Source: Planctomycetota bacterium | GTDB taxonomy: Bacteria; Planctomycetota; UBA1135; UBA2386 | Direction: 5' to 3' | Length of the DNA: 64,000 nt | Assembly: GCA_947501605.1 (NCBI GenBank) | Contig: CANMWZ010000019.1 | Location: forward strand, 25,279-89,278 | Part shown: piece after piece, positions 1 through 64,000 of the stretch | Layout: every line of letters starts with the position of its first letter | Numbering within the stretch: position 1 is the stretch's first letter | Made by a program: the position numbers and the translations under genes | Notes under the pieces: model-generated | Database searches by the model: none | Told to the model about the DNA's origin: nothing | Seen by the model: the letters and a program-made list of their open reading frames with translations, nothing else

Positions 1-543
1 GCCCATCAGTCCGAAGGTGCCGGCTTGCTTGCCGGCGAAGGTGGCCCCCAACGACTCGCAGTTGTCCTCCAGCAGCACGATGTCGCGCTTGCCGATGATC
101 GCTTGGATCCGGTCGAAATCGTTCGGATTGCCCAGCAGGTTCACGGCCATGATCGCGCGCGTGCGCGCCGTGATCGCGCGCTCGAGTGCGTCGAGGTCGA
201 AATTGAGCGTGTGTCGGTCGACATCGACGAACACGAGCTTCTGTCCGTACTGCTGAAACGGCCCATAGGTCGTCGACCACGACACCGCCGGCACGATCAC
301 TTCGTCGCCACGCTGCAACGGCCGCTGTTGGCGCAGGGTCATCACGGCGACGGCAAGCAGGTTGGCGGACGAACCCGAGTTCACCATCACCGCATGCTTG
401 CTGCCGACGAGCTTGCTGAACTGCGCTTCGAAGGCAGCGACCTCCTTGCCCATCGAGAACATGCCTGAGTCGATCACGCGCTGGATCGCGCGATACTCTT
501 CGGGCCCCCATGAGGGCGTGGCGAGTGGGTACCGGGGAGTCAT
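1..543 (-). CDS. colD: DegT/DnrJ-family PLP enzyme, probable GDP-4-keto-6-deoxy-D-mannose 3-dehydratase (3' part outside window)
   Basis: Not in ORF track (no stop in window). Manual translation from ATG 543: MTPRYPLATPSWGPEEY...MVNSGSSANLL...GDEVIVPAVSWSTTY...VNLLGNPNDFD...LLEDNCESLGA...GTFGLMG, closely resembling enterobacterial ColD. ATGA overlap with upstream gene stop. Confidence 0.8.
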   Translation of the reverse strand, partial: MTPRYPLATPSWGPEEYRAIQRVIDSGMFSMGKEVAAFEAQFSKLVGSKHAVMVNSGSSANLLAVAVMTLRQQRPLQRGDEVIVPAVSWSTTYGPFQQYGQKLVFVDVDRHTLNFDLDALERAITARTRAIMAVNLLGNPNDFDRIQAIIGKRDIVLLEDNCESLGATFAGKQAGTFGLMG

Positions 544-1472
544 CGAGGTTGCTCTCGCTCGAGAAAGTACTGGTAGGTGTGGCGCAAGCCGGTCGCGAGG
601 TCGGTATCGGCGCGAAAGCCCCACGCCAGCTGACGGTCGATGGCGACCAGCTTGCGCTTCATGCCGCTCGGCTTCGACGGGTCGTGCCGATAACCGCCGC
701 GATAGCCGACGACGGTTGCCGCGGCGCGGTAGTAGTCGTCGACGGTGTGGTCGTGGCCGAGGCCGACGTTCATCAACTCCGGCAACGCGTCGAAATGCGC
801 TGGCACGAGGCACCGCTGAATGCATGCAGCAAGGTCGCCGGCATACAAGAACTCGCGACGCGCAGTGCCATCGCCCCAGACCTCGACCGCAGTGGCGCCA
901 CGTTGCGTGGCTTCGTGCAACTTGCGGATCACCGCCGGCGCCATGTGGGAATTGACCGGATCGAACGAATCCCAGCGCCCGTACAGGTTGCACGGGATCA
1001 GGGTCTTGTAGCGCAGCTCGGGATCTTGCCGCGCCATGTAGCTGCACAAGCGCGCGACCGCACACTTCGCGATCGCGTAGCCCTCGTTGGTTGGCTCCAG
1101 CGGACCGCCGAGCACCAGCTCTTCCCGCAGCGGCTCGTCATGGTCCTTTGGATACATGCACGAACTGCCCAGGTTCAGCAGCCGCGGGACGCGCCCGCTA
1201 GCAGCGGCCAGCACGACGTTGGTGCCCATGTCGAGGTTCTCGACCAGGAAGGCCACCGGCGAGGCAATGTTGGCCTGGATGCCCCCCACCTTGCCGGCCG
1301 CATGAACGACGACATCGGGGCGCGCCTTGACCATGTAGGCCAACACCGCCGCGCGATCGCAAAGGTCGAGCTCACGACGGGTGGGACAGAGCCACTCGTG
1401 CTGCGCCGCCGCCGGGTGCTCGAGCACATTGCGACCGACCATGCCAGTCGAGCCAGTCAACAGAACCCGCAT
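540..1472 (-). CDS. fcl: GDP-L-fucose synthase family epimerase/reductase (probably ColC-type GDP-colitose synthase given context)
   Basis: TGSTGMVG Rossmann motif, HAAGKVGGIQAN, LGSSCMYP, EPTNEGYAIAK (YxxxK), NLYG, VWGDGTARREF; between gmd and colD. Confidence 0.9.
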   Translation of the reverse strand: MRVLLTGSTGMVGRNVLEHPAAAQHEWLCPTRRELDLCDRAAVLAYMVKARPDVVVHAAGKVGGIQANIASPVAFLVENLDMGTNVVLAAASGRVPRLLNLGSSCMYPKDHDEPLREELVLGGPLEPTNEGYAIAKCAVARLCSYMARQDPELRYKTLIPCNLYGRWDSFDPVNSHMAPAVIRKLHEATQRGATAVEVWGDGTARREFLYAGDLAACIQRCLVPAHFDALPELMNVGLGHDHTVDDYYRAAATVVGYRGGYRHDPSKPSGMKRKLVAIDRQLAWGFRADTDLATGLRHTYQYFLEREQPR

Positions 1473-1475
1473 GGT

Positions 1476-2576
1476 TCAGCGAAGACCCTTGCGCTCGCGC
1501 CGCGCCTCGTCGAGGTCCGCAGCCATCATCTCGGCGATGAGACCGCGCAAATCCGTGACGGGATTCCAGCCAAGCACCGTCCTGGCCTTGGTCGCATCGC
1601 CGATCAACAAGTCCACCTCGGTGGGCCTGAAGTAGTGCGGGTCGATGACGACGACGACCTGGCCCTCGTGCACCGCGAAGTCTGGCTGCGTGCACGACTC
1701 GACAAGGCCGCGTTCGTCCGCGCCGACGCCTTCGAAGCGCACGCGGATGCCGATCTCCGCGAACGCGCGCTTGACGAAGTCGCGCACCGAAGTGGTCACG
1801 CCGGTTGCGAGCACATAGTCAGAAGGCGTCTCGTGCTGCACGATGCGCCACATGCCTTCCACGTAGTCGCGCGCGTGACCCCAGTCGCGCTGCGCGTCCA
1901 GGTTGCCGAGGTACATCGTCGTCGTCATGCCGAGCGCAATGCGCGCCGCGCTGCGCGTGATCTTGCGCGTGACGAAGGTCTCGCCGCGGATCGGGCTCTC
2001 GTGGTTGAACAGGATCCCGTTCGACGCGTGCATCCCGTACGCCTCGCGGTAGTTGACCATGATCCAGTAGGCGTAGAGCTTGGCGACCGCGTACGGGCTG
2101 CGCGGATAGAACGGCGTGCGCTCGGTTTGCGGCGTCTCCTGCACGAGGCCGTAGAGCTCCGAGGTCGACGCTTGGTAGATGCGCACGGACTGCTCCATCT
2201 TCAGGATCCGAAGCGCTTCGAGCAGGCGAAGGGCACCGATCGCATCGGCGCTGGCAGTGTATTCCGGCGTCTCGAAACTCACGTGCACGTGGCTCTGCGC
2301 GGCGAGGTTGTAGATCTCGTCCGGCTGCACTTCTTGAACGATGCGGATCAAGTTGGTCGAGTCCGTCATGTCCCCGTAGTGGAGCACCAGCTTCACGTCC
2401 GGTTCGTGCGGGTCGCGAAACAGGTGGTCGATGCGCGCCGTGTTGAACGACGACGACCGCCGCTTGATGCCGTGGACCTCGTAACCCTTGTGCAGCAGCA
2501 GCTCCGCCAAGTAGGCGCCGTCTTGGCCGGTCACCCCGGTGATCAGCGCTCGCTTGGGTCTCTGTGCTGCGGTCAT
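1476..2576 (-). CDS. gmd: GDP-mannose 4,6-dehydratase
   Basis: [62 protein letters not shown]; start placed at ATG 2576. Confidence 0.97.
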
Positions 2577-2647
2577 CGCAACGGCAGACAATGCGAGCTA
2601 TGGCCCAGGTTTCAAGCGCAAGGCCCGCAGGCGTTATGTTCCGCGCC

Positions 2648-3418
2648 ATGCGCAGCCTCGCCGCCCTCTCGTTCCTTGCCTGGTTGTCCGCGTGCACAGC
2701 TACGGGTCCAGGCGCTGCACTCCAGGTCGCAGAACCACGAGCTTTCGTCGACGGCAGAGGCCCTGGCTTTCGCCGCCTTTCGCTGCAGGACTTCGACAAC
2801 GTCAATGGCGACAGCACCACGTGGACCGAGGTGGACGGCATGATCCGCTGCACCGGGAAGCCGCTTGGTGGCGCCCGCAGCAAGAAGGTCTACCGGAACT
2901 TCGAACTGGTCGCGGAGTGGAAACACCACACGCATGGTGGCAACTCCGGCATCTTCGTCTGGTGCCCCGCCTCGGCGTTCACGGACTTGCCACAGGGCAC
3001 GCTGCCGCGCAGTGGCATCGAAGTGCAGGTGCTCGATCTCGGCTACGAACAGCAATGGCTGGCAGCGAAGGGCGCGCACTCAGACTGGTTCACGAGCCAC
3101 GGCGATGTCTTCCCGGTTGGCGACTCGACGATGGTCGCGTTCACGCCGACGATCCGCTACACGGCGGCGGACGGCACCACCTACGACGTCGGCAGCGCGA
3201 CCAGTTCGCGCAGTTTTCCGGTGCAGCGTCGCGTGCAGCCTGCCGGCGAGTGGAACCACTACTACGTGCGCGCCATCGATGGCGAGATCCGACTGTGGGT
3301 CAACGGCGAAGAAGTGTGCGGCGGCTCGAAGTGCACGCCGAGCGAGGGCTACCTGGCGCTCGAGTCCGAAGGCGCGCTGGTCGAGTACCGCAACCTGCGG
3401 CTGCGCCAACTGCCCTGA
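2648..3418 (+). CDS. DUF1080 (3-keto-disaccharide hydrolase family) lipoprotein
   Basis: Lipobox LSAC, GNSGIF, GIEVQVLD, GEWNHY, GYLALESEG..VEYRNL; start at ATG 2648 behind TATGTT. Confidence 0.88.
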   Translation: MRSLAALSFLAWLSACTATGPGAALQVAEPRAFVDGRGPGFRRLSLQDFDNVNGDSTTWTEVDGMIRCTGKPLGGARSKKVYRNFELVAEWKHHTHGGNSGIFVWCPASAFTDLPQGTLPRSGIEVQVLDLGYEQQWLAAKGAHSDWFTSHGDVFPVGDSTMVAFTPTIRYTAADGTTYDVGSATSSRSFPVQRRVQPAGEWNHYYVRAIDGEIRLWVNGEEVCGGSKCTPSEGYLALESEGALVEYRNLRLRQLP

Positions 3419-3747
3419 GCGACTCGCACGCGGCAGCCCCTGTCGTTCCGACCTCGGAACGACGGACGGCGCGGCAAAGGCGCACGCGGCGCCAGCAGCG
3501 AACCGGCACGACCGTTGCGAAGCAGCTGCCGCGCCCCCAGCACCGCGCAACCCCGCGCCGCTCGCCCAACGAGGTTCCCCATGCCCCGCAAGCCACTCTC
3601 GCCGTTTCTACGCTGCCTAGCCGTCGCCGTCGTGCTGACCGCGGCAACAAGAGCTCAATCCGCGCCACCAAGGCCGCTGCAAGACACACCGGGGCGTGTG
3701 GGTCGCGAACAGGAACGCACACCCCTCTTGCGGCAGGATCTCCTGCC

Positions 3748-7044
<3,297 letters not shown>

Positions 7045-7250
7045 CGCTCGATCGACCCGTCCACGCCGGCCTCTTGAGCAGCATCCGGGTAGGGGCCCTC
7101 GCGGGCGCCTTCGATGGCTACCTGCGAACCTCCAGGTCGACCCGCCAGACGCTGACCGCCGGCTCAGAACCGCCGTTGGTGCGGGCGTCCCGCCGCGGAG
7201 GTAGCGTTCTGGGCCGCGCTCGTCCCGCGCGCCACCGCCCAAGGAAACTG

Positions 7251-8138
7251 ATGCACCTTTCGACCCACAACTGGATGCGCGCCGAGCCACTCGAGCTGAC
7301 GCTGCGCCGAATCAAGCGTCTCGGCTTTCAGAGCATCGAGATCAGCGGCGAGCCAAAGCAGTACGACACCAAGGAGTCGCGCCAGCTGCTGAAGCAGTAC
7401 GGCATCCGCTGCTGGGGCTCGGTGACTTTGACCCTCGGGCAGCGCAACCTCGCTGCCAGCGATGAAGCGCAGCGAGCTGCGTCGCTCGAGTACTTCATGT
7501 CGGTCGTCACGATGGTCAAGGAACTCGAGGGCACCGAGATCACGATCGTGCCGGCGACCGTGGGCAAGATCACCCCGGACGGCACCCCCGAGGAGGAGTG
7601 GAAGTGGGTCGTCGATGGCCTGCGCGAGGTCTATGGCTACGCCCAGCGCTGCGGCGTCAAGATGGCGCTCGAACCACTCAATCGCTTCGAGACCTACTTC
7701 TTGAACCGAGCCGACCAGGCCCTGCGGCTGGCGCAGGAGGTTGGCCCCGAGTGCGGCGTATGCCTCGACGTGTTCCACATGAACATCGAGGAGGTCGACA
7801 TGTTTGCGGCCATCGAGAAGGTCGGCAACCGCCTCGTCGACGTGCATGTCGCCGAAAACAACCGGCTCGCGCCGGGGATGGGCAACATCGATTGGCCGAA
7901 GCTGGTCGCCACGCTGCGCAAGGTCGGCTACCAAGGCGCCCTGACGATGGAGGCGGTCGCACCGGTCGATCGGACGCCCGTGTCGCCGTGGCCCGACCAA
8001 GTCGAGAAGAACCCCGTCGATATCTCTGCCGAGCAGCTCAAGTTCATCATCGACCACGGCAGCAACCTGCTGAGCGAGAGCTTCTACACGATGCTCTACG
8101 AAACGGCCTCGAAGACCCTCTTGCCGCTGATCCGCTGA
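7251..8138 (+). CDS. Sugar phosphate isomerase/epimerase (D-psicose/D-tagatose 3-epimerase-like TIM barrel)
   Basis: AAGGA RBS before ATG 7251; LEPLNRFETY, LDVFHMNIEE, VHVAENNR metal-binding motifs. Confidence 0.88.
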   Translation: MHLSTHNWMRAEPLELTLRRIKRLGFQSIEISGEPKQYDTKESRQLLKQYGIRCWGSVTLTLGQRNLAASDEAQRAASLEYFMSVVTMVKELEGTEITIVPATVGKITPDGTPEEEWKWVVDGLREVYGYAQRCGVKMALEPLNRFETYFLNRADQALRLAQEVGPECGVCLDVFHMNIEEVDMFAAIEKVGNRLVDVHVAENNRLAPGMGNIDWPKLVATLRKVGYQGALTMEAVAPVDRTPVSPWPDQVEKNPVDISAEQLKFIIDHGSNLLSESFYTMLYETASKTLLPLIR

Positions 8139-8145
8139 GCCACCC

Positions 8146-9312
8146 GTGAAGATCCGCTCTGTCGACGCCGTGTGGCTGCACTGCCCGCTCGAGGCCCAGA
8201 AGCAGCACGTCTCGGATTTTGGTCGCATCACCGCGTTTGACGCCGTGCTCGTCACGATCACGACGGAGGATGGGCTCGCTGGCTATGGCGAGGCCAAGCC
8301 CGCCGTCGGCAGCGCCGGCAATGGCGCAGCCCTCGTCGCCATCGTGCGCCAAGAGCTGGGCCCAATGCTGATCGGGGCCGACGCCCGCGACGTTTCGCGA
8401 CTGTGGTCGCGCATGTACAACGGCACGCGCGCGCCGCTCGCCGAACGCTTTGGCCGAGCGATGCCGGTGCTCGGTCGGAGAGGGGTGCACACGGCGGCGA
8501 TGAGCGGCGTCGACCTCGCCCTCTGGGATCTCGCCGGGAAGGCCAAGGGGTGCACCGTGCTCGAACTCCTTGGTGGCCCATGCCGCGACCGCGTCAAGGC
8601 CTACGCCAGCGGCGGCTGGGCCAATGCCGCGCAGATCGGCAACGAGCTCGCGCGCTATCAGCAACAGGGCTTCCAGGCGATCAAGATGCGCATCGGCGCG
8701 ATGGACGGCAGCGTCGACAAGAGCCTCGCGCGCGTCCGCGCCGCGCGCACCGCCACCGGCACGGACATCGACCTGATGTGCGATGCTCACGGGACGCTCA
8801 ACGTCGCCGAGGCCAAGCGCTTCTGCACCGCCGCCGCCGAGCTTGGGCTGCGCTTCGTCGAGGAACCGGTGGCGTCCGATGATCGCCAGGGTCTCGCCGA
8901 GGTGCGCGCCGCGAGCCCGTTGCCGATCGCCGCGGGCGAAAGCGAGTTCACCGCGTTCGACTTCCAGGAACTGCTGGCGCACCGTGCGATCGACGTGCTC
9001 CAGCCCGACCTCGCGATTGCCGGTGGCATCAGCGAAGGGCTGCGGATCGCCGCGCTCGCCTACGCCAACCGGCTGGAGCTTGCGCCGCACTGCTGGGGCT
9101 CGGCGATCTCGTTCCAAGCCGCGCGCACGCTTGCCTTCGCGAGCCCCGCGGGCGTGTTCGTCGAAGTCCCGATGGGCGGCGCACCGTTGCTGCGCGAACT
9201 GGCCACCATCGACCTCACGCTGCACGATGGCATGCTGCTGCCGCCGCAGGGTCCGGGTTTTGGAGTCATGCCCGACCCCGAGTTCGTCCGCCGCTACACC
9301 CGCGATTGCTGA
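8146..9312 (+). CDS. Mandelate racemase/muconate lactonizing enzyme (enolase superfamily), probable acid-sugar dehydratase
   Basis: SGVDLALWDL.GK, KMRIG, DAH, EEP, AAGESE, QPD, APH motifs. Confidence 0.9.
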   Translation: MKIRSVDAVWLHCPLEAQKQHVSDFGRITAFDAVLVTITTEDGLAGYGEAKPAVGSAGNGAALVAIVRQELGPMLIGADARDVSRLWSRMYNGTRAPLAERFGRAMPVLGRRGVHTAAMSGVDLALWDLAGKAKGCTVLELLGGPCRDRVKAYASGGWANAAQIGNELARYQQQGFQAIKMRIGAMDGSVDKSLARVRAARTATGTDIDLMCDAHGTLNVAEAKRFCTAAAELGLRFVEEPVASDDRQGLAEVRAASPLPIAAGESEFTAFDFQELLAHRAIDVLQPDLAIAGGISEGLRIAALAYANRLELAPHCWGSAISFQAARTLAFASPAGVFVEVPMGGAPLLRELATIDLTLHDGMLLPPQGPGFGVMPDPEFVRRYTRDC

Positions 9313-9319
9313 GACCGCC

Positions 9320-9790
9320 GTGAACGAACCACTGCTGCAACACGTCAATGTCAACGTCGACGACCTCGACGCCGCCGTCCCGTTCTACCGCGACGTGCTG
9401 CTGCTGCCGCTCGACCCGACGCCGGACCAGGGCTTTCGCTCGCAGTTCTTCCGCATCGGCAGCACGCAGCAGATCCACATGAATGAGATCGCGGACGTCC
9501 ACCAATTCCGCGGCCACTTCTGCCTCGTCGTACCCGACTTCGAAGCTGTCTTCGCACTGGCCAAAGCTCACCACGTGATCGACCTGCGCCCGTGGGGACG
9601 CGTGCGCCGACTGCCATCGGGATCGATGCAGATGTTCGTGCGCGACCCGTCAGGCAACCTGATCGAGATCGCGAGCCGAAAGGACGCGATCATCGACGAC
9701 CGCGTGCTGCGCGATGAACTCGTCGAGCCCAAGCCTGGCATGTACCGAATGGCCAAGGGTGCGAGCACGGGCCAGCACGAGACCCCATGA
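9320..9790 (+). CDS. VOC/glyoxalase family protein
   Basis: GTG 9320; LQHVNVNVDDLDAAVPFYRDVL..., HFCLVV, MFVRDPSGNLIEI; ATGA overlap with next gene. Confidence 0.85.
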   Translation: MNEPLLQHVNVNVDDLDAAVPFYRDVLLLPLDPTPDQGFRSQFFRIGSTQQIHMNEIADVHQFRGHFCLVVPDFEAVFALAKAHHVIDLRPWGRVRRLPSGSMQMFVRDPSGNLIEIASRKDAIIDDRVLRDELVEPKPGMYRMAKGASTGQHETP

Positions 9791-10719
9791 GCATCCTGCT
9801 CCTGGAGTCGTTGCATCCGGACGCGGAGGCACTGCTGACGGCGCAGGATGAAGTGGTCCGGGCCCAAGACCCAAATGCGCCCCGCTGCGACTTCGCCTCG
9901 GTGCGCGCGATCATGACCCGCGGTCGCGGTCGGATCGGCGAAGACCTTCTGCGTCGCTGCCCCAAGCTCGTGGCCATCGCCCGCGCTGGCGTCGGCCTCG
10001 ACAATCTGGACACTGCGGCGGCGGCGCGGCTGCGCATCCCCGTGGTGTTCGCTCCCGGCGGCAACACGCTGACGGTGGCAGAACACACGATCGCGCTGAT
10101 CCTCGACCTCGTGCGGGGCATTTCGCGCGGCGCTGCCAGCGTTGCCGCCGGTCGCTGGGAGGACCGCGCGCGCTACCAAGGCAATGAGATCCGCGGCCTC
10201 GTGCTCGGCGTCCTGGGCTTTGGCAACATCGGCCGACGCGTCGCGCAACTGGCATCGGCCTTCGACATGCAGATCCTGATCGCCGCCCGCGCCGGACGCC
10301 CACCGCCGTCGCAGTTTCCGTCCGCGCCGCTCCACGACGTGCTCGCGCGTGCCGACGTTGTCACGCTGCATCTGCCGCTCGACGCCACGACCAAGGGACT
10401 GATCGGCGCGCGCGAACTCGCGGCGATGAAGCGCACGGCGTTCTTGGTCAACACTGCCCGCGGCGCCCTGATCGACGGCACAGCCTTGCGCGCAGCGCTG
10501 CTCACCGGCCAGCTCGGAGGCTTTGCGGCCGACGTGCTCGAGCAAGAACCGCCGAGCGCGGATGACCTGCTGCTGCGTTCGGACCGGGTGCTGTTGACGC
10601 CGCACAGCGCATCGCTGACCAACCTGACGTATCGAACGATGTGCGTCGACACCGCCACCAACGTCGTGGCGCTGTTGCGGGGCGAGGAACCGGCGGCCCT
10701 CTGCCTCTACCGCGGTTGA
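9787..10719 (+). CDS. D-isomer-specific 2-hydroxyacid dehydrogenase (SerA-like)
   Basis: RAGVGLDN, GVLGFGNIG, LHLPL, VNTARG, DVLEQEP, LTPH. Confidence 0.92.
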   Translation: MSILLLESLHPDAEALLTAQDEVVRAQDPNAPRCDFASVRAIMTRGRGRIGEDLLRRCPKLVAIARAGVGLDNLDTAAAARLRIPVVFAPGGNTLTVAEHTIALILDLVRGISRGAASVAAGRWEDRARYQGNEIRGLVLGVLGFGNIGRRVAQLASAFDMQILIAARAGRPPPSQFPSAPLHDVLARADVVTLHLPLDATTKGLIGARELAAMKRTAFLVNTARGALIDGTALRAALLTGQLGGFAADVLEQEPPSADDLLLRSDRVLLTPHSASLTNLTYRTMCVDTATNVVALLRGEEPAALCLYRG

Positions 10720-10731
10720 GCTGCGCCCGCG

Positions 10732-11487
10732 ATGTTGCCCGCCGACACTCATATCGTTCTCGTCCGCCCGCGCCGCGCGCTGAACCTCGGCGGGGTCGCG
10801 CGCGCGATGAAGAACTTCGGCCTCTGCCGACTCACGCTGGTTGCGTCGCAGATCGGCTCGTGGGCGGACGCTTGGCGCATGGCGGTCAAGGCCGACGACG
10901 TGTTGCGCGCAACGACGCAGACCGACGACCTCGACCAGGCCCTTGCCGATGCGACGTGGATCGTCGGCACGACCAATCGTGCGCGCCCTGGACAGCGATT
11001 GCTGTCGCCGCGCGAAGTCGCTGTCGCTGCGCTTGTGCGCGGCGCCCCGACCATCCTGTTCGGCGATGAAAACAGTGGGCTGTCCAACCCAGAACTGCTC
11101 CGCTGCCACGACGTCGCGACGATCGCCACCGCACCCGAACAGTCGTCGCTGAATCTCGCGCAAGCTGTGCTGGTGTTCGCCCACGAACTGTTCGTCGCGG
11201 CAACCCCAGCCAGTGCCCTGGTCCATGCCGCGTCGATGGCAGCACCGGCCGTCGACCTTTGCACCGACGAACTGCTGCAACGCTTGGCCGAAAAGCTGAG
11301 CCACGCACTCAGCAACTCGGCCTGGACTGACGCCAGCCGCGAACGCGATGCGATTCTGGAGCTGATGCAGCCGTTTCGACGCGCGCAGTTGACGCAGCAG
11401 GAGCTGCTGGCGTGGTTGACGGCGCTGGGCAAGATCGTCCAACCGCGCGGCCGTGGTCGCGGTGGGCCTTCGGGCATCGCCACGTAA
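10732..11487 (+). CDS. SPOUT RNA methyltransferase, TrmJ/LasT family
   Basis: IVLVRP..NLGGVARAMKNFG, LFGDENSGLSN.EL, SSLNLAQAV. Confidence 0.88.
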   Translation: MLPADTHIVLVRPRRALNLGGVARAMKNFGLCRLTLVASQIGSWADAWRMAVKADDVLRATTQTDDLDQALADATWIVGTTNRARPGQRLLSPREVAVAALVRGAPTILFGDENSGLSNPELLRCHDVATIATAPEQSSLNLAQAVLVFAHELFVAATPASALVHAASMAAPAVDLCTDELLQRLAEKLSHALSNSAWTDASRERDAILELMQPFRRAQLTQQELLAWLTALGKIVQPRGRGRGGPSGIAT

Positions 11488-11529
11488 CAGCCGCCACCGC
11501 CACGTTCGGGCGAAGGCCCGCCTCTACAA

Positions 11530-13821
11530 ATGCGCCACCTGACAGTTCTGCTGCTGACCCTCGCCGCGCCCTCGCTCCGCGCCCAGGCTAGTTCCTTCCC
11601 GAGCCTCATCTACGCGACCGTCCAGGTCGCCGGCACACCGCGAAACCTGCTGCTCGATCTGCAGGTGCCCGCCGGGGCCGGCCCATTTCCGGTCGTGGCG
11701 TGGATCCACGGAGGTGGCTGGCAGAGTGGCTCGCGATTGCCTGTTCCCGCCACCGCGACCCGACTCTTGGCCCGCGGCTATGCGGTAGCCAGCATCGACT
11801 ACCGCCTCAGTGGCGCAGCAATCTGGCCGGCGCAGATCCACGATTGCAAAGCGGCGATCCGCTACGTGCGCGCCAACGCAGCGACCTTTGGCCTCGACCC
11901 GAATCGCATCGCGGTCATGGGCAGCTCCGCTGGCGGTCATCTCGTCGCGGCGCTTTCGACCATGGGGGATGTTGGCACCGTGCGCAGTGGGACCTTCGTC
12001 GTGGACCTCGAAGGCACAGTCGGTCCGCATCTTGGCACGTCGAGCCGCGTGCAGGCCTGCGTCGCTCAATTCGGCCCGACCAACATGCTGCACGCGCACG
12101 AGTTGCCGACCTTCGACCATGACAGTGCGAGCTCCCCAGAGTCTCTGCTGGTCGGCGGCGCGATCCAGACGGTCCCGGAGCGATGGGCGACGGTCGATCC
12201 GATCTCTTTCTTGTCGCCCGACGACGCCCCGATGCTCCTGATGCACGGGACCGATGACACGGTGGTGCCATTCCATCAAAGCCAGATGCTGCTCGACGCG
12301 GCCACCGCCATCGGCCACGACGCGACGCTGTTCGCAGTCCAAAACAACGGCCATGGTGGCCCAGGCTTCTTGGCACCCGACGCAACCGCTGCGATCGATG
12401 CCTTTCTCGACAGCCGACTGCGCGATCTGCCGACCACCGTCGTCAGTGTCACGGCGAGCGACGCGAGTGCAGCCGAGAACGGCGACACCGCAACCTTCGT
12501 GGTCGCACGCACTGGCAGTACGGCGGCCCCGCTGATGGTCACGTTGGTTCTCGGCGGCGACTGCGAACCGTTCGCCGACTGCGAGCCCATGCCCGCGTTG
12601 CTGACCATCCCCGCCGGGCAGGCGAGTGCAACCATGACCTTCTCGCCTCGCGACGACGCGCTCGTCGAAGGGACCGAGACTGCCGCGCTGCACATCGGTG
12701 CGTCTCTCGCGTACCGAATCGACGCCAGCCAGAGCCGCGCGTTCGCAACCCTCAGCGACGACGACAGCGCGGCGGCGCTGCCCGTCGTCACCTTCTTGGC
12801 ACTCGACGAAGCGGCGAGCGAAGCCGCTGGCAATCCCGGGGCAGTGGACTGCGTGCGCACCGGGCCGACGACTGCAGCCCTGACCGTTGGCTACGAAATC
12901 CGGGGGTCGGCGACCCAAGGCAGCGACTACGCGGCCCTGGCCGGCACGGCGACGATCCCGGCCGGCAGCAGTTCGGTGGCTATCGTCGTGCAACCACTGC
13001 AGGACTTTGCGCCCGAAGCTTCTGAGACGGTCGTGCTGCAGCTACTCGCGGGATCGACCTACGTCCGCGGAACGGACTCGACTGCGCACGTCGTCATCGC
13101 CGACGACGATCGCGGCAGCGCGCTGCCGATCGTCAGCGTCCTCGCGACCGAACCCACCATCGCCGAGCCCCTCGACTCGGGCACGTTCTCAATCACACGC
13201 ACGGGCGCGACCAACGTCCCTCTGACGGTGCGCCTGGGGTCCACCGGCACGGCGACGCCGAGCCTCGATTTTGCACCGTTGCCGACCGCGGTCGTGATCC
13301 CGGCCGGATCCGCGTGGGTTCGCCTGCCGGTGATCGCGCTCGACGACAACACGATCGAACCGATGGAAGACGTGGTCCTCACGGTCGTCCCCGACGCGGC
13401 CTACTCCATCGGTCGCGCTGGTGCCAAAGCGCTCTGGCTCGGCGATGACGACGCGCCCGCACCGGCGGCGAGTGCGATCGCGCTGGCGATCGGCCCGCTC
13501 GAACCCGGCCGCACGGCCACCGCGACGATCGTCGGCGGCGCCCCTTTTGGCCTGCACGGCCTCTGGCTCAGCCTGTTGCCGGCCCATGTCGCACTGCCGC
13601 CGTTCGGCACTGTGCAGATCGACCTGGTCTTCGGCAGCGAGTTCGCGACCGGGACCTTGGACAACAGCGGCGCCGCGATCGTGCCGCTCGCCGTGCCGCT
13701 GTCGTCTGCCTTCACGGGCATCGACACCTACTGGCAGTCAGTGGCGACCACGACGATCGCGCCGTTTGTCGAACTGAGTCCCGCGCGGCGGCGCCGCGTG
13801 CTCGCCCCACCGCCGTTCTGA
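11530..13821 (+). CDS. Secreted alpha/beta-hydrolase (BD-FAE-like esterase) with three Calx-beta-like domains and a C-terminal domain
   Basis: Signal peptide, IHGGGW, GSSAGG, HGTDD.VVP, GHG; repeated ..T.PAG.....D...E..E...L.......Y..........I.DDD modules. Confidence 0.85.
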   Translation: MRHLTVLLLTLAAPSLRAQASSFPSLIYATVQVAGTPRNLLLDLQVPAGAGPFPVVAWIHGGGWQSGSRLPVPATATRLLARGYAVASIDYRLSGAAIWPAQIHDCKAAIRYVRANAATFGLDPNRIAVMGSSAGGHLVAALSTMGDVGTVRSGTFVVDLEGTVGPHLGTSSRVQACVAQFGPTNMLHAHELPTFDHDSASSPESLLVGGAIQTVPERWATVDPISFLSPDDAPMLLMHGTDDTVVPFHQSQMLLDAATAIGHDATLFAVQNNGHGGPGFLAPDATAAIDAFLDSRLRDLPTTVVSVTASDASAAENGDTATFVVARTGSTAAPLMVTLVLGGDCEPFADCEPMPALLTIPAGQASATMTFSPRDDALVEGTETAALHIGASLAYRIDASQSRAFATLSDDDSAAALPVVTFLALDEAASEAAGNPGAVDCVRTGPTTAALTVGYEIRGSATQGSDYAALAGTATIPAGSSSVAIVVQPLQDFAPEASETVVLQLLAGSTYVRGTDSTAHVVIADDDRGSALPIVSVLATEPTIAEPLDSGTFSITRTGATNVPLTVRLGSTGTATPSLDFAPLPTAVVIPAGSAWVRLPVIALDDNTIEPMEDVVLTVVPDAAYSIGRAGAKALWLGDDDAPAPAASAIALAIGPLEPGRTATATIVGGAPFGLHGLWLSLLPAHVALPPFGTVQIDLVFGSEFATGTLDNSGAAIVPLAVPLSSAFTGIDTYWQSVATTTIAPFVELSPARRRRVLAPPPF

Positions 13822-13829
13822 AGGAACGG

Positions 13830-14106
13830 TCAGCAGACGCGAGTCCTCGCCGTAACCGGCGTTGTCGCGGTTCTGCTGGTAACGCAAGAAGGTGCGGATC
13901 TCCGCCAACGCGGTCTTTACCCACGCTTCACCAGTCGCGAGAAAGTACTCGGCCAACACGATCGCGGCCGTCGTGTAGTACCAGTTGACTAGGCCGAACG
14001 GCTCGCCCGTCGCGTCGGTGCGCTGACTGTGGAAGCGCGCATTCCTTGCCACTGCCGCGAGGTCCTTGTCGAGGCCGCGCGAGAGCAGCGCGATCGGCGC
14101 GAGGTT
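13830..14106 (-). pseudogene. Gene relic, internal fragment resembling DUF6288-type prenyltransferase-fold proteins
   Basis: NLAPIALLSRG...ARNARFH...GLVNWYYTTAAIVLAEYFLATGEAWV...NRDNAGYGEDSR; no proper start, runs antisense into upstream gene end; family from recollection. Confidence 0.5.
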
Positions 14107-14242
14107 CCGCCCACAAGCGGCGGTGGCGCGACACCTCTCGTTTGCGCTGCGGTGCCGAACGAGTGGCGTTGGCCACGTCGCGCACTACCATCGCCGCCTC
14201 GCGCGCCCGAGACCGGAAGCTCGTTCGCCGCGTACCGTATCC

Positions 14243-16057
14243 ATGCTCCATCTAGTCGCTTCGCTGTGCTTGTTCCTGCTCGCGCCGCAAGAGCCACTCC
14301 GCCTGGGCGCCATCGCCGTCGAGGCGGAGGGCAGCGGCGATTTGGCCTTTGCTCGCGGTGCCCGAATCGCAATCAACGCGCACAATCAGAAGGTCGGCGC
14401 CAACGGCCAGAAGCTCGAACTAGTGCTCGCCGCGGCCAATTCCCCCGCCGAGGTAGCAGCGGCGATGGCAGTGTTGCAGCAAGCAGGCGTCACCGCCGTG
14501 CTCGCGCCGCTCGATCCGTGGCTCGCCGAGCCGGTGAAAAAGGCCTGCGCCGGCAAGCTTCCCTGTGTGGGCTTTGCCGTGCCGACGACCGCACAACTCG
14601 CGTGGCTGGATCGCCTGGCGCTGCAGCAGTTCTGCATGACTCGCATCGGTTTCGTGCACGACCCAAAGAGCCAGAGAGACCTCGGCAAGCTGCTCAGCAA
14701 GCCGGGGCTCACCGCGCCCGCTCATGTGGTTTGCGAACTCGACGCCGCGACGACCACGAAGGCCATGACCAAGGTGTTCGAGAAGGACCGCCCCGAGTTG
14801 CTGCTGATCGATGCCGAGCCCGCTGCGGCTGCGCAATTCCTGCAAGCGCTCGGTACCGATCCGATCCCGGTCGTACTGACCAGCCGTTCGCTCGGCGAGC
14901 CAGTGCGTCGACTGGGGCGTCGCGTGTTCGTCGTGCAAGGTCTCTCCCCCGCCTGTGCTGCAAAGACGAGTCAGTTCCGCAGCGACTACGAACGCGATCA
15001 CGGGGCACCCCCGCTCGGCGCTGTCGAAGGCTACGAGGGCGTTCTCGCACTGGTGAGTGCCTTCGACATTGCCGCCTCGCACGAGCCCACGGCGGTGCGC
15101 ACCGCACTCACGCGCGTCGTCCTCGAAGGCACAAGGGGCCGCTACCAGTGGGACAAGGCGCTCGATGCGTTTGCCGTGCCGCACGGTGTCTGGCTCGTCG
15201 AAGGAGCGGCCTCAAGACCGTACGCGCCGGCAACTGTGGTGCTCGGCGCAGTCGGGAGCTCGACGGGCACCGGCGAGCAGCAACAACGGGCCCCGCAAGC
15301 GCAGGTCGGCGAACCGTTCGGCACGTGGCGCACGCGCCAGTTCGTGCCCGAGGAGAACGCCCAGTGGGTCGTGTGCGAATGGGCCACTGACGAGGGCTAC
15401 AGGACCAGCAGCGACGACTTGGCTCAGTTGGGCCTGTCGACCGGCGGCACGGACCCGATCGTCGATCACCTCGTGCGCGAGGAGATCATGGCGCGCGTGC
15501 TCGCGATCGCCTCGACCAAGTTCTTGCGCAAGGAGGATGGCACCGGCATTGCTGGCACAAGCCTGCGCATTGCCTTTGCGATACACGTGTCTGCCGAGGC
15601 GCGCGCGAAGAAGAAGCAGCGAGTTTGGCTGGCGATGTTCGGCGGCGACCACGAGGGCGCAGGCGGCGAAGCGTTCGGTAGCTACTGCCGCGTCTACACC
15701 ACTTTCATCCGCCGCACGATCTTCCAGGTGCACGCCCTGACGCCGGCCGTGACGGCTCTCGATCTGCCGTTCCTCGATGGCAGCTACGTGTTCGGCACCG
15801 ACCTCAAGCTCGACAAGCGCAGCGAGTTGATCCGCGCCTTGATCAACGGCTATGCCGGTTCGATGGCGCTCACGCTCGCGCATGAAGTCGGCCATCTGAC
15901 GGGACTCGGCCACAACGAGGACGATCCAGTCGAGATCATGAACGTCAACGAAGGCGGCGGCATCGACTACCGCGACGCGCACTTCGGCGCGCCGTCGATC
16001 GCGCACATCAAGGAGCACTACGGCGTCACGGGTGACAAGCCGGGCAAGAAGGACTGA
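14243..16057 (+). CDS. Secreted protein: LivJ-like (type I) solute-binding domain fused to a metzincin zinc-protease domain
   Basis: Signal peptide at ATG 14243; GARIAINAHN..G.NGQKLELV and EGTRGRYQWD SBP features; HEVGHLTGLGH + Met-turn EIMN. Confidence 0.8.
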   Translation: MLHLVASLCLFLLAPQEPLRLGAIAVEAEGSGDLAFARGARIAINAHNQKVGANGQKLELVLAAANSPAEVAAAMAVLQQAGVTAVLAPLDPWLAEPVKKACAGKLPCVGFAVPTTAQLAWLDRLALQQFCMTRIGFVHDPKSQRDLGKLLSKPGLTAPAHVVCELDAATTTKAMTKVFEKDRPELLLIDAEPAAAAQFLQALGTDPIPVVLTSRSLGEPVRRLGRRVFVVQGLSPACAAKTSQFRSDYERDHGAPPLGAVEGYEGVLALVSAFDIAASHEPTAVRTALTRVVLEGTRGRYQWDKALDAFAVPHGVWLVEGAASRPYAPATVVLGAVGSSTGTGEQQQRAPQAQVGEPFGTWRTRQFVPEENAQWVVCEWATDEGYRTSSDDLAQLGLSTGGTDPIVDHLVREEIMARVLAIASTKFLRKEDGTGIAGTSLRIAFAIHVSAEARAKKKQRVWLAMFGGDHEGAGGEAFGSYCRVYTTFIRRTIFQVHALTPAVTALDLPFLDGSYVFGTDLKLDKRSELIRALINGYAGSMALTLAHEVGHLTGLGHNEDDPVEIMNVNEGGGIDYRDAHFGAPSIAHIKEHYGVTGDKPGKKD

Positions 16058-16096
16058 GGCAGCTGCCGCGCCGCGCAGGCCTGCCCGCAGCTGCGT

Positions 16097-16489
16097 TCAG
16101 CGCACCGAGCAACGACCCGAATCGCAACGGCGTCCGCACAGACGTCCGAGCGGCACGCGATAGCGCGCAAACACAAGGTAGCCGAGGTCGCAGAGCCATC
16201 GCAGCACCGGCCACCCGGTCGGGGCCATGACCCAGCCGACGCCGGCAACGCGCCAGGCAGCACGGATTGCGGCCATGCCCTCGATCACCGCACCCGATGC
16301 GTCGACGCCGTGCAGCCGAGCGTGCACCCGGTCGCGCGTCAGTCCAAACACCGCGGGATCAAACCCCGGCGCCGCGATGTCGATCGCACGCAATCGACCG
16401 TGGCGATCGCGCCGCTGCAACCACTCGACCTCGAGCTTGCAGAACGGGCACTCGCTGTCGAACAGCAGTGTGAACGTCTCTTGCGGCAT
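16097..16489 (-). CDS. DCC1-like thiol-disulfide oxidoreductase (DUF393)
   Basis: LLFDSECPFC (DxxCxxC), typical C-terminal Y..FAR.R. Confidence 0.88.
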   Translation of the reverse strand: MPQETFTLLFDSECPFCKLEVEWLQRRDRHGRLRAIDIAAPGFDPAVFGLTRDRVHARLHGVDASGAVIEGMAAIRAAWRVAGVGWVMAPTGWPVLRWLCDLGYLVFARYRVPLGRLCGRRCDSGRCSVR

Positions 16490-16534
16490 GGCTGTGCCTT
16501 CGTTCCCCGTGCAGGCCGGATGCAGCGACCTTGC

Positions 16535-19441
16535 CTACGTCCCACGCAGCACCACTGCTGCCCCGCGCCGAAGCTGCACGGTGAACACGCCGTCACCCGC
16601 AGCCGTCGTCGGCACGTCCTTGCCATCGACCGTCGCGGCGGTCTTGGTCTTGCAGCGCACCCGCACCGGGCCGTCCTCGCCGGCGGTGCGGAGGAGCACT
16701 GCCTCCACCAGTCGGCCTTCGACCCAGCGTAGATCGACCTCCAACCCGCCGCGGGCGCGTAGCGCCGTCACACTGCCGACCTTCCACTTCGTCGGCAACG
16801 CCGGCAGCAAGTGCACGGTGAAGTCTTCGCCCGGCCGCTCGCAGTGGCTCTGCAACAGCAGTTCGGCAATCGCCGCCGTGCCGCCAAAGTTGCCGTCGAT
16901 CTGAAACGGCGGATGGGCGCAGAACAGGTTGGGATAGGTCCCACCGTGATGCATGTCGAAGCCCATCTCGCCAATAGGTCGCAGCAGGTTGGTGAGGAGT
17001 CGCAGCGCGCGATCGCCGTCGTGCAATCGCGCCCATAGCAGCGCCTTGTATGCCAGCGCCCAGCCGGTGCCGTCATCGCCCCGACGTTCGAGCGTCGTGC
17101 GCGCTGCCGCCGCGAGCGCGGGCGTGCCCACCGGCGTGATCTGGTTGCCGGGATAGAGCCCGTAGAGGTGCGACACATGCCGATGGTGCGGCTCCACTTC
17201 GTCGAAGTCCAAGAGCCACTCCTGCAACTGACCATGTTTGCCGATCTGCATGGGCGCTAGTTGCTCACGCGCCAGCGCCAACGCCGCCGCGAACGGCGCA
17301 TCGACGCCGAGCACCACTGCGGCCTCGATCACGTTGCCGAACAGCTCGCGCACGATCTGCTGGTCGACGGTTGGGCCCATGCAGACATGCGCGGCACCAC
17401 CGTCCTTGGTGCGGAATGCGTTCTCGGGCGAGTTCGACACCGAGGTCACCAGCCATTCCGTACCTGGGGCGCGCGTCAACGTCGCCAGGTAGAAGCGGGC
17501 GGCGTCACGCAACGTGGGGTAGACGCGCTCGAGAACCGCGCGGTCTTGGGTGAACGCGTAGTGGTCGTGCAAGTGACGACAGAGCCAGCCACCGCCCGAG
17601 TTGGTCGCACCCCAACTCGCGTGCTCACCTGGAGACGTGAAGCCCCACACGTTGGTGATGACATGGGCGCACCAGCCATTGGCGTCGTAGTACGCCTTCG
17701 CCGTGCGCCGCCCGGGCTCGACCAGCGACTCGACGAGCGCGATCAGCGGCTCGTGGCAGGGCACAAGGTTGGTCGTGAGCGCAGGCCAGTAGTTCATCTG
17801 GACGTTGATGTCCAAGTGGTAGTCCCCGTTCCACGGCGTCTGCAGTTCGGGCGCCCAGAGGCCCTGGAGATTGGCCGGCAGTGACCCCGGGCGCGAACTC
17901 GAGGCCAGCAGATAGCGCCCATAGGCGAAGTAGCTCGCGAACAGGTCGGGGTCGTCACGGCCGCTCGCGAGATCGCGAAGTCGCTGTGTAGTAGTCACCG
18001 AGCGGCGACCGTGGCCACCGAGGTCGAGTCTCACGCGGTCCATCGTGTCGGCGAGGGCAGGTGGCGCCGCACCGTCCTGTTGCTGCTGGCTGCGCTGGGC
18101 TTCGGCGATCCGATCGGTGAGTCCGCTGCTCAGGTCGGTACCGGCCGCGATCGACAACGTGAACGAGGTCGCACCGCGAACATGCAGGCCCGAGGCATCG
18201 GCGGTCACGCGACCCTTGGTCACCTCGGCCTTCACTTGCGCCTGGAAATTGACGCCGTCGCCACCGCGGCCATCGGCCAGTGACCCCGTCATCCGCAACG
18301 TCTTGTCGTCGACCACGTGGAGACGCGCGCGCTCAGAGCGGCGGAGTGCGACATCGACATCGAGGATCGGTTCGTCCGCGGACCAGGCCACGACGATCTG
18401 TCCCGCGGTCATGCGCACACTGCGGCGGTGTTGGCGTCCACGATCGTCCACGAACTGCACCGTCCCGACGCCGCTGCGCCACACGGATGCAGGCAACTCG
18501 AGGTCGCGCACATAGCCGTCGACCGCGCCATGCCACGGCGCCCCGTCGGCACCGAGCCACAGGAGATCGAGGTCGGCCAGAGTCTGGTAGCAGCCAAACG
18601 GCACGTCCTTGCCGTTGCCGTGACCGCTGCCGGCGCCAGCGCACGTGAACGTCTCGCCCACGAGCTTCTCCGCCTCTTGGTAGGCGCCCTTGCTGAGCAG
18701 CTCGCGGATACGCGGGAGGTTGGCGGCGGCACCTTGGCGATCGGCGGACGCGTCGACGCTGCCGCTCCACATCGAGATCTCGTTGAGCACGACTCGATCG
18801 CGCGCAACCCCACCAAACCACGTAGCGCCCAATCGCCCGTCGCCGATCGGATAGGCCGCCACGAACTCGGTCGCCGGTCGATCGCTCCACAACGCACGAT
18901 GTTCGGGAGGTAGGGCCGTGCCGGTGAACTCGATCGCGTTCGGGAGCCTGCCTTCGGGCATCACCTCGCGTGACACGAAGGTCGGCCACAGCAGGTTGGC
19001 ATGATCCGCACCATTGCCGTCGCCGCCATCGGTGACGACGAGCTTCAACTCGCTCCTGCCGGTGAGCTCGCAGGCGAACCAAACCGGGGCTGCCTTGCCC
19101 TTCTGCAGCGCCGTCGCGTGGATCTTGGCGCCATCGACAAACACCTCGAGCGCGATCGAGCCGTTTGCACCGCTTTCCGCGGCGACGCCAAACCACCCGG
19201 TCAACCAGTGCATGTTGGCCGGAATCGAGAACACCAGCTCCGCCGGCGCATGCGTACCGATGCCGCGCTCGGCCAGAGTCTCGCCGACCATCAGTGCGTG
19301 GCCGTCGACGCTGCGGTCGTCATGCGCCGTGCCCCATCCGCATGAGGCCGACTTGGCGTCGCGCAGGCGAAGCGTCACATCGGGCACTTGAGCCAGCACG
19401 AACGTAGCGAACGCGAGCGACGCAGCCAGGAAACGCAGCAT
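16535..19441 (-). CDS. GH95 alpha-L-fucosidase with N-terminal NPCBM domain
   Basis: Signal peptide; NPCBM ([20 protein letters not shown]); [50 protein letters not shown]. Confidence 0.93.
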
Positions 19442-19601
19442 TGCCACAGTCTGCCGCGGGCGTGGCCCCCTGCCCATCCGCGTGGCGCCAAGATCGAAGG
19501 CATCGCCCTGGCGAGTTTCGCGCGCGCGGCCGGGGCTCAGCAAGCGCAGTTCGACCAGGGGTTGCAACCGCCAGAGCCCGAGGGCGGCACGTTGCGTCTG
19601 G

Positions 19602-21029
19602 TCAGGCCAGGATCTGACGCACGACCGAGCCCGCGACATCCGTCAAGCGGTAGTGACGACCCTGGAACGGGAAGGTCAGCCGTTCATGGTCGAGACCGAG
19701 AAGGTGCAGCATCGTGGCGTGCAGGTCGTGAACATGAACGCCGCCACTCTCGATGTTGTAGCCAAAGTCATCCGTGGCCCCGTGGACGTGGCCGGCGCGC
19801 ACGCCGCCGCCAGCGAGCCACATCGAGAAGCAACGTGGGTGGTGGTCGCGACCGTAGTCGGTCGTCGTCATGCGACCCTGGCAGTAGGCCGTGCGCCCGA
19901 ACTCGCCGCCCCACACGACCAGCGTGTCGTCGAGCAGACCGCGCTGGGCCAAGTCTTTGACCAACGCCGCGCTGGCCTGGTCGGTCTGCGCACACTGGTG
20001 CGAGATCCCAGCCGGAAGGCCGCCATGCTGGTCCCAACCCTGGTGGAACAACTGCACGAAGCGGACGCCGCGTTCGACCAGTCTTCGCGCCAGCAAGCAG
20101 TTGGCGGCGAAGGTTCCGGGCGCTCGCGAGCTCGGTCCGTAGAGCGCCAGGGTCGCTTCGCTCTCGCCGCGCACGTCGGTCGCCTCCGGCACGCTTGTCT
20201 GCATGCGATACGCGAGTTCCGCTTGCTGCTGCCGTGCGGCGATCTCGAGATCGTGCTCCCGCTCTGAGGCGTCACGCGTCATCGCCGCAAGCGCGTCGAG
20301 CATCGCGCGACGATCGCTGCGCGCGACGCCATCCGGGTTGGACAAGAACAGCACCGCGTCCTTGCCAGAACGGAACTGCACGCCCTGGTGCTCGCTGGGC
20401 AAGAAGCCCGCGCCCCAGAGGCGCGCGTAGAGAGGTTGGTCGCGCGAGCTGTCCTTCGACACCAGGACGACGAAGGCGGGCAAGTCCGAGTTGCCGGATC
20501 CAAGCCCGTAACTGAGCCAACTCCCCATCGACGGCCGGCCGGCGATCTGGTTGCCGCTGCAAAAAAACGTGATCGCCGGATCGTGGTTGATCGCTTCGGT
20601 GTGCACGGCGCGCAACAGGCAGATGCGGTCGACGATCGTCGCCGTGTGCGGCAGCAGCTCGCTGATTGCCATGCCGCAGTCGCCGTGCTGCGCGAACTTC
20701 GCAAACGAACCGGCAATGGGCAGCACTGCCTGGTTGCCGCTCATCCCGGTGAGACGCTGCTCGCCGCGCACGCTGTCGGGCAATGGCATGCCGTGCAGCT
20801 CGCGCATCTTGGGCTTGTCGTCAAAGGTCTCGAACTGCGACGGCCCACCCGCCTGAAACAGGTAGATCACGCGCTTGCACTTCGGCGCGAAGTGCGGGAT
20901 CTGGCGAGCACCCTGCCGCGGATCCTGGGTCCGCCCCAGGTCCGTCATCGCCAGCGAGCCAAGTGCGAGGCCGGAGTGGCGCAGCCAGTCGCGACGGCTC
21001 GGTGCCTCGCCGCTACGGAGTTCGTTCAT
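19602..21029 (-). CDS. DUF1501 domain protein (Tat-exported, sulfatase-like fold)
   Basis: SRRDWL Tat motif, [54 protein letters not shown]-coupled to upstream gene. Confidence 0.92.
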
Positions 21030-24000
21030 CGCATCACCATCGCGGCATCGGTTCCTAGGATCGCCGAGCACGCGAGCGTCAGCGCCGCCAGCTCCGGGGA
21101 CTCGCTACCGCAGACCGCCGCAGCGTCCTTGGGCGCCGCCGCATAACGCGCGACCGCGGTGTCGTACAGCGTCGTCAGCGCAGCAAGCTCGTTGCCGGTC
21201 GGGTTGCGGGTGCACACGCAGCGAAAGGCGGTGATCAGTCGAGTCGCGACGTCGCTGTCGTCACGTGTTGCACGCGCGGCCAACCCGAGAGCGCATTCGA
21301 AGAACACCGGATCGTTGGCGATGACGAGCGCTTGCAGCGGGGTGTTGGTCGAAGACCGCCGCGACTGGCAGGTTTCGCGCGAGCCCGCGTCGAACGCGGC
21401 CAGGTCGGGCACTGTCACGGTGCGCTTGCGGTAGGTGTAGAGACTGCGCCGATGCGCGTCCGTGCCCTGGCTCGCAACGTAGTTACCGCTCTGCCCCGCA
21501 TCGCCCCACAAGCCGTCCGGCTGCCACGGTTTGACGCTTGGACCGCCGAGCGCTTCGTGCAGCAGACCTGACGCGAACAGCGCCTGATCGCGCAACATCT
21601 CGGCCGACAGACGGATCGAGGGCCCGCGCGCGAGCCAGGCGTTCTGCGGATCCTGTTCGCGCGCCGCCGCCGACGCTCTCGACGATTGCGCAAACGTCGC
21701 ACTGGTGACGAAGCGGCGCAACATCGCGCGCACGTTCCATGCCGTGCCGGCGGTGCCATCGCCATCGCAAAAGTCACGCGAGAGGGTATCGAGCAAGGCC
21801 GGATGACTCGGCACACTGCCTTGCACGCCGAAGTTCTCCCGCGTCTCGACGAGGCCGCGACCAAACACCTGCGCCCACAGGCGATCGACGGCGACGCGAG
21901 CGGTCAACGGATGCCGTGGATCACACAGCCAGCGTGCGAGGCCGAGGCGATTCCGCGGCAGCGATGCATCGAACGGCAGGACCGCATCGACGGCGCCTGG
22001 CGCACACGGCTGCGAACGATCGGGCTGGTCGTAGGCCCCGCGCGCGAGCACCACCGTCGCCGGCGCCAACGTGGAGTCCTGCATGCACGAGAGTGCTGGG
22101 ATCGCGTCCAGATGCGCTGCGAGTTCACGCTGCGCTGCGCGCAGCGCGCGGCACGCGGCAACGACGGCGGGATCCTGCTGCACGAAGTGGTCGACCGCCG
22201 TCGCTGCACCGCGACGCTGGGCTTCCGCGTCCACGCTCATCGCAATCCCCCGCCGTGCCGCGGCGATCGACTCGACCTTCGACATCTGCGCGCGCGTGAG
22301 CGCTTTCCGCCACACCCGCAACTCGTCGATGGCGCCAGCCCGGAAGCCGCTGCCGCGCGAACGCGAGCCGACCTCGAGCGTATGCACCGCCAGCGGTCCG
22401 TCGAGCGCATCGCGCACGACCTCGGTCGGCACCAAGAGTCCGTTCACGCCAATCGTCAGCCCGCTGCTGCGCGACGAACCGTCGTAGGCGACCACGAGGT
22501 GCGTCCAGACGCCGATGGGCAGGGCTTCGACCGTCCGCACGCTCGCTACCGAGCAAGGCCAGAGGTGGATCGCGCTGAAGCGAACGCGACCCTCGTCGAG
22601 TTCGAGTTCGATCCCCGACGCATCGGCATCCTGAGTGTAGAAGCCCGCGGCGTGCACGATCGCCGCGCGAGCGTTGCGTTCGCCAGCGCGGAGCCACATC
22701 GACATCGTGATCTCGTCGTGACGCCCGAAGCCTGCGAGCCCGCGCAACGACAAACCACCGTCGCCGTCGAAGTGCATCGCCGCACCCTCGCGGCCGTCGC
22801 CGATCGCGACGGCACCGAGCTGTTCGGGCCGATGCCGATCAGTCGTCGCCGCCTCGGCGCCCGGGATGCGGTTTGGCGTTGCGCCATCCACGAGTTGGTC
22901 GAACGGGTAGTGCGCGTCGGGCGGCGGCACGGTCACGACAACGCTCTCCGCCGTGCTCGCTGCGGCGACCGCGGCATCGTCCATAGCCAACTGCAGTGCG
23001 CGCTCACAGACGGCGACATTTGCCCGCAACTCGGCCTCGCGCGCAGCCTGCGCGCTGGTCGCGAGGCGCACGAACGGCGGCGGCGCTGGCACCGCCAACG
23101 CGTAGGGCTTGAGCCCGTTCTCGTCGATCGCGCCGAACATCGCCGCCAGCGAATAGAAGTCGCGCGCCTTGATCGGGTCGAACTTGTGGTCGTGACAGCG
23201 CGCACACTCGAGCGTCAGTCCGACGAACGTCGTGCCAAAGGTGGCGACGCGGTCGGCGATGCCCTCCTGCCGAAACTCCTCCGCGATCGAGCCACCCTCT
23301 TCGGTCAGGCGATGCATGCGCCAGAAGGCGGTGGCCACGCGCTCGTCGACGCTCGCATCCGGCAACAGGTCGCCAGCGAGGATCTGCTGCACGAAGCGAT
23401 CGAACGGCACGTTGTCGCACAAGCTCCGCAACAGCCAGTCGCGCCACGGCCACCAAAACGACTCGCCGTCCGATTGGTAGCCATGCGTGTCGGCGTAGCG
23501 CGCAAGGTCGAGCCAAGTGGTCGCCATGTGCTCGGCGGCGCGTTCGGACGCGAGCATGGTGTCGACCATCGCTTCGTAGCGCTCCTGGGTGGGATCGCGC
23601 GTGAACGCCGCGGCGTCGGCGACGGCGGGCGGCAATCCCGTCAGCACCAGCGAGGCCCGCCGCAGCAGCGTCAACGGTTCGGCGGCAGGCGAGGGCGCGC
23701 GACCTGCCTGTTCCAACTCCGCGAGCACGAACTGGTCGAGCGGGTCGCGAACCCACGCCGCATCGCGCACGGCCGGCCGCGGCGAGCGCACCGGCGCGAC
23801 GAAGGCCCAGTGCGGTGCATAGTCACCACCCTGCGCGACCCAGGCGACCAAGGTCGCGCGCTGCGCGGCGGTCAGCGGCCGCTTGAAGTGCGCCGGCGGC
23901 ATGGCCTCGTCGTCCGATGCCAGCACGCGACGCACGAGTTCACTGTTGGCGATGTCGCCCGGCACGATGGCCCGCGCACCGGAGTCGAGCGCAGCCCTCG

Positions 24001-24241
24001 ACACATCCTGCTGATCGAGTCGCAGTCCAGCCTGGCGCTGGTGCTCATCGGGACCATGGCAGGCAAAGCAGCGGTCGGCGAGGATCGGCCGGACGTCGCG
24101 CCCGAAGTCTGTGCGAGCCGTTCTGGCGCGCGTGGGCCCGGCAGCCGTTGGCGCAGCAGGATCCGTGTCCGGCACGCGCAACGCCGACGCGCAGGCGACG
24201 GCAAGCACGGCGCTGCAGAGCACGAGGTAACGAGAGTTCAC
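21026..24241 (-). CDS. Planctomycete cytochrome c / DUF1549 / LamG / DUF1553 (PSD1) protein
   Basis: DFGRDVRPILADRCFACHGPD, HWAF, WLDLARYADT.G, CARCHDHKFDPI, RRSLY, TNTPLQAL. Confidence 0.93.
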   Translation of the reverse strand: MNSRYLVLCSAVLAVACASALRVPDTDPAAPTAAGPTRARTARTDFGRDVRPILADRCFACHGPDEHQRQAGLRLDQQDVSRAALDSGARAIVPGDIANSELVRRVLASDDEAMPPAHFKRPLTAAQRATLVAWVAQGGDYAPHWAFVAPVRSPRPAVRDAAWVRDPLDQFVLAELEQAGRAPSPAAEPLTLLRRASLVLTGLPPAVADAAAFTRDPTQERYEAMVDTMLASERAAEHMATTWLDLARYADTHGYQSDGESFWWPWRDWLLRSLCDNVPFDRFVQQILAGDLLPDASVDERVATAFWRMHRLTEEGGSIAEEFRQEGIADRVATFGTTFVGLTLECARCHDHKFDPIKARDFYSLAAMFGAIDENGLKPYALAVPAPPPFVRLATSAQAAREAELRANVAVCERALQLAMDDAAVAAASTAESVVVTVPPPDAHYPFDQLVDGATPNRIPGAEAATTDRHRPEQLGAVAIGDGREGAAMHFDGDGGLSLRGLAGFGRHDEITMSMWLRAGERNARAAIVHAAGFYTQDADASGIELELDEGRVRFSAIHLWPCSVASVRTVEALPIGVWTHLVVAYDGSSRSSGLTIGVNGLLVPTEVVRDALDGPLAVHTLEVGSRSRGSGFRAGAIDELRVWRKALTRAQMSKVESIAAARRGIAMSVDAEAQRRGAATAVDHFVQQDPAVVAACRALRAAQRELAAHLDAIPALSCMQDSTLAPATVVLARGAYDQPDRSQPCAPGAVDAVLPFDASLPRNRLGLARWLCDPRHPLTARVAVDRLWAQVFGRGLVETRENFGVQGSVPSHPALLDTLSRDFCDGDGTAGTAWNVRAMLRRFVTSATFAQSSRASAAAREQDPQNAWLARGPSIRLSAEMLRDQALFASGLLHEALGGPSVKPWQPDGLWGDAGQSGNYVASQGTDAHRRSLYTYRKRTVTVPDLAAFDAGSRETCQSRRSSTNTPLQALVIANDPVFFECALGLAARATRDDSDVATRLITAFRCVCTRNPTGNELAALTTLYDTAVARYAAAPKDAAAVCGSESPELAALTLACSAILGTDAAMVMR

Positions 24242-24271
24242 GCGCGCCTCACCATAGCCGGTGGCGCGCCA

Positions 24272-24826
24272 TCAGAGTTCGTCCCAGACCTGCCGCGGCG
24301 AACGCAACGACCCTGGCAGCGCGTCGCGAGCCGCGAGCCGCAATTGGTAGAAGGCGACATCGCACCAGGCGCCAAACTTGAAGCCCGCCTGTCGCACCAG
24401 CCCTGCCGGTTCGAAGCCGAGCTCGCGGTGCAATCGGTCGCTGGCGTCGTTGGGCATGGTCGCGCCCGCCATCAGGGAGTGGAAGCCCTGGGCGCGGCAG
24501 ACGGCGATCAGTCGTTCGTAGACCGCGAGCCCAAGACGCTGCCCAAGGCAATCGTGGCGCACGTAGACTCCGGTCTCCGGCGTCCAGCTGTAGGCGGCAC
24601 GCGCACGCCACACCCCGGCCTTGGCGTAGGCCACGACCTCGCTGCGGCGCTCAGCGACAATCCAGGGGTAGAGGTCTTCGTGCTGTCGCCACAGCTGCTG
24701 CAACTCGCCACCGGTCACGTCCTGCGTGCCGAAGTGGATCGTCGTCGTGCGGATGTAGTGATTCGTCAACGCTGCGATCGCATCGAAGTCGGACGCGACC
24801 GCAAGACGCAGGAGAACAGCAGACAT
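24272..24826 (-). CDS. GNAT N-acetyltransferase (phosphinothricin acetyltransferase/YncA-like)
   Basis: R.AY.WT.E..VYV, GQRLG..Y, PNDAS..LH..LGF, GFKFGAW.DV. Confidence 0.9.
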   Translation of the reverse strand: MSAVLLRLAVASDFDAIAALTNHYIRTTTIHFGTQDVTGGELQQLWRQHEDLYPWIVAERRSEVVAYAKAGVWRARAAYSWTPETGVYVRHDCLGQRLGLAVYERLIAVCRAQGFHSLMAGATMPNDASDRLHRELGFEPAGLVRQAGFKFGAWCDVAFYQLRLAARDALPGSLRSPRQVWDEL

Positions 24827-24844
24827 GGCCGGCATGATGCGACC

Positions 24845-26473
24845 ATGCGCCGCTGCCTGCTACTGCTCACCGCCTTCACCATCCGTGTCGTAGCCCAGGA
24901 TCCGTCGCCAAAGCCACAGCCCGCGACCCTCGTGCCAACAGCCGGCACGGAGACTCGCGCCGCCGCCGCCGGCTGGGGCACTGGCTCCTGGCGCAACCAG
25001 CACGAGCAGTGCGTGCAGCTCGCCAATCGCGGCGGCATCGACCTCGTACTCCTCGGCGACTCGATCACGCAGAGTTGGGGCGGCCCCACTCGCGACGTGA
25101 CCAACACGGCGGGCGAGAACCTGGCCGCGCACTTCTCTGGGCTGCGCACCGCCAACATGGGCATCAGCGGCGACCGCACGCAGCACGTGCTCTGGCGCGT
25201 ACAGAACGGCACCGTGTCTGGCCTGCACCCACGCTGGCTGGTGCTTGCGATCGGCACCAACAACCTGAGTGCCGGGGATGCCCCGGCCGACATCGCGCGC
25301 GGCACCGTCGCCATCGTCACCGAACTGCGAACGCGCCTACCGCACACGCACGTGCTCGTACAGACGCCGTTTCCGCGCGGACGCGAGCCGAACGACCCGC
25401 TTCGCCAACGGAGTCGCGAACTCAGCAGCTCGCTGCTCGCCAGCAGTTGGCCCGCAGACGTCAGCTTGCTCGATCCCGCGACGACGTTCTGCCTTGCAGA
25501 CGGCACGCTCGACGACCGACTCTTCGCCGCGGACTTCCTGCACCTGCAAGAGCGCGGGTACGACGCCTGGGGCCGTTACCTGCGCGCCGCGATCGATGCG
25601 CTCGAACCAACGCGCGTCCGCCACGTGGTCTTCGTCGCCGGCGATGAAGAGTACCGCAGCGAGGAGACGCTGCCGCTGCTGGCGCAGATCGCGCAACGCG
25701 AACTCAGCATCCGAACCACGGTGTGCCTGCCACGTGCAACCGACGGGACGATTGATCCCGAGCGACCAGACCACATCGACGACCTCGCCGCTCTCGACTC
25801 GGCGGATCTGATGGTGTTGTTCACCCGCTTCCGCGCGCTTCCCGACGAAGAACTGCGACCCATCCAGGCCCACCTCGAACTCGGGCGCGCCGCCGTCGGG
25901 TTTCGCACCGCAACCCACGCCTTCCGCTATGCAGCGGACTCACCGCACGTGGCGATGAACGACGAGTGGCCGCGCAAGCACTTTGGCCAGCGCTGGATCT
26001 CGCATCATGGGCACTTCGACGACGGCAAGGCGCCGCTCACCGACGTCGTGCTCGCCGCGGAGTCGACGGCGCATCCGATCCTGCGCGGCATGCTGCCGTT
26101 TGCGGCGTGGTCGTGGCTCTATCACGTGCAAGGCGGCGGCGACGAACTCCTGGACGTGCAGGACGTGCTCCTGCGCGGCACCCCGCGCCGGTCTGGCCTC
26201 GCGGACGAAGCGCGCTTTCCGCGTGTGCAACCGGTCGCCTGGACGCGCTCGGTACGACGGCACGACGGCTTGGAACAGCGGGTGTTCTTCACCACGCTGG
26301 GGCACCCGTTCGATTTTCGCGAAGCACTGATGCGCCGCCTGGCCCTGCAGGGCATCGCCTGGACGCTCCACCGCGAAGACGCGATCCCGCCGAGCGGCAT
26401 CGACGCCAGCCTGCAAACGGTGTTTCTACCGTCGAACTCGGGCATCGGTGGCCACCTCAAAGGACGTCGCTGA
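24845..26473 (+). CDS. Secreted SGNH/GDSL esterase fused to ThuA-like domain
   Basis: Signal peptide at ATG 24845; GDSIT, GISGDRT, IGTNN, DFLH; then VFVAGDEEYRSEE, GFRTATHAF, RVFFTTLGH. Confidence 0.87.
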   Translation: MRRCLLLLTAFTIRVVAQDPSPKPQPATLVPTAGTETRAAAAGWGTGSWRNQHEQCVQLANRGGIDLVLLGDSITQSWGGPTRDVTNTAGENLAAHFSGLRTANMGISGDRTQHVLWRVQNGTVSGLHPRWLVLAIGTNNLSAGDAPADIARGTVAIVTELRTRLPHTHVLVQTPFPRGREPNDPLRQRSRELSSSLLASSWPADVSLLDPATTFCLADGTLDDRLFAADFLHLQERGYDAWGRYLRAAIDALEPTRVRHVVFVAGDEEYRSEETLPLLAQIAQRELSIRTTVCLPRATDGTIDPERPDHIDDLAALDSADLMVLFTRFRALPDEELRPIQAHLELGRAAVGFRTATHAFRYAADSPHVAMNDEWPRKHFGQRWISHHGHFDDGKAPLTDVVLAAESTAHPILRGMLPFAAWSWLYHVQGGGDELLDVQDVLLRGTPRRSGLADEARFPRVQPVAWTRSVRRHDGLEQRVFFTTLGHPFDFREALMRRLALQGIAWTLHREDAIPPSGIDASLQTVFLPSNSGIGGHLKGRR

Positions 26474-26597
26474 AGCAGAGGCGGCATCGTGCAGTCGAGT
26501 GCGGTGCGCGCAGCCAGAATGGGGTGCGTCGCGACACGAAAGCCGTGCTGCCGGCAAGCGACCCTTGCCGACCGCGGGGCTGGACCCTCGCCGCGGC

Positions 26598-27614
26598 TCA
26601 GCCCTTGGTGCGCGCAGCCTCCGTCGCCGCGGGCGGCGCGTTCGCTTCGTCGCGCGCCGCGACCAGTTCCCCCATCGCCGCGCCGAGCGCCATGCCGATG
26701 CGGAGATAGCTCTCACCGCTGCCAAACCAGTGATGGCCGTGGCTTTGGTTGGGGCACTCCTCGGGCTTCTTCAGGAATGCGCGCGTCGGCACGAAGCGCG
26801 CACCCACAGCGACCCTTGCATCCTCGCACCCCTGCTTCTGCCCCGAACGCAGCGCCTCGCTGCCGTGGTTGCCGGTCTCGCCGCAGACGAAGGGCAGCGT
26901 CGAGTCGCCAAACTCCCGCCGCAGGTCCGCGATCAGGTGCACGAGGTTCTGGCCATACTCCTTGGCCATGGCGTCGTCACAGCCATCGTTCCACCCTTGA
27001 AACCACAGCACGCCGTCGAGCTTGGGTTGGTGCTGCGCGAGGGCGGGGAAGTCCTTGGCGATCGCCGCGATAGCGAGGTGGTACTCATTCTGCATGCGCA
27101 GGTAGAACGGCCCCGTGTCGCCCTCGGCGCTCGGCGGCCGAAAGTCGCGCGCGAGGCTCTTGCCGCCCCAGGCGGTCTTGATCAGCAGCACGGGCTCGCG
27201 AAAGCGCTCGCCGAGTTGCTGGCCGATGCCGAGTTCCGGGCCGAAGTGGTGGGCGTCGTCGTAGACGGCGAAGCCGACCGTCAGCGCGCCCGCCTTCTTT
27301 GCGCCGTTCGCCGGTAGATACGACACGAACACGTCGTCGCGAACGGCCCACTTGCCCGCCTCGTCGCGCAATCCAGCCCACTGTCCGTCCGCCTTGTTGG
27401 CGTCGAGGAAGTGCTTCAGCGTGCCCTTGCCGCCGTTGTAGTCACGCTCGTCGTCGAGGTCGACGACGCCGTGGCCTTCCATGTTGGACTGCCCAGCCAG
27501 CAGAAACACGCGCAGGACGGGCTTCGGCGTCGGCGCGGGCGCAGCAGCCTGAGCCAGGAGCGAGCACGTTGCGAGCGCGAGCGGAACGACGGCAGCGGCA
27601 AGAGTTGGCAGCAT
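26598..27614 (-). CDS. Sialate O-acetylesterase / carbohydrate acetylesterase (SASA, DUF303)
   Basis: Signal peptide, FLLAGQSNMEG, FGPELG, IKTAWGG, WFQGWND, HHW. Confidence 0.9.
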   Translation of the reverse strand: MLPTLAAAVVPLALATCSLLAQAAAPAPTPKPVLRVFLLAGQSNMEGHGVVDLDDERDYNGGKGTLKHFLDANKADGQWAGLRDEAGKWAVRDDVFVSYLPANGAKKAGALTVGFAVYDDAHHFGPELGIGQQLGERFREPVLLIKTAWGGKSLARDFRPPSAEGDTGPFYLRMQNEYHLAIAAIAKDFPALAQHQPKLDGVLWFQGWNDGCDDAMAKEYGQNLVHLIADLRREFGDSTLPFVCGETGNHGSEALRSGQKQGCEDARVAVGARFVPTRAFLKKPEECPNQSHGHHWFGSGESYLRIGMALGAAMGELVAARDEANAPPAATEAARTKG

Positions 27615-27789
27615 CGCCGGATCCTAGTCGACGCCACGGCAGGCGCGGCATCGCGGCGCTGCGGTCGCCGGGCACTACGGTCTTGAAGGCACTTCGTCGC
27701 GGGTTCTGGCGGACGCCGCAAGGGAGCGAGCGCCAAGCCGGCCCGACCTCGACAGTGCCGGCGCCGGCGAGCACCGGCTCGACGGACCG

Positions 27790-28185
27790 TCAGAGCTTGC
27801 GCTCGCGGGGAGTCTCGGTTGCTGGAATGAGCGGCGTCGGCAAGTCGAGACTCTTGGCTTCCTTCAGCAAGTCGCGGGCATTCTTGGCCGACTGCGTGCC
27901 GCTGGCGAGCGGCAAGCGCTCGGCCGGCATCGCGCTCACCTTGCGGATGCGGGCCCAGACACCACAGCCGGCGTTGGCATCGAGCGCGCCGATGTCGGTG
28001 ACCTTTGGGTGGCCCTTCAGCAGGTCGCGCGCGAGCTTGGCCAGGATGCCGGCACCGCGGCCGTGCACGATCTCGATGCGCAGATTGCCCTGCGCTTGCG
28101 CCGTGTCGATGAGGCGCAGGATGGCCGCGGTGGCGCGCTGGGAGTCGAGACCGTGGAGATCGATGCGAGCGTTCGGACTAGTCAT
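27790..28185 (-). CDS. Stand-alone Smr/MutS2 domain protein
   Basis: IDLHG, IVHGRG.G.L, L..HP.V, NAG motifs; start at ATG 28185. Confidence 0.82.
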   Translation of the reverse strand: MTSPNARIDLHGLDSQRATAAILRLIDTAQAQGNLRIEIVHGRGAGILAKLARDLLKGHPKVTDIGALDANAGCGVWARIRKVSAMPAERLPLASGTQSAKNARDLLKEAKSLDLPTPLIPATETPRERKL

Positions 28186-28246
28186 CACGGAGCCTCGGAA
28201 GCGCCGCAGGGTGTCACGAACGACCGCCGACGTCAACTCGGCAGCC

Positions 28247-29377
28247 TCAGGCCGGCAACAGCGGCTGCAAGGCGGCGAGCACCTTGTCGGCCTGCCGCAT
28301 CATGCCGAGGTCGTTGGGATGCGAGCCGTCGGTTGTGCCTTCGCCATCGGTGCCCAGCAGGTCGGCGCCATCGAGCAGGTGTAGTCCCTTGACGCCATCG
28401 CGCACCATCGCCGCGACCGCGGCGCGCAAGGCGGCGCGGCGCCGTTGATGCTCGCGCGCGCGGGTCTCGTCACACCAGGCATTGGCAAACGTGCGATCTT
28501 CGACGAGCAGGATTGGCGTGTCCTTGCGGGCCAGACGCAGTTGCCGCACCAGCGGCTCGGTGCGTTCGGCGACCTGTTCTGTGCTCATGTTGGGCAGGCA
28601 GTCGACGACGAACACCTCGGGATCGAGTTCGACGAGGAACTGCACCACTTCGCGCTCCATGCGCCCGTTGCCGGCGAAGCCGAAGTTGAACACTTCGCGA
28701 TCGAGGGTGCGCCCGACAATCGCGGGCCACGCCATGCCCGGCCGCGACGCCGAGGCGCCGTGCAGAATCGACGTGCCGTAGCAGACGATCGAACGACCTG
28801 CCGTCGAACGCCGCGGCAGCGGCAACAGGTCAAAGCCCTCGCCGACGCCGAGTTCGAGCTTGTCGACGCCGTTGTAGAGCGGCAGGTAGAGCTGGAACGA
28901 CCGTGGCTCGGCGCGCGTCGGCAGACCCTGGACCAGTTGCATCTCCACGACCTGCCCCGCCGGTCGGGACACCTGCATCCACCGCCAACGCGCGCCATCA
29001 AGACCGTAGAGATCGACCCCGCTGACGCCAGTCGCCGGCATGTGGGCCAAGTCGATGCGCGCGCTGGTCAGACGGTAGCGAACGTGGATCTCGGGACTCG
29101 CGGTCGCAAAGCGGACGACCATGCCAGCGCTGTGGCGCGATAGGTCCCACACCTCGCTGCGCACGACGGCCTCGGCTCCGAGCGGCAAGCGGTCGTAGGG
29201 CGCTTTGCGAGCCGCGAAGGCGCGGCCTTCGATGGGGAAGTCGGCGACATCGATCCACGTTGGCGGCGGCGAGCACGGAGCAACAGGAGTCGGTCCAGCG
29301 GCAGCGCTCGAGGGCAACCGCAGGCTCGCCGTCGCCAAAGCGGTGCCGAGGAAGGAACGACGCGAGAGGAAGGGCAT
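28247..29377 (-). CDS. Tat-exported SGNH hydrolase with N-terminal GxDLY domain
   Basis: SRRSFLG Tat motif, SGVDLY, YGTSI.HG, NFGFAGNG, DGSHPNDLG. Confidence 0.9.
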   Translation of the reverse strand: MPFLSRRSFLGTALATASLRLPSSAAAGPTPVAPCSPPPTWIDVADFPIEGRAFAARKAPYDRLPLGAEAVVRSEVWDLSRHSAGMVVRFATASPEIHVRYRLTSARIDLAHMPATGVSGVDLYGLDGARWRWMQVSRPAGQVVEMQLVQGLPTRAEPRSFQLYLPLYNGVDKLELGVGEGFDLLPLPRRSTAGRSIVCYGTSILHGASASRPGMAWPAIVGRTLDREVFNFGFAGNGRMEREVVQFLVELDPEVFVVDCLPNMSTEQVAERTEPLVRQLRLARKDTPILLVEDRTFANAWCDETRAREHQRRRAALRAAVAAMVRDGVKGLHLLDGADLLGTDGEGTTDGSHPNDLGMMRQADKVLAALQPLLPA

Positions 29378-29486
29378 CGGCGCGAAGATACCCCTTCGAC
29401 TGAGCCTGACAGCAATCACCAGCACCAACGCTGTCGCGTTCATTCTCGGGCAGTTCGAGGGCAAGCGAACCGCGTCGTCGTCCGCG

Positions 29487-29933
29487 CTACTTGAGCCGCG
29501 ACAGTCGCGCTGCGACCTCGCGCCCGTCCTTGCTCACGAGTTCTCCGTCCTCGTAGAGCCACAGCGTCGGCAGCTGGCGGATGCCGTACTGCAGCGCTAC
29601 CGGCGACTGCCAGTCGCCGACATCGACGCGGCGGAGTTTGACCTGCGGATGCTGTTCAGCGAGCGCCGCCAACTGCGGGCCCAGGATCTTGCACGCGGGT
29701 CAAAACTCGGCGGTGAACTCCACGATCAACAGGCCCGAGGACGTCACGTAGGACTCGACGTTCACGCGCTCGCCGGTCGAGATCGTCGCGACCTCTTCGG
29801 CGGCCATGAGCGCGGCCGCACGGGCGCGCTTGGGCTTGCTGTTCTGGTGATGGACGACGAAAGCGACCGATCCGAGCATCAGCATGACCACCGCCGCGAT
29901 TGCGACCTTCAACATGGGCAGTCGATCGGCCAT
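29487..29933 (-). CDS. Membrane-anchored thioredoxin-like protein, probable selenoprotein (in-frame TGA at 29700-29702 read as Sec, UxxC)
   Basis: Joins ORFs 29700..29933 and 29487..29672 in one frame: IVEFTAEF-TGA-PACKILGPQL...VDV...A.QYGIRQLPTL. Confidence 0.85.
29661..29682 (-). promoter_or_regulatory. Putative bacterial SECIS hairpin
   Basis: GGGCCCGC-AGUUG-GCGG(C)GCUC stem-loop starting 18 nt after the UGA, GU in apical loop. Confidence 0.55.
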
Positions 29934-30348
29934 TCGGTGGTCGGGCTGGAGCCACAGGTCCTGCGACGGGTGGCGCCGTACCGCCGACCAACCCAGATCG
30001 GTCCGTCGGCAGCAGGCGACCGGCCGCGCCTTCGGTCACTGGCATCGTGCGCGTGGCGCCTTGCAGCTCGGGGCGCGTGGGGGCGCAGCGATCGAGTCGC
30101 ACCGCCTCGTACTGGTCCTGCGGCCCCCCCTCCAGCGTCCGCGCCGATGCTCGCAGTAGCGCAACAAGACGGACTGGATCAGCACGTCCGTAGCACGAGC
30201 GCAGGAAGGTCGATCGCCACCGCGCCCAGCGCGGCGGGACTCTTGCCGATGGCCACGAACGGCGCGTCGTCGACGGCTTGCACCTGCAGCTGCCTCTAGG
30301 TCGACAACGGCGGACCGCCGTGGTTGGATGCTGGAGCGAACGCCGCCC

Positions 30349-31101
30349 ATGACGCCTCCAGACCACGACCCCAGGAGCGTCACCCACGGCGAGGCGGCGC
30401 TCGGGCCGACAGTGCGCGGTTACGACCGCATCCGTACGGTGGCCAGCTTTGACGAGTTGCTCGACACGCCGCTCACGGAGCCGGTCAACGCGGTTTGCTG
30501 GCAGCGCCAACTCGATGGCGACTTCGCCGAAGTCGTTCGCCTGCTGGCAGCGCGCGATGGTGTCACCACCATCGACGAAGACCTCCTTCGTGCATTGCCG
30601 CTGGGCAAGGCTGGCCAACTCGCGGCCGCGACTTTGATTGCCGACCTTGCGCAGTTGCGAGCGCGTGGCCACGAGCCGGTGCTCGAGTGCATTCGTGGCT
30701 ACCCGCGCGACGACGACAGCCCCTTGCCGACCGACGTCTACTCGTTCCACGTCGACAGTGCGACGGTGCCGACCGACACCATCCTCTGCAGCTACACCGC
30801 ACCGGCGAGCGAAGGGCTGCGCAACGACGAAGCCCAGCGACAGATCGACGTGCCGGCGGTCCGCGCCCGCTTGCTCGCACACTTCGGCGGCCGCGACGAC
30901 GCGGAGTTCGTCGCCTACGTGCGCGCGAACTTCTTCGACCTGCACTACGCAGCGCGTGCCGGCACGCGGCCATTCTCGTTTGGCGTCGGCAACCTATGGC
31001 GCCTTGCGGTAGCGCATCCGCTCGCCGCCGTTGTGCCGTGCATTCATCGCGCTCCGAGCACGGCACCGGCGGCACTGCCGCGCTTGCTCCTCATCAGCTG
31101 A
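30349..31101 (+). CDS. DUF1826-like protein
   Basis: NAVCWQRQL.GDF, TDVYSFHVD, LCSY, CIHRAP; alternative start 30328. Confidence 0.75.
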   Translation: MTPPDHDPRSVTHGEAALGPTVRGYDRIRTVASFDELLDTPLTEPVNAVCWQRQLDGDFAEVVRLLAARDGVTTIDEDLLRALPLGKAGQLAAATLIADLAQLRARGHEPVLECIRGYPRDDDSPLPTDVYSFHVDSATVPTDTILCSYTAPASEGLRNDEAQRQIDVPAVRARLLAHFGGRDDAEFVAYVRANFFDLHYAARAGTRPFSFGVGNLWRLAVAHPLAAVVPCIHRAPSTAPAALPRLLLIS

Positions 31102-31218
31102 CGGCCGCCGCGGCTCGTCGCCGCCGTCCGCAGTGCGACGCTCGCGTGGTCGAATCGACCGATTGGATGGCAGCGGAAGGCCGCGTTCATCACAGTCGGC
31201 GGAGTCTTGGCAGTCGCT

Positions 31219-31896
31219 CTACTGCAGCGGCAGAAGGTCGAGCTTGCGGAACTCGCACGCCGCCCCTTCAGCTTGGATCGCGATCTGACCGTGATCCGCG
31301 GTGCAGTCGGCACCGTCATTGACCACCGTGCCGTTGACCAAGACACGAATCCCGCGACCGCGGCACTCGATGACCATCGTGTTCCACTCGCCGAGCGGCT
31401 TCTCGGCGCCGTCGGTCAGGTTCTTGATGCGCCGCGCCCGATCGCCGTCGGTGCCCCAGCGGTCTCTCGGTCCGCGACGCGCTTCCATGTCGGGCACCGC
31501 GATGTCTTCGCCGATGCACCAGAAGTCGCCGGCATTGCCTTCGTGCAACTGCACCTCGATCGACTGCGGAAACATGTCGTAGAGCCGGCGCGGCACCGAA
31601 CTGTGCACGAGCACGCCGCAGTTGCCGGGCGCGCCTGGCCAACGCCATTCGAGCGTCAGGCGGTAGTCGCGGTACGACGCATCGGTGATCAGATGTCCTT
31701 CGGGTTCGCCTTGGCTCACGAGGATGCCGTCCTTGACGACGAACGATGGCGCCGCGCCGCCGCCGTCATTCGCCGGCACGTCGGCATGCCAGCCGGCGAG
31801 ATCGATGCCGTTGCACAACGGCCGCGGGGAGGCCTGGCAGGCAACAGCAATCGCAACGATGGGGAGCAGCACGGCGCGAGCGAGACGACGACGCAT
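31219..31896 (-). CDS. DUF1080 (3-keto-disaccharide hydrolase family) lipoprotein
   Basis: Lipobox AVAC, L.GW, GNCGVL, SIEVQL, GEWN, GQIAIQAEG..EFR. Confidence 0.88.
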   Translation of the reverse strand: MRRRLARAVLLPIVAIAVACQASPRPLCNGIDLAGWHADVPANDGGGAAPSFVVKDGILVSQGEPEGHLITDASYRDYRLTLEWRWPGAPGNCGVLVHSSVPRRLYDMFPQSIEVQLHEGNAGDFWCIGEDIAVPDMEARRGPRDRWGTDGDRARRIKNLTDGAEKPLGEWNTMVIECRGRGIRVLVNGTVVNDGADCTADHGQIAIQAEGAACEFRKLDLLPLQ

Positions 31897-32031
31897 GGTC
31901 GCATCATGGCACGCGAGGATTCTCGCGCCAGCCGGCGCCGCGATCCCAACGACGCGCACGATCGCCGGGCACGGGCGAGCTACGGGCCAAGGGATCGCCG
32001 CCGCCTCGGCGTAGACTGCGCAGCCGCCACG

Positions 32032-32988
32032 ATGAGCATCCTCGCGCACATCGGCAACACGCCGCTGGTCCTACTCCGCACGCTCTCAATGGGCTTGCCG
32101 TTCCCGGTTCTTGCCAAGTGCGAGCACCTGAACCCCGGCGGCTCGATCAAGGACCGCATCGCGCTCGCGATCGTCGATGACGCCGAAGGCCGCTCGCTGC
32201 TGCGCAAAGGCGACACGATCATCGAAGCGACGGCGGGCAATACCGGCGTGGGTCTCGCTCTCGTCGCTGCCGTACGCGGCTACCACTTGGTCTGCGTGAT
32301 GCCCGCCAAGATGTCGCTCGACAAGCGCGTGGCGCTGACGGCACTCGGGGCCCGCGTCATCATCACGGACAATGCGCCGCCGACGAGCCCGCTCAACTTC
32401 CAAGTCGTCGCCCGGCGCCTCGCCATCGAGCACGGTTGGTTTCTCGCCGACCAGTTCGCCAATCCCGCCAATGTGCGGGCCCACGAGACGACGACGGCCG
32501 AGGAGATCCTGCAGCAGGTCGGCGGCCCGATCGGCGCCTTCGTCAGCGGCGCCGGCACCGGCGGTACCCTAAGCGGCGTCGGCCGACGGCTCAAGGCCAC
32601 CGACCCGCGCGTGCGCATCGTCGTGGCCGACCCGATCGGCTCGAGCCTCGCGCACTGGCTCGAGACCGGAGAGCTCGGCCCCGATGGCAGCTACGAGCTC
32701 GAAGGCATCGGCGCCAGCAAGGTGCCGGAGAACCTGCATCGCGAAGTACTCGACGCCGCCGAGCGAGTGACCGACGCCGAGAGCTTTGCCATGGTGCAAC
32801 GGCTGGTGCGCGAGGAGGGGATGCTCGTCGGCGGCTCGGCGGGCGCCAACGTCGCGGCCGCGCTGCGGGTCGCGGCGCGCGGCGGTCTCTGCGGCCCCGT
32901 GGTCACGGTGCTGTGCGACAGCTGGGATCGATATCGAGGCAAGCCGTGGATGCAGGGCTGGGACGAGCGGCGATCAACGAGTTCTTGA
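32032..32988 (+). CDS. PLP-dependent cysteine synthase / cystathionine beta-synthase family
   Basis: IGNTPLV, KCEHLNPGGSIKDR, EATAGNTG, GAGTGGT, EGIG; start ATG 32032. Confidence 0.92.
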   Translation: MSILAHIGNTPLVLLRTLSMGLPFPVLAKCEHLNPGGSIKDRIALAIVDDAEGRSLLRKGDTIIEATAGNTGVGLALVAAVRGYHLVCVMPAKMSLDKRVALTALGARVIITDNAPPTSPLNFQVVARRLAIEHGWFLADQFANPANVRAHETTTAEEILQQVGGPIGAFVSGAGTGGTLSGVGRRLKATDPRVRIVVADPIGSSLAHWLETGELGPDGSYELEGIGASKVPENLHREVLDAAERVTDAESFAMVQRLVREEGMLVGGSAGANVAAALRVAARGGLCGPVVTVLCDSWDRYRGKPWMQGWDERRSTSS

Positions 32989-33033
32989 GCTTGGTCGCCA
33001 CGCCGCGCTGTCCGCAGAGTGACTCGCGCTGCA

Positions 33034-35589
33034 CTAGAGCGGCTCGGGCCGATCCCTCGATTGGAGCGCGAGGCGCAGCACTTCACGAAATGTGGCCCGC
33101 GTGTACGGCTTGTGCAGGAAGCCCTCGATGTTCGTCGCCGACCCATTCCACCCCAGGGATTGCTCGTGGTAGCCGCTCGTCAGCACCACGCCGACGTCTG
33201 AGCCGCGGCGACGCAGTTCGCGGAGCACTTCCTCGCCGGATAGGCCCGGCATGGTCAGATCGAGCAGCACGAGAGCGATCTCGCCTCGATGCCGCTCATG
33301 CACCGCGAGCGCTTCGGCGCCGTCGCGGGCGACGAGGACACGACAGCCAATCTCGGCGAGCAAGTGTTGGGCGACGGAACGAACCATCGCATCGTCGTCG
33401 ACGAGCAACACCACGGCATTGCTGTGCCAAGGGTCGGCGGGCGCCGCCGTCGCCGACCGTTCGCCATCGGCCGCCGACTCTGCGTCCGAGGCCGGGAGGA
33501 TGACGCGAAACTTCGTACCGACGCCGAGGGTGCTCGTGCAGCGCAGGCTGCCACCATGATTGCGCACGATGCCGAGCACGGCCGACAGCCCCAGACCACG
33601 GCCGGAGAACTTCGTCGTGAAGAACGGTTCGAAGATCCGCGCTTGCGTCGCGGCGTCCATACCGCTGCCGTCGTCCTCGACCTCGATGTAGACGTATTGG
33701 CCCGGAACGAGCGGGGTAAGGGGATCGAAGTCGCGCAGCATCTCGGCGTCGTAGTCTTCGCACCCAGTGCGAATCACGACGTGACCGCCGCGCTCGCTGG
33801 TGGCTTCGCCGGCGTTGATGACGAGGTTCATCAACACTTGCCGCAGTTGCGCAGCGTCGGCGAGCACACGGGGCAAGCGCGTCGAGTACTCGGCGCGCAG
33901 GGTGCAGCGCTTCTGCATCGACACCTCGAGCAGGCGACGCATGTCTTCGGCAACGACGCTCAGGTCGAGGGACTCGGCTCCGCGGCGCACCTTGCCGGCA
34001 TAGGCCAGCATCTGGTTGACCAGTTCGCCGGCGCGCTGAGCCCCTTCGACGGCACGTTCGATGTGCTCATACGCACCGCTGCCCTTGGCGAGTTCGAGCA
34101 GCGCCAGCTCGGCGCGACCCAGGATGCTGGTCAGCAGGTTGTTGAAATCATGCGCAATGCCGCCGGCCAACAGGCCGAGACTCTCCAGCTTCTGGGCTTG
34201 CTGCAACTGCGTCTCGAGTTCGCGCTGCTGCGCGTTCGACAGTTCTTTCTGGCGCGCGAGGCGGCGCGAGTGCACGAGCCCTGAGCACGTGGCAGTCAGT
34301 GGTTCGAGCCATTGGATGAGGGCCTCGTCGTAGCCGCCGTTCCGATTGGCGATCCCGATCATGCCGATCATCTCGTCGCCGAAGAACAGCGGCAGCCCAA
34401 GGAATGCCACGAGCGGAGGATGCCCATCAGGCGTGCCGCCGCGCCGTGGGTCCAGTAGAGGTGCATTGCTGACGACTACCTTGTGCGTCTTCAGCACGGC
34501 ACCGAACAGCGACTGGAGGTTGCCGAACTCCATGCCCTTTGGGGCATTCGCCTCGTAGAAGGCGCGCGTCGCGTCGTCCCAGGCGATGTTGGTGATGGCC
34601 CAGGTGCGGAGGTAAGGCTCGCCATTCGCGCGGCGATGAACCTCGCCGATGAAACCGTACTCGCTTTCTGTCGCATCGAGCAAGAAGGCCAACATCCGGT
34701 CGAAGGACGTGCGCGGATCGGGATCGACCAGGAACTCGCGCTGCAGCCGAGCGAGTCCGTTGAGCAACTGGGCATTCGCTTGCAGCTGAAGCTCGCGGCG
34801 CTTCGCCTCCTGGATGTCGACAATCGTGCCCCACGTCCACAGCGGCCGTCCGTCCGCAGTGCGGCTCGCGATGCGTCCACGCGCAAGGAACCAGAGCCAA
34901 CGACCGTCCTTGGCCTTCAGCCGCAACTCGCACTGGGGCTCGTCCACGTCGCCACCAGCGAGCTTGGCAGTGAGCGAACGAGCCAACTCGAGATCGTCAG
35001 GATGCGCGAGTCGCGTCCAGGTCGCAGCTCCGACCGGCTCGATCTCCGCGAGCGTGTAGCCGAGCAGCGAGGCCCAGCGCTCGTTGACGACAGTCTCGTT
35101 GGTCACGCAGTTCCATTGCCACGTGCCGATGCGCTCACCGTCGAGCATGGCCTGCAAGCGCGCGCTCTCGGTCGACAGCGAACCGGGGGGCGCGAAGCCC
35201 GGGTCCACGTCGAGCAGAACGCCCTCCAAGGTTGTCGTCCCGTCGGCGCCGAGCCGAGCGATCGCACAAACTCGAATGCACCGAACGCTTGCGTCCGCCG
35301 CGACAACATTGCACTCGAGGTCCGCAGTGCCGCCATCCCGCGCCGCGGTCCGCAGTCGTCGCTCCAGTTCGTCGCGATGGTCTTGGTGCAGAAGGTGCAG
35401 CAGCGCGCCGTGCGGGCGACACTGGGTCGCGTCCCAGCCAAGAGCGGCACCGCCGGCGAAGACCACTTCGAGGAAGGCGAGCGTCGCGGCGTCGGCGCGC
35501 CACCACACCGTCGGCAGGGGGGCGGCGCGACGAGCCCCGGTCGCGATCCGCGGCGCAGCAGGCGGAAACGGGGAGATCGGATCGGACAT
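33034..35589 (-). CDS. Cytoplasmic hybrid histidine kinase (PAS, GAF, HisKA, HATPase, receiver)
   Basis: GGIAHDFNNLL, NLVINA, DDGSGM, FEPFFTTK..GRGLGL, LLVDDD..LDLTMP. Confidence 0.93.
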   Translation of the reverse strand: MSDPISPFPPAAPRIATGARRAAPLPTVWWRADAATLAFLEVVFAGGAALGWDATQCRPHGALLHLLHQDHRDELERRLRTAARDGGTADLECNVVAADASVRCIRVCAIARLGADGTTTLEGVLLDVDPGFAPPGSLSTESARLQAMLDGERIGTWQWNCVTNETVVNERWASLLGYTLAEIEPVGAATWTRLAHPDDLELARSLTAKLAGGDVDEPQCELRLKAKDGRWLWFLARGRIASRTADGRPLWTWGTIVDIQEAKRRELQLQANAQLLNGLARLQREFLVDPDPRTSFDRMLAFLLDATESEYGFIGEVHRRANGEPYLRTWAITNIAWDDATRAFYEANAPKGMEFGNLQSLFGAVLKTHKVVVSNAPLLDPRRGGTPDGHPPLVAFLGLPLFFGDEMIGMIGIANRNGGYDEALIQWLEPLTATCSGLVHSRRLARQKELSNAQQRELETQLQQAQKLESLGLLAGGIAHDFNNLLTSILGRAELALLELAKGSGAYEHIERAVEGAQRAGELVNQMLAYAGKVRRGAESLDLSVVAEDMRRLLEVSMQKRCTLRAEYSTRLPRVLADAAQLRQVLMNLVINAGEATSERGGHVVIRTGCEDYDAEMLRDFDPLTPLVPGQYVYIEVEDDGSGMDAATQARIFEPFFTTKFSGRGLGLSAVLGIVRNHGGSLRCTSTLGVGTKFRVILPASDAESAADGERSATAAPADPWHSNAVVLLVDDDAMVRSVAQHLLAEIGCRVLVARDGAEALAVHERHRGEIALVLLDLTMPGLSGEEVLRELRRRGSDVGVVLTSGYHEQSLGWNGSATNIEGFLHKPYTRATFREVLRLALQSRDRPEPL

Positions 35590-35821
35590 ACCTCAAGCTC
35601 CAAGGCGCGGCGTGCGTCTTTCTCTTCTCTTTGGGGTGAGCGGCGAGTGGTGAGAACTCGCAACGCCAACTTGACGGGAGAGTCTGCCGCGACCAACCCT
35701 GAGGAACAACGCCAGACTGCCGCCGTGCGAGAGTTTCACAGTGCGCAGCGCACCGGCATGCCCAACTCGCCTTTTGCGAACCGCACCAACAGGCCAGCCT
35801 CGCGGCTATGCTCCCCCGCCC

Positions 35822-37804
35822 ATGCGCGCGCCGAGGATTACGGGATTGGCCATCCTGTCGCTGCTGCTCGTGCTGTTGTGGCCGCGCTCCGACCGGGAGA
35901 CACTCGAGCCCGCGGCCCAGAACTCGCTGGACGAGGCCGCGAACGGAACGCCCCCGCGGGACGCGCCCGGCGGCGACAGCGCGCACGACGCGGCGGAAGC
36001 GCACGGCGGCCCCACCGCTGTGCGCACGACCATCGCGGCCGAGGCTGGCGACGACCAGAGCCCGTGGACGGTCCAATTCACCGGTCTTCACCCCTCGGTA
36101 CCTTGGACCGCGCCGGTCGGGTTCGTGTTCTTTGACGTCATCCTGCCGCCCGTCGCGGTCGACGAGCGCGGCGCCGCACGCTTCGTGCCCCCGCCGGTCG
36201 CGCGCGGCGCCGGGGTGCAGACCTTCGCCATCGTCACCAGCGACCCGAACTACCGCATCGCGGAGGCCACACCGCTGACCCTGCCATTGCAGCGAAGTGC
36301 GCACACCGAGGTTCGCGTCTACCCCGTCGCGCGCCTGCACGGTCGCGTGCTCGACCCGACGGGCCAGGGCACGGTGGCACGGATCGAGGCCTTTGCGATC
36401 GGCAGAGACGGGCCGCACGACCCGCCGATCGCGCGCACCAACTCCAAGCCGGACGGCAGCTACCTGCTACGCGTACCGCCAGCAATCAAAGTGCTCCTGG
36501 TCGCGGAGAGCGTGGTCGAACTGCCGCGCCTGCCGTGGGGCGAGGATTCGGACCTGCCGCCGGCATTCGAACACGGCGACGCCGCCGCGCGCGACGATCG
36601 CCTTGGTCACGATCCGCGCCGCCCCCGTCTCGATTGGTGGCCGGCAGCGCTGACGGCCGACGGCCTGCACGGAACCGAACGCGTCGTGCCCGAGTTGCGC
36701 CTGCGCGCGACCGCGCTGCTGACCGGACACGTCACCTGCGCCGATGGTCAACCGCTCTCGCGCGTAGAAATCGTGGCCGCGCCGCAGCGACGGGCGACCG
36801 CGACCTTTGGCAGCGGCAGCCAATGGTCGCCGACCGAAGGGCTGCACCGCAGTGTGAGGATTCGCACCGACGAACGCGGCCGGTTCACACTGTCGCTCCC
36901 ACAGGGCGAGGAGTTCGCGGTGACGACCAGGAGCGAAGAGCCGCTGCTGGTAGCGGGCGAGCCGACCGCAGTCGCGACGGCGCCCGGCCACGTCGAGCTG
37001 CGCGCCGAGGGCGACCTCGTCACGCTCTCCGTTATCGACAACGGCGCGCCAGTCGCGGCAGCCGACATCGACATCGGTGGGCGCACCATCCGCACCGACA
37101 AGAACGGCCAGCGCCGCGTCACACTCAGCCTCGGCCACGTTCGCCTGCGCGCCCAGCACGAAGCCAGCACGTCGCCATTCGTCGAGCTGCCACCCGGTCC
37201 GCGGCCCGCAGCCCTCGCGCTCGCGCTGGAAGCAAAGCAACTGGCGCCTGTGCGGATCGCGTTGGTCGCAAACCCGCCGCCGGACACCGCGACGTTCACT
37301 TGGCAACCAGCGGACGGCGGCGCGCCGATCGAGTTCTGGCGCCCACGCGACAGCAAGCTCGCGCAATTCTCGATGGCGGTGCCAGCAGGGCGCTATCGCC
37401 TGTCGTGCGTCGGCACGGCGATGCCATTCATGGACTGCACGATCCCGCTCCAACGCGATATCGAGGTCCCGACGACCGGTTTCGACGCCACCTTCGCGGT
37501 TGCCTACGGCGGCACGATCGCCCTCGATGTGTTCGATCACCGCGGCATGCGACCGCGGGGCCGCTTCACCGTGCGCGACGTCACGGGTCGCGTGTTGCCG
37601 ATGACGGCCGAGGCCTATCGCGACGGCTCGACGATCGTCGGTGGCGAAGGCGAACTGCTGCCGCTTGGCCAGAACCACCTGCGCGGGACGTTGCCCATTG
37701 GCCGCTACGACCTCGTCGTCGAGGCCGAAGGCGGCGAACGCGCGCAGCAGACCGTGGTCTTGCGGTCGCGAGCGCGATCGTCCGTCGTGCTGCGACCCCG
37801 CTGA
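35822..37804 (+). CDS. Membrane-anchored/secreted protein with carboxypeptidase-regulatory-like (transthyretin-like) repeats
   Basis: N-terminal hydrophobic helix; repeats GRVLD..G, T..DG.Y/F.L. Confidence 0.7.
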   Translation: MRAPRITGLAILSLLLVLLWPRSDRETLEPAAQNSLDEAANGTPPRDAPGGDSAHDAAEAHGGPTAVRTTIAAEAGDDQSPWTVQFTGLHPSVPWTAPVGFVFFDVILPPVAVDERGAARFVPPPVARGAGVQTFAIVTSDPNYRIAEATPLTLPLQRSAHTEVRVYPVARLHGRVLDPTGQGTVARIEAFAIGRDGPHDPPIARTNSKPDGSYLLRVPPAIKVLLVAESVVELPRLPWGEDSDLPPAFEHGDAAARDDRLGHDPRRPRLDWWPAALTADGLHGTERVVPELRLRATALLTGHVTCADGQPLSRVEIVAAPQRRATATFGSGSQWSPTEGLHRSVRIRTDERGRFTLSLPQGEEFAVTTRSEEPLLVAGEPTAVATAPGHVELRAEGDLVTLSVIDNGAPVAAADIDIGGRTIRTDKNGQRRVTLSLGHVRLRAQHEASTSPFVELPPGPRPAALALALEAKQLAPVRIALVANPPPDTATFTWQPADGGAPIEFWRPRDSKLAQFSMAVPAGRYRLSCVGTAMPFMDCTIPLQRDIEVPTTGFDATFAVAYGGTIALDVFDHRGMRPRGRFTVRDVTGRVLPMTAEAYRDGSTIVGGEGELLPLGQNHLRGTLPIGRYDLVVEAEGGERAQQTVVLRSRARSSVVLRPR

Positions 37805-37879
37805 GGGCATCGAGCCGTTCCCGGAGCGGACGAGAGGCGCGCACCAAGACAAACGGGGCGCGGGGCGCCCACTGCGGCG

Positions 37880-39145
37880 TCAGAATCGCACGGCCAACAG
37901 ACGCAGCACCGGTCGCAGGCGCTCGCCGGTGCGCCACGCCTCTGCCAGCAGCACGCGCGGATCGATGGCCAGCTGGCTGTCCAGCACGACGCGCGAGCCG
38001 ACGACGACGCGCACGTGCTCGCCGGGAGCAAACCAAGGCTCGCGCAGCATCACCTGCCCCGCGCGAACACCCTGGCTCTTCAAGGTGATGGTCTTCACCC
38101 CCTTCACGACTGCGATATCCCAGGACACCGACACCACGGCCTTCTCCATCGCCCGAATCGTCGCGCGCCGCTGCTCGTCCGCCGACATGCGCGCCGACAC
38201 CGCCACGCGCTCGGGGACGGCGCATCGGCGCTCATCGACCTCGAGCACGCGGAACAGCGGGTGCTCGACGTTGGCAGCGTCGGCGAGCAGCACATGGCGC
38301 TGCGGCAACGCGTTGGCCGCCGGCGTTGCCAGCAGTGCCGAACCGGCCTCGCTCTCGCCCGGCAGCGGTTGGTCGTGACCACTGTCAGCGGGCTCCCAGT
38401 ACTCCATCTGCAAGCCACTGGCCTTCTTGCCGCGCATCACTTCGCGCAGGTTCCAGACCAGCTCCGGATCGTCCTTGCCGCCGCACACCGACAACACGCG
38501 CACGCCACCGAGGTTCGGCAGCAAGCGAAACGCCGTGCGCCGCGGGCCACCGCCGCGCGCGATGATGCCGCGCACCACGCCAGGGCGATGCAGCGCGTCG
38601 TCCCAGCAGGCGTGCCCACCCCACGAGTAGCCCGTGAACCACAGCGCGTCCGGGTCGCCGCCAGCGCGGAACGCCACGGTGCGCAGCACCTTCATGTGGG
38701 CGTCGCGTCCAGCATCGCGGAACTGCTCCGGCTTGTAGCCCGGGATGTCGGCCGTGATGACGCGCTCGTAGACCGCGTCATGCAGCGGTTGGCTGCTCCA
38801 GTTGATCGCCAGCAGCACGGGCAGCGGCTGGTCGTTGGCGCGTTGTGTTGGCACGTGCACCTTGACCTCGATGGCGTCGCCCAAGAAGGGCACGACCCAG
38901 CGCTGATCGCCTCTTGGTTGCAGAGGCCGTTGGCGCAGCGACTGCAGGAGCGCCTCGCCAGTCGCACCTTCGCGCCGCAACAAGGCGTCGAGCAAAGTCT
39001 CGTGCTCGGTCGCGGTGGCGGCGGCAAGGCAGGCTTCGAGTGCGTCCGCCAGCGGCTCTTGGGCTCGCAGCGACGCAAGGACGAGCAGGAGCGACAAGGA
39101 GCCGAACGCTGGCAAGCGCTTCTCCGGCAGCAGCGTCGAAGACAC
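37880..39145 (-). CDS. Secreted alpha/beta-hydrolase
   Basis: Signal peptide, GYSWGG nucleophile elbow, G.KD, SGH. Confidence 0.75.
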   Translation of the reverse strand: MSSTLLPEKRLPAFGSLSLLLVLASLRAQEPLADALEACLAAATATEHETLLDALLRREGATGEALLQSLRQRPLQPRGDQRWVVPFLGDAIEVKVHVPTQRANDQPLPVLLAINWSSQPLHDAVYERVITADIPGYKPEQFRDAGRDAHMKVLRTVAFRAGGDPDALWFTGYSWGGHACWDDALHRPGVVRGIIARGGGPRRTAFRLLPNLGGVRVLSVCGGKDDPELVWNLREVMRGKKASGLQMEYWEPADSGHDQPLPGESEAGSALLATPAANALPQRHVLLADAANVEHPLFRVLEVDERRCAVPERVAVSARMSADEQRRATIRAMEKAVVSVSWDIAVVKGVKTITLKSQGVRAGQVMLREPWFAPGEHVRVVVGSRVVLDSQLAIDPRVLLAEAWRTGERLRPVLRLLAVRF

Positions 39146-39151
39146 CGCGGC

Positions 39152-39565
39152 TCAGTCCCCCAACCGAATCGAGAGCCCCTGCGTGGTGCGCAGCCCGTTC
39201 GGCGCACTGGGATCGAGCCCGGCCGCCGGTACGTGCCCGGGCAGCGCGCGCCGCGCGACCCGCCGCGGGATGGGCAAGGCAACCGACGACCTGCCGAGCA
39301 GATTGGGCGCCGCAAGGAAACCCTGGAGCATGCCACTCCATTCGAGGCCCAAGCCCGACGCACCAAGGCGCGGCTGCGGCGCCGTCGCGCCAATGCGGCC
39401 ACCGAACAACCCGAGGCGCTCGCGACCGCCAACGCAAGCCGCCATGCGCCCAAAGCCCGCGGGGCCGTCAGGCGCGCCCCATTGCTGCGCCTGCGCGAGC
39501 CCACCGTCGGCAGCGAACAAGACCGCACCGTGCAGCGCCAACGTGAGGAATCGATGGTCCGCCAT
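39152..39565 (-). CDS. Small secreted protein or internally deleted relic: signal peptide + Kelch-like stub + C-terminal domain
   Basis: MADHRFLTLALHGAVLF..., RMAA....RERLGLFGG, ALPIP...LDPSAPNGLRTTQGLSIRLGD. Confidence 0.5.
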   Translation of the reverse strand: MADHRFLTLALHGAVLFAADGGLAQAQQWGAPDGPAGFGRMAACVGGRERLGLFGGRIGATAPQPRLGASGLGLEWSGMLQGFLAAPNLLGRSSVALPIPRRVARRALPGHVPAAGLDPSAPNGLRTTQGLSIRLGD

Positions 39566-39832
39566 GAATCGAAGGGGTGGAGGTATCGCGGCGGTCTTGG
39601 GGCGAGGATCGAGAGCAGATGGTCGCGCAGTTGTGGTCCTAGGGCAACGGGGGCCGGCCTGTTGTCCCCGCCAGCGGCGTTGCTTTGGGTTGCTCGACGC
39701 TTCCGTGGCCCGCGCCTCCGCCTGGTCCAACGCTGGCGCGCAGTCTGGACCTGGTCCCGGATCTTCGACCAGAGGACCGCGCGAAGCACCGCTACCATGC
39801 GGCGACCGAGCCACTCGAAGCCGCGCGATTCC

Positions 39833-42800
39833 ATGGACCTGATGACCGTTCTGCTGTTCGCCGGCCTGCTCGTGGTCGTGATCCAAAGGTCGAAGCGCGC
39901 CAGGAACGAGCACAAAGAGCTGCTGCGGCGCATTCAACGCCTCGAACGACAACTCGAGGAACAGAGCCAGCCTCGCAACCAGACCGCGTCGATGGCCGCC
40001 GAACCAGCACCGCGGCCCAGCAGCGCAACACTGGTGCCCGAGCCTGCCGCCGAGCGCTTTGCCGCGCCACTGCCTGAGCCACAGCCTGAGGCAACCGCCG
40101 CCGCGATGGCGGCCGCGCTCGAACCGCCGCACCTTGCTACTGCGGCTGTGACGGCGGCTGCTTTGGCGGCGGCGGGCCATGGCGACGCTGCGCCCGCCAG
40201 CCAGCCGTCACCAGCACGGCAGACCCGCGACGCAGCGCCGACGATCGCGCCGCTGCCGAGCGAGCCCGAACCCGCCATTGCAACCGCCCGCCACGCAACC
40301 CCGTTTCGCGGTGTCGAGCAGACGCTGGGCCTGCGCTGGCTCACGTGGATCGGGGTCGCCTTGCTGTTCCTCGGCATCGCCTTCTTCCTCAAGTACGCCT
40401 ACGACCGCGACTGGCTCGGCAACCTGTTTGGTCCGCGAGCGCGCATCGCGACCGCGACGACCTTCGCCGTGGCCCTCGGAATCGCCGGTTGGCGCAGCCT
40501 TGCGCGCGGCATGAGCGCCTTGGGGCAGGGTCTTCTGGGCGGCGGTCAGGCGCTGCTCTACCTCTCGACCTATGCGGCCTACCAGCCGGCGATGCTCGTC
40601 GTCAGCGAACCGCTGCTGTCGCCAGCCGCCGCGTTCCTGCTGCTCGCCGCCGTGACCGCGCTCGGGCTCGCGCTCGCGGTGCGCCTCAACGCGTTTGCAA
40701 TGGCCATGATCGCCGTGCTCGGCGGCTTTGCCACGCCGGTGCTCGCGAGCCAGGGGGCAGACGCCCGCGACGCCCTATGCACCTACCTCTTGGTGCTCGA
40801 TCTCGGCGTCCTTGGCGTCGCGCGTTACTGCAACTGGCGGGCGCTCGATCTGCTGGCGTTCGCGGGCACCGCCGCACTGTTCTCTGGCTGGTGGCAGCAA
40901 TGGGGCGAGGCCCACCCGCAGCCCGACGCGACCTGCGCGTGGCTTGCGGTGTTTCATCTGCTGTTTGCGGTGTTGCCATTCGTGCGCCACTCTCGATTGT
41001 CGCTGCCGATCCCAGGCGAGCGCTTTGCGTTGGCGCTCGCGAACGTGGCGGCCAGCTACGCCTTCGCCAACACGCTGTTGCTCGACACCGCGAACGGGCT
41101 GTTGGCCGCCAGCTGTCTCTGCATGACCGTGTTCAACGCGGCCTTCGGGGTGCACACCGCGCGCCGGATCCCGGGCGACAAGCGCGCGCGCGATGGCTTC
41201 CTTCTGCTCGGTGCGACGCTGCTGACGTTGGCGCTGTTTCACTGGCTGCCGGCCGAGGTCCTCGCCAGTGCGTGGGTCGTCGAGTCGATCGCATTGCTCG
41301 CGCTCGGCTACCGCTTTGCGCATCCACCAACGAGGCTCGCCGCGCACGCCGTGCTGCTGCTCGCGGTAGTGCGGACCTGGGCCGGGGCACTGCCCGTAGC
41401 CGCCGACGACTACTGGTTCCTGTGGAATGCGCCCTGCCTGTCGCTGTTGCTCGCGGGTAGCGGGTTGCTCGCATTTGGCTGGCTGCATCGACGCTTTGGC
41501 ACCGCATCGCCAGCGACCGCGCTCGCGCGCACCTGCGGCATCGCCGGTTGCTGGTGGATCCTCGCGGTGCTGTCGCTCGAAGTGGTGAGCTGGCAGTCCG
41601 GCTCGGCGACGCAGCTGTGGGGCACCCGGTTCGTCGCGATCGCATGGCTGCAGTTTGCGGGCGCGTTGGCGATGCTCTCGTACTGCGCGCGGCGGCCGTC
41701 GATCGCCGTCCGCAACGGAGCCTTCTTGCCGTGGTTCTGCGGCGTCATCGCGACCGGCATCGCCTACGAATCGTACCCGGCCGACGCTTGGCCCGTAGTC
41801 AACGCCTACTTCGCAGCTGGCTCGGGCGCGTTGCTGGTGCTCGCGCACGCGGCGTGGATTCGCCGCCGTGACGCCACGGCCACCGGACTTCTCGGCGCCC
41901 TGCAGTTGGCGGCGACAGGACTCGCAACCCTGGAGACCTTTGCCTTTCTCCAGCGCGGAGCGGAAGCGCCGACGACTGCGACCCTCAGCTACGCCACCGG
42001 ATTCGTCTGGGTCGCCCTCGCCGGCGGCTCTCTGCTGGTCGCTCATGCCGTGCGCAGTCGCAGCACTGCGGTACTGGCGCTGGTGCCTCTCGCACTTGCC
42101 GCGAACGCCGCAGGTCGGTTGTACCTCGAGGTCGCCCTGCCGATGCCGCTCGTTGCCAACGCGCGCTTCCTGCTGGCGGTGCTTGCGACCGCCAGCCTCG
42201 CCTTTCTGCGCGCGGCGCTGCGGCGAAGCGGTGCTGGCAAGTCTGCCGATCCGGTCGCAGCGCTCGCGCTGCTCGGTGCCTACGCCGCGACGACGGCCGA
42301 AGCCGTGCGGTTCACACTCGCGCATGCCGCCCCCGCACAGCTTCCGGGCCAGTTCGTCGTCACCGCCGCCCTTGCGGCGTTGCTGTGCACGACAGGCGCG
42401 CGTTTTCGAGCACTAGCGACCCAGAACACCTGGCTCAGGACCGCCGGCCTCCTGCTCTTGGTAGCCGCGGCGGGCCTCGGACTTGCGATCTATGCCTCCG
42501 GCTGGCAAGTCGGCTGGATGTTCGCGAACACTCGCTTCGCGCTGATCGCCGCGACCGTGGCAGCGACCCTGCTGTGGCGCCGCGGCAGCGCACTTGCAGG
42601 CCTTGGCCTCGCTGCCGTGCTGCTCGCCTTCGTTGGCATCACGCTCGAACCTCCGATCTGGTTGCTGGCGCACACCGCGGATGTTGCCGAGGGTGAACGG
42701 CTCGCCCTGTTCTCCGTGACGGTGACGTGGCTCGTCGGCGCGATCGCGGCCCTGGTCACCGGGTTTCGCTGCGACCACCGCCGGACGCGCGTCGCGGCGC

Positions 42801-42958
42801 TGGTCCTGTTCAGCGTCGTCGCCATCAAGCTGCTGCTGCTCGACATGTCTGGCGCGCAGCAGCTCTATCGCATCCTCGCGTTCGTGCTCGTGGGTCTGGT
42901 GTTCGTTTCGGTGTCGTGGATCTACCACCGCGTCGAGCGACGCGACGCGCAGCACTGA
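39833..42958 (+). CDS. DUF2339 family polytopic membrane protein
   Basis: E..LG.RWL.WIG..LLFLG.AFFLKY, GGFATP.L, C-terminal KL.L.D....QLYRI..F..VG; >25 hydrophobic segments. Confidence 0.88.
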   Translation: MDLMTVLLFAGLLVVVIQRSKRARNEHKELLRRIQRLERQLEEQSQPRNQTASMAAEPAPRPSSATLVPEPAAERFAAPLPEPQPEATAAAMAAALEPPHLATAAVTAAALAAAGHGDAAPASQPSPARQTRDAAPTIAPLPSEPEPAIATARHATPFRGVEQTLGLRWLTWIGVALLFLGIAFFLKYAYDRDWLGNLFGPRARIATATTFAVALGIAGWRSLARGMSALGQGLLGGGQALLYLSTYAAYQPAMLVVSEPLLSPAAAFLLLAAVTALGLALAVRLNAFAMAMIAVLGGFATPVLASQGADARDALCTYLLVLDLGVLGVARYCNWRALDLLAFAGTAALFSGWWQQWGEAHPQPDATCAWLAVFHLLFAVLPFVRHSRLSLPIPGERFALALANVAASYAFANTLLLDTANGLLAASCLCMTVFNAAFGVHTARRIPGDKRARDGFLLLGATLLTLALFHWLPAEVLASAWVVESIALLALGYRFAHPPTRLAAHAVLLLAVVRTWAGALPVAADDYWFLWNAPCLSLLLAGSGLLAFGWLHRRFGTASPATALARTCGIAGCWWILAVLSLEVVSWQSGSATQLWGTRFVAIAWLQFAGALAMLSYCARRPSIAVRNGAFLPWFCGVIATGIAYESYPADAWPVVNAYFAAGSGALLVLAHAAWIRRRDATATGLLGALQLAATGLATLETFAFLQRGAEAPTTATLSYATGFVWVALAGGSLLVAHAVRSRSTAVLALVPLALAANAAGRLYLEVALPMPLVANARFLLAVLATASLAFLRAALRRSGAGKSADPVAALALLGAYAATTAEAVRFTLAHAAPAQLPGQFVVTAALAALLCTTGARFRALATQNTWLRTAGLLLLVAAAGLGLAIYASGWQVGWMFANTRFALIAATVAATLLWRRGSALAGLGLAAVLLAFVGITLEPPIWLLAHTADVAEGERLALFSVTVTWLVGAIAALVTGFRCDHRRTRVAALVLFSVVAIKLLLLDMSGAQQLYRILAFVLVGLVFVSVSWIYHRVERRDAQH

Positions 42959-43057
42959 GGCAAGTCTGCGCGTTGGCGCCGGCACCCACATACCATGGCG
43001 AGGCTTGGCTCGCGCGCGCCCCGCAGGCGAGCTACGCTGCGCACTCCGGAGGATGTG

Positions 43058-44359
43058 ATGCACCTGTTCTGCACTCTCGCACTCGTGTTCCCCCTGGCCC
43101 CGGCGACGCTGGCAGCCCAGCAGAAGCCGCCGACTCCTGCCGAGCAGGACGCGCTGGCCGCAAAGTACCTGACGCTCGATGACACGACCGCCGAAGGCCA
43201 CGCCGCGCAGACTGCGATTCTCGCGCGCTTGCACGACGTACCGACGCTGACGCCAGCACAAGTCACGGCCTGGAAGACCAAGCTGCAGAAGCTGCACAAG
43301 AAGGGCCGCAAGCTCGAAACCACCGGTGACAACTGGTTCGTCGCTGGGGACGACAAGAAGCAGCTCGCGCCGCGCGGGCGCTACATCGTCGGTGGCGAGA
43401 CGAAGAAGCCCAAGGGGCTGGCGATCGCGATGCATGGTGGCGGCACCGGCAGTGGCGATGCAAGCACCGCCGCCAGTGCCTACGACGCGGCGCTCAAGAA
43501 GCTCGGGCTCCTGATGATTGCGCCCGAAGTACTGGAGAAGACTGAGTGTGGCTGGACGGACGCCGGCTCGGAAGAGTTCGTGCTCGAACTGGTCGATGGC
43601 GCACTTCGCACCTGGAAACTCGACCCCGACCAGACCGTGTTCGTCGGCCATTCGATGGGCGGCTACGGCAGCTGGACCCTTGGTGCCCATCACGCCGACC
43701 GAGTCGCCGCGGTGGCGCCCAGCGCTGGCGCACCGACCGGGATCCGCGCCTCCGCGACCGGCCCGATCACGCAGCTCGTCGAAGGCGTGATCCCGTCGCT
43801 GCGCAACGTGTTCGTCTCGATCTACCAGAGCCTCGACGATCCGAACGTGCCGCCGGATTCGAACCAGGCGGCGGTCAAGTTCCTCACCGCTGCAGGCACC
43901 AAGTGGGGCGCCTTCGAGCATGAGTATTGGGAAGTCGACGGCCGCGGCCACGCCGAACCGCCGGGCGGCTTCGGTGTGCACGTCGCGAAGATCACAGCCC
44001 GCAGGCGGCAACCGGTTCCAGAACGCATCGTGTGGCAGCCCGTGCTGAGCTGGAAGCGACAGTTCTATTGGCTCGCGTGGGACTCGCCGGTGAAGCACGC
44101 GATCGTGGTGGCCGACCTCGATCGCTCGGCGAACGCCGTGACGATCACCTGTGACCGACGAACGGCAGGGTTGCGCGTGCTGCTCGACGAACGCGTACTC
44201 GACGTGCAGCGCGAGGTCGTCGTAACGGTCAACGGCGTCGAGACCTTTCGCGGCAAGGTCGCACCGTCGCTGACGACGCTGCTGCAGACCTCAGGGCACC
44301 CAGATGAGGATCTGGTGTTCGTTGCGGCAGTGCCGGCGGCCGAACCGGAGGCGCGTTAG
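43058..44359 (+). CDS. Secreted alpha/beta-hydrolase (esterase/PHB-depolymerase-like)
   Basis: GGAGG RBS, signal peptide, MHGGG, GHSMGG, D, GRGH. Confidence 0.8.
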   Translation: MHLFCTLALVFPLAPATLAAQQKPPTPAEQDALAAKYLTLDDTTAEGHAAQTAILARLHDVPTLTPAQVTAWKTKLQKLHKKGRKLETTGDNWFVAGDDKKQLAPRGRYIVGGETKKPKGLAIAMHGGGTGSGDASTAASAYDAALKKLGLLMIAPEVLEKTECGWTDAGSEEFVLELVDGALRTWKLDPDQTVFVGHSMGGYGSWTLGAHHADRVAAVAPSAGAPTGIRASATGPITQLVEGVIPSLRNVFVSIYQSLDDPNVPPDSNQAAVKFLTAAGTKWGAFEHEYWEVDGRGHAEPPGGFGVHVAKITARRRQPVPERIVWQPVLSWKRQFYWLAWDSPVKHAIVVADLDRSANAVTITCDRRTAGLRVLLDERVLDVQREVVVTVNGVETFRGKVAPSLTTLLQTSGHPDEDLVFVAAVPAAEPEAR

Positions 44360-44453
44360 CAGTCGGTAGTGGCAGGCACTTCCAGCGCCTTCTACCGTGC
44401 ACGCGATCCACTCCTGACCGACCGTGCGCCGCGCTGTCACGCACGAAGCCTGC

Positions 44454-44915
44454 ATGCGAAGCAAACGTCTCCTGCCGCACGACGGCGTCTTCACTCGCAT
44501 CGGCCCGTCGCGCCTGCACGGGGTCGGCGTGATCGCGATCCGTGACATTCCCGCTCGCGCGCTGGTGTTCGCTGGCGAGGACGAAGGCGCCGTATGGCTC
44601 GATCGCAGTTACGTGCGCACGCTCCCGAAAGCGCTCCGTGCGCTCTATGAGGACTTCGGCATGGTCAGCAGTGAGAGCATCGGCGTACCGAAGAACTTGA
44701 ACCGCCTGTCGGTCGGCTGGTATGTCAATCACGCGGACGAGCCCAACCTGATCGCCGGCGACGACGGCCGCTTTCGCACTCTGCGGCGCATCACGGCCGG
44801 CGAGGAGTTGACCGCGGACTACCGCACGTTCGTCGACGAGCCGCTGCCGTTTCGGCCACAAGTCCTCGGCGCTGGCAAGAACAAGCCCGGCTCACGCAAA
44901 CGACCGCGGCGCTGA
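44454..44915 (+). CDS. SET domain protein (lysine methyltransferase-like)
   Basis: HGVGVIAIRDIP, YVNHADEPN, I.AGEELT.DY. Confidence 0.88.
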   Translation: MRSKRLLPHDGVFTRIGPSRLHGVGVIAIRDIPARALVFAGEDEGAVWLDRSYVRTLPKALRALYEDFGMVSSESIGVPKNLNRLSVGWYVNHADEPNLIAGDDGRFRTLRRITAGEELTADYRTFVDEPLPFRPQVLGAGKNKPGSRKRPRR

Positions 44916-44958
44916 TCCTCTGCTTTGTGCACGAGCGCACCAGCACCAGCAAAGCCGT

Positions 44959-45024
44959 GCCCCACACCCGGCTCAGCCAAGCCCCAGAACTGGCTCAGCC
45001 AAGCCCCAAACCCGGCTCAGCCAA
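44959..45024. repeat. Three tandem 22-bp imperfect direct repeats overlapping engB stop codon
   Basis: gccccacacccggctcagccaa / gccccagaactggctcagccaa / gccccaaacccggctcagccaa. Confidence 0.9.
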
Positions 45025-45598
45025 GCCACTGATGAATGCGTTCGCGCAGCACCCCGAGTCCAAGACCGTTGTCGGCACTGACCCAGAGCACGGCTTCTGG
45101 CGGCAACTCACAACCTGCCGCCACTTCGCGCTGCCGTCGATCGCGCAGCGAAGGCTTCACCTTGTCGTGCTTCGTCGCGACCACAGTGTGCGGCAGTTCG
45201 TGCTCGCGCAGCCACTGGAGCATCTTCTGGTCACTCGCCGTCGGCCCGATCTCGCCATCGACCAGCAGTAGCACCATGACCAGAGGTTCGCGTTCCAGCA
45301 GGTAGCTCGACAGCATCGGCAACCACCCTGCGCGCAAGGCCTGCGGGCCTTTGGCGTAGCCGTAGCCAGGACAGTCCACCAGCGTCGTGCCGGTTCGACC
45401 GATCGCAAAACAACCGAGAGCTTTGGTCCGCCCTGGGGCCTTCGACACCGGGGCCAGCGCCTTGTTGCACAGCGCGTTGAGCAACGAGGACTTGCCGACG
45501 TTGGAACGACCGATGAACACGATCTCCCCGCGCGAAGCCGGCAACTTGTCGACGTCCATGGCAGCGTCGAGGAACTCGAGTTGCAGCGGCTTGCTCAT
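45017..45598 (-). CDS. engB: Ribosome biogenesis GTPase EngB/YihA/YsxC
   Basis: GRSNVGKSS, PGRT, DCPGYGYAK, TKHDK. Confidence 0.95.
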   Translation of the reverse strand: MSKPLQLEFLDAAMDVDKLPASRGEIVFIGRSNVGKSSLLNALCNKALAPVSKAPGRTKALGCFAIGRTGTTLVDCPGYGYAKGPQALRAGWLPMLSSYLLEREPLVMVLLLVDGEIGPTASDQKMLQWLREHELPHTVVATKHDKVKPSLRDRRQREVAAGCELPPEAVLWVSADNGLGLGVLRERIHQWLG

Positions 45599-45824
45599 GG
45601 ACAGCACTCTCGTAGATGCGAGCGCTGCGCGGAAGGGTTCTCCGCCCACGATTGCCAAAGCAACCGCGCGCAGGACCCTCTGGCGCCACGCCGACGCCAG
45701 AGAACTCGGGCATCACGACGAAGTAGCGTGCGTCCGACGTAGGATCTCGCGACGCAAGGCGACGGCGCTCGGCCTCTACGCCTGATCGCGTGATTCGTCC
45801 CAGCGCACGCAACACGACCCGGCG

Positions 45825-47099
45825 ATGATCGGCACTTTCGACTTCGACGTCGCGCGCGACTTCGGCACAGCGCTGCTGCTCGGCGCCTTGATTGGCATCG
45901 AGCGCGAGAAGCGCAACGCGCGCGAGGGCTTCGGCATCGCCGGCCTGCGCAGCTTTGTGATGTTGGCGCAGGTCGGTGCGGTGGCCGGCTACCTGGCCAC
46001 TTCACTCGCTCAACCCTGGTTGCTGCCGACGGCGATCCTGGCGGCGGGCGGCATCATCGTCGCCGGCTACACCGCCGCCGCGCGCACCCATCCCGACCGC
46101 CTGGGACTGACGACCGAGCTCGCCGCGCTCCTCACCATGTTGCTCGGGGCGCTCGCCACCACTGGCCACCGCGAGGTCGCCATCGGCCTCGGCGTCGGCA
46201 CTGCCGCATTGCTCGCGTACAAACAACCGCTGCATGCGCTCGTTGGCCGCTTGGGCTGGGAAGACCTACTCATCGGCGTGCGGTTCTTGTCGGCGGCATT
46301 TCTCGTACTGCCGCTGCTGCCCGAGGAGGCGATCGACCCGTGGGGCGCGATCCGCCCGTACACGCTGTGGCTGTTGGTGCTGTGGATCTCCGGGCTGTCG
46401 CTCGTCGGCTACATCGCGACGCGATGGCTCGGGCAAGGCCGCGGCATCGCCATCACTGCCGCCACCGGCGGACTCGTGAGTTCGACCGCAGTGACGCTGA
46501 CGTTCGCCAAGCAATCGCGCGAGGGCAGTGCACATCCACAGACGCTGGCCGGCGGCGTGCTGCTCGCGTGGGCCGTGATGTTCGGTCGCGTCTTGATCGC
46601 TGCCGCGGTCGTGAGTCCGAGTCTGTTGCAACCGCTGCTCTGGCCGTTTGTCTCCACGATGCTGGCGTGCGCGGCGTGCGCGCTGTGGTGCCTGCTGCAA
46701 GGGCGCAACGCGCAACCGGCGCCGGCCAGCGCGGTGCCGTTGAAGAACCCATTCTCCTTGTTGGCAGCGAGCAAGTTCGCGCTGCTCTTCGCTGCCGTGC
46801 AACTGTTGCTCGTCGCTGGCCGCGACTATCTACCGCATGGCGGCGTCTACGCCATCGCCGCGCTCGCTGGCCTCACCGACGTCGATGCCATCACGCTGTC
46901 GATGGCCGAACGGGCGAATGCGAACGCGAGTGAGATCCCGGTCGCGGTGTTGGCGATTGCCATCGCGGCACTCAGCAACACGATGGTGAAGGCCGCCATC
47001 GCCGCCTTCTCCGGCCGCGGTCTGGCGCGCCCGATCGTGCTCGGCACCGCGGTCGCCGTTGTCGTCGGCGCGGTGGCGACGTGGCTGTCTGCGCGCTGA
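45825..47099 (+). CDS. MgtC/SapB + DUF4010 membrane protein
   Basis: LGALIGIERE, AGLRSF, GLTTE, GGLVSSTAVT, GLTDVDAI. Confidence 0.9.
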   Translation: MIGTFDFDVARDFGTALLLGALIGIEREKRNAREGFGIAGLRSFVMLAQVGAVAGYLATSLAQPWLLPTAILAAGGIIVAGYTAAARTHPDRLGLTTELAALLTMLLGALATTGHREVAIGLGVGTAALLAYKQPLHALVGRLGWEDLLIGVRFLSAAFLVLPLLPEEAIDPWGAIRPYTLWLLVLWISGLSLVGYIATRWLGQGRGIAITAATGGLVSSTAVTLTFAKQSREGSAHPQTLAGGVLLAWAVMFGRVLIAAAVVSPSLLQPLLWPFVSTMLACAACALWCLLQGRNAQPAPASAVPLKNPFSLLAASKFALLFAAVQLLLVAGRDYLPHGGVYAIAALAGLTDVDAITLSMAERANANASEIPVAVLAIAIAALSNTMVKAAIAAFSGRGLARPIVLGTAVAVVVGAVATWLSAR

Positions 47100-47243
47100 G
47101 TCGGTGGCGCCGATGCCGCGGCGCACCCTGGTGACCCGTTTCAGACCGGACGGTTCTGCCTGTGCATGCACGGCCATCTCGGCCACGGCAGTGTCGTCGC
47201 CCAACCCGCGTTGCCGACCGCGACGACCGGGAGGCTGGCGGAT

Positions 47244-47375
47244 CGTGACTTCGTCGCCAAGTTGGAGGAGACCTGGAGTCCGCCCTGCAATCGCCTGTTC
47301 GTCGGTCGGGCCAGCCGACGTTGCCAGCACCGCGATGCTGCGGCAGAGATCCAAGACGCGTGCCTTCGGCGCGCG
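47244..47375 (-). pseudogene. N-terminal fragment of SRPBCC-family protein
   Basis: APKARVLDLCRSI....AGPTDEQAIAGRTPGLLQLGDEVT then similarity is lost; family from recollection. Confidence 0.45.
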
Positions 47376-47413
47376 GCGCGCGGCAGATCCCTCGGGCGCG
47401 GCGGGTTCCTTGG

Positions 47414-50227
47414 TCAGCGGTCCTGCGGCATCGCGCCTTCCGCGATCGTGAGCAGAAGGTCGCTCCGACCAGCGACCACGTCATGCACCGTCACCTGCGC
47501 ACCGCCAACCACCCGTGCCGGCAGACTCGCACCGATCCGACCGCGGAAGCTCGAGGGCACCTCGAGCCGAAACGTCCCATCGGACAAGCAGAGCTGCGCT
47601 GCCGCACTGCTCCGCACGCCGTCATGGAACGCATAGACGTTCGCACGCATGGGCTTGCCAAGGTGATCTACGACTTTGCCGCTCACGGACGACGGCACTT
47701 CGAGCGCGATGCGCAAATCCGTTCGCCCGGCCTCGACGTGGAATAGCGGCGCCATCACTTGTCCCGCCGGCTGCTTCGTCATCGCGATCGTGTACGTGCC
47801 AGCCTTCAGCTGCGCGAAGCGGAAGCTCCCGTCCGCTCCGATCGCCACCGAACGGCCAGCCTGCGCGTTCTCGCCCTCAGCATGAGCCGCGAGGTAGAGC
47901 ATGTCGCCAAACGGCTTGCCGTCGACAGCGATCAACACGCCGGCGAGCGCCAGGCCCGTCTCGACGACGAGCGGGATGCCTTCGCGCAACTCGCCGTCCG
48001 CCAGAGTGACGGCGACTTCAGCCCCGGGCTCGCGTCGTTCCGAGGAAGCGCGAACCGTGTACGAACCACCGGCGAGGCCGGCGAAACGGAACCGGCCGTT
48101 GCCGTCCGTCTTCGTGTCGCGGCTGCAGAACTGTGAAACCTCGTCGATCTCCGCGGCGGCAGCAAGCCATGCCCGATAGTCCTGGTTCTGACCGTGGACC
48201 GACACCTCGATGCCGGCGATCGGCTCGCCGTGCTCGTCGGCGACGGTGCCTTCGATCAGGGCCGCTTGGTGCAGCACGACGTCGCCGACGTCGAGCTGTT
48301 CGCCTTCGGCGAGCACATGAGCCAGCGGGTAGGTACGAGTGCCGTAGCCCGGGGCGCGCAGCAGAATCCAGTAATGTCCATGGCAGCGCAGGCCCGAGGC
48401 AAGGAAGCGACCACTGGCGTCGAGCCGCGCGGCGACCCAGTCCGCGTCCTGCATGCCCGGCACTTCCATGAAGTTGGCGCATAGGGCGACATAGGCAGCG
48501 GCCATCGCGGTGCCGCTTGCATCGACGATGCGGCCACGGACCGCACCGCCGCGGTGCAGACGGAACTCGACCTCGGACTCCAACTGCAATCCCACGTTGC
48601 GCTGCGCCGAGGCGTAGCCGTCGGCCATCACCTGACACATCAAGTAGTTGTCGGCGATCAGACCTGCGAGTTCGAAGCGGCCGTCGACATCGCTGCGCAC
48701 CGAACGCTTCATGGTCCACGAATCGGCGATGCGCGCACCTTGGATGGGCGCACCAGTCGCCGCGTCGAGCACGCGCCCGCGCAGCACCTTGCCCGCCTCC
48801 AGCTCGATGTCGAGATGCTGCTGGCCGCCTTCGGCGATCTCGAAGCGCGTCCATTTCTCGGCGAAGCGTGCGCTCGAGGTCTGGACGTAGACCAGAGCCG
48901 GCGACAGCCCAGCAAAGCGGAACGCGCCGGACGCATCGGTCTGCCCCGCGGCGAGTTCAACGCTCTCGCCGCGGACCTCGATGCACACCGTGGCATCGAT
49001 CACCGGCTTGCCGCTGCTGCGGACGACGCCGGTCAGGGTCGCGCCGCGCGTCAACTCGATCGTGACCTCCGAGCCGCCAGTGCACTGCAGCGCGGTCTTC
49101 GGCGCAAAGCCCGCAGCCTCCACAACCAGCCGATGCGGGCTGGCGCGCGCGACGTCGAAGCGGAAGCGACCGTCGCGATCGCTGAGGGCATGAGCGAGTG
49201 TGCTCGTGCGCTCGCCGTAGACGAGGTCGAGGTTCCAGAACGAGTCGGCATCGCGGTACCGCAATTCGACTTTGGCCGCGACCACCGGTTGCTGCGTTGC
49301 CGCGTCGAGGACGCGGCCCCAAAGCGAAGTGGGCCCCGGCTCGGTCGGCGTATCCGCGATCTTTGGCGGCGCCGGCACGCGGGCATCGGCGACCAACTCC
49401 TCGGTCCCCTGCGCCCGTTCCGCGGCCTCGGCCGCCACCGGTGCCGAAGGCGGGTCGCCGTATGCCTCCGTCAACGGTACCAGCGGCAGCAGTCCACCGA
49501 ACCACCACAGCGACCCGAGCAGTCCGGCCACCATCAACAACGCCACGAGTTTCTTGGTCACGAGCGCCCCTCCAATCATCACCACCGAACCCACACCGGT
49601 TCCGACCGCCGCCGCCTTGGCGACGCCGGCTGCCAGCACCTGACTCTTCACCGCCGCCAGTCCGCGCGGCGCCAGCGACGCCGCGAGCAGCAGCGCCAGA
49701 CTTGCCGGCAGCACGCGACGCAGCGACGCGAGTCCGCGATGCAGACGCATGCGCACGGTGCCGGGCGGCAGTTCGAGAACCTCGGCGATCGCCACCGCCG
49801 TCATGCCGTGTTGCAGTTGCAGCCGCAGCACCTGACGCTGATCGCTGGGCAGGGCGTCGATGTGCGTGCGCAAACATGCGATCAGTTCGTCGCGCTCGGC
49901 GCGGTCGAGCGGCCCGATCTCGTCGGTCGCGCACTCGGGCAGCGGCTCCGCGCGCCGGCGCATGTTCTTGCGCGACTGGTTGCGCACGACGTTTTGTAGG
50001 AGACCTGCGAGCCACGGCTCGAGTCGCTGCGCGCCGTCAAAGCTCGCGGCCCGATCCATCGCCAGCAAGAAGGTCTGCTGCAGCGCGTCCTCGGCATCTG
50101 CCGCGTGCCCGCACAGGTGCAGCGCAACCGGCAGTAGGCGCGGCGCCAGCGCGTCGAACACCACGCCGAGAGCCTGCAAGTCGCCATGTCGGCGCCAGCG
50201 GTCAAAGGCTGCGGTGTGTTGGTCCAT
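47414..50227 (-). CDS. ECF sigma-70 factor fused via TM helix to extracytoplasmic carboxypeptidase-regulatory-like repeats
   Basis: AAGAAGG RBS; region 2 DAEDALQQTF, WL; region 4 IAEVL.LP.GTVR.RL.RG; TM; about six GxVxDxxG / T..DG.F repeats. Confidence 0.88.
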   Translation of the reverse strand: MDQHTAAFDRWRRHGDLQALGVVFDALAPRLLPVALHLCGHAADAEDALQQTFLLAMDRAASFDGAQRLEPWLAGLLQNVVRNQSRKNMRRRAEPLPECATDEIGPLDRAERDELIACLRTHIDALPSDQRQVLRLQLQHGMTAVAIAEVLELPPGTVRMRLHRGLASLRRVLPASLALLLAASLAPRGLAAVKSQVLAAGVAKAAAVGTGVGSVVMIGGALVTKKLVALLMVAGLLGSLWWFGGLLPLVPLTEAYGDPPSAPVAAEAAERAQGTEELVADARVPAPPKIADTPTEPGPTSLWGRVLDAATQQPVVAAKVELRYRDADSFWNLDLVYGERTSTLAHALSDRDGRFRFDVARASPHRLVVEAAGFAPKTALQCTGGSEVTIELTRGATLTGVVRSSGKPVIDATVCIEVRGESVELAAGQTDASGAFRFAGLSPALVYVQTSSARFAEKWTRFEIAEGGQQHLDIELEAGKVLRGRVLDAATGAPIQGARIADSWTMKRSVRSDVDGRFELAGLIADNYLMCQVMADGYASAQRNVGLQLESEVEFRLHRGGAVRGRIVDASGTAMAAAYVALCANFMEVPGMQDADWVAARLDASGRFLASGLRCHGHYWILLRAPGYGTRTYPLAHVLAEGEQLDVGDVVLHQAALIEGTVADEHGEPIAGIEVSVHGQNQDYRAWLAAAAEIDEVSQFCSRDTKTDGNGRFRFAGLAGGSYTVRASSERREPGAEVAVTLADGELREGIPLVVETGLALAGVLIAVDGKPFGDMLYLAAHAEGENAQAGRSVAIGADGSFRFAQLKAGTYTIAMTKQPAGQVMAPLFHVEAGRTDLRIALEVPSSVSGKVVDHLGKPMRANVYAFHDGVRSSAAAQLCLSDGTFRLEVPSSFRGRIGASLPARVVGGAQVTVHDVVAGRSDLLLTIAEGAMPQDR

Positions 50228-50427
50228 GCGAGCCTTCTTGTCGCGACCGTGGCGCAGTGTCACGGAAAACTCGAAGACAAGGAAAGACCACGGCCCGCTC
50301 GCACCCCACCCCACAGGCAGTGCGCACGGCTGCTGCCCCCCCAGATCCCTGATTGCGTTCCACCATCTCGGGCAACTTGGTAGGTGGGTGCTCACGCCCG
50401 CCGAGATCCGCTACCATCCTCGCCCCC

Positions 50428-52407
50428 ATGGCCTCTGCCTGCAGCACCAAGCCCACGAGCACGTTCCTCCCCACCTCGATGGCGGAGTGCAAGGCCCGCG
50501 GCTGGGACGAAGTGGACGTCGTCTTCGTCAGCGGTGACGCCTACATCGATCACCCATCGTTTGCGGCCGCACTCTTGGGCCGCGTGCTCGAGCACGAAGG
50601 CTTCCGCGTTGCGATCCTGGCGCAACCACGCTGGAACGACGTCACGGACTTCCGCGAGTTCGGTCGCCCGCGCCTCTGCTTCGCAGTCAGCGCCGGCAAC
50701 ATGGACTCGATGATCAACCACTACACGGCGAACAAGAAGCGTCGCAATGACGACGCCTACTCGCCCGGCGGCAAGATCGAGCTGCGCCCCGACCGCGCTA
50801 CCAATGTCTATGCGCAGCGCTGCCGCGAAGCGTTCAAGGACGTGCCCGTGATCGCCGGCGGCGTCGAGGCGTCGCTGCGGCGCATCGCGCACTTCGATTA
50901 CTGGTCGGAGACGGTCAAGCCGTCAATCCTCATCACCACCAAGGCCGACCTCGTCGGCTTCGGCATGGGCGAGCGCGTGATCTTGGAGGTTTGCAATCGA
51001 CTCAAGGCAGGTAAGTCGATCAAGGACTGCCGCGACCTGCGCGGCGTTGCCTACTTGCTCGGCAGCAAAGAGACGCTACCGGCGCACGAGTGGAACGACG
51101 CCCACTGTGACAACCGGACCGTCGAACTACCGAGCTTCGAGCAAGTCACGACGGACAAGGTCGCATTCGCCAACGCGACGCGGCTGCTGCATCACGAGAC
51201 CAATCCGCAGAATGGGCGCCGACTCACGCAGATGCACGGCGATCGTCTGCTGGTCGTCAATCCGCCAGCACTCGCGCTCGACGAGAAGGCCATGGATCGC
51301 GTCTACGACCTGCCATACACGCGCAAGGCCCACCCGCGCTACCAGGAGCCCATCCCAGCGCACACGATGATCAAAGACTCGATCACGACGATGCGCGGGT
51401 GCTTTGGCGGCTGCACGTTCTGCTCGATCACGATGCACCAGGGCCGAGCGATCCAGAGCCGCAGCCAGAAGTCGATCCTGAAGGAAGTGAAGGTGATGAC
51501 TTCCGACCCCGAGTTCAAGGGACACATCAGCGACGTCGGCGGCCCGACCGCGAACATGTACCAGATGCGATGCACGAAGCCCGAGATCGAGGCGAGATGC
51601 CGCCGATTGTCGTGCGTGCATCCGACCGTCTGCAAGCTGCTGGGCGTCGACCACGATCCGACCAAGCAACTGCTGAAGAGGGTCCGCGAGACGCCCGGCG
51701 TCAAGACTGTGCGCGTCGCCAGCGGCATTCGCATGGATCTCGCTCGCTTCGACGACGACTACCTCGAAGACATGGCACGCCATCACGTCGGCGGCCAACT
51801 GAAGGTTGCGCCCGAGCACACCAGTGAGGTGGTTCTCAACCTGATGAAGAAGCCGGCGACCTCAACCTTCGACGACTTCGCCAAGAAGTTCGCGGCCGCC
51901 AGCGATCGCGCCGGCAAGGAGCAGTACCTCATCCCCTACTTCATCGCCTCGCATCCCGGCTCGGGTGTGAAGGAGATGATCGAGCTCGCGGTGTTCTTGA
52001 AGCAGCGAGGCTACAAGCCGCGCCAGGTGCAGGACTTCATTCCGGCGCCGATGGACATCGCGACGTGCATGTACTGGACTGGCCTCGACCCGATGACGAT
52101 GCAGCCCGTCGAGACGGTCAAGAAGCTGAAGGACCGCGAGACGCAGCGAGCGCTGATGCAGTACTTCAAGCCCGAGAATTGGTTCGAAGTGCGCCGCGCT
52201 TTGCTCGAAGCCGGCCGCAAGGACCTGATCGGCGACAAGCCCGAGTGCCTGATCTCGGCCAATCCACCAAAGGCCGCCCTGCAGGAGAGACGCGACGCGG
52301 CCAACGGCAGGAGAGGCGACCCGACCTACGTGCACGCCAAGGACGCGGGCACGAAAAGCAAGGGTGGCATGCCCTGTGGGCCAGCGGACGACGACGACGA
52401 CGACTGA
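50428..52407 (+). CDS. ygiQ: YgiQ family radical SAM protein
   Basis: VSGDAYIDHPSF, AGNMDSM, GGVEASLRR, GCFGGCTFC, GGPTANMY, LKVAPEH, QVQDF.P. Confidence 0.95.
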   Translation: MASACSTKPTSTFLPTSMAECKARGWDEVDVVFVSGDAYIDHPSFAAALLGRVLEHEGFRVAILAQPRWNDVTDFREFGRPRLCFAVSAGNMDSMINHYTANKKRRNDDAYSPGGKIELRPDRATNVYAQRCREAFKDVPVIAGGVEASLRRIAHFDYWSETVKPSILITTKADLVGFGMGERVILEVCNRLKAGKSIKDCRDLRGVAYLLGSKETLPAHEWNDAHCDNRTVELPSFEQVTTDKVAFANATRLLHHETNPQNGRRLTQMHGDRLLVVNPPALALDEKAMDRVYDLPYTRKAHPRYQEPIPAHTMIKDSITTMRGCFGGCTFCSITMHQGRAIQSRSQKSILKEVKVMTSDPEFKGHISDVGGPTANMYQMRCTKPEIEARCRRLSCVHPTVCKLLGVDHDPTKQLLKRVRETPGVKTVRVASGIRMDLARFDDDYLEDMARHHVGGQLKVAPEHTSEVVLNLMKKPATSTFDDFAKKFAAASDRAGKEQYLIPYFIASHPGSGVKEMIELAVFLKQRGYKPRQVQDFIPAPMDIATCMYWTGLDPMTMQPVETVKKLKDRETQRALMQYFKPENWFEVRRALLEAGRKDLIGDKPECLISANPPKAALQERRDAANGRRGDPTYVHAKDAGTKSKGGMPCGPADDDDDD

Positions 52408-52582
52408 GTGCGCGACAAGTTCGCCCATTGGTACGCGCCTTGCCCAAGCCCAGTGCGATGCGCGGTAGGATGCCGCCCTTGTGGCTCCTCCTCGCCGCGC
52501 GTCGGTGCCACCGTCGGCGAACCGTCGAAAGTGACGTTCGTCCGCCGACTGGAGGCCGCCTCTTCCGCCATCCCGGTCAACC

Positions 52583-55573
52583 ATGCTGACGCGCCAACGT
52601 TCGCTCGTCCTATCCCTTGCCGTCCTTGCGACCTTCGCCGTGGAGACGATGGCCCAAGGGCTCTTGCGCGACATCCATCCCGGCACCGGCAACAGCCCGT
52701 CGCCGCTGCGCGATGCCGAACTGCTCGGGAGCCTTGGTAGCGTCGCGTTGTTCCGCGCCAACGACAGCATCGGCGGCACCCGCATCTGGCGCACCGACGG
52801 CACAGACCAGGGCACCTACCCGATGAGCGAACTCGCGGTGAATGGCGCCACGTTCACCACCGTCTGGAACGGCGCTCTCTACTTGTTTGCGACTTCGACC
52901 GCGAACAGTCAGCAGGGGCTCTACCGCACCGACGGGACGCGCCAGGGTACGGTGCTGCTGCGCAATGGTCTGAGCGGCGTGTCGGGCGCGCGCGTGTTCG
53001 ACGTGAGCCCAGACGGCCGGCTCTGGTTCTTCGCCACCGAAGCTGCGACCGGCAGTGAAGTCTGGGCGACCGACGGCTCTGCGGCGGGGACTCAGATCGT
53101 CGTCGACATGCTGCCCGGCAGCGGCAGCGGCGTGCCAGTATCGCCGCAGACGGGCGGCCCACTCGAACTGCGCGCCGCCGCCGGCTTCGTGTTCTTTCCG
53201 GCCCGCACGACACCTAGCGGCCCCGTCCGCATGTGGCGCAGCGACGGCACGCTCGCCAACACCCTGCAGGTGTCTCCCGGCGCCGGCGGCGGCAAGGCGC
53301 ATGCGATGGAGCCGGTCGGCGGCGTGATGGTCTATGCCGCCGAAGATTCGAGTGGCGGTGGCAGCACGCTGTATCGCACCGACGGCACGGACGCCGGCAC
53401 CGTGCAACTGTTGGCGCCGCAGTTCGGCGTTGGCTTTCATGCGGTCGTCAACAACCGCTATGTGTTCGCGACGCCGTCCTCGACGGTGGGCAACGAACTG
53501 CTGACGACCGACGGCTTCAGTCTCAACATCCTCGCCGACCTCAATCCTGGCCTGGCGCACTCGTTTCCGCGCGACCTGACCGTTGTCGGCAACACGCTCT
53601 ACTTCACCGCCTTCGAACCAACGCGCGGCCGTGAGCTGTGGCGGACGAACGGCCAGCCGATCAGTTGGTCGCTGGTCGCCGACTTGAGCTTCGGCAATCC
53701 CTCGACGACGTTCTCGGCGTTCGGCGCCATCGGCAACAACCTGTGGTTCACCGCCGACGTCGGCGGCCTCGGCGCCGAGCCATGGCTGACCAACGGCACG
53801 CCAGGCGGCACCGCGCCAGTCGCCGACATCGTGCCGGGAACGACGGGTTCGAACGCGCGCAGATTCTTGCCGGTGGGCAACGGCGCACTCTTCGTCGTCG
53901 ACAGCGGCCAACTGTCGCGGCCCTGCTGCAGTGACGGAACGACGACCGGGACTCGCTTGCTCCGCGCGACAACCAGCAACGGCAGCAATCCCGCCGACTT
54001 TGCCTCGAGCCGCGGCTTGTCATTTTTCACCGCCGACGACGGCACGAGCGGCCGCGAGCCCTGGTGCAGCGACGGCACAAACGGCGGGACAGTACGACTC
54101 GCAGACACTGTCCCGGGTCCATCGGGCATTGGCTCGTTGCGCATCGCGACGTTTGCTGACGAAACCTGGTTTGTCGCCAACGGCAACCTATGGCGATCGC
54201 GCGGCACGCCAGCTTCGACGCAGCTCGCGATCCAAGGACTCGCGTTGGCCGCGGAACTTGCGGCGACACCGCAGGCGCTCTACCTAACAACGGCAACCTC
54301 GGTATTGCGCAGCGACGGCACCCAGGCCGGAACCACGACGCTGTTCACCGCGACGTCCGCGCCGACGAATCTCGTCGTCCACGGCAACCGGGTCCTGTTC
54401 GCGATCGGCAGCGGCACGACCTCGATGCAGGTCTACACCAGCAACGGCACTGTCGGCGGCACGACGCAACTGTTGAACGCGAGCGGCAACCCAGCGCGCG
54501 TGCGCGACGTCGCCGCCGATGACCAACTCGCCTGGCTCGTCTACACCGTTGGCATCAACCAGGGACCCTTCGCACTTCCTGTCGACGGCCTCATGCGCAT
54601 CGACCAAAGCGGCACGGCCACCGTGGTCGCGGCCACGCTGGCTGCCGGCTTCACGGCGAGCCCGGCCTACCGCGAACTGACGCCGTTCCTCTCCGAGTGC
54701 TTCTACGTCGACAACTCGACCAGCGAGTTGTGGCGCACGAACGGCACCGCTCTGCCGAGCATGTTCGCCGACTTGCGCGCCGGCGCACTCGGATCGTTTC
54801 CGAGCGAACTGACGGTGGCTTCTGCGCTGCTCTACTTCACGGCGGACGACGGCCTTGTCGGTCGCGAAGTGTGGCGCACCGACGGCACGCTGGCCGGCAC
54901 CGCGGCTCTCGATACCAACCCCGGTGTCGACAGCTCATCGGCAAAGAACCTCATCGCGGCGGCCGACGGCGAGACCCTCGTGTTCACCAACGCCGACGAC
55001 GCGGGCTACGAAGTCTGGCGCACCAATGGCACCGCCGTCGGCACTCGGCTGCTCGACGTCGCCATTGGCGCACAGCCTTCGGATCCCACGTTTGGCGCCG
55101 TCGCCGGCACGGCCTTGGTGTTCGCTGCGGACGACGGACAGAACGGGCGCGAACCGTGGTTCTTACCGCTCGGTCAGACCGAAGCCGTGCTCGCGCGTCC
55201 GCACAGCGTGCCCTGCGGTCACCCGGGTGGCAGTCGACCGCACATCGGCGCCGATGGTCTGCCGCGCATCGGCAACCTCGCGTTCGGTCTCACAGTGCGC
55301 GACGCCGCGCCGCTGCAACTGTGCGCGGTGTTCGTCGGCGTTGGGCGCAACGAGATCCCGACGCCCGCGGGCTGCACGCTGCAGCTCGATCAACTCGGCC
55401 TGCCGTTCGCCTTCACCGATGCCGTTGGCACCGCGCGCATCGGCCTCGGCATCCCCAACGATCCGTACTTCGTCGGCTTCTCGCTCGCAGCCCAGTTCGT
55501 CGCGATCGACCCGCCGGCTGGCCCGGGCCTGTTCACGCTCAGCGACGGCTTCGACTTGCTACTCGGCCGCTGA
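52583..55573 (+). CDS. Secreted ELWxxDGT repeat (beta-propeller) protein with C-terminal domain
   Basis: Signal peptide; >12 repeats G.E[LPV]W.[TS][DN]GT..GT. Confidence 0.9.
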   Translation: MLTRQRSLVLSLAVLATFAVETMAQGLLRDIHPGTGNSPSPLRDAELLGSLGSVALFRANDSIGGTRIWRTDGTDQGTYPMSELAVNGATFTTVWNGALYLFATSTANSQQGLYRTDGTRQGTVLLRNGLSGVSGARVFDVSPDGRLWFFATEAATGSEVWATDGSAAGTQIVVDMLPGSGSGVPVSPQTGGPLELRAAAGFVFFPARTTPSGPVRMWRSDGTLANTLQVSPGAGGGKAHAMEPVGGVMVYAAEDSSGGGSTLYRTDGTDAGTVQLLAPQFGVGFHAVVNNRYVFATPSSTVGNELLTTDGFSLNILADLNPGLAHSFPRDLTVVGNTLYFTAFEPTRGRELWRTNGQPISWSLVADLSFGNPSTTFSAFGAIGNNLWFTADVGGLGAEPWLTNGTPGGTAPVADIVPGTTGSNARRFLPVGNGALFVVDSGQLSRPCCSDGTTTGTRLLRATTSNGSNPADFASSRGLSFFTADDGTSGREPWCSDGTNGGTVRLADTVPGPSGIGSLRIATFADETWFVANGNLWRSRGTPASTQLAIQGLALAAELAATPQALYLTTATSVLRSDGTQAGTTTLFTATSAPTNLVVHGNRVLFAIGSGTTSMQVYTSNGTVGGTTQLLNASGNPARVRDVAADDQLAWLVYTVGINQGPFALPVDGLMRIDQSGTATVVAATLAAGFTASPAYRELTPFLSECFYVDNSTSELWRTNGTALPSMFADLRAGALGSFPSELTVASALLYFTADDGLVGREVWRTDGTLAGTAALDTNPGVDSSSAKNLIAAADGETLVFTNADDAGYEVWRTNGTAVGTRLLDVAIGAQPSDPTFGAVAGTALVFAADDGQNGREPWFLPLGQTEAVLARPHSVPCGHPGGSRPHIGADGLPRIGNLAFGLTVRDAAPLQLCAVFVGVGRNEIPTPAGCTLQLDQLGLPFAFTDAVGTARIGLGIPNDPYFVGFSLAAQFVAIDPPAGPGLFTLSDGFDLLLGR

Positions 55574-55696
55574 GGCCCTCCGGCCACAGCGCCGCGCACG
55601 CCGATTCCGGCCCGTTGCCGAGGGCCTGGTGGGGTGACGGTGTGCATGTCGAGTTGGCCTCGGGTGCACTTTGGCGGGTGCAATGGCGAGAACGCT

Positions 55697-57106
55697 TCAC
55701 GCCCAGTGATTGACTGGCCCCACCTCGCCGAGTCCCGGCGCCGACGCGATGGCGCGCACCAGGAAGTCGACCGCCGATTCGCAGGCGTGGAGCAAGGTGC
55801 TGCCCTTGGCAAGTTCGGCCGCAATCGCAGCACTGAAGGTACAGCCCGATCCATGGCGGTGCCCGGTGCTGAGCTGCGGGCGCTGCAGCACGACGACGCC
55901 TTCGTCGGTGCACAGCAAGTCGCCTTCGAGCTGAGGCACGTCCTTGATCACGACCGCACGAACGCCTGTCGTCAGCAGATCGCGCGCCGCCAGAGTCGCC
56001 GTCGCGCGATCGAGCACGCGCGTGCCCGTCAGGGCCTCGGCTTCAAAGCGGTTCGGCGTGACCAGCACCGCGATCGGCAGCAGCCTCGTCCGGATGGCGC
56101 GCGCCACGTCCGCGTCGGCGAGCACGTGGCCGTGCTTGCTCACGAGCACGGGGTCGACCACGAGCTGCAGCTCGCCCTGCGCGGCCAGTTCGTCGGCGAC
56201 GACCTCAACGATCGCGACCGAACCCAGAGCCCCCGTCTTGGCCGCATCGGCGCCGAGATCGCCGAGCACACTGCGCAACTGCGCGCGAACGACATCGACC
56301 GGCTGCAAGAACACGCCTTGCACGCCGCGCGTGTTTTGCGCCGTCAGCAAGGTCACGACGGCTTGGCCGTAGACCGAGAAGCGGTGGAACGTCTTGAGAT
56401 CGGCCTGGATGCCAGCACCGCCGGATGGGTCACTGCCGGCGATGGTCAAGGCTGTGTGCGGCCTACCCTTGGCCTCCCCACCCCACGCCGCCGCGAAGAA
56501 GCGGTGCTCGAGGTGCATGGCTCGTCGATGCAACGCCGCGAGCTCGTCGACGGCGACGCCGTGGGCGGGTCCGCATTCGAGCCTGGGTGCCAGCACTTGC
56601 CACAGCGCCTCGAAGCCAGGATCCGCGTAGGTGCGCACCCAGTCGGCGAACGGCGAGGTGGGCACCAGCAACGGCAACAGTTCGTGCCCGAGAAACGCAT
56701 AAAGGCGAAGGCAGGGCAGCATCGCCGCGGCGGCGCATGGCTCTGGTCGCGTGGCAGCAGTCGCGATCAAGAACTCGGTGTAGGCCAGCGTCGCGTCCGC
56801 CGGCTGCACGCGATCGAGATCGATCGCGAGAGCCTGCGCTTGCCGAGCGTGCAGTTGCAACTCGTCGTCGACGCCGCGCCGCAGCCGCTGGTAGAGGTCG
56901 CGGCCACCGGCGTCGGCGCGCGCTGCGGCGAGATCGTATGCGGCGCGAAAGGCCCGCAAGAAGAACGCATCCTGCGCCACATAGTCGCGGTAGCGCCACG
57001 GCGGCAACGTGCCGTCGGCAAGACCGCGAACAAATGGGTGCTGGGCGCATGCGCGCGCCAGATCGAGGTCGGCGTTCCAGAAGCGATCTGCGAGCGGTAA
57101 GGGCAC
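55697..57106 (-). CDS. thiD: TenA (thiaminase II)-ThiD (HMP/HMP-P kinase) fusion
   Basis: N-half HPFV..LADGTL, YVAQD..FL, MLPC..LY; C-half ALTIAGSDPSGGAGIQADLK, TAQNT.GV, TPN.FEA, HGSGCTFS. Confidence 0.92.
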   Translation of the reverse strand: MPLPLADRFWNADLDLARACAQHPFVRGLADGTLPPWRYRDYVAQDAFFLRAFRAAYDLAAARADAGGRDLYQRLRRGVDDELQLHARQAQALAIDLDRVQPADATLAYTEFLIATAATRPEPCAAAAMLPCLRLYAFLGHELLPLLVPTSPFADWVRTYADPGFEALWQVLAPRLECGPAHGVAVDELAALHRRAMHLEHRFFAAAWGGEAKGRPHTALTIAGSDPSGGAGIQADLKTFHRFSVYGQAVVTLLTAQNTRGVQGVFLQPVDVVRAQLRSVLGDLGADAAKTGALGSVAIVEVVADELAAQGELQLVVDPVLVSKHGHVLADADVARAIRTRLLPIAVLVTPNRFEAEALTGTRVLDRATATLAARDLLTTGVRAVVIKDVPQLEGDLLCTDEGVVVLQRPQLSTGHRHGSGCTFSAAIAAELAKGSTLLHACESAVDFLVRAIASAPGLGEVGPVNHWA

Positions 57107-57484
57107 GCGGCGATGTTAGTCGCAGTGGTTTCCCGATTGGCCTGCGCCCGAGGCCGAACCACGCAGGGCGAAGGGCTGGAGCTGACTCGCAGCGGCATCC
57201 ACAGCTTCGGCGCAGAGTCCGCGACGCCGCAGTTCGCACTCCCTGTCCGCCAGTCTGATGCGCCGTGTGGGCGTTGCGGCGTGCGCCCGGCGCCGTGACG
57301 ACACAGTCTGTCGGTAGACACGTGAAAGAGCGGCACCGCCGCACCCCTCGTGCAGCGCCGGCGCCGGGCCGTGCCTGCCACACTGCCTGCGAACTCGGGA
57401 GCGGCTCCGCTAGGATCCCGGTCCGTCGATGCCAGTTCTGCAGCTGTTGCCACAGGACTCGGCACGGCGATCGGCGATCCCATC

Positions 57485-58813
57485 ATGCAGCGCGCGCACT
57501 TCGTTCTCGGTTTGTTCTCGCTCGCGACTGCGGTCGGCGCCCAGGATGTCGACAGCGCAGCCCTAGCCGCGTGGCTCGCGACCGACCCAATGGCCCGGAC
57601 GGCGCTTCCCGGCGGCGAGGCCTTGCGCACACGCGCTGAATGCGAGGAGTGGCTGCCAAAGCTCATCGACGCGGCGAAGTTCGCCGCGAGGCAACGTTCG
57701 CGGGCACGATGGCCAATGCTGGCGACGGATGCGAGCACGGCCGAAACCGGCCATTTGCAACTCGGCGACGCCACGATGCCGTTCGTGTGGTTGCGTAAGG
57801 GCGAGAAACCTGCGCGCGGCTTTCCGCTGTGGATCTGCCTGCACGGCGGTGGCGGCAACGCCGACGCTGAGGGGCCGCACGCGTGGGCTGTGAACACCAA
57901 GGAGTGGGCCGCGCAGAAGAGCCTGTTCGCGCGCGCCTACGAGGCCCCCGGCCTCTACTTCATCCCGCGAATGGCCGACGATCGCAAAGGTCGTTGGTGG
58001 TTCGATCACAACCAGCGCGCGATCGACGAGGTGATCCGCGAGGCGGTGCTGTTGCACGAGGTCGACCCCGATCGCGTCTACTTGATGGGCATCTCCGAAG
58101 GCGGTTACGGCGCCATCCGTTTTGCCGGCAATCGCCCCGATCGCTTCGCTGCATGCGGCGGCATGGCGGCGGCCGAACCGCTCACCACGTCGCCGCCAGA
58201 GAACATGCGCAATGTGGCCATGCGGATCGACATCGGCGAGAGAGACACGATGTATGACCGCATCGGCCTCGCGCGTCGCATGGGCGAACGACTGGCAGAA
58301 CTCAAAGCCACCGATACCGCGGGCTATGACTTTCTCGTCCATGTGCAAGAGGGCCGCGGGCACGGGATTGACTACACGCTGTCGCCGAAGTGGCTGGCGA
58401 GCAAGGTGCGAGATCCGCGCCCATCACGCGTGGTTTGGACTGTGGTGCCGTTCGACACGACCGTCGACCTTCACTGCTACTGGCTCGCGCTCACGACGCA
58501 ACCAGCGCGACTGCCACTGCACCTCACTGCTGCCATCCACGGCAATCGCATTCACATCACTGCGGAGCACGACGGTCCGGTCGACCTCGGCAAGAGCACG
58601 CCGACACTCGCAACCGAGGGCTCCGTCTTGGTCCGCCTCGACGATGCCATGGTCGACCTCGACCAGCCGATCGAGATCGTGGTCAATGGCACGGCGCGCG
58701 AACCGCGGCGCGTCACGCGAACTCTGGCGACGCTGGCCCGCACCTATGCCGAGCGCTTCGACCCGCACTTCGCCTTTCCGGTGGAGATCACGATCGAACT
58801 TGCAGGCACGTAG
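57485..58813 (+). CDS. Secreted alpha/beta-hydrolase
   Basis: Signal peptide at ATG 57485, LHGGGG, DRVYLMGISEGG, GE.D, GRGH. Confidence 0.8.
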   Translation: MQRAHFVLGLFSLATAVGAQDVDSAALAAWLATDPMARTALPGGEALRTRAECEEWLPKLIDAAKFAARQRSRARWPMLATDASTAETGHLQLGDATMPFVWLRKGEKPARGFPLWICLHGGGGNADAEGPHAWAVNTKEWAAQKSLFARAYEAPGLYFIPRMADDRKGRWWFDHNQRAIDEVIREAVLLHEVDPDRVYLMGISEGGYGAIRFAGNRPDRFAACGGMAAAEPLTTSPPENMRNVAMRIDIGERDTMYDRIGLARRMGERLAELKATDTAGYDFLVHVQEGRGHGIDYTLSPKWLASKVRDPRPSRVVWTVVPFDTTVDLHCYWLALTTQPARLPLHLTAAIHGNRIHITAEHDGPVDLGKSTPTLATEGSVLVRLDDAMVDLDQPIEIVVNGTAREPRRVTRTLATLARTYAERFDPHFAFPVEITIELAGT

Positions 58814-58876
58814 CACCCGGCAGCAGTACCTGCCGATCGCGATCCGGCGCCATCCTCGCAACCGCACATCCCTCAG

Positions 58877-61534
58877 ATGCCGATGCTCGCAACGCTTGTG
58901 CTGTCTCTTCTCCCGCAATCACCGACGCCGACGGCCGGAACCGATATCGCTCTGGCCAACGCTCGCAGCGCTGCGATCTCGCAGTTGCACTATGAACTCA
59001 GCTTTGCACTGACGGCTCCGGTCACAGAGGTTCAGTGCAACGCCGTGTTGCGTTTTGAACTCGCGGCGGCGGCGTGCACCAAACCGTTGGTCGTCGATTT
59101 CGACGGCGAGGTGCTCGGCGAGGTGATGCTGAACGACACGGCCGTCGCGGCAGTTCGGGTCGAGGATCACCTGGTACTGCCCGCCGACGGCCTGCGCGTC
59201 GGTGCAAACGAACTGCGACTGCTGGTTCGCAGCAAGGTGGCCCAGGCAGGCACACCGCTCACCGTGTATCGCGACGACGCCGATCAACGCGAGTACTGCT
59301 ACACGCTCGTCGTCCCCGCCGACGCCCATCGACTCTATCCTTGCTTCGACCAGCCCGACCTCAAGGCGACATTCGACGTGCAACTGCAGATCCCGGCGGC
59401 TTGGAGCGCAATCGGCAACGGTCGCGCGGCGCGCGGCGAGGCCGAAGACGGCCGGCGAACGTGGCGTTTTGCGCGCACCAAGCCGCTGCCGACCTACCTG
59501 ATGGCATTTGCGTGCGGGCCCTTCCTGTCGATCCAAAGCCCATTGCCCGGGATCCCGGGCATGGCTGCGGGCTCGACGCTCCGCACGTGGTTCCGTGCCA
59601 GCGAGAGCGAACGCGTCGACGTGAAGACGTTGGCCACGATGCACGGCGCAGGTCTGCAGTGGCTGTGCGATTACTTCGGCGTGGAGTATCCGTTCGAGAA
59701 GCTCGACATCGTGCTGGTTCCGGGCTTCCCCTACGGCGGCATGGAGCACGCCGGCGCGATCTTCTACCGCGAGAAGGCGCTGAGCTTTGATCACACGCCC
59801 ACTGCCGGAGAACTCGCGCGCCGCAGCACGTTGATCTACCACGAACTGAGCCACCAGTGGTTTGGCAACCTCGTGACCATGAAGTGGTTCGACGACCTCT
59901 GGCTGAAGGAGGGCTTTGCCACCTTTGTCGCGCACCAAGTAATGGCAGACCTCGAACCAGAGCGCTTGTCGTGGCTGCGCTTCTTGCAGCGCGTGAAGCC
60001 GCGCGCCTACGAAGTCGACAGCACGCCGGGGACGGTGCCCGTGTTCTTGGAGCTCGGCAATCTCGCGGACGCAAAATCAGCCTACGGACCGATCGTCTAC
60101 AACAAGGCGCCCGCCGTACTGCGCGAGCTCCACGATCGCTTGGGAGCCGAGGTCTTCCGCGCCGGCGTGCACGCGTTCTTGACCACGCACAGCTACGGCA
60201 ATGCGTCGTGGCGCGATCTGGCAACTGCATTGGAGACGGCGGCGAGCGCGGACTTGTCGCGATGGTCGACGCGATGGTTGTTGTCGCCGTCGTTGCCGCG
60301 ATTGCGCGTGAAGTGGACAGTGGCTGCGGACAACACCATCGCGACGGCCTCACTGCACCAGGAACCGGTCCTTGACGCGGACCGCGCCGAAGCAGCCGAG
60401 GACTCGCCCAGCACCGCCACCAAGGTCACAGCACCGACGTGGCCCGTGCGCCTCGAATTGCTCGCCATCGGTCGCGATGGGACCAAGCTCGCGGTCACGG
60501 TCGAAAGCGATGTCGCCGCGCAACCGATCGAGAGTCTGCTCGGTGCCAAGGACGTGGTCTGCATCGTCCAGAATCCCAGCGATGTCGCGTATGGGCAGTT
60601 CCTCCCCGACGAGAAGAGCCGCGCGTGGATGTTGTCGCATGCGGCGACCACGACGGACCCGCTGCTGCGTTCGGTGATGCTGTCGGGCCTGTTCGAAGCT
60701 GTGCGCGAGGCTGAGCTGGATCCAGCCGCGTTCGCCGAAACGACGCTGGAAGTGATCGCGCGCGAACGCGACGCGGACACCCACGGCTGGCTGCTGGACC
60801 TGCTTGGCACCTGCATGTTGCGATACCTGCCCGACGAGCGGGCTCTGCCGCTGCGCGAACGCGCCGAGGAGACCCTGTTGACGCAGCTCGGTGAGCCTGC
60901 GAGTGGTCGCGAGCTGCAGACGTTTCGATGGCTCGCGCGCAACAGCGCAGGCCCGGCCACGGCCCGGCTCTGCCGCGCCGTAGCGCTCGGCGTTCCAGAG
61001 GACATGCCAAAGGAACTGAAGCCCGGGAAGGAGGATCGGTTCTTGGCACTTGCGGCCCTGCTGGCGAAGGCTCCGGAGGGGGACCGCGAAGTGTTGGAGA
61101 CAACGGTGCGGGCGGCGTTTGCCAACGAGGATATCGGCCGTGAGATGTTCCTCGCCCGTGCGGCGATCGCGACGGCGGCGAACAAGCAGGAGTATTTCGA
61201 CGCCTACCTGCGACTCGAAGCACCGCCTGAGCAGTGGACCCAGGACAGCCTCGGCAACTTCCACTGGCCGGGTCAGGGGGCGACGACGCTTCCGCTGCTC
61301 CGCGCAGCCCTGGAAAACGCATCGTGGGTGAAGAAAAACCGGCGCATCTTCTTCATGCCCGCGTGGTTCGACGCCTTTGTGAACGGACACTCCGACGCCA
61401 ACGCGCTGGCAATCGTGGACCAGTTCTTGGCGACGGCGACCCTTGATGCCGACGTCCGCAAGAAGCTGCTGCAATCGCGGGACGGACTGGCACGCGCGGT
61501 GCGGGTCCGAGCGGCCTTCGCACGGGCGAAGTAG
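58877..61534 (+). CDS. pepN: M1 family aminopeptidase N
   Basis: PCFDQPDLKA, GGMEH, HELSHQWFGNLVTM.WFDDLWLKE, YNK. Confidence 0.93.
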   Translation: MPMLATLVLSLLPQSPTPTAGTDIALANARSAAISQLHYELSFALTAPVTEVQCNAVLRFELAAAACTKPLVVDFDGEVLGEVMLNDTAVAAVRVEDHLVLPADGLRVGANELRLLVRSKVAQAGTPLTVYRDDADQREYCYTLVVPADAHRLYPCFDQPDLKATFDVQLQIPAAWSAIGNGRAARGEAEDGRRTWRFARTKPLPTYLMAFACGPFLSIQSPLPGIPGMAAGSTLRTWFRASESERVDVKTLATMHGAGLQWLCDYFGVEYPFEKLDIVLVPGFPYGGMEHAGAIFYREKALSFDHTPTAGELARRSTLIYHELSHQWFGNLVTMKWFDDLWLKEGFATFVAHQVMADLEPERLSWLRFLQRVKPRAYEVDSTPGTVPVFLELGNLADAKSAYGPIVYNKAPAVLRELHDRLGAEVFRAGVHAFLTTHSYGNASWRDLATALETAASADLSRWSTRWLLSPSLPRLRVKWTVAADNTIATASLHQEPVLDADRAEAAEDSPSTATKVTAPTWPVRLELLAIGRDGTKLAVTVESDVAAQPIESLLGAKDVVCIVQNPSDVAYGQFLPDEKSRAWMLSHAATTTDPLLRSVMLSGLFEAVREAELDPAAFAETTLEVIARERDADTHGWLLDLLGTCMLRYLPDERALPLRERAEETLLTQLGEPASGRELQTFRWLARNSAGPATARLCRAVALGVPEDMPKELKPGKEDRFLALAALLAKAPEGDREVLETTVRAAFANEDIGREMFLARAAIATAANKQEYFDAYLRLEAPPEQWTQDSLGNFHWPGQGATTLPLLRAALENASWVKKNRRIFFMPAWFDAFVNGHSDANALAIVDQFLATATLDADVRKKLLQSRDGLARAVRVRAAFARAK

Positions 61535-61670
61535 CAGCGAGTTGCCTTCAGGCGCCGGCCTTGGCTACGACCGTGGGGTTGGGTCGGCGGCGGCGCCAGC
61601 TACGATGGCAGAGCGCGGCACCTGCCCCTGCGCGCAAGGCAGCTCCGCCACACGGGCCTGCGGATACCTG

Positions 61671-63335
61671 ATGATTCCAACCATTCTCGCCGCCGCAGTT
61701 GTCGTCTCCGCAATGTGCGTGCACGGCTCGTCGTCGCCCCACGGCGAACCTGGGCAACCGGCGCGGCCATTCGTCCATTCAGTCGCCGACGTCAGCGACC
61801 CCCTCTCGCACGGCGTCGTGGGTGATGGACTGCTGTCCGTCAATGAGGCGATCCAACTGCACAATCGAACCTTGCTGACCTCGCAGCTGTCGCTCGCGGA
61901 GCAGGCCCAGCTCAGCGGTGCCGGGGCGGACATCTCGTGGATCAACATCGACGCATCCTGGACGCCGACGATCACGGTGGAACGCGACTTCGATGTAATC
62001 GTCGATTTGCCGCACGGGTGCTTGATCCAGGCGTTCAACGGCGAAGCCGAGTTTGACTTCCGTGGAGCCGGCGTGTTGCACGGCTTCCGGGCGCAGAGCA
62101 ATTTCTGTAACTGGCGCAACCTGATCCTGACCGGCGGTCGCTACGGGATCGACCTGCAGCAAACCGACGCGTCGTTTGGCGGCACCGTGGTCGACAACGT
62201 GCGATTCGACGGACAAAGCCAATGGGCGTTCGCGGTGAGCGGTCTAACGGCCAACGGCTACGGCCGAGTGCTCTTCGATCGATGCAGGTTTTCGAACACC
62301 CCGACCGCGATTCGATGCGATGAGTCAGGCCCTCTACGAACGACGGTGCTGGTGGCGTTCAACACAGAAATCGCCGGGGTGGCGACGGGGATGGATGTAG
62401 TTCTGGGCAGCGGCGGCGCGGCGTTGCTGCAGTTGGATCGCGTGGTCGTTTCGGCAACGGGAACGGCGATCGACGTGCGGCGCTCGATTGGCGGCGACCG
62501 GCCACTGTCGCTGGCGATCACCCACTTGCGCGCCAACGCGGCCCAGTGCCTGCGGCTGCAAGGCTCACCGACGGGCGCCTCGGTGTTGGACCTACACATG
62601 CTGGACCTCGCGGCTGTGAGTGGTGGGGTCGCACTTGATCTCGGGCCGGTCGGCAGCTCGATCGCTGGCGTAATCGAGGACTCGACGCTGTCAGGCGCCG
62701 TCTCGGTGGCCGCCGGACAAGGAACCGCCCCGCTAGCCATCCACAACGTCCGCCTCACCAGCGGAACCGTGGTGCTAGGAAGCTCCGGTGCCCCCGTGAC
62801 CGTCACGGCCTCGCGATTTGACGGCTGCGCGGTGACGACCTTGGGCACCGCCCCCGTGACCATCAGCGATAGTTGCCTGGTCGGCGGATCCCTACAGGGC
62901 ACAATCGGCGCGGTGCTGCACCTGAACTCGACGTTTCAGGGGGCCGCAGTCGGCCCGAATGTAGCGTCCGTTGCGCCGATGGCAGCTGCGCAGCTAGGGA
63001 GCATGAACTTGACTCCTCAGGTAGCGACAACCGGCGGCCAGGTGACTCTAGGTGCCGATTTGCCAGCCGGGTTCTTTGGCGTGTTCGTGATCGGACCGAC
63101 CCTCGAGTTGCCGATCTACGCGAGCCCAGACCTGCACGTCTACCTCGACCTTGGCTTTGCCATCACCCTTCCTGGCCTGGTCGTGGGCCAACAAGGAACC
63201 GCGGTCCCGATTCCAAACGACCCGGCGTTCTGGGACACGGACTGGGTTGCGCAGCTGGCTGTGCTGGCAGCCATTGGTGTTTCCGGACCAGCGCTGCAGG
63301 TGCCCCCAGGTCGCCGGTTCACCATCCGACAGTAG
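61671..63335 (+). CDS. Secreted protein: CSLREA-like motif, probable parallel beta-helix, C-terminal domain
   Basis: Signal peptide; D...GDGLLSVNEAI; Gly/Ser/Thr/Val-rich beta repeats; C-terminal IPNDPAF....W.AQ. Confidence 0.7.
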   Translation: MIPTILAAAVVVSAMCVHGSSSPHGEPGQPARPFVHSVADVSDPLSHGVVGDGLLSVNEAIQLHNRTLLTSQLSLAEQAQLSGAGADISWINIDASWTPTITVERDFDVIVDLPHGCLIQAFNGEAEFDFRGAGVLHGFRAQSNFCNWRNLILTGGRYGIDLQQTDASFGGTVVDNVRFDGQSQWAFAVSGLTANGYGRVLFDRCRFSNTPTAIRCDESGPLRTTVLVAFNTEIAGVATGMDVVLGSGGAALLQLDRVVVSATGTAIDVRRSIGGDRPLSLAITHLRANAAQCLRLQGSPTGASVLDLHMLDLAAVSGGVALDLGPVGSSIAGVIEDSTLSGAVSVAAGQGTAPLAIHNVRLTSGTVVLGSSGAPVTVTASRFDGCAVTTLGTAPVTISDSCLVGGSLQGTIGAVLHLNSTFQGAAVGPNVASVAPMAAAQLGSMNLTPQVATTGGQVTLGADLPAGFFGVFVIGPTLELPIYASPDLHVYLDLGFAITLPGLVVGQQGTAVPIPNDPAFWDTDWVAQLAVLAAIGVSGPALQVPPGRRFTIRQ

Positions 63336-63866
63336 GCAACAGGCAGTAGAGGGGTTTCACAACTGACCCGCGAGCGAGGCCGAGCAACGAAGGCAAGGGC
63401 AAGGAGCAGCCCCCCCCCAGCGGCGTCCATAGATCCCGCGGAGAGTTCGCGACGCAGCCATCGGCCGACGTGACGGCCGCAGCCGCTAGCGCTTTCGGCA
63501 ACCACATCTAGGTCGTGGCGGGAACAGTTGTGGCGCCACCTCGGTGATTTGGCGCGCCGGAATCACCGCTCAGGTGGCCCAGTTTGGATGCGTTGGGACA
63601 GTGCCAAGTCCTCGGGCCCTCAAGTGGCAACGGCGCGCTGAGGAAGGACGCCCTGCGGCAGCGCGAAGCGCGAGAAGCCTTCCCTCCCAGGCCGCAACTC
63701 CAGGGCGAAAAGAAGACTCACCAGGTAACCCGTAGGGGAAGGGGCGGCACGGTGGCCTGCCCTTTCTGAAAGTCCCTCGCAAGAAGCTCCGCGGAGGAAA
63801 CCTACGTTGGAGGCTCCGCCGTGGAAAGCCAGTGCCCGAAAGCTGTTGCCCAAAAACCAGTGGGCA

Positions 63867-63909
63867 GAAAAGAACAAAGGCCGCTTCCCTCGACGAGAGA
63901 AGCGGCCTT
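63867..63909 (-). terminator. Intrinsic terminator of rRNA operon
   Basis: AAGGCCGCUUCUCUC-GUC-GAGGGAAGCGGCCUU hairpin then UGUUCUUUUC, directly after 5S. Confidence 0.85.
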
Positions 63910-63920
63910 CGTAAGTAATG

Positions 63921-64000
63921 ACCCGGCGCTAACCTACTTTCGCGCGTAGCACTATCATTGGCCCAAGCTGCTTGACTGCCGTGTTCGGAAAGGGAACGGG
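63921..64000 (-). rRNA. rrf: 5S rRNA (3' part; 5' end outside window)
   Basis: Reverse strand CCCGUUCCCUUUCCGAACACGG.AGUCAAG...GAUAGU...GAAAGUAGGU..CGCCGG; short helix IV as in planctomycete 5S. Confidence 0.95.

Follow-up and report, generated by a model that had tools for sequence, protein, structure and literature searches.

A predicted exported selenocysteine thioredoxin of Planctomycetota with a conserved SECIS-like hairpin and a sigma28-type promoter motif

Selenocysteine (Sec)-containing thioredoxins and planctomycete selenoproteins are both already published, and the gene described here does not represent a new kind of system. Table 1 of PMC13188914 counts a bacterial Sec-thioredoxin (Trx, PF00085, UxxC) among the experimentally verified selenoproteins, citing Kim et al. 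2015 (ref. 84 there), seven cases are given in PMC1794560, and the protein also appears in PMC9312934. For the planctomycete strains P1 and P2, section 17 and Table S9 of PMC4807772 report Sec machinery together with selenoprotein candidates, two of which are ‘thiol-disulfide isomerase-like thioredoxin’ candidates that are each annotated as two genes. The 57,630 selenoproteins of BSepDB, as described in PMC13326102, may include members of the subfamily considered below, possibly under ‘Trx’.

The locus studied here lies in a window of 64,000 nucleotides, the whole stretch of planctomycete DNA that was analysed, and comprises the following features.

29487..29915, minus strand: Sec-thioredoxin gene, 142 codons and a TAG stop, with its likely start at ATG 29915, the Met at which close database relatives also begin
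29700..29702, minus strand: in-frame TGA, the U of U-P-A-C and residue 72 of 142, TGA in 18/18 aligned genes and identical in the contigs of 4 DNA runs
29661..29682, minus strand: predicted SECIS hairpin, an 8-bp stem with one bulge and a 5-nt loop AGUUG at 29674-29670, 25 nt behind the UGA
29490..29795, minus strand: thioredoxin-fold domain, about residues 41-142, with first strand TISxGExV, U-x-x-C and the invariant Pro116
29853..29906, minus strand: N-terminal hydrophobic segment of 18 uncharged residues, a predicted membrane anchor or uncleaved signal (helix 3-24 in the structural model)
29925..29950, minus strand: sigma28 (FliA/WhiG)-type promoter motif, TCCAG (29950-29946), 15 nt, GCCGAT (29930-29925), 9 nt before the ATG

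Like the known bacterial Sec-thioredoxins, the encoded protein belongs to PF00085 and has Sec at the attacking position of UxxC, with a SECIS right behind the UGA. It differs from them in having an anchor, replaced in some relatives by a lipoprotein or other signal peptide, in its F/W-U-P-A-C site and TISxGExV strand, and in its near-invariant hairpin, which encodes PQLE, and its sigma28-type motif. The terms ‘signal peptide’, ‘periplasm’ and ‘Planctomy’ do not occur in the main text of PMC13188914. With the P1 and P2 candidates of PMC4807772 the gene shares a home in the Planctomycetes, a full Sec machinery and the splitting of thioredoxin-like genes, but those candidates are listed there without a SECIS and the likeness is one of description only. 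CcmG/DsbE (TIGR00385), TlpA (NF047696), ResA (NF002854) and StoA (NF041202) also combine an anchor with a Trx-fold CxxC domain, and DsbD/CcdA is present in the genome; the window’s protein, however, falls far under their cut-offs (StoA 22 of 210 bits, DsbE 14 of 123) and, unlike them, is a minimal classic Trx fold without insertions that contains Sec and lies in no ccm or other operon. The Trx-like selenoproteins modelled in NCBIfam (SaoT, HUIPC, VPGUxxT, WAxxUGC, TsoB and GOS_C) share a Trx fold with Sec in the redox motif, and none of their models matches the protein at E 0.1. A literature search, with most subscription papers outside its scope, found no description of an exported Sec-thioredoxin subfamily, of its near-invariant SECIS or of its promoter. 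Judged from sequence, the exported subfamily is a new variant within the known Sec-thioredoxin family.

The initial annotation had read two short open reading frames as a single frame broken by a lone TGA. This reading holds: on the minus strand the frame spans 29933-29487, reads EFTAEF*PACK across the TGA at 29702-29700, and ends in TAG. Translated through the TGA, the protein scores 57 bits against Pfam Thioredoxin PF00085 (cut-off 23.5), while the upstream half alone has no match and the downstream half alone reaches 24 bits. The TGA does replace the attacking Cys of the thioredoxin site, the same column being TGA in 18/18 aligned genes, whose identity to the window’s protein is 35-53%, and Pro116 is invariant in this family alignment. 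We predict with high confidence that this is a real selenoprotein gene.

Homologs bear out the conservation of the codon. Seventeen carriers were found among 60 relatives, and all 17 have TGA, none TGC or TGT; 16 are single-domain proteins and one is the first domain of a Sec + Cys two-domain protein. A class-wide search of 251 genomes matched 26, of which 24 had a TGA row and 11 were new, and 11/11 of these new members have U-x-x-C with TGA. In a phylum-wide search of 401 genomes, 41 matched, and the 29 loci that were fetched comprised 20 with TGA and nine with TGC at the site. In all, we count 75 distinct Sec forms from Planctomycetota and metagenomes, these related genes and genomes being kin and not independent samples. 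A FastTree tree of 147 domains, with protein homologs drawn from a 50%-representative search, has Sec and Cys forms interleaved and weak deep nodes; its 135-member clade takes in a two-domain thioredoxin of the ordinary kind, and ‘Cys’ forms taken from databases enter the tree as protein sequences only. With the query used, the gene was not found in the four same-genus genomes (62-84% complete), no relative was found on viral contigs, and a scan of genome contigs with a pattern ending in Cys, which is blind to TGA forms, returned ordinary thioredoxins only. The expectation that standard annotation would miss the gene is met in close relatives, which are deposited as 71-aa and 65-aa halves.

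Some family members depart from the usual layout. A signal-peptide protein (L038:1051-1851, G023) has tandem family domains, the first with Sec and the hairpin and the second with Cys, and two anchored members (L146 of G257, and P0058) have lost the U/C-x-x-C motif entirely.

An AlphaFold model built from 17 family sequences (mean pLDDT 87.8) has a helix at the N-terminus that is joined by a flexible linker to a classic thioredoxin fold, and its closest structural matches are thioredoxins (Foldseek E 1.5e-7; Z 11.6, rmsd 3.4, 111 aligned). Its score over the gathering cut-off, the Trx fold, the U-x-x-C motif and the invariant Pro116 place the protein in PF00085. It is not a canonical TrxA/TrxC (TIGR01068, PRK09381, PRK10996), scoring 52 against 96.8 bits and having FUPAC and an N-terminal anchor, and in the NCBIfam scan no model reached its cut-off and no selenoprotein-specific model matched. 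The active site departs from WCGPC in its PA dipeptide and in the Phe that replaces Trp in 8/18 genes. The gene adds a well-defined and widespread selenoprotein subfamily whose members are cut in two by gene callers and lie outside every NCBIfam model.

Our main reading, to which we assign a probability of about 0.75, is that the gene encodes a 142-residue Sec-thioredoxin, anchored in the inner membrane with U-P-A-C facing the periplasm, that acts as a DsbD-recharged disulfide reductase or isomerase of the envelope. The basis for a mechanism is the chemistry of thioredoxins and of DsbD. The N-terminal anchor would hold the protein in the inner membrane with its U-P-A-C site toward the periplasm, Sec72 would attack the substrate disulfide of an envelope protein, Cys75 would resolve the attack to give an Se-S bond, and a DsbD-type protein would reduce this bond again. 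Arguing by analogy, we lean towards attack, resolution and re-reduction operating as one mechanism.

A DsbD-type gene on contig C9 encodes two DsbD_N, one DsbD_TM and one Trx domain, and its product scores 106 bits against the NCBIfam DsbD model, whose cut-off is 330. Directly after this two-DsbD_N gene (L154, G000:C9:77251-80889) comes one for a TlpA-like CxxC protein. DsbD_TM occurs in 59/61 close genomes with or without the Sec-thioredoxin gene and therefore shows no specific link to it. Inspection by eye of ORF translations at 18 loci, with 1.5-kb flanks, found no shared neighbour. The gene downstream in the window (28247-29464, minus strand) encodes an SGNH/GDSL hydrolase with a twin-arginine-like leader and has its own TAnnnT box before an inner ATG, so the two genes probably do not share a transcript.

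Instead of a DsbD-fed reductase, the exported selenoprotein could be an oxidase or isomerase, or could reduce small molecules (peroxide, metalloid or polysulfide) at the cell surface. We consider such roles possible but rather unlikely: the PA dipeptide and the Phe before Sec, both unlike WCGPC, would suit them, as would the missing gene link to dsbD or any partner and the short loop ahead of the last helix in the model, yet the Pro and the fold are those of a classic thioredoxin, the best matches are thioredoxins proper, and the protein is without a DsbA helical insert, a dimerisation domain or a TlpA/Prx insert. The attacking position of the Sec also speaks for its acting as a nucleophile.

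Relatives with lipoprotein or signal peptides are the ground for placing that reductase in the periplasm; in the window’s protein the proposed transmembrane anchor was found as a hydrophobic stretch of 18 uncharged residues. Across the family, 70/75 Sec forms have an N-terminal hydrophobic segment, a lipobox is present in 7/75 as counted by eye (a script flagged eight, two of them wrongly, and missed one), and many Cys relatives have signal peptides. The claim that the protein is extracytoplasmic is supported at family level by these segments and lipoboxes but not by the charges of the window’s own copy, which point the other way, with a net +1 before the hydrophobic stretch and +4 within 15 residues after it. 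This pattern is the most unfavourable among close relatives, of which 9/62 have +3 or more after the anchor. It is what one would expect of an inversely anchored selenoprotein whose domain lies in the cytoplasm and is recharged by thioredoxin reductase, an arrangement that we judge distinctly improbable since position 2-3 is Lys/Arg almost without exception, 45/62 anchored relatives have no more charge behind the anchor than ahead of it, and lipoprotein and signal-peptide forms occur within the same family. On balance the thioredoxin domain is quite likely to lie outside the cytoplasm, which would point to selenium chemistry in a compartment where few bacterial selenoproteins have been described.

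Relatives start with Met-Lys/Arg at the window’s second ATG (29915), as do the deposited 71-aa halves of close relatives, and the ATG chosen in the initial annotation (29933) falls between the two boxes of the promoter motif. The length of 148 aa given there is therefore likely to be 142 aa, and translation can be expected with little doubt to begin at 29915. A GCCGAT-like box stands 8-11 nt before the ATG in 13/17 genes of the first set (12/17 by automatic start picking), in 8/11 held-out class genes and in 12/27 metagenome genes; outside the class it precedes only 2/19 Sec forms, and the background in this genome is 56/2658 genes. In family genes a TCAAG-like box lies 15-16 nt upstream of the GCCGAT-like box. 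Genome-wide, TCAAG-N-G[CT]CGAT occurs within 120 nt of a gene start seven times at spacer 15 and 14 times at spacer 16, whereas none of 16 other spacers gives more than two occurrences (0-2 each). Among the hits obtained with looser boxes are genes for a flagellin, an Hpt protein and a histidine kinase and, on contig C32, another Sec candidate.

Table 2 of PMC4183435 gives E. coli FliA sites as TAAAG/TCAAG and GCCGAT boxes 14 nt apart. The boxes here are the same, and one flagellin gene of the genome has the motif, but the spacer of 15-16 nt is 1-2 nt longer and the ATG follows 8-11 nt behind the -10 box. At the level of sigma class, these sequences suggest that a sigma28-family factor probably produces a near-leaderless message. 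Two FliA/WhiG genes of the genome score over cut-off, and a good motif match precedes only 2/5 of its flagellin genes, so the factor would be a ‘sigma28-like’ one, with both gene products as candidates. The conserved motif offers a first handle on the timing of production. A scan for sigma70 promoters and intrinsic terminators found none near the Sec-thioredoxin gene. Two RNA runs of one study (X10 and X12) cover the gene but also intergenic DNA and look DNA-like, and in runs X19 and X20 the gene was not covered.

Two broader patterns also appeared. The genes preceded by TCAAG-N15/16-GCCGAT form a putative sigma28-type regulon that takes in a flagellin, a probable flgB, an Hpt protein, a GTPase-kinase, probable pilus ATPases and the C32 Sec candidate. 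Separately, TAnnnT hexamers peak 6-12 nt before predicted ATGs genome-wide (23-57 genes per position against about eight), which suggests that many leaderless sigma70 transcripts may exist beside Shine-Dalgarno genes.

Only tentatively do we propose a wider picture, in which the envelope of uncultured Planctomycetota houses a redox system based on selenium and the anchored Sec-thioredoxin is a stage-specific part of it, recharged by DsbD and produced from a sigma28-family-driven leaderless message at the same time as genes for motility and signalling are expressed. If this is true, no earlier selenoprotein family has been linked to a sigma regulon of the flagellar or developmental kind; of the genomes sampled in this phylum, 285/401 have selA.

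Whether or not this picture holds, the genome (91% complete) is equipped to decode UGA as Sec. selA (471 bits), selB (335), selD (348) and a tRNA-Sec (79 bits) are each over their family cut-offs, and selD carries an in-frame TGA of its own. The machinery and the selD TGA bear out the implied selenoproteome of this planctomycete; its novelty does not stand, since planctomycete selenoprotein candidates are already in print in the sections of PMC4807772 cited above. TGA is the stop codon in 2377/2867 confidently predicted genes, and, as the main stop, it has undergone no genome-wide reassignment. selA is over cut-off in 59/61 close genomes, including all carriers of the Sec-thioredoxin, in 34/34 further genomes with a TGA row (three rows not inspected) and in 11/17 genomes with Cys-only rows. 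With 285/401 genomes of the phylum sample as background, and counting selA only, the 59/61 close relatives make Sec use look common in the phylum.

The bacterial SECIS model as set out in PMC13188914 has a loop of 3-9 nt, a stem of 4-16 bp, a G in the first two loop positions, a distance of 16-37 nt from the UGA and an MFE of at most -7.5; the window’s hairpin, with AGUUG, 8 bp, 25 nt and a folding energy of -12.8 kcal/mol, agrees with this model throughout. Its stability is not greater than that of shuffled sequence (z -0.6 to +0.8), so energy alone does not mark it out. The Gln-Leu codons behind the UGA are CAG TTG in 18/18 genes and the Pro codon is CCT in 15/18, in a genome where TTG makes up 15% of Leu codons and CCT 9% of Pro codons. 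When the structure was tested on the same alignment from which it was derived, 88.9% of cells were paired and 4/7 pairs had two-sided changes, whereas 0/500 shuffles reached this level and slid structures reached at most 64%. In the window’s own copy, a U-A pair of the stem is swapped for G-C, which turns the family’s Glu into Ala. A metagenome scan with the hairpin core fixed and the active-site codon left free (TGN) gave 50 matches, 36 thioredoxins and 14 unrelated; of these thioredoxins, 35 have TGA and one TGC. When every distinct domain with known DNA is counted, 65/75 Sec forms keep the inner four pairs, against 2/22 Cys forms; 27 of the 75 Sec forms came via the pattern, and half of the 22 Cys forms belong to ordinary thioredoxins. 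These comparisons show a hairpin sequence that is conserved, covaries, tracks with the TGA and is lost in Cys forms. Near-invariant but with natural compensatory changes that alter the protein, it lends itself to tests of how planctomycete SelB recognises a SECIS.

The UGA is almost certainly decoded by tRNA-Sec with SelB bound to the hairpin. Insertion of Cys or Trp in place of Sec, to which the Cys found at this position in many relatives might lend colour, is highly improbable: the Rfam tRNA-Sec is the sole UCA-anticodon tRNA at default settings, selA, selB and selD are present, the hairpin agrees with the SECIS model, TGA is the genome’s main stop, and Trp directly precedes the TGA in 10/18 genes, so that the TGA aligns to Cys.

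Sequencing error was checked in four DNA runs from four studies, whose contigs span the codon with an identical TGA; three of the contigs have no other differing letter and one has a single differing letter at an unlisted place, and each run carries a flag that the assembly may derive from it, which cannot be true of all four. A nonsense mutation, pseudogene or sequencing error, which the deposition of close relatives as two halves and a real TAG break elsewhere in one relative could bring to mind, has next to no probability beside the identical TGA in these four runs and a TGA kept in 75 distinct sequences that are conserved on either side of it. The relative in question (L137, G247) has the Sec TGA and a TAG directly after the anchor, and is either a broken gene or an assembly error. 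The base at window position 30131, in the intergenic DNA upstream of the Sec-thioredoxin gene, is absent from all four runs, and the window’s assembly therefore likely holds an extra base there.

Coding-potential scans of the genome (G000) brought out six further likely selenoprotein genes besides selD (L155-L160), at these loci.

C18:32545, minus strand: candidate selenoprotein locus
C1:343603, minus strand: candidate selenoprotein locus
C32:8515, minus strand: candidate selenoprotein locus
C15:32957, minus strand: candidate selenoprotein locus
C7:58886, minus strand: candidate selenoprotein locus
C5:35864, plus strand: candidate selenoprotein locus

Two other candidates, C2:122561 and C1:235064, were rejected as chance or as a junction of two ribosomal protein genes. 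The six comprise two TlpA/ResA-like proteins, one Trx7-like and one redoxin-like, all four with UGPC and a Trx fold, together with a SelW-like protein with CxxU and an FG-GAP protein with W-U-C. Signal-like N-terminal sequences are present in 5/6 of them.
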